This document shows, in pieces, positions 1 through 64,000 of a DNA stretch of 64,000 nt. Origin of the DNA: Bispira polyomma (taxonomy: Eukaryota). Location of the stretch: contig OZ287751.1 in assembly GCA_965649765.1 (NCBI GenBank), forward strand, positions 85,994,001 to 86,058,000, given 5' to 3'. A program made the position numbers and the translations under genes. Positions within the stretch are counted from its first letter, which is position 1. The number at the start of each line of letters is the position of its first letter. The notes under the pieces were generated by a model. The model saw only the letters and a program-made list of their open reading frames with translations, was not told where the DNA came from and did not search any database.

Positions 1-469
1 GAATTCTCTTAAAACAGAAGAGGTTACTATATAAAACTATTTTTCAAAATTTTGCAGAGTGAAAATGACATTGTAAAATTAAATATATACTCAGATAATT
101 GTTTCTGCTGTATACCCATGTTATATTAGCAAAACAGAGGTTTATGTTTTGTAATGAAAACAAGTCGCAGGGCTTGTCAGTTTGAACTCCGTAAAAGGAA
201 AATTTTTTGGAAAAGTTTTACTGGCATTTAAATAACCTTTTTACAACAAAGAGTCAAGTATGAATGTATTCATTAGTGTGAAGGTTCTTAAGGCATTTAC
301 TTTTTTCCTGAAGCCATAATGTTAGTTGTTTTGACATACCTGAGTGCATATTGTCTTGAAATATATAAACTTATGGATAAAGACTCATTCTCTGCTCAAA
401 GGAAGCTTCTGTGGAAGTCCTTGTATATGGAAACTGACCTGTCATTGTGTGACCCATTTAGTTTAGTAT

Positions 470-565
470 ATTGAGTTTAGTTAGGGTGTAATATCACTTT
501 AAACACTTTCTTATAATCTATGTATCACGACGGGCAGTTTACTGGTGTTAAACTAAAATACCCTG
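470..565 (-). mobile_element. 3' tail fragment of a V-type tRNA SINE
   Basis: Reverse complement reads ...cgtgatac...tgtttaaagtgatattacaccctaactaaactcaa, resembling the tail of SINE family A seen elsewhere in the window. Confidence 0.35.
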
Positions 566-662
566 TTTTTCTATATTGTTCTTGAAACATTCTACTGCAT
601 GAAACAGATTTGGCTTCTCACATAAGTGATTGCATAGACAAGTTTTACTTGATATGTATGCA

Positions 663-1139
663 TAGTAAAACCTCTATTATCTGAACTTCCTATTATCTGA
701 ATATTCGATTTAATGAACTCATTTTATCTCTCCCAAATTACACCCTTTTGACCCCTGGGTTGTCCGCAAGCTACTGGCGGAAATTGTTATTCCCAGGACC
801 TATGTCTGTCGTAAACAGTCAACATCTCTAAAGTATTTTTTTATTTTCCTTCAGTTCGTCGAAGTAGGAAATTGTTACTACATTAGTACAGCAGACTCCC
901 CCGTTAAAAAAATTAAACAAGAAGTCGATATTTAATGCTGAAAGTAGTGTGTTGTGTGTGTTTAAATGACTTTATGGAAACCTATTGCAAAATATTTCTC
1001 GCAGTCACCAAAAGGTTAATTAAGTTTTCCTATAGTTTTATACTACAGGTCCTCTTCTTTTTTTTCTTTTTTTGGACCCTTCTGTTATCCAAACAAAATC
1101 ATACTCTCCCAATATGTTCGGATAACAGATGTTCTACTG
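663..1139. mobile_element. Tc1/mariner (pogo/Tigger-like) MITE
   Basis: Left end tagtaaaacctctattatctgaac and right end gttcggataacagatgttctactg are inverted repeats of CAGTAGAACCTCTATTATCCGAAC. TA at 1140-1141. Confidence 0.65.
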
Positions 1140-2278
1140 TATATTTAGTGAAAGTCTTACAATCTGTATCAGTGAGTGTGTTCATATGAATCTCTACCCA
1201 AGTGATGATACAGAAAGTACGTGTATTAGCTATTGTACTGTATATTTACCTATACAAAAAGATTTGTTGTTTTACAATAAAGAAACTGTTTCAGGATATA
1301 TAACATCTGTATGTTGTTAGTTTTAACTGTATTTTTTGCCAATATATGTCACCTTTCCTACAACACGTCCTATTCAATTACATGTAGCTCAGTTTAACAC
1401 AGAAAAAAAAACCCATTCCATTACAAAATTTCAGTTATTCTGGCATTTTTTAGTCGGCCCATGGTTCATAAACTCATCACATTATTTTTTGTACCCTTGA
1501 TAGATAAAGCTTTTAACGGATTACCACTTTTTATGTGCCAATTGATTAAAAAGAAAGACAATCTGTTCTATTAAGTATATTTTTGAATGTCCCAATTTCT
1601 GCATACAAGCTGATGGTTGTTAAATCTGTCTAAAACCACAGACAGTCATTTTGTGGTAGTGAAAGGGGTGGTTTATACATAATAATTGTGTAAAAGACAA
1701 GGATAATTTCCATTAATTGTATTTGATCAATCATGTGTGTCAAGAACATCTGTTTATCTAACTGAACCTGACAAACTTCAGCTTTGATGGGTAGTTTTTA
1801 CTCCCCATTTTTTCTCATTTTTTTTTTATTTAAATTGAAATTAATGTGTAAAGAGGAGTAAAACAAATCTATTCACTTAGTTGAACCATGTTTTTAAACT
1901 GTTCATTAATAGCTAGGTGACACATTTTGCTATTGTATTTCATCTATGTTTTTATCTGTGCATGAAATTGAATAATATGAGGTAATGTCATTTCATGGAT
2001 TTTTTGGAGAATATCAAACAAAATCTTTGTTATTACACACTACTTTCTTCCACATTTATCTGCAGAGATGTATTTTTCTAACAAATGTTGAGGACACATT
2101 TTTCAGTTTGGAGACAATTCCTCAGTTTGTAACAAACTCAAGTTGTTTGATGTTAAGACTTTTTTAGGTGCCAAATTTAAGTCTGATTGATTCAAATATC
2201 CACACAGTTGAGTTTTTCAAAAGTTCTTTTATTAAAAACAGGAACTTTCCTTGCCATATGTCTCCTCAGCAGTTATAC

Positions 2279-3570
2279 ATAGATGTCTTTACTAGAATAC
2301 ACGAATTGTGTTCTATTTTGGTATAAATCTTGTACACTTCAGATGTAATTGGTATATAGTAAATTGTAACCTTATGAATAAGACAAGAAATATGCAAGGC
2401 TAAAAATATAGAGAAAGAAATATGAAGATTTACCATATAGAGTAAGATTTACCATATAGAGTAAGATTTACCAGAAATAGAATATTGGCTTCTTGTTAAA
2501 TCTTGTGTAAGTTTTTAAGGAAATATTTGATTTTCTTTCAGTTAATTTTGTCTTATTTAGATCATTTTGTTAATGATTTATCATAGAGTGAAAAATACCA
2601 GTATTATAAATATGGCACATTTTTTTTACTCCTGTCCCATATTTGAACCAGGATATTTGTCCAAGTATGTTTACTCTTATTGAGAAACAGGACAGTCAAT
2701 GTATACATTGATATATGATAAGAGATACGTGAATTATGCATTGAATAAATACAGAATAAATAGGGACAGTAAAAGAAAAAATCCAACACTGAGCCGCATG
2801 TAGTCATATTACAAAACCCAAATGTTTTAAAATCACGACTCTAAACCCATACACATTGTGACAGTTTGGTTTTTTTCAATCAAGGGGATGTTGCGAGCAA
2901 ATGTTTGCAAAGTGATTGTAGTTGTAGATGACTACAAATGATTACACAGTTGAGGATGAGTTAACTAAACCATGTTTGAAATCTATTGCACATTACACAA
3001 AACAAATCTAGTGTATATCTGAGATCAGCAACATTTAAACTAATGAAGTGTCATTTGGTTTGTCATTAACCGATGGTCCTAGTCAGATGATATCATTTGA
3101 GAAATACAACTCTTCATCATTGTACTTCAGGTGGGAAGGTTTGTCAGGTACTTGTCCTATGTCTGGTTTCACAGCACTAGTTTCCTCAACCATTTTATCT
3201 GGCCACTGTGATATGACCTAAGCTATTGAAAGCAACATAAAACCCAACTAAATTCAAATTTAGAAAGAGTTTCATCCAGTGCCTATTGCTTTGACCACAA
3301 ACCTTTTTGTTCTTGGGCAAGGTACTTTAAGACCTTTTTAAATTTCCATTTGCTATTAGTTATAACATATCCTGTAACTGATTGTTATTACATATATGTA
3401 ACCACCTATAATGTTTAGCGTGAAAGATACTTCATGTAAATGAAAGTTTTATATGGAAAAATATTTCTTTATGATTAAATTGGCAGGTCTTGCTGTTTTA
3501 AATCTGTTTCTAAAACTTATTCCATCAGTTACTGGTACACGCAGCATTCGAATAAATGGCAAAAAAAAAA
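2279..3570 (+). repeat. Segmental duplication copy 1 (paralog of 3804-4957)
   Basis: Colinear similarity from atagatgtctttact to gaataaatggcaaaaa. Both copies carry the same truncated SINE at the same position. Confidence 0.85.
3125..3260 (+). mobile_element. SINE family A, 5'-truncated
   Basis: Body and tail gtgggaaggtttgtcaggtacttg...gatatgacctaagctattgaaagc...aattcaaat, shared with ~10 copies. Confidence 0.8.
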
Positions 3571-3803
3571 TAAAATTGCATAATCTCCTATTTATTGTTT
3601 TCATAAATATCTTGGTATACTGTTGAGAGCAAACTTATCCCTCTATATTATGTTGGTACCCTTAGATCATTAGTGGAATTTTTGGCAAGTGGTTTTGTGA
3701 TTGCTAATCTCCACTATGAAGGGATAATACCATGATTAACTCTGTTAAAAGAACAACTGAGAGATCATTTTTAAAAAGTTTATACAAAAGCTTCTTGTTC
3801 TGA

Positions 3804-4957
3804 ATAGATGTCTTTACTGTCATACAAGGATTGTGTTCTATTTCATTATGAATATTCTTACAACACTTTAAATCCAATTATTATATAGCAAATTGTTGCC
3901 TTACGCAAGGCTAAATATAAAGAGTAAGAAATCTGAAGATTTACCATAGATAGAATATTGGCTTCTTATGCAATCTTGTGTAAATTTTGAAGGAAATACT
4001 ACTTTTGATATTTCATCTCTTAACATTTGGATACTTTACCACAATAAGCCCATATTTTATTTCCTTTCAATTAATTTTGTCTTATTCAGATAATTTTGTT
4101 AATTAAGTATCATAAAGTAAAACTAGGGTTAGGGGGGGGGGGGGGGGTTAGACTAAATAAGGATTATAAAAGAAAAAAAGCACAACACTGCGCCACATAT
4201 AGTCGTATTACAAAATCCAAATCTTTTAGATCATGACTCTAAACCCATATAAATTGTGACAGTTGAGTTTTTTTAAAGCTGAAAACACTTGGTAGCAAAA
4301 TTAAGGGAATGCTACAAGCTGACAATGTTTGTAAAGTGATTATAGTTGTAGATGACTACAAATTATTATTATTGAGGATGATTTTAAAAAACCATGTTTA
4401 ACATTTATTACACAAAACAAATGTAGTGTCATTAAAACAATGAAGTGTCATTTGGTTTGTCATTAACACATAATCATGGTCAGATGATATCATTTGAGAA
4501 CTGTAACTCTACATCCTGGTATTACATGTGGGAAGGTTTGTCAGGTACTGGCCATAAGCTAGTGGTTTTACAGTCCTTCAGCACTGGTTTCTTCCTTCAT
4601 TATATCTGGCCACTGTGATATGACCTAAGCTGTTGAAAGCGACATAAAAGCCCAAACTTAATTCAAATTAAGAAAGAGTTTGATTTAATGCCTATTGGAT
4701 CTTTAAGACTGGTACTTTAACACTTAATAAAACTCCTATTTGCAAGTAGTTATAACATATCCTGTAACTGATTGTTATTACATATATGTAACCCACTAAC
4801 TTTCAGTGTGACACATACTGCATTGGGTATAGGGGAAAATGTTATATAAAAAGTATTTTCTCATTATTAAATTGGCAGGTCTTACTGTTTTAACCCTATT
4901 TCTAAAATTTGTTCCCTCAGTACAAGTACACACAACATATGAATCAATGCCAAAAAG
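3804..4957 (+). repeat. Segmental duplication copy 2 (paralog of 2279-3570)
   Basis: Colinear with copy 1. Has a G16 tract (4132-4147) where copy 1 has a different, longer segment. Confidence 0.85.
4522..4669 (+). mobile_element. SINE family A, 5'-truncated
   Basis: Same body and tail as 3125-3260. Confidence 0.8.
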
Positions 4958-5424
4958 AAGTTTTTTAACAACTATTGTGCTACCATGAGTGCTTTGTTAT
5001 GAACATTTCTACTACAAAATTTTCATTTAGTGTCTTATTCTATTCTTAAATGTAATCTATATTATTCCAGACTACTTGTTTTTAATCCATAGTTCCCTTA
5101 TTGTTTGGCACATAGGGGAAATTTTACTTCATGCTCTTACTATATGTTTGTATAGTTCAGGATCCATTTAATTGTTTATTTCAAATTGTACTGCGGGTGC
5201 AGTAAATAACCTAATACTAAGAACAAATAACAAGAAGAAGTTATAAAAATTAACTTTCTTTAAGATATAATAATATTTACAATAATAATTTGAATTAAAA
5301 ATTATGAAATGGTTATCTAACTTTCCCCTCAATTCTTTCCAACTGATTTTACAGGTTAAGCTATACAACAAGATTAGAACCCAGTGATGAAGAACTGATG
5401 ATAGAAAGTAGACAGTCTGTTAGC

Positions 5425-5600
5425 TGAACTTCTATTATCCAAACATTCGATTTTATGAACACATTTCCACTCGCCCAAAATTGATGCTTTCTGATTGTTT
5501 GATGTGGAAATCCCTCTTCTATTTTAATACGAATCTTCTATTATCCGAACACAATCTTGCTATCTCTCTCAACTTGTTCGGATAATAGAGGTTCTGTGTA
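5425..5600. mobile_element. Tc1/mariner MITE remnant (family of 663-1139)
   Basis: Repeated ctattatccgaac motifs and right TIR gttcggataatagaggttctgtgta. Confidence 0.6.
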
Positions 5601-6630
5601 CAAATACACTGTACCTAAATATGTACATTTCATTTTGAAGACTGAGGCATCATTCTTATTTCTAACCTCATATATACATGTCATGTTATCAGTCATCAAA
5701 CAAACACAAAAAGAACACAGTGTAATAATATATGAGGTATTAAGTTACTGAAGGTTCTTTCGCAAAAAGCCTGTCTTGATGTCCTTATAATGCAATCTAC
5801 TCTTCTTACGCTTTACTGTTCACATGACTCGACAGGAAGTGTTTTAATGGAAAGTAATATTTCAGATGACATATTCTTCGTGTGGGACATCTGAAATAGA
5901 ATAAACCCCCATTTTGTGTTTTTATTTATAAATATTAAATAAAATTGAATCACAAATGGGGGATTTCTCTTCCACATGTCCCTTAAATAAATAAATGGTC
6001 TACATAATGATGAGTAATTTGGATTTTGGTCGTTGTCTGTTTCCAGAATTTTTTCAAGCCACAAATAACTTAAATACTGATAGACAAAGGGCTTATTAAT
6101 CCACCATTACAATCACTTTTTCTGAGAATCTCTCTGTGTGTGTGGTGGTTTCAGTTGGGGAATGTCAATTTTGTGCCATAAAAGATGATATCACGTTGTG
6201 ACTTTTTAACCAACTAACACTAATCATGATTTGTAGTAATAATTTAAGTAAGTTTGTTTCCTTCTCTACTAAACCAAACCACCACCTTTAAAGTACCATG
6301 ACATAAATAAGCCTTCATTGTGACTGGATGTTGTAATATGGTACGGTTGTTACTGAAAGTTTTTTTTGTTAATTGAAATATTAGATGATAAAATGTGACA
6401 CATAAAATATATCATATTCTTTGTTATGTGTGGGTAAACCTTCCTTGGGTAAACACTCTCAGCTTAAATAACCGATATATACATTATCACTCATTTAAAT
6501 CATAGTTAGTTCTCTCCTGCTAATGGAGAAAAATGAGGAAGTCTTTCTGAAGTTATCAGTTTGAAGAAAGTTCAATACAAATTAAGAAATTGGATCAATG
6601 ATTTTTTTAAAGATGAAATTGTGTGTCTGT

Positions 6631-6717
6631 TACGGAAGAGTATAAGGGCCAACTTTTTTTTAAAATTTTTATTTTGAATTGTCGATAGTATCTCGATAAA
6701 TTAAGATAACTTAGATG

Positions 6718-6751
<34 letters not shown>

Positions 6752-8295
6752 AATTGTCGAGATAATATCTCGATAAATCGAGATAATTAAAAGGAATCTT
6801 TTTTTTTCAATTGTCACCATATTAATTATCCACCATGGAGAAGGAAGGTGTGTGATTGGCCAACTGAACAGCCAACATGGAAAAGGGCACAAACAGTCAT
6901 CGGGTCAAAATTAATCGGCCAACAGTCACAGAGATCAAAAGTAGTTAATCAGCAAACAGTCATAGGGTCAAAAGTAGTTAATTAGGGCAAGACACAAACA
7001 GTCATAGATGTCAAAAGTAGTAAATTAGGGCAAGACACAAACAGTCATAGAGGTCAAAAGTAGTTAACTAGGGCAAGACACAAACAGTCATAGAGGTCAA
7101 AAGTAGTTAATTAGGGCTAGACACAAACAGTTATAGAGGTCAAAAGTAGTTAATTAGGGCTAGACACAAACCGTCATAGAGGTCAAAAGTAGTTAATCAG
7201 CAAACAGTCATAGGGTCAAAAGTAGTTAATCAGGGCAAGATACAAACAGTCATAGATGTCAAAAGTAGTTAATCAGGGCTAGACACAAACAGTCATAGAG
7301 GTCAAAAGTAGTTAATCAGCAAACAGTCATAGGGTCAAAAGTAGTTAATCAGCAAACAGTGATGGAGTCAAAAGTAGTTAATTAGGGCTAGACAAAAACA
7401 GTCATAGATGTCAAAAGTAGTTAATCAGCAAACAGTCACAGGGTCAAAAGTAGTTAATCAGGGCAAGATACAAACAGTCATAGTTAGGGTCAAAAGTAGT
7501 TAATCAGGCTTTTAACAAAAGTCAATTTCAACAAAATTGGTCAGTATTTGTCATTTTATTTACTAATTACAATTTTAGGTGACCAAGAAGTTAGGGCCAC
7601 TTTAACATAATTAAGTTAACCATGAGTATAGATAACACAGTGACTTTGAGGTCACCTTACTAAACTACAGAGATTTACCATTTTAAATTACCAAGGGTGA
7701 CTTAAAGTCACCATAATGTGAATGACTTTAAGGTTAACATTAACTATAATAACCATGCTTTTAAGGTTAACTTTAATTGGGAAAAGTAGAATGACTTAAT
7801 GTCATCTACCCATTATAGCATACTACTAGTAAAGAAGAGACTCAAGGTCATCTTACATTTAGTTTAAGCTACTTGAATCTTTACTAGTAACTAGCAGTTT
7901 TAGTTAAGGCAACCTTAAGGGCTACCTTTTAAAATAAACTTCCATTTATATTTAAGGGATTACTTGTAGTATGTACTATATGTTACAAATGCGTTATATA
8001 CATAATTTACTAAAATGCCCAAACGCCATGCTATCAACTATTGTACATTGGAAAATAAAATATACAAAAAAAAAAAAAAAATCTTAATTATCTCGATTTA
8101 TCGAGATATTATCTCGACAATTCAAAAAAAACAAAAAAAAAAAAAAAAAAAAATTCTTCTAAATTATCTCGATTTATCGAGATATTATCTTGACAATTCA
8201 AATTGTTTTTTTTAAAAATTATCTCGATTTATCGAGATATTATCTCGGCAATTCAAAAAAAAAGAAAAAAAAGTTGGCCCTTACACTCTTCCGTA
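6631..8295. mobile_element. Non-autonomous DNA transposon, TAC..GTA termini, 6-bp TSD (IS3EU-like)
   Basis: TIR TACGGAAGAGT(A/G)TAAGGGCCAACTTTTTT. TSD GTCTGT at 6625-6630 and 8296-8301. Empty paralogous site gtgtgtctgctatatttg at ~11672. Palindromic subterminal repeats gaattgtcgagataatatctcgataaatcgagataat. Confidence 0.85.
6891..7510 (+). repeat. Minisatellite, ~16 units of two lengths (~43 bp and ~33-34 bp)
   Basis: Core aaacagtcatag(a)ggtcaaaagtagttaat followed by either tagggcaagacac or cagc. Confidence 0.95.
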
Positions 8296-9473
8296 GTCTG
8301 TTATATTTCATAATTTTTAAGAAAGTTTAAGTAGGTTATTGTACCTATTTTTCTACCATAAGGTGTGTTGGATTATGGATCTTTAATACACCTTCTTTTG
8401 ATGTCTGCAATGTTGTAAAGCATAATGTCAGAATTAATCCATCATTCATCATTATCGTAATACATAGTCATTTGGTCCTCATCAATAGTATTAGGGGCTC
8501 ACATCTTACCAATATGTTATTCCCTGATGACCATTATATGGTATTTACTGGACCAACTACCTAATCACCTCTTGGCTGCAGGAGACCCATTAGTCTTAAT
8601 ATTTTAGACATAAATGTTAAGCTTTAGACTAAGTTTAGACTCTGACCCTTTTTGGTGAATACCCCTCATAAAAAAAAAAAAAACCCAGTGGCTGTGAGAA
8701 TTACTCTGGTCACAGATGTTACCCTGAAAAGGTTCATGTCAATGGACTGTCTTGTTTTGTGTCAATGTTTGCAGTAGCAGGAGGGAAACCATAGTTAATG
8801 TAAAGAAAGGCAAAGAGGGGTGGGTGGTATAGATTCACAGATTGTCACACTTTTCACAAGACTACTATAGACAGATATTTACATAGCAGAGTGACATCAA
8901 ATGCTGTATATTTATATATAGCTTCCTGTGGTAGGTTTTTGCCATCTGAAATGTGTTTCTAAAGCATGGTTCACACGCACATGGGTGCGTCATACCAGTA
9001 CTGAGCAACAGTACTTCAATGGCTCGGTCACACTGGGCTTTTGTATCAATTATGCACAAAAAAAAAAAAAAAAGCAAGCGGGAAATGAAATGTAATTGTT
9101 TACATAACAAATCTATTATATGTAGTTAAAACAGGAACCAAAATTTACACGTTATGTGGCCTAGTATGCGTGAGAAATATGATGGATACAAATATATAGC
9201 ATATGCGTGCACATCATTCATTCACGTCAAACCTATCCGCCAATGGGGGAAGAACCTTTACTTTTATATAGCCTTTTTATTTGTGGTTCAATTTTACTTA
9301 TTCTTTCTTTGTTTTGTTCAGTGTCTCAAATGGTAGTATTAAATACCTGTACTTTAATACAAGGAAACTGTACAGTTGATTCAACTATCTGTACAAAAAT
9401 CTGTGTGTTATGTTGAGTGGTGCTATAGTTAAGACCTGGTCTTATTCTATGACCCTTTGATGTGGCATGTTAC

Positions 9474-9713
9474 GCCTCAAATGGACTGTGACGCCAAGCT
9501 ACGCATATACTCACTAACACTCACTTATGAGAAAAGAAGACATAATGGACACTTGCGAATACTCACTAATTGCAACAAATGGTCACTTACAGCTACTAAT
9601 TGACACTAAGGCGAAACGAGTTAGAACAAGCCAACACAAACGGCTACTGACGAGAAACGAATCAAGATGTATACACCTACGCCCTCCCTTCACAAATACG
9701 TGCATTTATCCGT
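9474..9713 (+). repeat. Unclassified dispersed repeat (paralog of 46933-47211)
   Basis: Shared blocks ctcact(t/a)atgag.aaagaagacataa, ctactaattgacactaa and atcaaga.gtata. Confidence 0.7.
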
Positions 9714-11504
9714 GAAAGTTTTAAACATTTCAAAACTTTTGTGATGGCACAACTAATGCTCACGGATATCAATGAAGAGTTCTGAAGTGCTGCTGATGTA
9801 GACCAATCTGGAACAAAGTTAAAATGTACTGTCACTGACTGATATAAAGACGTTTGTGGTGCATTTGTGATGTCCATTTGTGTAAATGAGACCTAGGTAT
9901 TAGTTATAACGACAGAGGAATCATAATAAATATACCACTTTAAAAGCTTAATCTGCATATTTTTGTACACGCGTACACTGACATTTTTAAATAAATAAAA
10001 TATTTTTTTTTATTCAAAAGTAGATATTACCTTGAACACTATAGTCGATTACAATTAGGCAAGGCTCCAAATCTCCCTATACTGTGATGGAGTTTTCTGA
10101 ATGTAAACATAATGTACTTTTATATAGTATCTCATCTCAACAAACAACATCTGCTTGTTACAGTCGGGTAGTATACTTCTACCTCTGACAGAGGAATATC
10201 TATCGTTACTTAAAAAAAAACTAATATCTTTGGGGATTCTTTTTTGTCCAAATCAAATGAGACTTTCTGCCAAAAGTTAATAATCCTTTTCGCCAATGTT
10301 ATGACTGAAGCATATTTATTTGGATGAGCATTAATCAGTAAACATTCCACCATAAATATTACTTATTTTTACCCTGAACTAGATGCTTTGGTCATTTACA
10401 TAAATATACTGTGGAAATGCTATAGTTTTCAAATTACAGTTCAGTAGTGAAATTTAAAAAAATACAACAATGACAAATTTACTGTGTTGAAAAGGGAAGA
10501 CGAGAACACAATGCACGCGTTCAAGCCACGCTATCTGAATTTGTTTCTAAAATGTTTTCGTATAGGCATAATGTTGACACGTGTACGTTGTTCAAGTACA
10601 CTATCGAGAATGCCCCCAAACTGGAAGTGATTAAATCAAAGGAAAGATAATGTGATAATACTAAAAATAGGTTCATTGACGTATTTGTGACTTGTTTGTA
10701 AATAAGTAGTTATTACATTAATGAGTTATTTAAAGCAGTCAATACTATCCGGACAACAATGCAGTTGTACAATGTACCATTGTAATATTGCAGACGAGAA
10801 CTTACTTATCTTTTGATATTTTTGTGATAAATCATCAGCTAGATAAGGTATTATATATCAGTGTAAAACAGATGTTTTGTTTAAATTAATTAACTTTGTA
10901 AATTTCTTTTTGTGTGAGAACTGGCTGTCAAACAACTGTGTAAAAGTAATTTTAATATATGTGAATATGCAAGTAACAAGAATGTTCATACTTCATAATA
11001 CAGGTAATTTACCCATGACATAAACAGTGCAACTAATTTGTATTGATAGACAATGTATACTCAATAAATGCATTTGAAAAGTTCATTTGGCAAAACAAAA
11101 ATGTGACAAATTCCTGGTGTATGTGTCGTAAAAAGTATACAAGAATAGGAATACAAAAGTAAGATATTAGCATGATAAGGTATATTACCAGTTAATTTGT
11201 ACCAATGAAACCAATTGTAGTATGTACAGATCTCTGATGAAACTAGTTTTGCGAAATATTGTGGAAAGCTTCAAGGTAAGATTAAAAAAGGTTTCTTCAT
11301 TCTTCGAAGAGGCTTCACTTTACGACGTCGTAATTTGAGACTAATAGCTTCATTTACATTGTAAGTAAAGATTAGAAACTATTCGTATAAATTATTTATA
11401 TCTCCCTTGTTCCTCTTAACTTAGCTTATGTCATATATCATTGATCCCTGAACTGATATTTAGTTTGTTTGCTAACATTTCAGGACCTTAATTAAACCAA
11501 ACAG

Positions 11505-12292
11505 AAAACCTTCCTTGGGTGAACACATTACATTAACAATCACATAAATCATAGTCAGTTCTCTCCTGTTAACGCAGAAAAATGAGGAAGTCTTTCTGAG
11601 GTAATCAGTTTAAAGAAAGTTTAACACAGCGGAAGAAATTGGATCGATGAATAATTTTTAAAGATTATATTGTGTGTCTGCTATATTTGATAATTTGAAA
11701 GAAAGTGCATGTAGGTTTATTGCACCTGTGTTTCTAGCTTAAGGTGTATTGCATTGTGGATCTTTTAACACACCTTCTTCTGATGCCGGGGTATCATGCA
11801 AAGTAAAATGTCAGAATTTATAAACCATTCATTATTATCATCACACATAACCGGTTGGTCGTCATCAGTAGGTTGAGGCGAGTTCACATGTTGGACAAAG
11901 GTATTTCCCCCTAATGACCATTATATAGTGTTTACCAGGCCAACTATAAGAATAACACCCAATAAACCATAGTATACACAGAATTTTACCATCATTCAAG
12001 GTTTTGGCCGACTCAGAGGGAAACCATGGTTTGGAGTGTGTTATTCCAATTCTAACATGACAAAATAATAAGAAAGATAAAACTTACTTTAAAAATAAAA
12101 AAAAAATATCGTCATAAACGTACATAAACACAGACTGTTTCGTCTTACTCACCTTGCCAGGGTGAACTAAGGGAATCAACCGCCCATGAGTATACACAGA
12201 ATTTTACCGATGCTTTCGGCTAATCAGAATCGCTGACAAAGCTGTGGCCCAATAGAATACCTATAATGACCTCTAGGCTGCTTGAAACCCAC
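11505..12292 (+). repeat. Dispersed duplicated segment copy 2, interrupted by element 11947-12259
   Basis: Colinear with 6435-6630 plus 8296-8590. Confidence 0.85.
11947..12259 (+). mobile_element. Non-autonomous hairpin element, Crypton(A)-like
   Basis: Absent from the paralog (ccaactacctaatcacc at ~8553). 5' inverted repeat gaataacaccc..aaaccatag / ccatggtttggagtgtgttattc. Internal direct repeat agtatacacagaattttacc (~11971 and ~12189). No terminal inverted repeats. Confidence 0.55.
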
Positions 12293-12671
12293 CACAGTGT
12301 ATGGCTTGTAAGTGATTGTATTGGACACAAATAATGGGCAAGGTATAAGGAACAGAATTTCTGTAGATATGAAGAAACAAGCTGGGTGAACATAGATAGT
12401 TGAGATGAGAGAACAATTTAAATTATTTCAGAGATTCCCCAGTAAATAACAGTCTCTTAACATTAAGTTTAAAGAGGACAAAGAAGAAGTATTCACAGTA
12501 GCCCAATCTGCTATTGACAAAGGCATTTAGTTACACCAGTAACAGGGCTGCAATAAGATTGTAGACTCTTTTTGTAAGTCTACGGTGTCAGTCCAGAAGG
12601 ATCTTATATACTTGGGCGACAATTAGAGGTTTGAGGTTATCTAAGTAATGGTGGTCTGATAGTGTTTTCAT

Positions 12672-12773
12672 TCTGAAAAGGGTACCATCATCCTTGAAAT
12701 ATTTTTTAAGGTCTTCATAGATTGGGTTGGAAACAATCGACCTGGCCAAACTGAGGGGGGTGTCAGATTAATA
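12672..12773 (-). repeat. Dispersed ~100-150 bp repeat family (also 19452-19522, 19555-19680, 41769-41918, 44593-44664)
   Basis: Shared atctgacacccctcagtttgg.caggtcgattgctttcaaccaatccatgaaggcct...ttcaagatggcg. Confidence 0.75.
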
Positions 12774-15199
12774 TTTATAGGGGGTGCCAAGCGGGCCTGA
12801 GTATATAGTGGCTGTATCGATGTTAGTGTATTTCACACTGTGCGCTTTTGTCCTTTTTAAAAAGACATCTCTGGTTTTTAAGGTGCATTTGGTACCTATC
12901 TTTAATAACTTATTCTACTGTTCATTAATTATTTCCCGTCGATTTTAGGCTATAATCGAATGTTTATTGGTATTATAATCAGGGACTGATGACATTTTTA
13001 CTATCACTCTAGATGTCGTGTAAAAATGAAGTTTGTATGGTGTTTGCTTGGGGTTTGTGTGTTATGTGTGGATGTACATAACCTGGTGTGGGAAATTGTA
13101 TGCAAAAATTTTTAATTTTTAAACTGTTCAAAAATTATGCAAGCAAAACCCTTCAGACTGTAACATAGTTCGACATGGGTATTTGCATGACTGTTGCGAG
13201 AGGTGGCGTACTCATAATGATAAGTAACTGTGCGTGACTGTGTGTAATACCCATAATGTAGCCTGTAAATACGTAGGAATTACATCCACACACGTCTGTA
13301 AATGTGATTAGCATTGCTTTACCACAGTTTGCTTTTTGTGGCTACTAACATTAACATTTGCATAAGTTGTGACATCTTACAGGTTTGCCCCGTGTCATGT
13401 CGTGTTGTGGGCGGTTTGTAAAGCCATTTAAGGTATAGTATCACTGTTGGATTTACTAGATAAAACGAGATATGTGTATTCCTTGGTTGTGCAGTGTTAT
13501 TTCTTTGAAAAACTGCAAAATTCGTAATTTGATCACAATTCATTATTGCTTGTTCCATCTTGGACTGAGGAGGTTTAAGAAAATCCTAAGCTATTTGGAC
13601 ATTTGGAGTCGCGGATGCATTATCTGAGGATATAGCTGCGTAAACTTGACGCAAGTTCCAGTTTTTATATTACATTGAATATTTTAGAAATTCAATGCTT
13701 TTGTAAGAACAAATATTTCATTTCTATGTGTTATAAATCTATCATGACATATAGTTTTTATTGTCTAAATTGAAAACAGATAAAGTTATTTTAGAGTGAG
13801 TTTTCTGAAATTTTATAAAAATATTTTTTCTTTTTAAATCATTGTTTTGTATCAAATAGTACACCTTTTGCAAATATGTGCAGTTTTTCACCCTTAACAT
13901 ATACCACAAGCAAGCCAAGGATGTGCAAGATAAACACACCTAGAGAATATTATCTGTAGGTAGTGGTGGATCATGTGACTATTACGCTCAGCAGGAGTTT
14001 AATTCCATTAAAATAAGGCCAGAGTTGAGGATTCCTTTAACTGAGCAGTAAAGTGTGGCAGTGTCTAGCCTAATTCAACAAAGCCTTTACACAAGACGTA
14101 AGAACTATTTCTATATGTAACAGTTATGTCTGTATATATACTTGATGATATACTTAAACATAAATAGTTTGATGATAAACTCCACTCAACCTACTACTAC
14201 TGGGTAGATATGTTTGCAGTTCAGGTAACAGGTTTAACTTTCTTGTTGCGTAAAATGGCACAAAAAGTTTATTAGGACTATTTTTTCCGGGGCTGTTTTT
14301 CTAAGCACAATATTTTATCATAGCAATGTGTTACATCATGTGGGTAGTTAGGTAGTTAGAAAGTAAACAAATAGCTTAAAATTTATCCACATGGACAGAT
14401 AATATATAATTAACTTATTATCTTATCAACTATTAGATGATCAAATCTTGACCAGGAAATTTAATTACTACCCTAGACTTATTTATAAGTCTAAATGCCA
14501 CCAAGAGGCTCTTCACAAAGTATTAAACTACAATTTTTGATATATATTTTTATCAGTCATGTAGACATAATGAAAAAGCTTATCAGTAATAAGGAAGTAC
14601 GTAAAGTAAGTAAGTAAAGATAACCTACATAAGTACAACAAATAAAGTATTAGAAGGAAGCATTTATAATCGCAAGCATTGTTTGGTTAACATTTCAAAG
14701 TAATTTTTTTCATCAATTTTAAAAACTGATGTAGTAAGATAACAACCACAAACAATATATTACAATAAAAGTGACAAAGTATCATTTTAGATTTGTATTT
14801 TTTTCCTGGTGATAAATTTGACAGTAAAATGTACTGCTGTACTTTTGATCAACGTGTTACTTTCCTATTTCTGGATATTTCCCATGTAACTAATTTATAT
14901 ATTATCAATTCATTGACTGTTGTCTGTCAAATAGCCTCTTGTATTATCCAGAAATCCACATACATACACTACACAATACTGTTACACACCAATAGGACAA
15001 GGCCTTGTCATCTTTATTCATGTCTTTGTGTTAATACCAGAGATAAGAATGCTATCACTGGCCCCTTAAAGCGTATTGGTCAGGGGCAAAAACAGGTACA
15101 GTTTATGAACTTTTTTTCTAACACATTTTGTCAGATATTTTATTCTAACAGTCCCAACTTTGACTCTTTAGAAGTTTGATCCTTATGGTCGGAGATATG

Positions 15200-17162
15200 A
15201 ATCCGTTAGATCGTATTGCTGATAAGTTCGATCCTAGGGCAATACATCAGATCCTATCGATCTTAACCTAGGTCGGGGAGGCCGGGGAAGTTTTACTACA
15301 GACCTCAAGTTTGATCGTGGTAGGTGTCCTGTCAAAATGGGACGCAAGCAGTTCAGACGGGAAGGTTGCCCCACATTTTCATTTTCACGCCTTTTTCGCT
15401 CCGACTGTCCCGACTTTGAAATCGCCCCCATATTGCCGATCGAAGTTGAATGTGGAACCACACCTTTATGGTACTATTCCACCACCAAGACTAGTCATGT
15501 GCATTTTGCTCCCTGACGTGTGTCGAAAACCATGTACCCAGACAGTTTTTATTGTTCAGTCAAGAGGAAAATATGGTTCTACAGAGACTAATAGAGGTCC
15601 CCAACTTTTAGTTGCCCACATGCAACTACAAGTAATGACTAATTTAGACATTGAAGGAATAATAATAATAAGAAGAGATCTCAGAGAGGCATATAATCCA
15701 GATGTTCACGGAAAGGTTGGCAGAAGAAGAGCAAAACGTAGGTTCTAGGTCAGGCCATGGCTTATGGGAAGGGAAGAACATGGTCATTACACAGCACTTC
15801 TGCCATGCATAGAGATGCCAGATGTCTAATCTTACAGGAATTTTCTGAGGATGTTTCCTGAATTATTCCAGAAAATGGAGAGGAGGATGGGGCACAGGAT
15901 ACACAAACAGACCAACTAGTTCAGGAAACCATTGTCTTCTGGACTCAAGATAGCTTTCACTTTGAGGCATTTGTCAACTGAGGAGTCATACACATCACTG
16001 CAGTACTCTTTTATAGTGAGCAGGTCAACTATGACCAAGTTTGTGCCAGAACTTTGCCAGGCCATCATAGATGGGTTCCAGGAAGGATTTCTGTCCTGCC
16101 CCACCAGTCCAGAAGACTGGATAAATATAGACAATAAATCAGTCCATCAACTTCGCCCCTCCTAAACCCATCAGCCCTTTTAGCATACCCCCATCCCCTA
16201 CCTTATTTTTGGAGTTGATGCCTTTAGACTGAAGACCTGGCTCATGAAACCCTTTTCCAGACCAGGGATGGACCTGAATGAGAGTATTTACAACTGCAGG
16301 ATTTCCCGGGAGAGAATGGTGTCAGATAATTCCTTTGGGTTCCTAGTACAGAGGTTCAGGGTTCTACTCTCCACCAAGCAGCAAGAACCAATAGTAGCAG
16401 CCACCGGAGCCCCAGCCTGTATTGTCCTACAAATCATGAGAACTACTACTATTAACCTGGCAATACAGCACCCAAATCCAGCAGAGGACCCACCCATCCG
16501 ACAGAAAGCACTAACAGGAAATAATAACCCACCTGACAGTAGGAATCCTAGCAAAGCAGCCAAGGAATAGAAAGACACACTTATGGGCTACTTCTTAAAC
16601 GATGGAGCAGTGCGTTGGCAGAATGACCGAGTATAAACCCTACCCTAAGCCTACACCTGAGCCTGCAAGAACAAACCAGTCCTTGTGATGACCAACCTAA
16701 AAGGCCCTTTTCAGGGCCACGCAAAACTTTCCAAAACAATTACTGAGCTTGTGTTTCATTTTACAAAAAGAAAAAAAAACCTCATCACAAGAAGCAAACT
16801 GGGACCACAAATAAATAACCTCACGTACATACAAAACAAAAACTACTTGCCCTCTAGACACATAATAAATGAAAATAAATAGTGAAAAACAAAGGTAGGG
16901 GGCGACTGAAAATATAAGTCATTGGATGGAAAGATAAATCGTAAGAAGGTTATGAGTGACCCTGAGTGAACATGACTTATTGGCCGATGGTCACCCACTT
17001 GCAGACGTTTTCTAGCATGTTTGAAAACCTCGTCGAAGAACCCGAGCACCAAAGATATTTCATACGAGCTCAACAACCTCCACAATTATGTCCTTGAGTA
17101 TGGCCAGAACGCATAGTCGTAACATAGTCAGGGGCTTTGATCGGCATACTGGAACAGGGGTA
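15200..17162 (+). mobile_element. PIF/Harbinger DNA transposon, degenerate (left boundary approximate)
   Basis: Contains the transposase remnant. Right end ...actggaacaggggta followed by TTA. CGATC-rich subterminal regions at both ends. Confidence 0.65.
15620..16636 (+). pseudogene. Harbinger (HARBI1/ALP1-like) DDE transposase pseudogene
   Basis: Reads RRF*VRPWL...YRNFLRM...FRKPLSSGLKIAFTLRHLST..SYTSLQYSF.VSRST, then after a deletion DAFRLKTWLMKPFS...YNCRISRERMVSDNSFGFLVQRFRVL...GAVRWQ. Several stops, and the central catalytic region is missing. Confidence 0.9.
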
Positions 17163-18111
17163 TTAGGAAAACAAAGGATCTGTGTTCAGCCCTAGGTTGG
17201 GTACAGGTAGATGTACCGTGTATTATATGCCATTTTAATAGACTCTGTTATATCTCAGGTACAAGATGAGTAGTAGATAATCCAGGCCCTCTTGTAAATC
17301 AAAGTTACCATATAATAACGAGAGCTCTTAACCTAAAGTAAAGGACACTATACCGTATAGAATCATTCCACAGTCCACAAATTATCAAATAATATGCATT
17401 ATTTATGATATTCATCTTTCAAATGTCACCACTAAATATCTCTATTAAATAAATCTCAGAACAAACTCAATAAAAAACCCAGCTCGAAAGTTTTAATTAA
17501 ATGGTATAAACTTAATAAAAATGCCTGTGACAAGTTTTTTTTTTCTCAAGAGATTCAGGTGAAGCATGTTTTATATAAGAATTTATGTGCAGAAAAACCC
17601 CCTATCTTTTATTAAGAGGAAAACAAGTGAGAAAAACGGATACAGGTATCTCATGCTTTATAGTCTTCAAAGTCTTATTGTTATGTCATTTGTCATAAAT
17701 TATATTAACAAAAAAAAAAACCCCTTTGATGGAGGTATTAAAAATTAATCACTTATCTGTTCTCATCTTTAGGAAATTAATCAGATGCATATGATAGAGG
17801 TTTGAAATAGTGGATTTTTGTTCATAAACTTTAAGGTGTAGTGCATATCTTTTTTCATCATATTTTCTTTGATAAATTAATCAGACGAATAAGATGAATC
17901 TTTGAAATTGTGGAGATCGGTGGTTTCTCTAAACTGTGAAGTAGGGCACGTTTTTGTTACTATCACATTTTCAAAGCAATTAAAGTGTTTTTGAGAATGA
18001 ATGACATATCTGCTAACACTGTTTAGGTTGCACATATAGACAATATTTTATATGAAAATGTGTATATGTATATAGTGGGTTGTATAAAACCTTTCACCTT
18101 TCAATAGTAAT

Positions 18112-18322
18112 CAGTGTAACTGGATTAATCTTGATATGATCACAAAGGGGGTCTGTTTCTGGCAAGGGGGGTCAGTATTTGGCAAGTTGGCTGCCATATT
18201 TTTCCCCCTTGATCCTCCTATTGTTGGGGGGGTGCAGAATTTGTTTGCCAAACACTCTCCCCCCTAAAGATCAAAGAGGGGAGTAAAAATATGGCAGGGG
18301 GTGATTTTATGGCGTTACACCG
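18112..18322. mobile_element. Small MITE with C(A/G)GTGTAAC termini
   Basis: cagtgtaac ... gttacaccg, with internal inverted ggggg/ccccc and tggca/tgcca motifs. Confidence 0.5.
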
Positions 18323-18394
18323 GCCCAAGTTTCATGTAAACCAATTAAGTAGTTTTTGTGTAATCATGGAAATGGATAAACAACATAAAGACTA

Positions 18395-19145
18395 AAGGAG
18401 CGAATAGCCTGGCCGATTTTGCTTCCGAATCTGTCATCCGACATCCGTTCCAGTCATCTAACGTCCGAATTTGCAAATACACTACATCCGAAAACCTGGC
18501 TGATTTTTCTGATGTTCATGTTTAAAAAAAAAACAAGCAAAAAAAAACATAAAAATAAAAAATCAATGAAATAACTTTACCTTCCCATCCGTCATCCAAA
18601 AAAAAATCGGTCCTTGACTTATTTTTAAAATCGGCTTCTGAATCTAAGTTGACGTCGGCCAGGTGTATGCTACTTCTATATTTTATTATTTTTTTTTTTT
18701 GGATGACGGAAACGGACGTCGGATGACGGATTCGGAAGCAAAATCGGACAGGTATATTCTCCCTTTTAAGGGGAGCAAAATCGCACAGGTGTATTCTCCC
18801 AAGAGGCGAATAGACCTGGCCGATTTTGCTTCCGAATCCGTCATCCAAGGGTAGAATATTCTCCTTTTTAAGGGGCAAATAGACCTGGCCAATTTTGATT
18901 CCGGATCCGTCATCCAAGGGTAATATACCTGTTCGATTTTGCTTCCGAATCCGTCATCCGACATCCGTTTCTGTCATGCGAAATGCTATATGTATATTTT
19001 TTAAAAATCGGCTCCCGAATCTGAGGTGACATCTGCAGGGTGTATTCTACTTCTCTATTTCTTGATATTTTGATTTTTTCAGATGACGGAAATGGACGTA
19101 GAATAACGGATTCGGGGGCAAAATCGGCCAGGTATATTCCTCCCT
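18395..19145. mobile_element. Tandem/nested cluster of Kolobok-like MITEs
   Basis: Long TIR aggggagaatatacctggccgattttgcttccgaatccgtcatccgac repeated in both orientations. Units joined at TTAA (ccctttTAAgggg at ~18765 and ~18870; ccctTAA at 19145). Confidence 0.7.
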
Positions 19146-20018
19146 TAAAGTGAAAACATCACCTCTACGGTGGAGGTAAATATTGTAGTCATTGTATAAT
19201 TTTAAAAATATCTGTAAAAACAAGGGTTGTCTTTTAAAAAGGACACATGCACACAGTGTGAGAAATTGCTGTAAAGCCAGGAGTCTGGGATCCCACGAAG
19301 GTCTGATGTTTAGTATCGACCAACTCCATTGACGAATATAAAAAAAATTGTGTAGAAGCATTCTGCCAGTGAAACTTGAACTACATGGTTAAATACGAAT
19401 GTCATATTATATGATGGTACCATATTCTGTTGTGAGAAATACAATTAAATATTCATCTAACACTCCATCAGTTTGGTCTGGTCGATTGCTTTCAACTCAT
19501 TCATATTATTTTCAACATGGCGGTTGTGCCTGATAATCGCCTGATAATATAAATCTATCATCCCTGAGTTTAGATGGGTCTATTGCTTTCAACCAATCCA
19601 TGAAGGCCTTACATATTATTTCAAAGATGGCGGACCCTTGTATGAGTGAAAACAATGTCAGGCTGTGCGTGATAAAAAACTTTAGGTATACTACTCCACC
19701 TTGAAAAAACACTTTGTCATATGTATATAGGATTTTATCGTCTTTCTCTTTTGATTTGGTGTGTTTAGAAATAAGTTATTTGTGTAAATGAAGTATACGT
19801 ATGTATTTAAATGATACACGTTTTAGGACTAGACAGGGGGAAAACAGTACTGATGCCTTATGTGGCAATACCTGTAACTTTGACAAAGTGTAGTCCTCGT
19901 CTTGTCTATTTGGAATAGTGACAAACATATTTAGATGTTTTATGATAAACATCTCTTATGTTTACCCATTAGACTGTGTCCTAACATGTATAATAAATAT
20001 ATGGGACTGTATACGATA

Positions 20019-20077
20019 GGATTCGAACCCATATTGGTGAGAGGCCAGTGATTATTAGGCTAATGCTTCCTTACCAT
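20019..20077 (-). mobile_element. SINE family A head fragment, inverted against the adjacent copy
   Basis: Reverse complement of 20086-20143. Confidence 0.8.
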
Positions 20078-20078
20078 T

Positions 20079-20283
20079 GACCTAGTGGTTCAGAAGCATT
20101 AGCTTCATAATCACTGGCCTCTTACCAATGTGGGTTCGAACCCGATTCCGGTCCTTTATAAGGGAAAGTTTGTCAGGTACTTGCCATAGGGCTTCAGCAC
20201 TGTTTTTTTTGCACCATTATAAATCTGACTGCTGTAATATTACCTTAGCTGTTGAATACAAAGTCAAAACAAACTAAATTTCA
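20079..20283 (+). mobile_element. SINE family A, near full length
   Basis: A-box-like cctagtggtt, B-box gggttcgaacc, body gtttgtcaggtacttgccatagg, tail accttagctgttgaa. Confidence 0.85.
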
Positions 20284-20553
20284 GAAATTCATCTGTGTGG
20301 TGAAAGATCATAAGAAGTTTTTTTAAGTTTGTACGATAGGAGTTAAAATTGCTTTCAACACGTTAGCGGTTCTCCGGTGAAGAAAATCTGGATAGGATAT
20401 TTTGTCAAGATTTTCTGCTGTGCAAACCACAGGTTTTCAAAAAGTTCATGTTGCCAACATTCCCATATACATTCTAGATTCAACTCACGACTGTCGATGT
20501 GGGAGACATGTATGGTACCACTACATCACTGAGACCTTCGAAAAGCTATTCTC

Positions 20554-20838
20554 AAGGCCTTTATAGACCGCTGACTATACAACCAAAAATTTGAAACCAA
20601 AAAATATACAAAGATTATATAGATTATAAACAACACAGCAATTTAACTTGGGGAAATGTCTAAAAAACGCTGTGTCGTTGCATATATTGTACACAGTATC
20701 CATATGATGTGAATGTACAACAAAACAGCAGGATGTATATTTGATATTTATTATGCAGTATCGTGTGTGATGTACATATTACTGTCGTGTTGTGCCGTGC
20801 CGTCCACTGTAGTGTAGTCGGCTGTCTATGAAGGCCTT
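20554..20838. mobile_element. Harbinger-like MITE
   Basis: TIR aaggcctttatagaccgctgactatac / gtgtagtcggctgtctatgaaggcctt. Confidence 0.7.
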
Positions 20839-21768
20839 ATGAACAGAGTTAATCACACTGAGATAAATTAAAAGATGTGATCCTCCTGCCTTTATATATG
20901 TAGTCATATAACTACTTATACATTATTTACATGGACAACGATTTTGTGTCTGAAATAAAGATCACCTATCTGTCTATACATAAAAAAACCCTCAAAATTG
21001 GCTCAATTTAAGCAAGGAAAATATGGTCGGCAAAGAAGACACATCGTCTGCTGAATGGAAAGCCGGTGACCATCCCATTTGAGCCAATTTGGCAAAAAAG
21101 TTATTAGATATCTTTACAGCCCAAACTGTCCATGTTTGAATGGCTATTCTTAGTCCACATTACATAAGAAATGTCAGAAGTTGTAAAATATTCATGCATA
21201 TAATAAATTATTTGTACAATTTTTTTCCAGAAAATACTGGTTTCTTTGTATTAATAAGAATTAACATGAGCCTTCAAATTACAAAATTACAATATTAATT
21301 TTATTCAGTACTATTGCACAGGTATATGGCTGTCATCAGTTCTATCTTCCATGACGGCAGATATGTGAGAGATAAAAATAATTGACACATATTCAACCAT
21401 AATGAAAACATTACTAATGCTGTATGCGATGGGCAAGTCACTATGCCTTGCCATTAGTTTCTGTAGTTTTTGGCTTGTTAATAATATTTTGGTCTTATAA
21501 CAGTGAAAAGTAAATAGAATATACAAATGTGGTTATACTAATAGTCAGTATACAACAATAAACATGAATTAATAAATAATATTAACAAACCTAATTATTA
21601 GTAAGATTAATGTAACTGTATCAACTTTGGCCGTTGATATATACACCCCATTTGGTTCATAACATGGGCATGTGTATTTCTAGCAGCTGTCTGATAGGGC
21701 GTAAAGTTGATATAATATTGATATTTTTCCTCTTTTTTTGATGAACGTTTGTGTGAAATGAACCTGTA

Positions 21769-21992
21769 CATTGCGCTTCACAATCACTGGTCTCTCACCT
21801 CTGGGCGGCGTGAGTTCGACTCCCGTCAAAGCCTATGCGGGAAAGGTGGTAGTTCCTTACTGTGTGCCGCTGGTTTCAGTGCAGAACCTTGATCAACTGT
21901 ATGCAGTGTTTCCTCCAGTATTTCCAGCTACACGTCCCAATATAACTTAAACAGGTACTAGAGTGGACATTAAATATCCCAATTCAAATTCA
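21769..21992 (+). mobile_element. SINE family B, 5'-truncated
   Basis: Colinear with the reverse complement of 59415-59666. B-box gagttcgactcc. Confidence 0.85.
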
Positions 21993-22537
21993 ATTCTACT
22001 TCTATAGCACCACAATCGATGACCAGGCATCCTCTGTGTCGCCCATGGCAGTCAATATGCAAACGAATAGTCCGATAGTAGAAAAGGTTTGTGATCAGAG
22101 TTCAGTTGTAACCAGCTGACAAATGTTTAGGTGTAGGAAGCACAAGTTGATACGGATATGCTTTGAGGTTTTTTTTGAAGGCTGTAATCCTTGTCTTAGT
22201 ATGATGATTGACAGGGAGACTATTTAAACAAGCAGTTGGTGCAACATTACTAGAATATGAACCTGCTAGGGTTTTGGGGTAAGAAGTCGGAGGTGGCGAA
22301 ACAATTTCCTCTTGTGAGATTGCTGAGACTGAGAGATACCATAGATAAGTACGATGGCTGCTGCATATGGACTGTCTTAAAAATAAAGACATTTACTTTG
22401 ATTTTTTTACAGAACTAAATCGGTAGCCAGTGCATTTTTTTGAAGCAAAGGAGTGGTGTTTCAACGTGGAACAGCATGTCATACAATTCTGCATAGATTG
22501 TTTTGAATTTTTTGCAACTTATACCTGTTGCCAAAGG
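21992..22537 (-). mobile_element. L2 LINE 3' fragment
   Basis: Degenerate HWLP...FKKNLKAY C-terminus and 3'UTR ending ...cgattgtggtgctatagaagt, shared with 50870-51045. Confidence 0.7.
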
Positions 22538-22775
22538 TAAATTGAAATGGTTTGACATAATTGTTAATTAGATAGAGGGATTGATAGATATATATTTTTA
22601 TTATACTCCCACTTGGTAAATATAAACACATAATACAATCAATAAAATGCTAGAACCAGACAGCCATTTGTGGCTTATATGGGAGTTTACATGTAAAATT
22701 AGATTGTATGTACAAATACAGCTTTAATATAATATTAGTATTAAATGTATAATATCATATATATAAAATTACAAT

Positions 22776-25040
22776 ATTGTAATTGTAATTAGACTTTTAT
22801 TGCGCTTAATCTCCCCTTAACAAAGGGGACTCTAAGGCGCACCAGCACAAAAGACAGTTATCCAATTTCCAAAATCAAGGGACAGACAAAGGGTCAGCAA
22901 CATAGAGCACGTCGGGGGATGATTGAGACTAATGTGGATATGCTTTAGTGTACAAGTGGATTTTAAGCTTCTTTCTAAAACAGGCTAGTGAGGGGGAAGC
23001 ACGAATCACATCAGGAAGACCATTCCAAACAATGGGAGCATCAAAAGCAAAGCTGTGACCAAACTGTTTAACCAACTTTTGAGTAGATGGGTGGAACTTT
23101 GGAACAACAAGGAAATTGCTACCACTCTGACTACGTCTGGTATTGTAGGAACTACTGTAAGTGGAAAGATATGGGGCAAAATACTTTCGAAACCCAGTGT
23201 GGAGAAACTTATAAACAAGTGTAGCTGTCTTAAACACTGAACGCTGTTCAGCAGGGAGCCAATGCAATTTCTTAAGAACAGGAGTTATACTAGTGTATCG
23301 ACTGGTGTTTGACACAATTCTAGCTGCACTATTTTGAATGCATTATAATTTGCGTAAATTAAACTTTGAGAGACTCCTGAAAAGTGAATTGCAGTAATCC
23401 AGTCTACTACTGACAAAAGCATTGGCCACAAGTATAGAAGCATCATAAGTGAGAAACCGTCTGACACGTCTAAAGTCACAGAGTTGCATAAAACAGCTTT
23501 TGCAGACACTCTGAAGGTGTTTAGAGAAAGAAAAGTCAGAGTCAAACCATACACCCAGGTTCTTGACAGAATCAACTGGACTGAAAGGGCTATCCAGGAT
23601 GTCAACTGGAAACAATGCTTTCAACTTATCCCTCTGTTGTTTTGAGCCAAAGATTATGAACTCAGTGTTGTCGAGATTAAGTTTGAGTTTACCAGTTGAC
23701 AACCACTCTTTCACATCGTCAAGGCACCTGTTCAACTGTTCAAAGGCAGTAGATGTGTTTTTATGGGATAGGTGCACATAAATTTGGGTATCATCTGCAT
23801 AAAAATGAAACTTTATTCCTGTGTATTTGCCAATAACCAATCTGAGAGGGGCAGTGTGTAATGAGAACAACAGAGGGCCCAAAACAGAACCTTGAGGGAC
23901 ACCAAACAAGAGTTTACAAAGATCGGACAGAGAAGAGCCAATTTTTATCGACTGACAACGATTAGTTAAGTAGGAAGTGAACCATTTAAGAACAGAGCCC
24001 CTAACTCCAAACCAAGTCTGAAGACAACTGAGAAGCGTGGAATGATCAATGGTATCAAAGGCAGCAGAGAGGTCGAGCAATACCAGGGCAGTAGGTTCCC
24101 CTCTTGACAAAGACAGGTGAACTTCATTGTTTATAGACAGAAGAGCTGTCTCAGTCGAATGACCAGTTTTGTACGCAGACTGGTATGGGTTGCCTAAGTC
24201 GTGGACAAAGATGTGATCTAACAGTTGCATAGCAACCACGCGTTCAACCAGTTTTGATATGAAACTAAGACCAGATACAGGGCGATAATTCTTCAGGTCA
24301 TCAACTGGAAGAGAAGCCTTCTTAATAAGAGGAGTAACCCCAGCTGTTTTAAAACCATCAGGTACATCAGGTCCCTCCGCAAGTGAGCAGTTTACAAGCT
24401 TTGTAATGGATGATAGTAATACATCACTACATTCTTTAATAAGAAATGTTGGCCATGGATCCAACATGCAGGATTTTGTAGGCGAGTTACTTATTATTTT
24501 ACTAACATCATCTTCAGAGACTCTGGTAATTTCTGGGGGATCAGAAAGAGGATGGACATCAATTTTAGTTCCAGAGACAGCAAAAGTATCTCTAATTCTC
24601 TTAATTTTGTTTGAAAAAAAGGAAGCAAACTTATCAGCTAGTGATTTATCAGAATCATCGGACGGGAGTGCCACATTGGTATCCATATTAAGGGTCTTGC
24701 GCAATGCGTGCCACAGCTTCCTGGAGTTGTGACTGTTGTCAGAGATAAGTTTGCTGTAATACACCGACTTATCCTCGTTAACAAGTACATTGCACCGAGC
24801 AATCTGGCGACGTAGTCGACTTCTATTTAATGGATTCTTGGCCCTTCGCCAAGTTCTTTCATATTGGCGCCTGAAAGATTTTGCCCGTCGGTAAGAGTCA
24901 GAGAGCCAATGCACAGAATCTTTCTTTGACATTCTGGATACAAGTGGTGCATGCTTATCTAGTACATCACCCAAGTCATGTATGTATTGTCGATAAAGTT
25001 TGGCTACAGAATTGGCTGGTGACTTAATAAAGGAAGTACT
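22776..25040 (-). mobile_element. L2-clade LINE (element A), 5'-truncated
   Basis: RT ORF, 3' stem-loop gcgccttagagtccccttt..aggggagattaagcgc and (ATTACA)n tail. Confidence 0.95.
22929..25040 (-). pseudogene. L2 ORF2 reverse transcriptase, one nonsense codon
   Basis: NYRPVS, DLSAAFDT, GVPQGSVLGP, YADD, SRLDYCNSL, ITPVLKKLHWLP. ORFs 23343-24974 and 22929-23315 are in frame and split only by TAA at 23343-23345. Confidence 0.95.
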
Positions 25041-25044
25041 ACAT

Positions 25045-27332
25045 CAGCCTTTCGAGCATCTTTTTGCCCAATCAATTACCCACAAAAGGCTAGTTCATTC
25101 AAACTTATTACAATCCTTCTGGCAGGTGATATCGCGAAGTAGCCCTGGCCCAATTCAGTTCGGATTTAGAAATGCCCGCTCATTGCGGAATAAAGGCCCT
25201 GTCATGGTATTTTTGATGAAGAACAACTACAAATGTCAATTAGTTGCTACACATAGTTTTACATCTTTCGAACTCATCCTTGTCTCTGCTCACCGAAAAA
25301 CCACTGTTTAAATTTTGCAACAGTTTATCGGCCTCCTGGCTCAAGGTGTTCTTGAATCTTTCAACAGTTCTAGAATCTTGCAATCTTATCCAACACATAT
25401 ACTTCCTTACCCATATTTACTGGCATACACTAGACTGCCTGTTAACTCCGACTGACTTCAATAGTATCAGAAACATAAAAAACATTGTTTGCATCAGTGA
25501 TCATTTTTCAATATCCTGTGAAATTGATGCTCCCTCCCCGCCATCTTTTGATGTCACACAAATCATTTTTTGGCAATTTCAAAAAATCAATATGCATGAC
25601 CTTAGACGAGAGATGGCAAATACGGCCTTCGTCAAGTCTCCTGCCAATAATGCCGCTAACCTATACACACAGTACTGTGCCGACCTTCAGTCTCTTATAG
25701 AACGCCATGTAAATCAAAGACATTGAAGAAGCCTGCACTAGAGTGGATCATCAGTACATATAATGAAATGAAGGTGCTGCGCAGACAAGCTGAACCAACA
25801 TGGCGCTGGAAAAAAACTACCGCGAACAGATCAAGACTACGCCAATGCATCACCCGGTGCAACAACACTATCAATGACTCCAAACGTGTCTACTATGCCA
25901 ACATGATCTCAAAAAGCGAGGGTGACCCAAAAAAACAGCAGAAATTTAACAGAACCCTCCACCGTAAAAACAGACTACACTACCCGAAAATAGCAATAGC
26001 AAATCACTGGCAAACATTTTTAGTACTTTTTTCACTGATAAAATTACCAGAATCCGTGATGGTTTTTTATCAGCTGCCCCAAATGCCCCTTTACCAACAG
26101 CTCCACCAACCGTCTTCAACGGTTTCTCAACAGTAACTCTTGATGAAGTAAGGAAAATTATACTGGCATCACCCGTAAAATCCTGCTTGTTAGATCCATG
26201 GCCCACATTCCTTGTTAAGGAATGTATTGACATTTTATTGTCCTCAATCACAAAATTATCAACCTCTCGTTGGTCAATGGCGTCTTTCCAAATGATTTAA
26301 AAAAGGCCATTGTCAATCCTTTAATAAAAAAACCTTCTCTTCCAAGGGATGACCTGAAAAATTACAATCCTGTTACAGGCCTTTGCTATATCTCTAAGTT
26401 GGTAGAACGTGCGGTTGCCTTACAGATCAAACAACATCTTGACGTCAGCAATCTATCCAATAAGTATCAGTCATCGTACAAAAGTGGTCATTCTACTGAG
26501 ACTGCACTACTCTGCATAAAAATTGATGTTCATACATCTTTATCTAAAGGTATGCCTACTGCCTTAGTACTGCTGGATCTGTCAGCAGCCTTTGATACTA
26601 TTGATCACAAAGTTCTTCTTGAGTGCCTATCGTCTTGGTTCGGTATCAGCGGTATGGCGCTTAAGTGGTTCACGGCATATTTGTCTGATAGATTCCAATC
26701 GGTCAAAATTGGCAATATCTTATCCGACTGCAACTTTCTGTTCCATTCCTTATCTCGTAGTGATCTCAGACGCCTTCAGAATATCCAACACTCACTGGCA
26801 CGTATTGTGACCAAAACTTCTAAATTCTCCCACATTACTCATGTACTTAAGTCACTGTACTGGCTCCCAATAAAATCTTAATTAACAATTATATATAAAT
26901 TTCTAAATTCTGGATTACCCACTTATTTCAGCCCCCATCTATCCAAATATACATGCTCAGTCAGGACAAGGCGCAGTAACCCTGATAAATTATATCTTAA
27001 TATTCCCACTTTCGACCCTCGCATCCACAAATCCAAAATTCAGTTCAATCACTGCCTAGCTCATGATGGCCCCCTCATTTGGAACAGCCTACCTGATCAT
27101 GTTCGCCTGGCTCAAATTTTCTCCTCTTTCAAGAGTAAGCTGAAGGCTTACCTTTTTGAATAGGCTTTTCCACCTTAGCCGTCACAACTATTCAGGTAGT
27201 CATCCTGGTTACGACTTCCATCCACCCACTGATTTTTAATTTTCGATTAAAGTTTTGGTTTGTTGCGCCTTAGAATTTGTTGTACAAAAATTAAGCGCCA
27301 TAAAAGTACGACTAGATTAGATTAGATTAGAT
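25045..27332 (+). mobile_element. L2-clade LINE (element B) with 2A-like peptide, APE endonuclease and internally deleted RT
   Basis: LLAGDI..PGP, NARSLRNK, VYRPP, HTLD, SDH, DPWPT, DLSAAFDT, HITHVLKSLYWLP. 3' stem-loop and (TAGAT)n tail at ~27313-27332. Confidence 0.92.
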
Positions 27333-28738
27333 CTTTGGTCCGTTAGGCCTTGACCGCGGCCTAACCTGTGACCTTAGATTTTGGAGTGGTTGACCTTGGG
27401 AAATAAAAACTTCTGATTTTAGATATATTACTTTAATTTATAATAAAAACTACCTCAATGTACAGACTATGATTTTAAGGTTACTCAAACTTACCAATTG
27501 GTTAGGGCCACTTTAAAAGTCTGAGATTACTTTTACTTGTAAGCTTGATTTAAGAGCAACTTAATGTGTCAGTTTAAGTATTTGCAAACACTTACTTTAA
27601 GGTGGCCTGAATATTTGCTAGAAAGACACCAAAGAGTTGTGGAGTAAAAAACAACATGAGCAATATTTGATTTCTTAAACACTGTGATGCCAGAAAGAGT
27701 TTATCATGAACCTTCTATTTTTGTGTCGCATTTCAACTGAGTCAGGTCTTCTGTCAAACAGGATTATACTAAATTGCCAAAAACACAATTAAGGCTCATG
27801 TATATAGAAGGCTTTCAGTCAATGCGTGGTTGTAAAGTCTGTTTTTTATATCTGCACCAAATGATCTTGATGATATAGCTGTGTCTTATTACGTCTGCAA
27901 TAAAGAGCATTATTATCACACGATTATATTTACAATTGTGCTACACAAACAAAACTCCACTGGGAAACTCAAAGGGATCTTTCATGTACCAGCTGAAGTG
28001 TTATGATGTACAGTAGTGAAAAGTTTAGCTAAAAAACATTCACACATTTACAGTTTTTGTGAAGTTCACTGAATAAAGTTCCACTGTCCCCCACCCTCAT
28101 AAGCTAAAATCAATTAATAGTGAATAATTCCACACACGCAGGACGTTCTTTGTGCAGTTTTGACATAAGCGTACCATGTAAAAAAATATGTTTTCAAGAA
28201 AATCAATGAATGTGTGATATCCTACAATACACCATCAGCCTACTTCTGGGAAGAGTGGGTGTTTTATGTTATGTCATCGTGTGAGATCTGATCAGATAGT
28301 TCCATGTACTTCAGTAGCAGATGTTCTAGCGATGGTGCTCTCTCTATTGACTTTAATACTTATTCTTGTTCTGTTTATGTGCCTCTGTTCTCCTATTTGT
28401 GTTTAGATATGATTTAGCAGTTTCACCCACGAATCATTCAAAGAAGGCTAAACCTAATATAACTTAATTGCTTTGTATTGCATTGGAAAAACAGATGTTT
28501 AGAAATGTATTTTTTAAATGTCACAACATTATTGATTCTTGATGGCAAACTGTAACCGGATTAGGTTCCAGTGGTAAAATACTGCCATCATAAAAGAAAC
28601 ATGAAGAAAAGCTACAGCATTAATTTGCCACAATGAATATTTGGCCATTTGCTCCGAATATTATTTAATTTCTGGGAAATATTTCCATTAATACAGTAAC
28701 ACTCGTGGATGTCTAAGTAATGGCACTGCTGCATTTGT

Positions 28739-28900
28739 GGCAAATGCATTGGTTATGGGTTGTCATAACTATTGCAATTCTTTGTTGAAAAGTAGCAACA
28801 AAGTCAGTTTGGTAAGCCAAATGCATTGGTTATGGGCTATCATAACTATTGCAATTCTTTATTGAAAGATGTAGCAACAAAGTCAGTTTAGTAAACCAAA
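28739..28900 (+). repeat. Tandem duplication, ~80 bp x2
   Basis: caaatgcattggttatggg...agtagcaacaaagtcagttt repeated. Confidence 0.9.
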
Positions 28901-29596
28901 GGCAGTTTATACTTTTCTATCTTACCGTTGGGTATTGAAGACCATTTAAATATAACCTAAACATCAAAGCAATTACCGCTTCATGTAGCCACGCCACTTG
29001 AGTGGGGAAAATGTTGCAATAAAATGTATGATGACATATGGTGATCTATGTATTTTAGAAATAAATAAAAACCTTAACTTGGCACCACCAATAGCAAGCT
29101 GGACTAATTCAGGGTTTGAGACTATAGCCATTTTGGGGAATATCAGCACCTGAAAGTATCTGCTCAGCAAATTAACACTTTGTGTCAATTTTTAATTTAA
29201 AATGGTTACAGTTTGGTGCATCATACCATTAGTGGATATCAATCAAATACAAACAAGTTACACCAACAGAAACTCAAAAACATCTATTCTAATGTATCTA
29301 CTTTTACTTAGTGATGTCAACCAATCTGACAATATTAAATTGTCACTGATAACTTGGTCTTTGTGAAAGGCTTAAAAATAACAGTGTCACGGTAATGTGT
29401 AACACAAAAAATTTACAATCGTGTATCTTTTAGAAAGGCTAAGATATTAACAGAAAGCTTTTAGAGATTAAATGTTGTTTTTTCCCTCCGAGTTCAAGTC
29501 ATAATTTTCCATTTGTATTTTAGACACTAATTTATCTTCTTCCCCAGAATGACAAAATAACAAGTCTGCTGGGTATTATATAAAATAAAACATACT

Positions 29597-29602
29597 TTTA
29601 TT
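29597..29602 (-). terminator. Candidate polyadenylation signal of the TLC gene
   Basis: AATAAA on the minus strand ~245 nt after the stop codon. The context is AT-rich, so this is weak. Confidence 0.35.
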
Positions 29603-29846
29603 TTGCATACAACATTGGTCACTGTTCATAAATAACAAGAACACATGTAGTCTGTAGTTTGGGTGCAATTAAATGTGTGGTGAACATAACTTACTGGAAT
29701 TACTATAGGTTTTAACATAAAACAATGAGCCTTTAAGCACAGTAAACAAGTGCTGCAAGTAACAATAACCTAGTGGAGAAAATGACCTAGTTTATATATT
29801 AACTGTAACTTCTTCATTTCATTTAACTATATAAACCATTCATCGT

Positions 29847-30789
29847 TCACTTCTGAACTTCATTCAATAATTCACTTTCATCCGTGCACATTTGATTGCA
29901 ATGCCCAATCAGTGCTTTGTTGCAGTTTTTAGTATTTGTCCTGTCACAAACATCAGTATTCACATTAGAGATTTTATTCAAGAGGACCCTATTAGTCTTT
30001 CCAGTCTCTGCCGTGTGGAGGTCATTCTTTACCATCTTCAGCTGACTCTCCAGATCATGCACCAGGTTGACTGTTGGTAGCAACAATGGCCCTCGCTTGG
30101 GATATAATGTATTAAGTTTGATATTTTTACTGTTTATTAGCACTGGTCTACCCATTGTCTTTTTTCCCTCTTTCTTCAGAGTAGTATCAGTTTCTGCCAC
30201 TCTACATTTATACATATATTCTCCTTGTCTGTTCAGCTGATAAACCTGAAAGCCAGAAAAGAAGACACTGGCGAACCAGATCACAATTGCATTGACCAGG
30301 TCAGTGTTCTGGTCTGTGCTGACCATGTCATTCAACACATATAACAACAGCAGAGTCAAAGGCAGAAGCATTCTGAAGATGATGATAGCTACGAACTCCA
30401 CTACAGCAAAGTTTCGGCGCACCATCCTCCAGTGGGCCCTATTGATGAGTTTCATTAGCCTGTGCATGGTAGCAATGATGTTGCTCATTTCCATAATGAT
30501 TCCAATAATGACATACCACCAGTTGTGCCGGGTGAGCAGTATGGCAGTTAGGAAGAGAATGACCGCTGTGTGGTGTATCAGCCGTATGGCAGTACCTCTC
30601 TGGAAGAGCTGGCAGTGGATGATGATGCCACTTCGGAAGAGGTAGCGGGCCAGGTTGATGCAGACCACACAGAGGAGAGAGGTGGGTGGGCTGGTTGTGG
30701 TATCTAGATAGTCTTGAGGCCAGCGGAGGGTGATACAGGTATAGACTGTGAACACTATTAGTAAACTGTTCACTACTTCATCTACAACA
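29847..30789 (-). CDS. TLC (TRAM/LAG1/CLN8) domain membrane protein, last coding exon
   Basis: Acceptor tttttgtatttccag at 30790. Long open frame with raised GC. Several hydrophobic helices with LIHH, IMEMSN and IIFR motifs in TLC order. Stop TGA at 29849-29847. Confidence 0.8.
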
Positions 30790-30847
30790 CTGGAAATACA
30801 AAAATTCTAAACATGTATATATGTATGTGACTTTAGATTTTGCATTT

Positions 30848-31069
30848 GGGGCCCATTAATGAAAACCCTTTGCTTCATAATTACTAGTCTCTTACCAATG
30901 AGGGTTTGAATCTAGTTTGTTCAATCATGTGGGACAGTTTGTGATGTACTTGCCATAGGTCGGTGGTTTAAAATGGCTACAACACTGGTTTTCTCCAACA
31001 TTAAAGCTGACCATTGTGATATGACCTTAGCTTTTAAGGGCGACATAAAAGTCAACTTAAAAATTCAAA
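30848..31069 (+). mobile_element. SINE family A (intronic)
   Basis: Head, body tacttgccataggtcggtggtt and tail gatatgaccttagc. Confidence 0.8.
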
Positions 31070-32910
31070 ACCTGCATTGATCAAGTTGGTGTTACTCTTT
31101 ACTGTATGTCACCCTTTACTTATAAAGCCTTCCATAATGATCCTGGTTTGTTTGGCTACCGGTATCCGATAGTACTGGCGTGATGATGGAGGGATGGATT
31201 ATACTTGGATTTTAGAACAAAAGTAAATGCTTTACAATATAATCATTTATACACATTAGAATATAAAGAGGTGTTTGTTGTTTTTAGTGCTTTGACTGGA
31301 GCCGGTTGTCACAAGGAAAGTGTTTTAAAACTTGAGGTTATCATTTCGGTTTGGTTAATCTGGATTTTCGGATGAACAGGGGTCATATAAATGTACTTAT
31401 ATATAATTTTATATTCATAACTCACAGTATTTTGTTTACTGGATATTTCTACAGAATAATAAGAATCAAGATATGTGTCAAAAAATCAAGATATGTGTCA
31501 AAATAGACAAATCTAACCAAAAGATATATCCATTTGATTGGAGCTTTTGCCTATTAGTGAAAGTTAAATTGGAATATTTATCAAAGATATGCTAAACATT
31601 GGAAGAACTATGCACCTAGTATGACAAGATGAACCTCCTGTTAAAAAGTGTTTTATTCAAGATTCAGGGTATAGGTGGCAGGTAATTTGAATAAAAGGTT
31701 CTGTCAAGAAATCAAGGTGTGGTTCAGTAGATAGATAGATCTATTCACAGAATGATAGATCACGTCTTGGTTTTGTGCCATACACACTACCCTGTTGATG
31801 TGGCGTGACATTACATGTTCTTATAATGCAGATATCTTTGTAAGTCTGATATCTTGCAGTATTTTTATCTGTTGTGAAAAATATGAAAGTGTATAACATT
31901 TCCTGTACTTATGATTCCAGGAGTCATAGGTTTTGTTTGTTTGTTTTTTGTTTCGAGGTGAATCATCATATTTTATACTGTTTAAGTGAACATTTGGACC
32001 AGGGATTTATTGTAGCTAATGACCTGGTTAAAGCGTATAGTAAAAATCAATTTCCAGTGAAAATTTTTATTTTTATTAATTTTTAAACTAAAAATGGTCA
32101 ATAGTGTCAATTAATATTACAGAATTTTCTAAAAATAGTAAATTAGTGAACATTTCTGGAAAATATATGTTCTAAATATTTTAGAAACACAGTTATAGAT
32201 TTATTTCTAAGTGTATTAAATCAATCAAAAGTAAATGTAGTTATGAATTTTGTTCAAGAGTTATGAATTGAGAAAAATTCTAAATTGGTATCCCTGACTA
32301 TATTCATATTTGTCAATTATCATATGTGTTTATTCACATATAATCCCAAATGGGGCTAGGGGACTTAATATTCATGTAACCTATTCTTTTGTATATTACT
32401 TCATTATGATTACTATAATAAATGAATAATTAAACCTATACTACAATGGACTTCTCTAATTAAACTGACAACGATTTCTTCTCAGTACAGTGTTCATGAC
32501 GATATATCATACGTCATCCCAATATTGACAGATTGTATACAAATAACTAACACTTTACTACCATTATGTAAGGGTGCGGAGTGCTCTGCCAACAAGGAAG
32601 CTTAATTCTTATATTTATTTTATCGGGAACTACTTGTGTTGTGCATTACACCAGTTTTGTATTGACTTTTCAGCCTGTTATGTTAAGCAAGGTCTTTATC
32701 TGTTAGTAGTGGATTTTATAAGCATTTTTAATCACCAGATAAACCTTATTAAAGGTAAACCCACCAGAATATATTGTGAACATGTAAATATAAATTGTGG
32801 TTGTTAAATTCATGTTTATTGCAGCTCAAATAAAAAAACCCAGGATCCAACAAATGCAAAAATGCCAAACATTCATGTATATATATTATAATAATAATGA
32901 CTAAAATAAT

Positions 32911-33150
32911 CAAAGTAAATATGATTTCTTATTTTTTTTTAAAAACTTTTATATATGCCAATTCATTCCTGTATCAATCCTAACATTAGGTAATTTCAGA
33001 AAATCCTGTATGGGAAACAACCAGTAAAGGATTTACTACATAGAGAGAAGTAAATGTGATTTTATTATTTTACTATCCTATTTGCCAATTAATTCCTGTT
33101 TCAATCTTATCATTAGGTAATTTTCAGGAGATCCTTTTTTCAGGTAAAGG
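32911..33150 (+). repeat. Diverged tandem duplication, ~135 bp x2
   Basis: aagtaaat.tgattt...tgccaatt.attcctgt.tcaatc..a.cattaggtaattt occurs twice. Confidence 0.75.
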
Positions 33151-34029
33151 ATTTCCCCAATTATTTACATGACCCACTTTGCAAGGGTGGGGATTTTGGC
33201 TACCGGGGTGTTCCCTCCAGATGAACAGGACTGAAAAAAGGGGGACCTGTAAATAGAAACCACATATTTTACCACACTGTACAGTCGTAAACAGGTCCAT
33301 CAATTATCAGAATTTGTTTTTAAATATATGTCGAATATAGAAAATGTATTATTTTTAGATATAAAAACTGTAGAATTCTATCATGTTTTGAACTCGTCAG
33401 CAAATGCACTGCAGAAATTCCCCCCAAACACAACATATCACATAGAGTTTCCATTTAAAAAGAACCCCCCCACCCGCCTGCTCTGTTTTTATTACACCAA
33501 AAACATATTTATTGAATGCCAATTCTTCGACCTCTAAAACTGTTTTCACAAATACACCCTTTTACCTTTATAGACAGTTTTTTTTGTTTTTGTTTTGTTT
33601 TTTTCATTTACTCTTGTCTTAATATTTATCATTTAGATATAAGCTGATATTTTGTATACATTAAAAAGCCGGATATGTTTTTGAAGGATGCTTGTGCGTC
33701 TCGATGGGTAAATAACATTTTTGTAAATCAAAAAGAAAGATATGAAATGTCTTATTCTAAAGTTCCGGTGAAAAAATTAGCACGAGAATTACCTTTAAAC
33801 GTGTGTTTTATTTGTAACTTATGAAATTCCCCTTTGTATATTTTCATCATGCTGACGAATCGAATATCTTATTTTTATCATTTCCTAGGGCAAAACCACT
33901 CTATACATACAAATGATTTCATGTGGGAAATTCCCCACACAGTTTTTGGAATATCAAAACTGTTGAATATCGAAATATTGTCCAATGGAAATTAGTTTTT
34001 TTTGACTGGTATTATGTGAGTGAAGTTGT

Positions 34030-34170
34030 GGGGGGGGGGGGGGGGGGGGGGGGGCATTATATGACACAATCATATTAGGATATATAGAGACGACACACAA
34101 GTATATGATGTAATGAATGTTATTTTTATATATTCAATGTAAATAAATGTGTGTGTGTGTGTGTGTGTGT
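34030..34170 (+). repeat. G25 homopolymer and (GT)n microsatellite
   Basis: Directly visible at 34030-34054 and ~34148-34170. Confidence 0.9.
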
Positions 34171-34276
34171 TTAGGTTTGTAGGCTGATATCACCTTTATT
34201 GAGGGCTTATTACTTAACTTTACAATTTAAACCCTAGTACAGTCTGAGGTCGTATTGACAAAAGGTCATAGTCTTC

Positions 34277-34601
34277 ACTTACCCTAGGCTTCCTTTTAGC
34301 TGATCTCGACATAGGCAGATTTATTAAAATCCGAGTCGAGCTGACATCAGCCGATGTAGGGCTTCCTTTCAATTCGATATCTACTATGTAAAATGGTGAG
34401 AAACTTTTTTTTCAAATTTTGCTCCCGATTTTTTCAACTCACTGACCGATAAATTATGATGGGAGAACAGATGTCGGCCGATGGGAAATATGTTGAAAAA
34501 AAGCTGTTGGTAATATCAAATAATGACCAAAAAACATCGGTCGACGTCCGACGGCCTATGTCGGCCGGTAAAAATAGGCTAAAACGAAACCTAGGGTAAG
34601 T
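34277..34601. mobile_element. MITE (intronic)
   Basis: TIR acttaccctaggcttccttttagc / gctaaaacgaaacctagggtaagt, with CpG-rich gtcggccga internal motifs. Confidence 0.75.
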
Positions 34602-34719
34602 CTTTAACTTTAATATTTAGGTCTCACATATTTTTAACATTGCCTACTGTTACTTATAGTGTTAAGAGCAAAGTTAACAAAGATTGTTTCTTTCTATATA
34701 ACTTTCTTCTTCCACTTGT

Positions 34720-34972
34720 CAACCAACTGTTCCATTTCAGCTCCCTGAGCGACCATACTAGCCATACTGCCACATACGGTGCCCAAAGATGAACACCCGT
34801 TAGTCGGGGGGCCAGGTACCCATAATATACACATTAGGTAGAGAGCGGACCACTATGTGTAAAAAGTACTGTGTCCATGGAGGGGAAGGGGGGGTACAAT
34901 CACCAGACCAGCAGCTGAGGATAGAAACTGGACCCTCAAGATCCAAAGTCAGACACTCTAACCACTAGGCCA
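34720..34972 (-). mobile_element. CORE-type tRNA SINE (intronic)
   Basis: Minus strand has a tRNA head gtggcctagtggttagagtgtctgact..., then a CORE-like tccatggacacagtacttt...ctctctacctaatgtgtata..atgggtacctgg, then cagggagctgaaatgg. Confidence 0.6.
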
Positions 34973-35422
34973 CAATACACTAATATTATTAGATCCAGTC
35001 CCTCTGTTACTGCCTTCAGAAAGTCACCTCAAAAGTCACATTATATTAGAAGACGCCCAATACCAGGTAACGTTGTCCGTATGTCGCTTCAGCCTTAAAA
35101 TGTCAATATCACATGGCCTTTTTACATGTTTGCCACAATGAGCATAAAGGTTAATTAATATCCTTGGCATTAAATCAACTATTAAAAAAACAACATAAGT
35201 TTAAACCTCCACTAATTAATAATTCCAAATAATGAACACCTCCCTGCATGGACACTTTTTCCCTGGTCCCATTATGCCATCAATGAACTATGCAGTACGT
35301 CCGAATACTGACCACATCTTCAGAGTGAACATTTTAAATGACTAGCTCCCAAGAGCGGTCGCAATATGCAGGTTTTATATAGTGTGCATTGTTTAAAATA
35401 CCAGTAAATAAACAATACTTAC

Positions 35423-35658
35423 AGCAGTGAAATCTGTTTTTGTGAAGAAACCATCGATGACGTCACATGGATCACGTGACACGTCTGTAATACGGTCCAT
35501 AACAACTGCAACACCAACACCAGCAACACTATTAGGTTCAAGGTCATGGAAACGTACGCAATCACAATCAAGGAATATTCATTTTCGGATACATCACTAC
35601 TGTCGCACGCAATCGGCGTGCTGGAGTAATCTGGTTTATCAATAATATTATTAGCCAT
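35423..35658 (-). CDS. TLC-domain membrane protein, first coding exon
   Basis: ATG at 35658, a hydrophobic TM segment and donor GTAAGT at 35422. The phase-2 end (CT) joins the T at 30789, giving 1179 nt = 392 aa plus stop. Confidence 0.72.
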
Positions 35659-35854
35659 GCTGTATCTGTTATATAAATAACACTCAGTTGATATATATGA
35701 ATGTAAAGTAGATATTTATAGATAAGTTCTGCTTACATTCACATGAAACTTATAATTAGCAAAATGTGCTACACTAACAAACTTGTAAACATCCTAACAG
35801 ATACCAACAGAAAACTGTAGGTGATTAGTCAAAGACAGTTGTACCGCACTTTGT

Positions 35855-35917
35855 GAGTGAAATATCATTGCAAAGGTTTATATATAGCGGGTGTGTGTTG
35901 GGGGGGGGGGGGGGGGG
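35855..35917 (-). promoter_or_regulatory. Candidate TATA box and initiator of the TLC gene
   Basis: TATATATAAA (35886-35877) lies ~27 nt before TCACT (35860-35856) and is preceded by a C18 tract. A possible 71-nt 5'UTR intron GTAAG..TAACAG spans 35736-35666. Confidence 0.45.
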
Positions 35918-36569
35918 ACAAGGAAGTTTAAAAACCGAAAAATGCAAGTGTCTGTGTGTGTTCATACATGACAACAAAGTGCTCGATTACGAAAGAGAAG
36001 TTTGATTTAAATATAGAAAATTATAGTTTAACTAAATGTCATGATATCCTCCTTGTCTTTTTTTTCTATTCTTGCTAGATCAAGTGAATTATTTTGGATA
36101 ATTTAAATAGTATGCTGGGCGTTTCAGCAAACATATCAGCTTCCCCTTATTTAATATGTCTTCTTTTGGTGTTATTTTACAATTTTGTTTTTTAAGGAAG
36201 ATGAACTTTTAGCAAACAAAAAGCCGCATACAATGCTACATGTAATTATAAGTAGTGTTACAAGTGAACAAAATCACTTAATGTCTACAATATATTCAGT
36301 ATAAAATATATTATACAAATTGTTATACCAAAACAATTATGGCTCAAACCTGGTACTACATGGCATTTCTATCTAAACATATAATCCCTAGTTTATAAAT
36401 ATACTGGTGCTGTGCCACCAATGTACACTGGCTAAATAGAATGTAAACATGCAGTAATGATCCCATATAGTTGTATTAGTACAGTAGCACAGTGTCGTAC
36501 TATAAACTACTTTTTACATATTTCTCATTTTTTTTTTTTTTTTTTTTGTAGGATACATTACGACAGAAC

Positions 36570-36858
36570 TATTATTATTATTATTATAGATTTTTAACGC
36601 GCTTTATTGATGCTAGGCATCTTCTAAAGCGCAACAGCAGAATCATTAGTCCAATCATTAAGTCCATGGAAATTGCAAAGTCGTAAGGAAGGAAGTGGGA
36701 GCGTGCACGAGGAAAGCTAAGGTGGGTAGGCAAGGTTGAAAAGATAGGTTTTAAGCTTTTTCCTAAAACCGATAAGTGTGTCAACTGATCTGAGGTCAAC
36801 TGGGAGACTGTTCCATAACCATGGAGCTGCGGTGGAGAACGCTCTGAAACCCGCCTTC
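36570..36858 (-). mobile_element. L2 LINE short 3' end copy
   Basis: 3' stem-loop gcgctttagaagatgcctagcatcaataaagcgc and (AAT)n tail. Paralogous to 36859-37140. Confidence 0.8.
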
Positions 36859-37893
36859 ATTGTATTGTATTGTACATTTTTAACGCACCTTATTGATGCT
36901 AGGCATCTCCTGAGGTCAACATCAGAATCAATCAGCCAAGAAAAAAAATCAAAAAAACATAGCCAGGTCGTAAGGATGGATGCGTCAGTGCCAGGGAGAG
37001 GACTATGGCAGATAGGCTAGCCTAAAGATAGGTTTTAAGCTTTCTCCTAAATCCAGAAAGTGTTTCAAACAGTCTTAGCTCAACTGGAAGGCTGTTCCAT
37101 AACATAGGGTCAACGGCCGAGAAGACTCTAGATCCAGCATTTTTTTAGAGCAAACAGAAAGTCTTCTTTCCCTTTTAAGGCTGCTAAAGGAGAGTTTAGT
37201 AGCGAGGTAGTGAGACTGTGGAGAGACAACAAGTGGTTATGTGCATGTTAAACAGGATTCGATAGTGAAAAGTAAGCCAGTGGAGTTTCTTGAGGTATGG
37301 AGTGACATCAGTACGGATTCCCAAACGAATAATGACTAGTTTTGAATGGACTGCAACTTGTTTTTGTGGGACTTATTAGCTCCATACAGAAGAGAATTAC
37401 AGTAGTCAAGGCGGCTACTTACAAGAGTGTTGGCCACAGTGATAGCAGTATCTTGTGACAGATAATTTCTGATTCTTTTGAGGTCTTGAATATAATAGTA
37501 ACAGGAGCGGCGGATGTTGTTAATGTGAGGAAAAAATAAAAAAGCAGGGTTGATAGTGACACCTTGGTTTTTGACCTGGTCTGAAGGTTGAATCTCATTG
37601 CCCAGCAGTGTGATTAGGAAAAGTGATCTCAAGTATTCACTGTGTTTCTTATTTCCAATTAGGATGAATTCAGTTTTGTCAGGGTTTAGTTTCAGTTTGG
37701 AGTAGTTCATTCATACCTGAACTGAGCAGAGACTGTCGGCAAGTAAATCCAGGTTGTATCCGGGATTCTGAGTGTCAAGAGAGAGAGATAGATTTGAGTG
37801 TCAGCAGCATACATTTGATGTTTAACATTGTGATTATTGATGACTGCACTTAGAGGATGGGTGTAGAGGGTAAAACGTAGAGGGCCGAGAACT
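36859..37893 (-). mobile_element. L2 LINE 3' fragment (RT C-terminal half)
   Basis: VLGPL, MYAADTQI (YADD mutated), LKLNPDKTE, SRLDYCNSLL and a (TACAA)n tail. Confidence 0.9.
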
Positions 37894-38891
37894 AAACATA
37901 ATTATAGATGTAGGTGGTGTGTCTGGATATAAAGTTCTGTTTTTCCTTAAATTTGTAAATACTTTATATTTCTGAATGTTCTATATTTTTGTTCCTTTAT
38001 ATGTTCTGAACTGTACATTACTGTACGAAAAATAAATAAATAAATAAGGGCCAACCGGACTGGAAAGAAATCTTTAAAGATATTCTATTCGTTCTCATTA
38101 TACTGCTCCATTTAGTGTGTCTTTTGTTTTCAATACCAAATTTTTTGTTTTGAAACATGAATGCTTTTCAGAGTTTCAGAGATATTCACCAGATTATCTT
38201 CATTGTGGTCCTCAGACCGAGTTTCCTGTCCTCAACAATGCTTTAATTTTTACTGATGTATGTATGCATGGCGAGGGACAGAGTCGTTTATTATAGCAAA
38301 TCGTTGTAGATGTATAACAGCCCCTATAACAGAAAAACGATCATCTTTCTATTTAGTCTGTGGTTGTATACTGATTAATCAAATACCCACACACCATATA
38401 ATAACTTATGGCCAATCTAAAAGTACCTAAACTTTTTGCTGTATATTTCTCGTTAAAGAGAACATAATAAACTGCTGTGTCATATTTACAATGATTTGCT
38501 ATAGTAAACAACTCTATCCCTTACCATGCTTACCGTCAGTTAATCAAAGCATTGTCGATGACAGAAAAATCGGTCTAGGTAGGCCTTCAAAAGTTGACAT
38601 ACTCTTAACTTTTGCCAGTACCAGTAATAATGTTAACTGCAGCCCCATATATGTTTATATATGTAAACTAAATATGATACAGGAATCGTAGATCAAAATG
38701 AAGCTCATAGCTACTGACTACATAATAAATGGACATTTTAGCAACACAAACTGATGCAGTGATATATATGGCTCCATGTAGAATTCTATATGCTCCAGAA
38801 AAAGAAAACCTGTTGTCCCTTTTTAATAGGCATCAATCATAAATCATTACCTTCACCCAATCTATGTGATATGTGCAGTGTTGGAAGTTTG

Positions 38892-39144
38892 TTACTACCT
38901 CTACTAATTAAGGGGGTTATTATGTTTTGGTCATATTTATGTGTTGATCTGATATTTTATCATCACAGGATGTACACAAAAATTACTGAACTAATTTACA
39001 TAAATTTTGGTAGGGGTATGGGGAATGGACCAACCATCCATTTAACTTTAGAGCAGATCTGGGTAGAAAGGAATATTTAGGATATATTTTAGGGCTTTGT
39101 GGCACCTTAGCATAGGTATGCACTCTGCAGAGTGCCCTTGTAGT
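38892..39144 (+). mobile_element. Helentron-associated non-autonomous element (HINE/DINE-1-like)
   Basis: 5' tacctctactaa..gggggttattatg and 3' ttagcataggtatgcactctgcagagtgcccttgtagt (subterminal inverted repeat plus 3' hairpin). Confidence 0.65.
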
Positions 39145-39530
39145 AGTGGTCTGATCAAACAGTATGAGCTCTGACGCACATTATAAATAAACCAAACCAC
39201 TAAATTAATCGTATTTACAATTGGTCACTATATATAATGCTACAGTATACAGGTGTCCATTAAATCTGGGCACATATTGTAGACAAATCTTTGTTGTTAG
39301 TGAATTAACATAAACAGTAACCACGAATAACAGACTTTTCTATGATCTCCTTGGATTTAAGGCAGACTTTGCTTAGATTATCACTAATATGGGAACACTA
39401 TAAATTTATTTTGGTAGACTGCCAAGCCTTTTTTTAATGGAATGACTGAGTGTGGATTATAGTTCAGACATTCATGCCTACAATGTTAGTTCTAGGATAT
39501 ATTCGCCCTTCTTGCAGCAGCAAATACAGA

Positions 39531-40078
39531 ACTAATAACTAATTGTAATAGACATTTATAGGGCTTAATCTCTGAAAATAACCAGATTCTAAGGCGCATA
39601 AGCTTTAGACAATGACAATAGCTTATGTATCCGTTAGACAGGCAATAGGTCCAGCTCATGGATACGCCGGGAAACTGAGGTGGAAAGGCCTTCCTGAACA
39701 AATAGGGTTTAAGCTTTTGTCTAAAACAGGCTAGAGGGGGCGGAATTTCGTGAGACTTACTCCAAAGATTGATCATGTTTTGTTGGCCACATCTGTGATT
39801 TCAGATAAATTCGACGTTATCTCACCAAATCCACTGCAATCACTGTTGCCAATGCCTTGGTCAGCAGTAGGCTTGATTACTGCAACTCTCTGTTCCGTTC
39901 CCTATCTTATAGTGACCTCAAACGCCTTCAGAACGTTCAACACGCATTGGCTCGCATTGTGGCTAAAACCTCTAAATTTTCTTATATTACTCCTGTCCTC
40001 AAGTCACTCCCAATCAAATACCGTGTTGCTTTCAAAACTGGTGGCTCCCAATCAAATACCGTGTTGCTTTCAAAACTG
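39531..40078. mobile_element. L2 fragment with 5' inversion
   Basis: Minus-strand 3' end (PPLACFRQKLKPYLFRKAFPP plus stem-loop, 39531-~39755) fused to a plus-strand upstream RT piece (IRRYLT..SRLDYCNSL..PIKYRVAFK, ~39768-40078). Confidence 0.85.
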
Positions 40079-40085
40079 CAAAAAT

Positions 40086-40221
40086 GTAGTGCTGAAGCAC
40101 TGTAAGGCACTTACCTAAGGCAAGTACTTGACAAACTTTCCCACATAAAGAAACGGATGCAATTCGAACCCACATTGGTGAGTGGCCAGTGATTGTGAAG
40201 TAAGCACTTCCAGCCACCATG
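40086..40221 (-). mobile_element. SINE family A, partial
   Basis: ggcaagtacttgacaaac...ttcgaacccacattggtgag. Confidence 0.8.
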
Positions 40222-40669
40222 TCTTTAATGCGGACCTTTAATAAGTCATCGGAATAAATCTCGGTTATTGCATTCATGTGAGAAAGTTGATGAAACAATT
40301 ACTTTTTAAGGCCAGTGGTTTGAGGTTCAGACAATTGAACTGCTTGTTGGGATATAATATGCAGTCCAAACTAAACTAAACCTTGAAACCTTAGTCTATT
40401 ATTTGGAATAGGGGGACCAATGTAATCTAAAGTTTCAGTGGACATCCAAGCCATGATGTTTATGTCTATATACTGCATAAAACCCAGGTCATCTGAGGGG
40501 CGTAGTTCCCCTGGGCGGGGCTTCTGGAAATAAACTTGTGCTTAAACTCATACTCCTTGTACTTGGAAAAAATCAATACGTGGGACCATTCATTTTAATA
40601 GAGCCCCCGACACTGAATTCAGATATGAAGTCAGGTTTTAGATAATGTTGACTGTATTTACATTTTTTG

Positions 40670-40833
40670 GATGGACCCAGATTTTTTGTGCGCAATTTTT
40701 GAAAATGTGGCACTGATTACATAAAAAAAACGACTGTACCAGGTTACATAACCTATGTGTAGGAGGCATGGTGAATCGAAAAACCAATCGCACTTTGGCA
40801 TAGGTATGCGCTCTACAGAGTGCCATTCTAGTT
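40670..40833 (+). mobile_element. HINE-like 3' end
   Basis: ttggcataggtatgcgctctacagagtgccattctagtt matches the 3' end of 38892-39144. Confidence 0.6.
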
Positions 40834-42242
40834 AAGCAGGTTCTTATAGAAGAAACACTCAAGATATGGTGTTAACATACAATTCATCATATAAAGTGTT
40901 TTCTATTTTTTCACATTTCTGACCAATAGTTTATCTAACAGCATTTAAATCACATCTTCACTTCACGTAAAAAATTAAATAGGTTAATGATCTACTTGCA
41001 ACAGTTTTAATTGGTTTTCTCAAAACAAAACTGAAATCCAATAAATTTATTTCTTAGTATTACTGATTGAGAACTAGTGCTGTAAAACATATGCATGTGC
41101 TTTTGTATGGAAACCTAAAAAAAGTTTTCATTTTCTGTTCGAAAATAGTTCTTAGTATCTGTAACTAGATAACGAAACCACATGTTCTTCATTAGACATG
41201 AATATTTTTTAGAAAACAAATACAACAAAAACACTTAAACAGCCTTAAAAAGAATTACAAGTAATAAAAAGAAGAGTCAGTCACTAATTACTTCTCCCTT
41301 TTATTTATTTATTTATTATAGTGACATTGAATACATATAAATACAAATTGCCCAACCTCAATGGGCTTATTAATCTCTTGATTTTACAGTGGTTATGCAT
41401 TACGTCATTAGTTTTACACATTCCCTCGTGAGATTTGAAACTGCCCTCCTGGGGCAGATCCAAATTTAAATCTGGCCAAGGGGGATTTGAAATTGCCCTG
41501 ATTTTGAATCTCCTATTTGACATATGTATATTTTTAAGTATGACTTGAAAACCTTGTGTGTTTCAAAATATGTCATTGTCATGTGCACAAGTCTAAAACT
41601 CTTCTTGTTTATTATGCTTTGTCATGTTGTGTAGTACTACTTTGTCCTCTAACTGGTGATTGTTATTTCCTGGAAGATGCAAGTCATGGTGTCAATGTTT
41701 ACAGGGACTACATGTCTACACTCGTATAGTCACATTAACAAGAAACACATGCACACAGTGTAAGGAATATTAATCTGACACCCCTCAGTTTGAACAGGTC
41801 AATTGCGTCTTACCAATACATGAAGGCCTTGCTTATTTTTTCCAACATAGTGGCACTTTTTAACATGACCGGGCCCTTTTCAGAGTGAAAATAATATCAG
41901 GCCGTGCCTGATAAAAATAGGTCCGAGAGTTTTAAAGACTAAATATATGCCTCCAATTCGGTAGTGGATTAAAAAAAACTTGACTTATTTTCATTTATAC
42001 CTCTGTCTTTGAATGGATTAAATACAACTTGACATATTTTCATTTACAGCTCAGTCTTTGATATCGAATAATAAAGTTTTTAGAGCATTTATTATGAGAC
42101 TTAATGGTAACAAATCTAAATACCTTTGTAAGGTTTACTTCCTTGTGCTTTGGGACCTAAAACTTTAGCCCAAAGTCTTCTGTGAATCCCAAATCAGAAT
42201 AAAAAAGGCTAAAACCCAGAAGAACACTCGTAAAACAATCAT

Positions 42243-42485
42243 CTACTCGAAAACCCCGTAGACCGTATACCTCTGCTAAGGTGCCATATGGTGCCAAAAA
42301 GTAAAAATAATTTTTAGATCAGCACCTTCTATCTGGATCATCTGCTCTTGCCCTTTTACCTTATCTCGCCACCGAAATTTAAATAGTAGGTTATGTAGTT
42401 TTTGTGTAATCCTGGAGACAAACAAACTAATTGATATTCGTATTCATATTTATACTCATATTCAGTACATATTTATACCTTCCTC
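42243..42485 (-). mobile_element. HINE-like element
   Basis: gtatacctctgctaaggtgcc...gtagtttttgtgtaatcctg...acaaacaaac is the reverse complement of blocks in 38892-39144. Confidence 0.55.
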
Positions 42486-42504
42486 TGGTTTTTCAGAAGG
42501 CTAA

Positions 42505-42787
42505 TTAACTCTTTCCTGCGTCAGCTACTGCCTTTTCCCAAACTGAAGAGAGAGGCTTGAGGATGACCATTTATCAACGTCTTTAAGGATCTCTAGCCTA
42601 CCACTGGGGATAGGACCTAGTAACAAATGATTGCCATTTTAGTGGTCATCCGAGCCACTAGGCAAATGTGTTTACACCAAGGATGTTATCCCACAAATGA
42701 ATCAAGCAGCCGGTACTGGGAGAAGAACCCAGAACCTTCTGATCATTTGCCCCAACTCCCCAACCACTAGGCCACGGGAGACCACAA
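42505..42787 (-). mobile_element. tRNA-headed SINE family C
   Basis: Head tgtggtctcccgtggcctagtggtt...tgatcagaaggttctgggttc is shared with 45317-45410 and 63471-63535. Confidence 0.5.
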
Positions 42788-43561
42788 GATATGGGTAAAA
42801 AAGCTTGTTGGCAGAAGTAATAATACAGACCAACTAGAGCATACAGAGTGCTTAATGTTTTGATTGTCCTGTCTACAGCCATGACTTACAGTCTATATTA
42901 TGACTTATTACATTTATTATTTTACTAAAGTAAAACAGGAATTATCTCTCTATATTATTAGATGGACGATGACATATCCATTGCTCTGTGTAGGTAGATG
43001 AATCAACAGCAGATGACAGCAATATGTCGTCAGCATAAAGATATCAACTGATATCAAGCTACTAGTTTCAGTTTTATAAATTTAAACATGGTATATTTTC
43101 AGACAGGCAGACACAACTAGTAAAATCTTTAAAGGTATCTCTACTTATTTCAATTACTCATAGTTGTGATGAAACCAAATAATAAGGAAAAGTCCAAACT
43201 CTACTATTCTATATAAACAGGATTTTTACTAGTTGTAGCCTTTTCAAAACATATTTAGATAGAGCTGAAAACGGAGATGCAGCTCCTGAGTAAAGTAATC
43301 TTATTGATGAAAGCTCTGTATATAGACCAACTTATTAGTGTATCAGTTAAAAAGTTGTTGTGTCCTAGGTATTCCATATCTCGGCACATGCTTGCCATCA
43401 CTATCTACCAACTGGACATGACTTTCAACTAGATTATTGAGTTACTGTGTTAACCTGCATTGTTGATAATGTGTGTTGTTATAACTTTTAGCAAGTTATT
43501 TTTTATGTAGGTTATTAGGCTTTGCAAGCATTCCAGACCTCCCTTCCCCCACAGTGATAAG

Positions 43562-43720
43562 CCATATCACCACGGTCACGTTCAGTAGTGAAAGAAATAC
43601 GGACCTACAGCAAGTACCTGACAAACCTTCCCACATGAAGGAATCAACAGGATTCAAAGCCACATTGGCGAGACGCTAGTGATGGTGAAGCTGGTACTTC
43701 TAAGCACTAGGCCACCACAG
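43562..43720 (-). mobile_element. SINE family A
   Basis: gcaagtacctgacaaaccttcccacatgaagg...cactaggccacc. Confidence 0.8.
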
Positions 43721-44892
43721 GCACAGCAATGACGTGAGTGAACAAGGCTGAGGCTACAGTGAAAAAATACCATGATAACCTATACTGAATAAATAAGATG
43801 GTTATGCTGTGTATCTTCTCTCCACGTAGCCAGACAGTTGAATGTTTGTGCTTCTTTGTTTAAATGTTTTGCTACTTACGATGTTGACAATGTTATACTA
43901 AGTTCTCATTAGTAACATAAGCCTCTTGTTATGTCATGGTCATTTATAGCAGTACCAAAATCCAAAATGTATACCCTACTGCTGAAATAAAACAAGACCA
44001 TAAGACCATACTAGACTAGAATACATAGAGCTAAACTAGATATTACAGGTAAAAAAACACACTGAAATGTTATTGGTGACATTTTGGGGCAAAACTTGAT
44101 ATTTATCTCCATACCAAGGTCAAAAAGACATTTACTGAAAGGGGATAGGGTATTTTGGCAAATAGGGATGTGTCAGATTCTAAAGTGATTCCAAATAGAA
44201 GGGTGGATTCAGGATTTGATGTTCACAATTTGGTTCTGTGGTGCCTTGGTGAAAGTATACATTCTATGGAGTTTCCTTTCTAGTCAACATATGACTTTGA
44301 TGTCACAGTATATAAAATATACTACATACAAGGAAATCTCATCGGGGGTTCCTACATGTAAAATAACAAAAGTAAAACTTAATTAATTTAACTTTAGACA
44401 TAAACGAGAATGTAAAGTAGGGAGTAGCCAATGGTTATTTGACAACCTGTTACCTTTGGCCAGCCATTTGGAAAAATCAATACAACAAAACCATGGATGG
44501 CTGCTTTTGGTTTCATTTTCTGATCAGAAAAAACAACAAGAAGACAATTTTCCACATTTTGTCACGAACGTAGTAACTCATTATTAGGGAGTTTAATCTG
44601 ATACGCCCCAGTTTGGACAGGTTGCATGATTGCTTTCAACCAATTCCATAAAGGCCAACATGGCAGAAATTAATTCCAATGAACTTCTCATAAATTGTAA
44701 ATCAGTGAAATTTTCTTCCTGCTCAAATTTTTACTTATACAGCATTAATAATAAAATTAGTTTGGCTTTCCCTGTAAAGTCTATGTTTATAGTTACTTTG
44801 TACCAATATATAATCACCAAGCCTACAGAGAGGATTAAAACCCACACCTTTAAATTTGAAGTGCAACACTCTAACCAATAGAGATCACAAAC

Positions 44893-45145
44893 GCCGTATT
44901 TTATCAAAGGTTCTTACACAAACTTAAACTAATGCTTAGTCTCAACTGCCACATTTATATATTTATTTATTAATTTTAATAACACCTGGACAATGTTACC
45001 TATTCATTTTAATAGAGCTTTCAGTCAGAAATTCAGATATGTAGCCACATTGTATATATGTTTATTATACACAAAGAGACTGTAGTACAGATTTTGAGGT
45101 TAAGTACTTGAGTTTTAGGTTAAGAAATGTGTGGTAAAATATGGC
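44893..45145. mobile_element. Degenerate Harbinger-like MITE
   Basis: gccgtattttatcaaag...cttaca / taagaaatgtgtggtaaaatatggc. Confidence 0.5.
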
Positions 45146-45316
45146 TCCACTTTTCTACAGTAGATAGCTTTTCAATTTTATCTGCAGATAGTCCTCTTCC
45201 TTCATAGTTCAGTCTAAGTATTTAGACCCAGAAGCAGGATATGTAGGCATTAAATGAATATATTAGCTATTAAATTTCCATTCATTTGGACTTTAAATAA
45301 ATATAATCATATTTGT

Positions 45317-45410
45317 GTGGTCTCCCGTCTCCTAGTGGTTATAGGGAATTGGTTATGGAATTGGTCTGGTGATAACGAGGTCCCTGGATTTGATTCCAAT
45401 TATGGTAGGT
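45317..45410 (+). mobile_element. SINE family C head
   Basis: gtggtctcccgtctcctagtggtt...gaggtccctggatttgattcc. Confidence 0.45.
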
Positions 45411-46327
45411 CTCTGAGGTTTGACTCCCGTTCACACCGTAATGCTTACTAGGGGATACCAATCTTGTGAAAGATGTGAGCAGTCTCCAATTGCCCACTGC
45501 ACTGGTGACGACCTACTGTCTATGTATTAGGATTCTAAATCAAGCTTTAAGATCTTCTTCTCTAGAAGATACATGTCATCAATAAGGTGCAATCACATCC
45601 ACAATGATATACAACAACATACAATAAATATCAGAATACTTTTTTTGCAGGATAAACAAGTTATGCCACATAATATATACTATAACACTATAATCGTTTA
45701 CACTATTTTACATTTGATACTATTGAAACTTGAATAAAAGCTGATAGTTAATATAATTAAACAGTAAACAAGTAAACAGGTGATTTGCATGACAAATACG
45801 TGTCTGGTTGTGCTTTCTTATGCGACCCTGAGTTTTCAGTGTGAATGTGTATTTAAGAAGGGAATTAAACATCATAAAATAGAATAGGGAAGTTTAATTA
45901 TATAGTTATATTTAGATGAATATATGTAGGCGTTAACTTTCTTCTCTATATAATACATAATTGACAATGTTGTCACTTTTTATGGGAAGCTGAGAATTGT
46001 TTTCATAACTATTTACAGTGTTTAAACCATTGCTTAGTTACTTAGTTTATTCATTTAATAATTAACTTCTTGTTCATTACATTTTAACAGACATGTGTTA
46101 TTGTCAATCATTTATTACAAAAGGCAGTTTGTAACAAAGAGAAAATATCATTTAGTAATCCAAATCAGTGCCATCGTCTACTATTTAATACATTAAGTGG
46201 AAACAGTATCTTCTTACAACGTTATCTCATGTTTACACAATGTGTATTCTTAATCAATTGTACAGACAATTTACTGATTTTTAAATTATAGTTATACCCA
46301 GCTGTGCTTAATAAATTGAGGTGTATA

Positions 46328-46549
46328 TATTTAGTTGAATTTAGGTATTATGTTTCTTTCAACAACTTAGGTAATATTACAACGGCCAGATTTCAGGGTG
46401 GCAGACACCAGTGCTGAAGCACTGGTAAACCACCGACCTATGGTAAGTACTTGACAAAAGTTTCCCAAACGAAGGAACAAATAGGATTCAAACCCACATT
46501 GGTGGAAGGCCATTGATTGTGAAACTAAGGCATCTAACCACTAGGCCAC
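46328..46549 (-). mobile_element. SINE family A with 15-bp TSD
   Basis: AAATTGAGGTGTATA at 46313-46327 and 46550-46564 flanks a near-complete copy. Confidence 0.9.
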
Positions 46550-46932
46550 AAATTGAGGTGTATACAAGCATGCTTTAAATAAATCATATTAGCTGTACCT
46601 GTAACCGCTTTTTGTGATGTTTTGACAACTAACATTGACTACACAGAAAACCACTTCAGCCTGTTGATGTAGTATCATACACTATGTATACATAAGTAAC
46701 AAACTAAAAATATAACAAAAAACAACTACAAACAAGCGGAACATTTTTTAGTAAACAGGTTGTCTCCTCGAATATGTTTTAAAAAACTTTAACGATAACG
46801 AATGTGATACACGTGTTTACCAGTCACGTATATAAATCATGTTATTAACGGAGCAACATTAGTATTTGTGTAGCTAGACGCATATACAGATCATACATTT
46901 TCGACTGAGTAGCCAAGCTGTCTTTGGAATTC

Positions 46933-47211
46933 CCTCAGACGTTACTGTTTGACATCACACATGAGTTGACACAATCTACAAGAAAAAGTGACACGTACCT
47001 CCACAAACGCTCACTAATGAGCAAAGAAGACATAACAAGTACTAATGAATACCCGCTAATACCTCACCAATGCCTACTAATTGACACTAATACAAATCGA
47101 ACCAACACAACTTGCTACTGTTGAGAAAAGTTCCAAAATCATAAACTAATCAAGACGTATACCCCTGCGCCCCTTCTCTCCCACAGAACTCTCACAAATG
47201 AGCTTTCGTCC
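46933..47211 (+). repeat. Unclassified dispersed repeat (paralog of 9474-9713)
   Basis: Same shared blocks as 9474-9713. Confidence 0.7.
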
Positions 47212-48439
47212 ACAGTTTAAGAATTTGACACCAATCTGACAAAATTAAAATGATAGCATAACATCCAATATTGGTAAAAGCACTCAATTGATAGAAATTA
47301 TACATGAAAACCCGGTAATTTTTCTTTTAAATGATAACATAACATCCAAAAATTAGTGCTACACTTCATGACCATTGTTTCTTAACATCACACAAAAAAC
47401 AACAAGGTATGACAAACTCAGATACTTGGTGACCTTTGGTTACATGTTTTAACACATCACCTGAAAAAACTGTAAACAATTTAAAATGATAAGGTAACAC
47501 CCAATATTGGTGAGGTACCACAAGACCATTGTTGTTAATTTTTGCATCACACATACATCATAAGAAGAGGTATGTATTTTAAAAAGTATTTTCTAATCAG
47601 TATTCTTATGAGTATTTTGTAAGTGTTTTTATATAAGTTTTTGTTTATTCATGAAAACACTCAAGTTAAATCAGGTACAGTTTTTATACCACATAACCGA
47701 TGACAAAGGGTATCTTGAAGTTTGAAGAGGACTGGTCATTTTAGAGATATCTATATTTGGAGACAAACTAATAGAGCACTCTGGTATAACCTGTGGCAAG
47801 GGTATATGTTGAAGTTGGAGAGGGATTGTTCATCTTACAAGATTGTTGGAGCATGATTATAAACTGCAGATAGCAGAAGAGATACCCCATAGTCAGAGAC
47901 AAGACCAAATAAAGTGTGTGCAATTTGTCAGGTAAACTTCTAATGCCGGATATAATACAAGCCACCACATAATGTTTCATATCATGAAATATAACTTTAC
48001 CAGAAAAAAAGAGACATACAAAAGCCAGAGACAAGACCCAATCAACGGCAACATCTACAACTTGCTATTTGAACTGAGAAAGAGTTGAAATTACCAACAC
48101 ACCTTCCCCAAGTGTTGTAACCCAGTTAAGGGTTAATGTAAATTGACATTAACCTACAATCAAGAGCAACATCTACAGCTTTTTGCCACTTAAACTGAAA
48201 AGGGGTCATCCCCATATGTTGTAACACATTACACGGCTAGCGTTCGAGATTCCCGTCACTTTGCAACATCACGAGTTTTATTGTGACGTCCATGTTTAAT
48301 GGTGAATTGATATATTGGACTCTACTATTTGTACTGTTTAAGCAACAACATCCATTAGATTCAATCGTCATTTGATAGAGGTAAGAGGCAAATCACCAGG
48401 CCATTGTGATTCCCCCCTGCCAATATCTGAATCTTTAGG

Positions 48440-48900
48440 TCTGTTGGTTGGGGAGGTAAGTCGAGGTACTTTTAGAAAATAATCAAACATTTCAGGTTCA
48501 ATATCCTTCCCAACCACCGCGACCACCCTGTTGTCGCCCCCGAACCTATACACACATGCCCCGGACCTTAAAATCTGCAAGGTCAGGGACCAAATCGGCA
48601 TAGTGGAACTACCATTTTAGAGGTACTGGTGTAAAAGGTCTGCCAACTGACTGTCTTCCCCAAGAGATGTGTAAAGATCCAAGATATATGTCTGCCAAAG
48701 CCACCTCCATAGACGAGGTTAATACTGAAACTACTGCTTCACTATCACAATTTATTACAGTAATTACTGCCCTCCATATCCTAATGCCAACTAAAATATT
48801 CAACATTTGTAAGTTAGTAATATTGTAATTATTGTTCTAGCTGCTACCGAAGCCCCATTACCTGTCCTGTAATCAAACCCTTTATTCCAACTACTACACA
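48440..48900 (-). pseudogene. DIRS/Ngaro-type retrotransposon remnant (RNase H plus possible tyrosine recombinase end)
   Basis: NITNLQMLNILVGIRIW..INCDSEAVVSVL and, frameshifted, HI.GEDSQLADLL follow the DIRS RNase H pattern (LExxxI..W, CDNxAVV, HIxGxxNxxADxLS). Downstream LRSGA...YFLKVP weakly resembles a YR C-terminus. Confidence 0.6.
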
Positions 48901-48919
48901 GTAACTGATGCAGTTGACT

Positions 48920-49158
48920 GTTACAGTCAGGAAAGGGTTAATTAGCGCTCTTAATACCAGATGAAGGAAGATATAGGAATACGAATACAAACACAAAATT
49001 AAAGATATAACTGGTAACTCATAAGACGACTATTACAATCAGGAAAGGGTTAATTTACACTTTTAATACCAGATAAAGGAAGATATAGGAATATGAATAC
49101 GAACCCAAAAGATATAAGAAAAATAATAAGTTATAAAAGATATAACTCATAAGATGGC
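48920..49158 (+). repeat. Tandem duplication, ~113 bp x2
   Basis: tcaggaaagggttaatt...taataccagat.aaggaagatataggaata occurs twice. Confidence 0.85.
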
Positions 49159-49633
49159 TTCCCCGTCAATTAGTGATGTCCTACAACAAACATTTAACCT
49201 TGTATCTCAGTGTTTGTGTATTACAATTGTAATAATAAATTCCTATGTACACATACTCCCCTTTCTCCAGTTGAACTGCCATACACTAAATTAGTTGTCA
49301 AATAACTGTATAACAAATAGGTTTCATACTTTTCTATATGCTAAAGTCCTTATTCTGTTCTAAAATGGAGGAGGTAGTTAAAACATTTAACTGGGAAACA
49401 GGGAAAAGGAGGAAATATATTTACGTCATGTAAGAATATTTTATATAAAACGCACTTACTGTAATAAAGTCATCTGTCTATTGTTGTTCCATAAATAAGA
49501 AGTGTGTCACCAAAAATACCCTACAAACTACAATGAACCATGGATATAAGAAAGCTTTGGAAAATGTAATAAACTGGGCTATAAATACATGCTCATAAAT
49601 ACAGACTCAGGCGTTAATCAATGACACCTGTTA

Positions 49634-50265
49634 TGTCCTGGTCACACCTACACGTTCTAGAGCTACATTTGTGTCACGTTGTGTGAATTTGGGAAACGTT
49701 TTGAAATGTAGTAGGAAGTGAGGATCCCTTCTGTGATCGTTTCTTTACGTTTTGGGACGTTTTACAACAGATGATATCGTTCTGGAAACGTCTCCGTTTC
49801 GTCTTTTTGCTGTAGTGTTTCAAACTGTTTGAAACACTACAGAAACAGCTCCCATTTCTCCCCGTTTCCCTGTTCATCCCCGAACGTTTCCGAAAGTAGC
49901 ATAGATGTATCAGTAAGTAGCTATATGTAGTAGTAGGTAGCGAGGAAGTCCCAGTAAGTAGTGAGATCGTCTCCGTTAGCAAAAAAAGTTTTACTAAGTA
50001 GCGGAAGGCAGCAGAACGCAGCCGTAAGTAGCAGTACATTACTTTTATGTAGTAGTAGGTAATGATATCCTACCAGTAAAGGGTCCGTTTTCTGTTCCCT
50101 CTTCGTGTGTACAAGTACCAACATCATCACGAAACGTCACAAAACGTCACAATCGACTACCCCTTTATGGAAATGACGTCACTTTGATACAATACTACAA
50201 CATTTTCAGTGTATATTGCTTAGGTACGTTGGGGGACGTTAGCACGTGTAGGTGTGACCAGGCCA
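49634..50265. mobile_element. PIF/Harbinger MITE, 632 bp
   Basis: TIR TG(T/G)CCTGGTCACACCTACACGT. TTA TSD at 49631-49633 and 50266-50268. Confidence 0.9.
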
Positions 50266-50576
50266 TTAGTCTGCTGGGAATTATAGTACATGTAATGCAA
50301 GGATTTACAACAAGCAAGAAGAAATGCAGAATTCAAATCTAAAAACACCATTCATATTTGCAGGAATATTTTTCTGGGCTGCAAATACCAGACATAGACT
50401 GGCATAAGAAAGGTTTATTTTTGTGGATTATTCAAATTACCTAATTTAGATGATTTAGTAAATGTCAGTACTTTTTTATAACTGTTAAAAGCAAAGGTTA
50501 GAACCTCAGGTGACATTGACTTACATCTTAAAGTCTACATAAGATCATTAGATCAACTGAAATATACTTATAGTTG

Positions 50577-50797
50577 TATTTGAACGAAGTTGGGTTTTGC
50601 GACGCGCTTTCAACAGCTTAGATCATATATCACAATTGTCCAGATAAAATAGTGGAAGCACTTTAAACCACTGGCCTATGGCAAGTACCTGACAAACTGT
50701 CCCAGATAAAGGGGAACGAATGGGATTCAAACCCACATTGGTGAGAGGCAAGTGATTATGAAGCAGGTGCGTTTAACCACTAGGACACCATGGCCCC
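50577..50797 (-). mobile_element. SINE family A, full length
   Basis: Starts GGGGCCATGGTGTCCTAGTGGTT on the minus strand, then B-box, body and tail. Confidence 0.85.
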
Positions 50798-50869
50798 TAT
50801 AATATACATAGAGACATAGTCTTGTCCATGCTATTCTTTTAGAATGTGTGGCCACCGGATTTTCTCTAG

Positions 50870-51045
50870 TTTATCTGACACGAACTAAGCTTCAAAAAGA
50901 CGTTCTTTATTTAATCATTTGTTTTCAATTTGTCAGGACTGCGCTCCAATCACGAACCTTTTCCCCTATCAGACTATTCTTTTGCCTACAGATTGGTATG
51001 TGCAGAGGAGGCCAGGTCATTGATTGTGGCGCTATAGAAGTGAAA
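50870..51045 (+). mobile_element. L2 3'UTR fragment (family of 21992-22537)
   Basis: ctatcagactattc.tttgc...ggtcattgattgtggcgctatagaagt. Confidence 0.65.
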
Positions 51046-52068
51046 ATATTAACATCGTACAGATATTCTTATCTTAGGTTTATTTACCTGATAAAACTAA
51101 TGATTTCGACAAAGACAACAATGAATGCCTTTAGTCATGTTCTTGCCATGTTGTGTTTTGTTAGATACAGTGATATCTGATGGCCTCATTGATTCTATTT
51201 GTTATAGACACTAATAACTAATAATGAGAATGTACAGGTGTTTATCTAAAAAAACAAAGGACCTTTTTGCTGTGTAATAAAATAAGTCTGATGTGATCTA
51301 TAAAACATTAAATTAGAGCACTGTTCTAATTCTGTGAGACAGATACAGGAGAGACAGTTGCAAATGTTGTATGAAACTCATAGTTCTCACCATGCAACTT
51401 TATCTCATGCGATTAATTGCATAAGACAAAATTGCAAGCAAGAATTAAATGGCAAGAATTTTTTACTAATCCTGAAATGAAGTGGTGGCATCACACATAT
51501 CATGGTGTATGTTATTTGTAAACACAATGCACTCTGACAAGGCGAATTTTCCCTTTTATCACTTTTGAAATTTAAACTTTTAATATCAATTATTCAAGCA
51601 GGTTGAGGTTGTTCACATATGTTGTCGTTGTAACTATTTCATGTCAATGTTTTATTGTTAATAATTACTAAACACGTTGCTCACATACGCAGTATTTTTT
51701 CCTCGTAACTATTTGATGTTAATGGGAGAGCTGTTTGCTCACATGTATATTATCCTAAACATTTATTAAATTAGTTTAACTTGAGTATGTAGAGTTCAAT
51801 TTTAGTTGAACTGTATGAATGTAGAACTAAATTTTAGTGTAGTAATAAAGTAATAAATGTGCAGCTTGTATTTTCACTGTGTGCCCGGGATATTGCTTGG
51901 TATACATATATATATATCATGAGATCCATGTAGTATTGTCTATATCTGCAGCTAATATGTGCAGCTTCTTTGAAAGATATATCCTCTGTACTATTTGTTT
52001 TCTTGAAGTTTTCAAAATATTATAATACCCAATAAAACACCAATAGCTAACAATAATTAATGCTATCA

Positions 52069-52120
52069 ATAGAAAACAGAAAGGCACTCAGTGGAGTGCA
52101 TACCTCAGCCAATACGCCAC
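52069..52120 (-). mobile_element. HINE-like 3' end
   Basis: agaaaggcactcagtggagtgcatacctcagccaa is the reverse complement of the HINE 3' hairpin. Confidence 0.55.
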
Positions 52121-52132
52121 GGCACAAAAAAA

Positions 52133-52332
52133 AGCTTGGTCATATTGCGACTGCCAGATTAAATGGTGCAAGAATATAATGCTGAAGCACTGTAAACCAC
52201 CTGCCCATGGCAAGTACCTGAAACAAGTAGCTTTTCCACATTAAGGAATGAACCAGATTCGAACCCACATTGATGAGCGGTGAGTGATTGTGCTAAGCAA
52301 ACCCTTTCAACCACTAGGCCAGAACCGGCCCC
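52133..52332 (-). mobile_element. SINE family A
   Basis: Head ggggccggttctggcctagtggtt, B-box gggttcgaatc and body. Confidence 0.8.
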
Positions 52333-52786
52333 AGGATTAGAGAGTACACATGAATCTTTATTACAAAAAGTATTTAAAAACCATTCAAATCATAAAATTG
52401 TCTACCATGTGTTTTTAAATCACTAAACAATGGAAATGATCATTAGTTTTACTGCCATAAAGTTCTCCCTACGAAAAAACCCAAAATAGGCAAGAACCAC
52501 ATGGGGAAGTGTTCACCCTAATACTTCATTATTGATAAGTTAAACATTGTCTTAATAAGCAGAGTATATATTTGCCAAAAAAATGGAGTCTATTTGTCTA
52601 CAAACACTGATAATCTACACAAATATGGCCGTCTTTTAACTAGTGACGGGAATATGTAAATATTACATGTTAAGGAAACAAGATCCCATACAAATATCTT
52701 ATTTAGCTTGATCTAAACTGAAAATACAATCTGTAGAAAATGTTGCATATCTTTTAGCTCTTTATGTTAATGTGGGTTAATCATTA

Positions 52787-53276
52787 TGTAGCATTCACAC
52801 TATCAAGATCTTGACCACATTCATACAAGATTACCCCCAGATTATAAGCTCTCGACTGATCGGGAGAGTATGGATGGAAATGCTCATTTGCATATCATTG
52901 ATACAATCTTACCAGATCATGCCCAAGATATGCCCAGTTTATGCCCAGTTTTTAACCAAACGTCACAAGATTTTGACTAGAATATGCCCAGACCATACCA
53001 GATCTGAGCAGATCATCAGACGTTTATGCAATGTTTGCTCTAGATTACACCAGTCCTGTCCAGAGTTTTGACAAATTCTCTCCAGTTCTCCCAAGATGTG
53101 ACTTTTAGAGTCGACCATTTACAGAAGTTTAACATGATAATAATGTCCAGCTCTAACACCAGATCTTGCCAATCTCTCCAATTTATGCTAAGATGTTACA
53201 AGTTTTTTCCATATCACACAATATCTTGAAATCTTGAGTAAACCGCTCACTAGATCATGATAGTGTGAACGCTACA
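52787..53276. mobile_element. PIF/Harbinger MITE, 490 bp
   Basis: TIR TGTAGC(A/G)TTCACACTATCA(A/T)GATCT. TTA TSD at 52784-52786 and 53277-53279. Internal ccagat repeats. Confidence 0.9.
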
Positions 53277-56200
53277 TTAGATATTTAAAAAATTTTATTT
53301 TACGTCCACAAAGGCTTGATGCTATTAATAATTAATTAAAGTTATATTCATACATAATTAAAATTATTTAAAAAAATCTTACATGTTTCTCTTTCTGTTG
53401 ATCTATTTCCGTCTCTATATTTATTCAAAATTCTTTTACAGTGTAAATAGGATATAAAGGACATGGAGGAAGTTTACAATGACAAAAGTTAGATAGACAT
53501 CTAAGAATATATATTTTGTCCAATACCATTTGTTTCACAGTGTAAATAGGATCTTATGACCAAGTAGGAAGTTTAAAATGCTTTTCGACAAAGCCGTTTA
53601 GTTTTATACATTTATACAGAAGTGTAAATAAATCCAGTACTTACACTTGGCACTAAGACTTTAACATTATAGGGTAGTGTAGGGCCTCCTATAACAGATA
53701 AAAGTGACCTAAACTCCATATGCTGAGCTAAGTAACCTCAAGTCAAGGTGACCTTAAAAAGTAAGGGGATAATAGTTATTTAATGTATTATACGTGTAAT
53801 TAATTGGCCCAATTGGTCCTATTTGTTAATGCTGGTGTCCCGTAAATGGCTTCGTTGTAACTGGTTTTCTTACTTCCTGTATGTTCATGTAGGGATATTG
53901 TAACGGACGAGCAGTCCACTTATTCAAATGATAGGAGCTAGTATATTTCTGCTGTCACACGTTGTAGATATGACTATCTAAGTTAAGTTATCTCTTATGA
54001 AGTGATGTTGCCTCTCTCTAATCTCTATATAGACCTATTATGGGGCAGTCTATATACTTATGAAGTGATGTGAATGTGTGTGTATTGTCTATTATTATTT
54101 TTCCTTAAGATCCTAATTAGTTTTGGGTAGGTGTTTAAATAGGGTTGGCCTTAAGTGACTTATTCAAATAAAAACAGTCAATTCAACAATGACCTTAAGT
54201 AGTCCAGATTTAGTCAATTAGATAAGATATTTAGTAATATTTATAACTATAATGACTACACAGCTGGTTGTAGTCAAATTTCCCACTAACCAGTTATTTA
54301 AATATTAGTCAGTAATTTGGGTATAATTTTATATACATGTAGTAGATATTTACAGAATAAATAAATGCACTGACATCTATGAGTAAGGACAGTCTCTTTT
54401 GTACATTAGTTGTACTGTCGCATCTGTTTATAACAGTTAAAAAATATCACACAAGTGATTCACTGTATTTTACTATAAAATACTACCAGAAGATAAATTT
54501 GTAGTAGGATGTTCAAATTTGGGTAATGTTTAAATGACCTTCACCATAATTACCGCCAAATTAATATCTGTCAAAATGGGCCTAAAATAATATATGGAGT
54601 TATCAAAGTGGTCCCAAATATTAATAAATTATAAATAACATTACTAACTGTCAATATCTGAAAGCTGATCTAATAACGTCTAAATGCTGAAGAGTTGTAA
54701 GAATAACTGTTCACACAGGGAGTTTCCAGACTGACTCCCCCAAACATACAGAGCACAGAGGTTATATTATGTATGCTGTAACCAAGGAGATCTGACATGC
54801 TCTGTGCTCAGTCACGGAGAATTGTACTAATCAATACATTTCTAAGGCTAAACTAAATTTCTAGAACCAAGTATAAATGCCCAAATAATCATTTTAATGA
54901 TTAAATATACTAAATAACAATATTATATAACATTTATAAAGCAGTTTACCCTGTTTAATAGCCCTAAGCTGTTAATATAAACTTTTACTAAACTTTGTTT
55001 TAGTCTCGTACCTCACTTCCTGTCTGGGGAGATATCAACAAGTAACTGTCAAACATGGCTGACAGCAGCCAAATTAATTCCATAAACTGGCTCAGAAACA
55101 ACATAGAATCAATATTTATACAACAAAACCCCTAGAAACCACTTCACACAAGGTCAGTTATAGTTTATACTAGCTAGATTACATAATATAAGTCCACAGT
55201 AAAAACAATATATTTCTCCTAACTTCAGTCTATTTACAGTCCAAATTCTGGCTCTCAGATCAACTGATAAGATAACAAGGCTATATATTCTGGCTTGTGT
55301 CTGAGTTCTAGCTCACCCAAAATCACCCTAGCCCGTTATTTATTGAGCACAGATAAGATAAGTCCATTCTCAAATGTGTTGTACTGTATAGTTAATTAAT
55401 TATGCATAGAACGTGAGCTTAGTTTGCCTATAAAATATGCACTGAGTGGTAAATATATCACACAGCTTGATATCAGACAATCAATATATTCCACTCTAGC
55501 TGTATGAGACTTGATATCCAGATCCGCTACAATATATTTTAGCCGTATATTTGGTAATATTTTTCCTTTTATTATAACAAGAAATGTTTTAAAAAACATT
55601 ATTTATTCCAGATTATGTTCTATTTTAGAAGTAGTCTACTAATTTCGCGGTATTTATATTGGCAGTATTCGGTAAATGGCATGAGAACTATATTGACACA
55701 GAAATGCTTTTGAGTTAGAAACTATTTACGTGACACCGTGTCCCACTTTTGCAATTTATAAAAGAAATTCCTGTCCTAGCTGCTGTGAAAAGTCGGTCGC
55801 ACATATTCGCCCTGTTTGGTGAGTTAGTGGTAATGGGCTATAAGTCGCTCTCATCAGGGGGTGGTCGTTCTTAAAAAACACAAGTGTCGAATTGACCATG
55901 CATTGCTATCACAAGGATTTCACAGTGGTTGAATAAAAATGTCCGCAGTCGAGTGGATCTTGTAAAAGGTTCACCCAATGCACGCCTAATTAGACCCTCC
56001 ATGGAAGCTGTAAAGATAAGAACTAATGTGTTGTCAATGTATTCACGACCATCAAAAATCACTTAAAATACACTTACAAACTTTAGCTTTCATCGTAATA
56101 AGGTGATTTAGAAGTCATATAATATAAGATAATTTAAATTTAGGCTAGTTTGGTGACAGAGAAAAAGAAACTTGCCATGGTTGCATTAATCCCACAGAGA

Positions 56201-56711
56201 ATGAGTTGTAGTTGGGTTAGAGGCGAGTTGAGAAAGCAACTTGGATGCTGGTGAACGCTACAAATCAAGTGTGAACAGTGCCTACCAGTGTGATTTGTAG
56301 GTCGCACAAATTTACCTTACTGGCCTATCATCTGACCTTCTTCTTGCGTAACTATAATATGTTACCGCTAAGTTTATAACAAATTATCTTGTTATTAAAT
56401 TATTAGGTTTGTACACGTAAACTCTATAAGTATTTTAGTTATTAACACAATGACACAAACACCACTTGTATGATTTATATGAAATGTTATGGACACATAA
56501 GGAATGTGGCTCATTTTTTTTTACCTTGTTAGGACTGGCACCTTAACAATGCTCCTCTAGTTTACAATTTCATTCGAATTTATTTTTGCCTTTGATGTAT
56601 TTTGTTATCTGTGGATCTAAATACTGCACACATGAGTAAATGTGTCAGTAATATTGCTAATGTCCAAAGGTCAAGGTGACTGTGTACCAGAAAGTACAAC
56701 TAACCACCAAG

Positions 56712-56797
56712 AGCGAACAGGATTCGAATCCACATTGGTGAGAGACCAGTGATTATTAACAAAGACTTCTAACTTAGTACTAGGCCACCTCGGCCCC
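56712..56797 (-). mobile_element. SINE family A head
   Basis: ggattcgaatccacattggtgagagaccagtgatt...ctaggccacctcggcccc. Confidence 0.75.
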
Positions 56798-57235
56798 AAA
56801 TGCAAAATACAATACGATACTTTGGCAGTTTGCAGTAATGTCTGCTTACAACGTGGTCTTTCTTATCTCTAATAACACTGGGATCAATATATGTATCAGC
56901 TATATTTATAGTTTATTATACTCTTATTGTACTCCTTCCTCATAACTTATTTATTCTTTCGTTATCAATTCCTTACTTCCTAAATCAGGTGAGAATATAC
57001 ATGCACCATATAAAACTATGTATAAATATAGGTATATATCTGGAGAATAAGTTCCTTCCTTGATCATTGAGGGCTCCATTGTAGTTTTCTTTACTGCAAA
57101 CAATGTAATCCATTATAGTTGTGGTGACTGCAAACCATTCTATCAGTGTACCTGTCATTACAATATCAAGGTAATTTTGCCAAAGCAATGTCAATTTATT
57201 TTTATGTACAGCAACCTAGAAATATATATATATGT

Positions 57236-58432
57236 CACTGGCCAAATTAAAATCCAGGCGGATTTTAAATCCGCCTAGGCGAGATTAAAATTCTAATATC
57301 GCCTAGGCGAAATCAAAATTTTAATCTCGCCCAGGCGGATTTAAAATCTTATTTCGCCAAGGTGGAATTAAAATTTCCAAGTTTGTCTAATAGAATTTTA
57401 ATCTCGCCTAGGCGGATTTAAAATCTGCCTGGACCAAATTAAAATTTGGATTTTGCCTAGGCGGATTTAAAATCTGCCTTGGTGAGATTAAAATAGGGGA
57501 AATTAAAATAAATATTTCATTTATGCATGCAGTAAAAGTATAGATAACAACCTTAAAATGGAACTTATTTTACTTCTTGTTAAAGCACTTTCCATTCATG
57601 GTTTAAAGCATTAATGCATACATGGAATATAATGGTAACTCCATTAATCAAAATGCTGAATGAAATTTAAACTTAACAACACCAATAGTTTTTTTTGTTT
57701 TGTTTACACGACACTACATTAAAATCCATTTTTTTTTTACTAGCTTAATATGTATTATTAGTGTATTATCAGTGTAATATTTCCTTATTAGGGGTAGTAC
57801 ATGGGTGTCAAAAGGTTTGGAATTTGTGTTTATTGGTAAAGTATAGAATGCAAAACACTGTAACTGCAATTAATGTTTGCACTGAAAAATCACATGCTTA
57901 ACAAAGCTTAAGGATGTAATCATTCATGCCTTTTCAAAAACTCCAAAGTGGTTATCCCCAAAGACTTTCTTGGTGCACTGCTCTTCTATATGTGATCAGG
58001 AATAAATTGGTAGCACTTGGTAGTGTCTGAATTAATGTTTTAAACTATGAATGAAACGTACTTTATGAAGAAATGATGTTAATAATTAATGTAACTACTA
58101 TAATCTATGAATGAATTAATTTTTTAAACCATGAATGCAAAGTGCTTTACAAAGAAATAAAATAAGTTCAATTTTAAGGCCTTTATTCATACTTTTACTG
58201 CATACATAAATGAAAAAATTATAATTTCCCTTAATCTGAAATTTTAATTCCCCCTATTTTAATCTCACCTAGGCGAATTAAAATCCGCCTGGNNNNNNNN
58301 NNNNNNNNNNNNNNNNNNNNNNNNNNNNNNNNNNNNNNNNNNNNNNNNNNNNNNNNNNNNNNNNNNNNNNNNNNNNNNNNNNNNNNNNNNNNNNNNNNNN
58401 NNNNNNNNNNNNNNNNNNNNNNNNNNNNNNNN
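57236..58432. mobile_element. Foldback element with long TIRs and subterminal repeats (CACTA/EnSpm-like); right end inferred to lie in the assembly gap
   Basis: Starts CACTG. Arrays of cgcctaggcg/attaaaat repeats at 57241-57495. 57480-57620 is the reverse complement of ~58110-58275, and the repeats resume just before the Ns. Confidence 0.75.
58293..58432. other. Assembly gap (140 N)
   Basis: Run of N. Confidence 1.
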
Positions 58433-59414
58433 CTATTAAAATTTGAAATTCTACTGGTAGAAGGCCCAATTCTATTTATTAATATTAAAAATATATTTCA
58501 CATTGTGGACTCTTTACTCTTGTTTTATGAGAAATAAAATACTTCAGTTTGTATAAGTATCTTATATTTTAGTGACGAAGCAATTATTGATGTTGTCATA
58601 GTAATTATAAGTTATAACAATAGTGATAAAGGATATAGTAGCTAAATAAAGGTTAGATAGCTTTATTAAATATAGATTATTTTATAATTTTAATGTTTAT
58701 AATATTTGGTTCAGAATATTTTTTATTAATGTTTTCTTTGAACGCTTATTACATGCATGCATTCCCTAAATGATCAACCAGACCTCCTGAATAACTTTAA
58801 GACAGATTTCAGCTCAAAGGATGAAAAAAGCAGTAAACATTGAACTCGTCAGTCAAGATAGGTTCAGGTCCGCAAAGTCAGTGATAACACATGGGAATGC
58901 AGAGCATCTAGTTTATTATTATCTTTAAAGTCAACCATGATAATATCATACAATACATAAAACATGTAAAACATTGAAGTAAGATAAAAAGTTGATCATA
59001 ATAGTCTAATCTACATAGCAGCCTATGTCAGGCCAATCAGCTCCGATTGTACAGTATAGAACTGCATTGAAACATTTGTTTTTAAAATTCAGCCATAACA
59101 GCCTCGTAGAATTCACAAAAGACTTATCTACTGAGAGTGGAATTCTCACTTACTTTGAACCATACTGAATAAGATAAATATATGTATAACTTAGTCACCA
59201 TGGCGGCTGGCCTAACCTGAACTGTGAAGGATGAGACGGAATCTTATTATAATAAGTAACAGAAGGGAGGGAGTCACAAAATGTTTCTTTTTCCAGCATG
59301 TGTCACACTCTCCAAGGTTAAAATATGAATGCTGATACAGCAGACACCAAAAGGGGAGAGGTAGTGATGAAAGAGTGGTGAATGAAATGGGGTTCAAATA
59401 ACTGAATACAGAGA

Positions 59415-59666
59415 ATTTGAATTGGGATATTTAACATCCTCTCTAGTACCTGTTTAGGTTATATTGGGACAGGTAGTTGGAAACGCTGGAGGAAACACTG
59501 CATACAGTTAATCAAGGTTCTGCACTGAAACCAGCGGCCCACAGTAAGGAACTACCACCTTTCCCACAGAGGCATCGCCAGAAGTCGAACTCACGCCACC
59601 CAAAGGTGAGAGACCAGTGATTGTGAAGCGCAATGCTTGCTAACCACTAGGCCACCGCGGCCCCCT
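59415..59666 (-). mobile_element. SINE family B, full length, ~12-bp TSD
   Basis: GGGGGCCGCGGTGGCCTAGTGGTTAGC head and B-box gagttcgac. Flanked by tgaatacagaga (59403-59414) and tgaacacagaga (59667-59678). Confidence 0.9.
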
Positions 59667-60565
59667 TGAACACAGAGAGGAAGGAGGGATAATTCTCCAA
59701 AGGGGGGGTCAGTTAAATTGAAGAAAGATAGACAGAAAGTAAGAGGATAGTCACAAATGAAAACCACAGAACAGTAGAGGCCAGGTGACAGTGCAGGCCG
59801 GACAAGACTGACATTCAAGGCACATGCATGCCTAGAATCTAACTTCCATTGTGCACTCACTGCATACATTCTAAATACTTTGATGTGTGTGCATTGTCAG
59901 ATTTTGAGAAATAATTTTCTATTCTATTATGTTGGAACAGCTGTAAATCAGTGTAACAATGTATTGAAGCTAAAAAATGATTATGTACGTCATGACTGAA
60001 TTTCTGATCATTTTAAAACTTGATTTGAAACAGCTTATAAAAAAACATTACTAAATTAGAATGTACAAGCTTGTAGACATTTGAAATGGTTTAGCGCTGT
60101 ATGGAATTACTGTGGCTAAAATATGTGAGAAATATATGTGCATGATAAAAAAAAATTCTATCAAGTACAAGCACGAAATCATTGCATTATTGATGATTAT
60201 TTACATAGCATTGGCAGTGTTTCGATACTAAATGAGCACATATTAAAGTGTACTATTGTAGAAACATTAGGTTAGTGTTAACACGCGTTTGTGTACATTA
60301 TGACATAATTAGAAGCTGTCCTTGTTTTTCATGAAATTATTTAGTATATTATGAAATAAATATTCGAATGAATGCGCCAAAGGAATAATTATTAAGAAAT
60401 GGTGTTCTCCTTTCCACATATCTGCACTGAATGATTAAGAGTATTAGTGAAGAAATAATGTACTCTTGTAGAACCAAATGATGATACGTACGTGATGAGA
60501 CAACACATTCTCTATTTGGAATAGAACAATATAACTGCTAATTACAGCTTTCATTTGGATTTCTA

Positions 60566-60662
60566 GGCCCGTATTCAAAAAGGGACTTAATTCCTAGACT
60601 TAAATCCAGAACAAAAGTATACTGATTTAAGCCTTAGCTAAGTCCCTTGGTGAATACGGGCC
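60566..60662. mobile_element. Mini-MITE (~97 bp hairpin), Harbinger-like
   Basis: ggcccgtattcaaaaagggactta / taagtcccttggtgaatacgggcc. Confidence 0.8.
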
Positions 60663-60665
60663 CAG

Positions 60666-60773
60666 GGGCAGGATTTACAAACTGGTTAAGTATAGACCCT
60701 GTCTTTAATACAGTACAAAAGTATACTAGATGCAAGACAACATCTTGACTTTGCCCTTTTGTAAATACTGTCC
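60666..60773. mobile_element. Second mini-MITE abutting the first
   Basis: gggcaggatttacaaa / tttgtaaatactgtcc, with the same central acaaaagtatact motif. Confidence 0.65.
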
Positions 60774-63470
60774 CAAGCACCGATCAAAATAAACAAAACT
60801 GTATTTGCATTTAACCCTTTCAAAACATATTTTGCGTTATAGCAGACAACAGCCTTCGTTATTCACTGGAACTATGTATATTGATCGGCAAGCAGCTGAC
60901 ACTCTAAAATTAGTATTCATCAGTCCGTTGCATCTGCAAAGTCTGAATATTGCAGCATTCTTCGTTGACAAATTGAACACCAGGCAGTTATGAAATGCAA
61001 GCATTTGCTTGTGGTGTGTGTTTTTCGTGATTGAAAAGATGTACAACCCGTTTTTGAATGTCCTCCCTTTCATAAGACAAATGCTATTTCATCCGTTGCA
61101 AAACGGGTTGATTAACACGAACAAACTATTTAGAATGTGTCTAGAAGGGCTACTTTGTTCAGAATTCTGTTTCCCAATCGATATACATAAAATCTACTAG
61201 GGCATTTTAACATTGGTTAAACTAAGAGAAATAACAGTATAATCAGATACAAGGCTTAATTCTCAGGTTCTAGTATCCTAAAATTCTGTTATCATTTGTG
61301 TCAATATTCTCCTATTTTTTAAATATATTGCACACCGAATGTATGTGTACATTGTGACCATATGGTCTACATGTGGCCATTATGGACAGTCGTTTTTTTC
61401 GCCCCGTCTACCTTATTTTAATTCTTGGCACGAGCGAATACATATGACATATATGACGTACCCAATGGGATAACTATCTTGTCATTTTAAAGGTCCTCAT
61501 ATAATATTGGCAGAGACTTTAATAAACTATAACACAATTATGATCATTACAGAGTCTGTTATGTACATGTAGAAGATAACGATCAAATGTTGCCTCTTGT
61601 CTAGTCAATATGACCATGTGTGTCTTTATTTTTGTCATATGTATTTATGTAAATCGTGCCAAAGACACACAGTACACGCAGAACAAGAAAATCAATACAT
61701 CTTATATCTACATCAGCTCTCTCACAATTATAATAGGATATTGTACCAGTCGCCCTACTTTGTGATTTAAAGCCAGTGAGAGGTAAAGCCAATGGGAGGT
61801 AATTGATGAAACTATAGTGAAAACATAATACTTAGTTTGGGACATTTATTCTCTCTAAACATCAATATTTATTAGTACAATTAGTATTGTTAAAACAAGG
61901 ACTAAATTTTACTATGAGAGAATAAAGGGACTAACCCCTTACATACATGATATAATATATGATTAAAATTAGATGTTTGAAAAACTAAAAGTTTAAAAAC
62001 AATTTTAAACAAGGGTGTGGAACTGGGTGGGTTCGCACATTTCAGCATAGAAGCGTTTATCAAATGATGATCCTAATTTAGGCATATTTTGGACTTTGAA
62101 CCTTTATAACTCAATCAGTTTCCAACATACTTTTAATGTTAGTGGCTCAATTAATAGGTATGGCATTTATTTATCATTCCACCAAATATTATGCCCATGA
62201 TATGTATAGAAATATTTAATATATAATTTTTTCCTTCTGTCATTAGACTAAACTATGATCAAACTATGATCCTATTTGTGGCCAAGTGACAGACAGTATG
62301 TACTCTTGATTAATACACTGCTTGCATTTTTATACATTATGCCAAATATGGGCATTTTGTTTAACACTTGCAGAAGCAGGAGTCCTGGTTTTGGACAAAC
62401 AATATTTACAATTTAGTATTATAGAGAATATTATATGTCCATCAAGATGAGGTACTAAATGCAAAAATGGACAAAAGTGTGTGTATTCTAAGGAATTCTA
62501 TTACACGAATTTATTTAAACATACCAAATTGTATTTAATGGCTGATTCATTTTGTCATTGCATATGTAAATGTCAGAGCCCAACTTACTATTTGGCCAAT
62601 CTTAAGATGGGCTACAGCCCAACTCAGGATCCTATGTTTGACAGCCTATCCTAAGATAGCCCATATTGAGATTTTTTGTACAGGAACATAATAGAGAAAA
62701 CGACTTATATAAAAGTGTATTAAAGAAAGGCATAAACTAAAGTAATTAAAATTCGGAAGAACGATTACATTTTTGGATTAGGTACAATCCTGACATTACT
62801 GACTTTGGGTGGGTAGGTAATGCAAGTATTGCCAACTTTAATTGTGATAGATTTACGTCTGTCATTGGGTTGTCTCATGAATGTAATCATAGAAAAATAT
62901 AAACAAACATAAAATAATATCATTAAACAGGTACTTAATAAATAAAAGAACTAATTTATGACTCCCACATTCATAATGTAGTAACGATAACTTTGAGTAA
63001 TGACTGAATATACAAGTTTCCAGCATAAAAATGTGACTGAATATATACAATACATGAGGACATCTTCAACCCCGTCAATGGCTAATTTGAATAAAATGCC
63101 ACTTTTCTAACTACACGAGATCATTATGACTCAGTGTTTCACTAACATTAATTACTTGATAGAGAACGTTATAGATACGTGTCGCATCATTTTTATCCAC
63201 CGGGATTTGACAGAATATGAACTTTTTAAACGGTATTTTTGGGGTTTACTCAATAGACGCGATCAATATAAAACATGATGGGTTTCAAAACATTTACATC
63301 AACAACAATTGAATTTAAAACTAGCAAATGGTAAATATATACTTTGTATAATGCAAATTAGCTTCTGAAAAATCTATATTTATGTGTCAGGAAATGCAGA
63401 AAAAATACAGATATTGAGTTCATCTATTTAACATTCAGAAATAGATTTGGAAAACTGTATTATAATTCTC

Positions 63471-63552
63471 TGTGGTCTCGTGGTTAGTGTGTTGTTCTGA
63501 TGATTAGAAGCTCCACGGTTCTATTCCTGGTACCACGGTTCTATTCCTGGTA
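63471..63552 (+). mobile_element. SINE family C head with internal duplication
   Basis: tgtggtctcgtggttagtg...; ccacggttctattcctggta occurs twice. Confidence 0.45.
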
Positions 63553-64000
63553 GCTATGCTATACTTTCCTACATACATAATATTTATTGGCGATGAACGC
63601 ACATTTTCACTGCAGCATAAACGTGCTGGGTAAGCGGAGATAATCGCAAAGCCGATATGAAAGTCGGAGGTGCCCTTAAAGGAGCTGGGGATTAAGTCAT
63701 TGTATTGGTAATTTTTGTTTACCAAGTTATAACAGTGCAACAACCACCAACGACTGTGCAACTAAACAAATGGGTATTATTCATCAATATAGGTGTTTTG
63801 CTGTGTCACATTCATTGTGGAAATTAAAGGTTTTTTTAATTTCTGCTATGACCGTAACAATCTAACGCTTACCTAGGATTGTTGACGGAAATCACAGTGG
63901 GTTCAAATTTTATACTACTTACGTTGAGAGATGTTTCTGCGACTGTCTAATCGTCATACACGCAGGAGCATTGTTTTTGTAAATCGTTGAAGTGGGAGGC

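Follow-up and report, generated by a model that had tools for sequence, protein, structure and literature searches.

Two truncated LINE copies lie head to head in the window, the 64,000-nucleotide stretch of Bispira polyomma DNA that was analysed here (Table 1). The copy on the plus strand is 93.4% identical to subfamily 1 of its family over 2,113 aligned ORF bases, and 5' truncation has removed its first 59 codons together with the start codon and the hydrophobic N-terminus. The remainder carries deletions of 153, about 110-130 and 528 nt as well as several 1-nt frameshifts, and the 528-nt deletion, which follows position 26726, takes out the PQGS and YADD motifs. This copy is dead, and no protein can be made through its motif. 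The label 'L2-like' is based on SRLDYCN, HITP..LHWLP and a tandem-repeat tail, which were seen in the sequences and which we take to be signatures of that group.

Table 1. Features of the two truncated LINE copies in the window
Feature	Positions	Strand	Remarks
Copy of a second L2-like family, 5'-truncated	22776..25040	-	head to head with the plus-strand copy
21 nt between the two truncated copies	25041..25061	.	match neither family
Single-ORF L2-like LINE copy, decayed and 5'-truncated	25062..27332	+	begins at ORF codon 60
Last 13 codons of the leader	25062..25100	+	upstream of KLIT
2A-like element	25101..25152	+	hydrophobic helix KLITILLA, then GDI..PGP; GDIASNPGP in the family
10-nt break	25134..25143	+	Ala codon, inserted A, Ser codon, then AGC (Ser) in place of the Asn codon
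APE endonuclease domain remnant	25153..25540 (end approximate)	+	internal deletions
Reverse-transcriptase remnant	26231..26881	+	
3' UTR	27176..27332	+	ends in four TAGAT repeats (27313-27332)

The preliminary description reported a 2A-like motif split across two frames, KLITILLAGDI-[10 nt]-PGP, and this is confirmed. Frame 1 reads KLITILLAGDI at 25101-25133 and ends at a TAG (25140-25142), and PGP (25144-25152) lies in another frame. Measured against the family's GCG-AGT-AAC, the break contains one extra A at 25137/25138, and the Asn codon reads AGC (Ser). The predicted skip site is between Gly (25147-25149) and Pro (25150-25152). The placement of the motif immediately upstream of the APE endonuclease also holds, as IQFGFRNARSLRNK directly follows PGP in the same frame and the first APE strand begins at residue 90 of the intact protein. 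The Arg in the window's FRNARS is Gly in 28 of 29 other copies. The stretch is not there by chance, since the flanks of the motif are found exactly at 630 places in the genome when the three middle motif codons are left free, and at none in the reversed control.

The minus-strand copy is 89-96% identical to loci with GDVSLNPGP; it has lost its own motif through truncation and holds a 566-aa open RT frame. Insertion of the plus-strand copy into the minus-strand copy was considered and rejected, as the family of the latter does not continue after 27332. Elsewhere in the window are a fragment of the GDIASNPGP family (39771-40038, plus strand, 85% identical), a more distant RT fragment (36720-37886, minus strand) and 140 N (58293-58432). 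A 319-aa open frame at 29847-30806 on the minus strand has a TLC (TRAM/LAG1/CLN8) domain (PF03798, E 8e-06) and looks like a host membrane-protein exon.

The family and its full-length element

A DNA search of the same genome, in which 40 of 1,726 candidates were scored, gave 30 loci. Twenty longer stretches place full-length elements at about 3.6 kb, with a common 5' end that lies about 400 nt upstream of the ATG. The elements have a single ORF and no ORF1; only uORFs of 11-12 codons (subfamily 2) lie upstream, and frame-breaking indels between the two subfamilies are found before the ATG and none after it. Many family copies are full length. Those of both subfamilies (L063-L067 and L072-L076) start sharply at CTTCCGG followed by GGCGGCG, which would correspond to the ETS- and YY1-like motifs found in internal Pol II promoters. 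At one locus (L061, G000:C2:89264877-89270520) an apparent inverted piece of the element's own 3' part lies beside its 5' end, and there is an apparent interruption near the end of the RT.

The open ORF at L111 encodes 1,037 aa, of which residues 1-88 form the leader; the 2A-like stretch corresponds to codons 73-89, the motif to residues 81-89, and the G|P junction falls at 88/89. Pfam assigns Exo_endo_phos to residues 107-295 and RVT_1 to 579-831. An AlphaFold2 model of residues 1-310, made with 36 relatives, predicts a helix at 2-31, low confidence over 23-67, a pre-motif helix at 70-84 of middling confidence (pLDDT 62-71) and the first endonuclease strand at 90, and the closest fold to the model is that of the LINE-1 endonuclease (E 9.5e-13). 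On this model, the enzyme released by a skip at G|P would begin at the edge of the APE fold.

The frame that is broken in the window is intact elsewhere in the family. GDIASNPGP stands in one frame with the endonuclease in all 29 fetched copies other than the window's, which bears out the earlier view of a 2A-like element of known kind upstream of APE, here in a single-ORF LINE with a leader. Among the matches listed for the pattern with free middle codons (100 of 630), the spacer is 9 nt in every case and the Glu position, judged by eye, is Ala in 93, Thr in 3, Val in 2, Gly in 1 and Glu in 1. The genome-wide pattern GD(V/I)ExNPGP has 67 matches, one of which has the codons of the GDIASNPGP family. 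This lone Glu copy (L041/L069) was rejected as the family form; with 96-98% identity it falls among the copies of subfamily 2, and the best reading is a change private to it. The preliminary description had expected the active family to have an intact D(V/I)ExNPGP. Its Asn is present and the motif is in one frame with APE, but Ala takes the place of the Glu, and the full motif is ruled out as the family state by the 29 copies and by the genome patterns.

Like other elements of the class defined by Odon et al. 2013 (PMC3708506), the family has its 2A-like sequence close to the N-terminus of ORF2 and ahead of APE. G-D-(V/I) and N-P-G-P are in one frame in the family, whereas the window copy is frameshifted with Ser for Asn. 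A Leu-rich helical segment ends at -10, with Leu at -15, -11 and -10 and Ile at -14 and -12. Only one residue of the core octapeptide is substituted, E>A, as in class X peptides (see below), and the Glu at -5 (E14) of canonical 2A is missing. The GDIASNPGP family is a 2A-like member of the published class of APE-type retrotransposons and not a canonical 2A, because the Glu is missing from the family and not from the window copy alone.

A genome-wide count gave 1,385 matches to patterns with Ala in place of the Glu (control 0) and 1,526 to those in which the codon at that position does not start with G (control 1). Glu-less matches stand at 2,911 versus 67 with Glu, figures that count copies rather than families and leave Gly, Val and Asp out of the Glu-less side. 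In most of 80 sampled loci, endonuclease or PHD-type motifs follow the motif, as judged by eye. The same genome also has canonical Glu families, with GDIETNPGP (L033-L057) and GDVEINPGP (L031/L050/L055). One of these loci, L055, is sister to a GDVSINPGP family (L083) and forms with it a natural Glu/Ser pair that has the same upstream helix. In other families (L032, L047, L099 and L126) the motif, with Glu in some and Ser in some, precedes a PHD-type Cys/His finger.

Conservation and age of the Glu-less motif

Selection was estimated as dN/dS between the majority states of the two subfamilies (8 and 10 copies), with the copies mapped to one frame. The subfamilies are separated by a dS of 0.39 and by no indel in the ORF. 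Omega is 0 over codons 72-89, where 0 non-synonymous versus 4 synonymous changes are found (Fisher p 0.003), and the Ala codon itself has changed silently, being GCT in one subfamily and GCG in the other. Leader codons 1-71 have an omega of 0.35 (p 0.005) and 68% identity between the subfamilies, and the enzyme regions an omega of 0.07-0.09. Conservation of the motif equals that of the enzyme and does not exceed it, because 298 of 1,019 windows of 18 codons in the ORF are likewise unchanged. As judged from these substitution patterns, the Ala form is under selection, with the motif held as firmly as the enzyme, and the leader is translated.

A protein search with residues 60-310, a query that held the motif and favours motif bearers, gave 103 relatives, and 50 of them have the motif, with Ala (20), Glu (17), Ser (10), His (2) or Gln (1) at the Glu position. 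In a tree of 44 motif-bearing rows, computed from the part downstream of the motif and omitting P0017 and P0018, which begin inside the endonuclease, the family belongs to a clade of 35 proteins (SH-aLRT 99). Within this clade the Glu position is Ala in 17, Ser in 11, Glu in 5, Gln in 1 and Cys in 1. G-D-[VI]-x-x-N-P-G-P is otherwise unchanged in all 35, and G, D, N, P, G and P are kept in proteins about 0.7 or more changes per site from the GDIASNPGP family. The nine rows outside the clade all have Glu, and five changes between Glu and non-Glu suffice over the 44 rows, Glu being back in about four nested lineages. It is therefore likely that Glu was lost at the base of the clade and regained about four times. 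By this phylogenetic distribution the Ala/Ser form is old and widespread in the clade and not a product of recent decay. The description of the element as decayed thus fits the window copy and not the missing Glu, which is old and conserved. All 24 proteins with a full leader have Leu at -11, and 23 of them also have it at -10. Positions -19 to -10 contain 3 Leu in the GDIASNPGP family and four or more in 20 of 23 clade relatives.

The leader N-terminus

A hydrophobic core lies within the first 35 residues of the leader, with KD11 values of 2.1-2.3 in the GDIASNPGP family. Among the 42 motif-bearing relatives whose leader has at least 55 aa, 35 possess such a core (KD11 at least 2), where shuffles expect 9.7. 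The same criterion picks out 5 of 40 mid-leader windows, 48 of 1,053 enzyme windows and 5 of 18 motif-less relatives that have an extension. By hydropathy, then, the leader N-terminus is signal-like in most relatives, and a signal function is putative. A crude rule for signal-peptidase sites (small residues at -3 and -1) gave no clear excess, at 15 of 25 versus 10.9 expected. Residues 1-92 gave a best score of 0.88 in the ESM Atlas and matched no Pfam family, a lead at most.

Several further ideas were rejected. N-glycosylation sequons do not point to a lumenal role for the leader (10 seen versus 10.4 expected). Co-evolution of the signal-like N-terminus with the motif is favoured by raw counts and has no support from independent pairs (5 pairs, p about 1; 59-row tree with one chitinase fusion omitted), and P0034, P0043 and P0059 have a signal-like N-terminus without the motif. 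A membrane anchor would require a longer pre-motif helix than is present, 1 of 25 reaching a KD19 of 1.6.

A possible precedent is provided by sea-urchin NLR proteins, in which leaky skipping at 2A-like signals decides between a secretory and a cytosolic product (Roulston et al. 2016, PMC4981915). In those proteins the 2A-like peptide is itself the N-terminal signal, whereas here the signal-like stretch is about 55 residues from the motif and part of a retrotransposon. No mention of a signal-like or hydrophobic leader was found in the available parts of Odon et al. 2013, nor of a signal-like leader in those of Luke et al. (PMC3894237). A literature search that missed most subscription journals and Repbase returned, for a signal peptide with LINE, ORF2 or 2A, no papers or only unrelated ones.

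Published relatives and possible functions

The elements described by Odon et al. 2013 and Luke et al. resemble this family in having a single ORF without ORF1 and a Leu-rich helix followed by GD(V/I)xxNPGP at the same N-terminal place in ORF2, which here is directly before APE. Ala variants were included when Odon et al. described this 2A-like class in APE-type retrotransposons, and published Ala/Ser variants include Crack-17_BF, Crack-11_BF, CR1-4_NV and CR1-L2-1_XT (GDISPNPGP). Crack-17_BF (E>A, GDVAVNPGP) had 'very low activity' and two E>S retrotransposon peptides were inactive, and Odon et al. offered two options, that Glu-less forms are decayed or that they need only low activity. Here, by contrast, Ala or Ser at this position is the rule throughout a deep clade and in most copies of the genome. 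Crack-11_BF, which ends in GDVASNPGP, appears without an activity in the list of Rao et al. 2025 (PMC12338488). A literature search for six Glu-less octapeptides found no main-text mention, most subscription journals and Repbase being missed. The family shares G11, D12, V/I13, N16, P17, G18, P19 and the upstream hydrophobic cluster with viral class A 2A (F2A, P2A; Li et al. 2026, PMC12846837), and has Ala in place of E14, which in F2A and P2A is nearly intolerant of change. In the F2A structure E14 stacks on 28S A3640, and D12 and N16 contact the ribosome tunnel; the same study found rare octapeptide variants highly active in their own context.

Larger assays give a mixed picture of Glu-less peptides. 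According to Baral et al. 2026 (bioRxiv 10.64898/2026.09.24.754024), no change of E14 except His exceeded 0.6 in P2A or F2A. Natural peptides with Ala at position 21, which is the Glu position as deduced from the N23-P26 numbering of that study, were active at 74% and 39%. Their class X, with one substitution in the (G/H)D(I/V)ExNPGP core, is like the present family in having Ala at the Glu position and many members from non-LTR elements, and only 139 of 1,969 class X peptides scored high.

Snell and Matreyek 2026 (10.64898/2026.06.17.732966, PMC13405545) labelled 20-mers in human cells with a machine classifier. In the available tables GDIASNPGP has no match, and the two closest look-alikes, ending ILLAGDVASNPGP, are non-skipping and skip in their Glu versions. 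A third pair behaves in the same way, and two of the five viewed pairs are reversed, the Glu-less form skipping and the Glu form not. Among the matches listed for LLAGD[IV]E (28 of 62), 16 peptides skip. A hand count of 28 listed peptides ending exactly in GD[IV][AS]xNPGP, related members of which are not independent, gave skipping in 6 of 9 with at least 4 Leu at -19 to -10 versus 1 of 19 with 3 or fewer (p 0.001), and 16 of these 19 are plain non-skipping. Active eukaryotic 2A-like peptides have Leu at -13 to -10 with the helix ending at -10, and these authors proposed that such peptides reduce ORF2p levels. Their 'leucine stall-helix' or reduction-class peptides are placed, as here, before the APE of ORF2p; with 3 Leu, the GDIASNPGP family is at the low edge of that class.

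The reading that we prefer, and to which we give about an even chance, is that the window stretch is the broken remnant of an in-frame Glu-less 2A-like element that acts as a weak, leaky stall or skip signal and keeps free EN-RT scarce. The Leu/Ile helix together with D, N, P and G would slow the ribosome at Gly-Pro. Without the Glu most ribosomes would form the bond, and a skipping minority would release EN-RT starting exactly at the endonuclease fold. More tentatively, the weak skip may keep free EN-RT scarce, and the hydrophobic leader N-terminus may direct the unskipped product to membranes. Weak skipping is consistent with the in-frame motif, the conserved Ala, Leu at -11/-10 in 2A register, G|P at the APE edge, the very low activity of Crack-17_BF, the ILLAGDVASNPGP look-alikes that skip only with Glu, the family's 3 Leu and the return of Glu in about four nested lineages. 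Against it, the plain non-skipping of the closest look-alikes fits zero skipping equally well, the 39-74% of natural Ala peptides means that the level in the host could be high, and in the two reversed pairs it is the Glu-less form that skips. The many other unchanged 18-codon windows, the missing support from independent pairs for a tie between N-terminus and motif, and the bias of the protein search towards motif bearers also count against it. An extended version, which we regard as unlikely, makes of this a clade-wide valve formed by a signal-peptide leader and a tuned-down Glu-less StopGo, in which readthrough product would be lost to the ER and a few skips would release the sole cytosolic EN-RT, at a rate set by Leu number and Glu/Ala/Ser swaps.

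Alternatively, there could be no skipping, and the former 2A motif would be kept for another job, such as a pause without release, a protease site or a helix-turn linker before the endonuclease, with ORF2p remaining one chain with its leader. We consider this rather doubtful, though the closest tested look-alikes, the plain non-skipping of 16 of the 19 Glu-less peptides that have at most 3 Leu, the inactive E>S peptides and the E14 changes in P2A and F2A, of which only His passed 0.6, all speak for it. The conserved residues are, however, exactly the F2A tunnel contacts (D12, N16) plus PGP, with Leu in 2A register, and the helix before the motif lacks the length of a membrane anchor and is modelled with middling confidence. 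Efficient 'class X' StopGo in the host, where the native upstream context or the host ribosome would offset the missing Glu and the leader would be freed from most EN-RT, as the preliminary description supposed for the active family, is the less likely reading because the nearest peptides with reporter data are non-skipping, and we hold it to be quite improbable. It would agree with the natural Ala peptides active at 39-74%, with the rare octapeptide variants, with the Glu-less state of the most numerous families in the genome (by pattern matches) and with the signal-like leader, which is easier to explain if it is cut off; it is at odds with the very low activity of Crack-17_BF and with the 3 Leu at -19 to -10, a class in which 1 of 19 peptides skips without Glu. 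The second option of Odon et al., raised by them for CR1 elements, is a neutral relic, a once-active 2A knocked out by E>A and drifting away. Retrotransposition did continue without the Glu, given the intact L111 ORF and copies 1-4.5% from their majority. This account is nevertheless very unlikely, being contradicted by the conservation of the motif, in which no non-synonymous change accompanies the four synonymous ones beside a leader with an omega of 0.35, and in which G, D, N, P, G and P persist in all 35 clade proteins at the distances given above.

Elements of this class, Ala variants among them, have been described in the literature since 2013, and what is of use here is evidence that Glu-less motifs are maintained. 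The finding bears on the question raised by Odon et al. of whether Glu-less LINE motifs are decayed or retained; a deep clade and the most numerous families of the genome have retained them. The natural Ala, Ser and Glu swaps in near-identical contexts, together with the intact 1,037-aa ORF, form a series in which one could test what level of skipping a retrotransposon requires and what can substitute for E14 in the ribosome tunnel. Membrane targeting would be an added control on the supply of LINE protein, provided that the signal-like leader is genuine.
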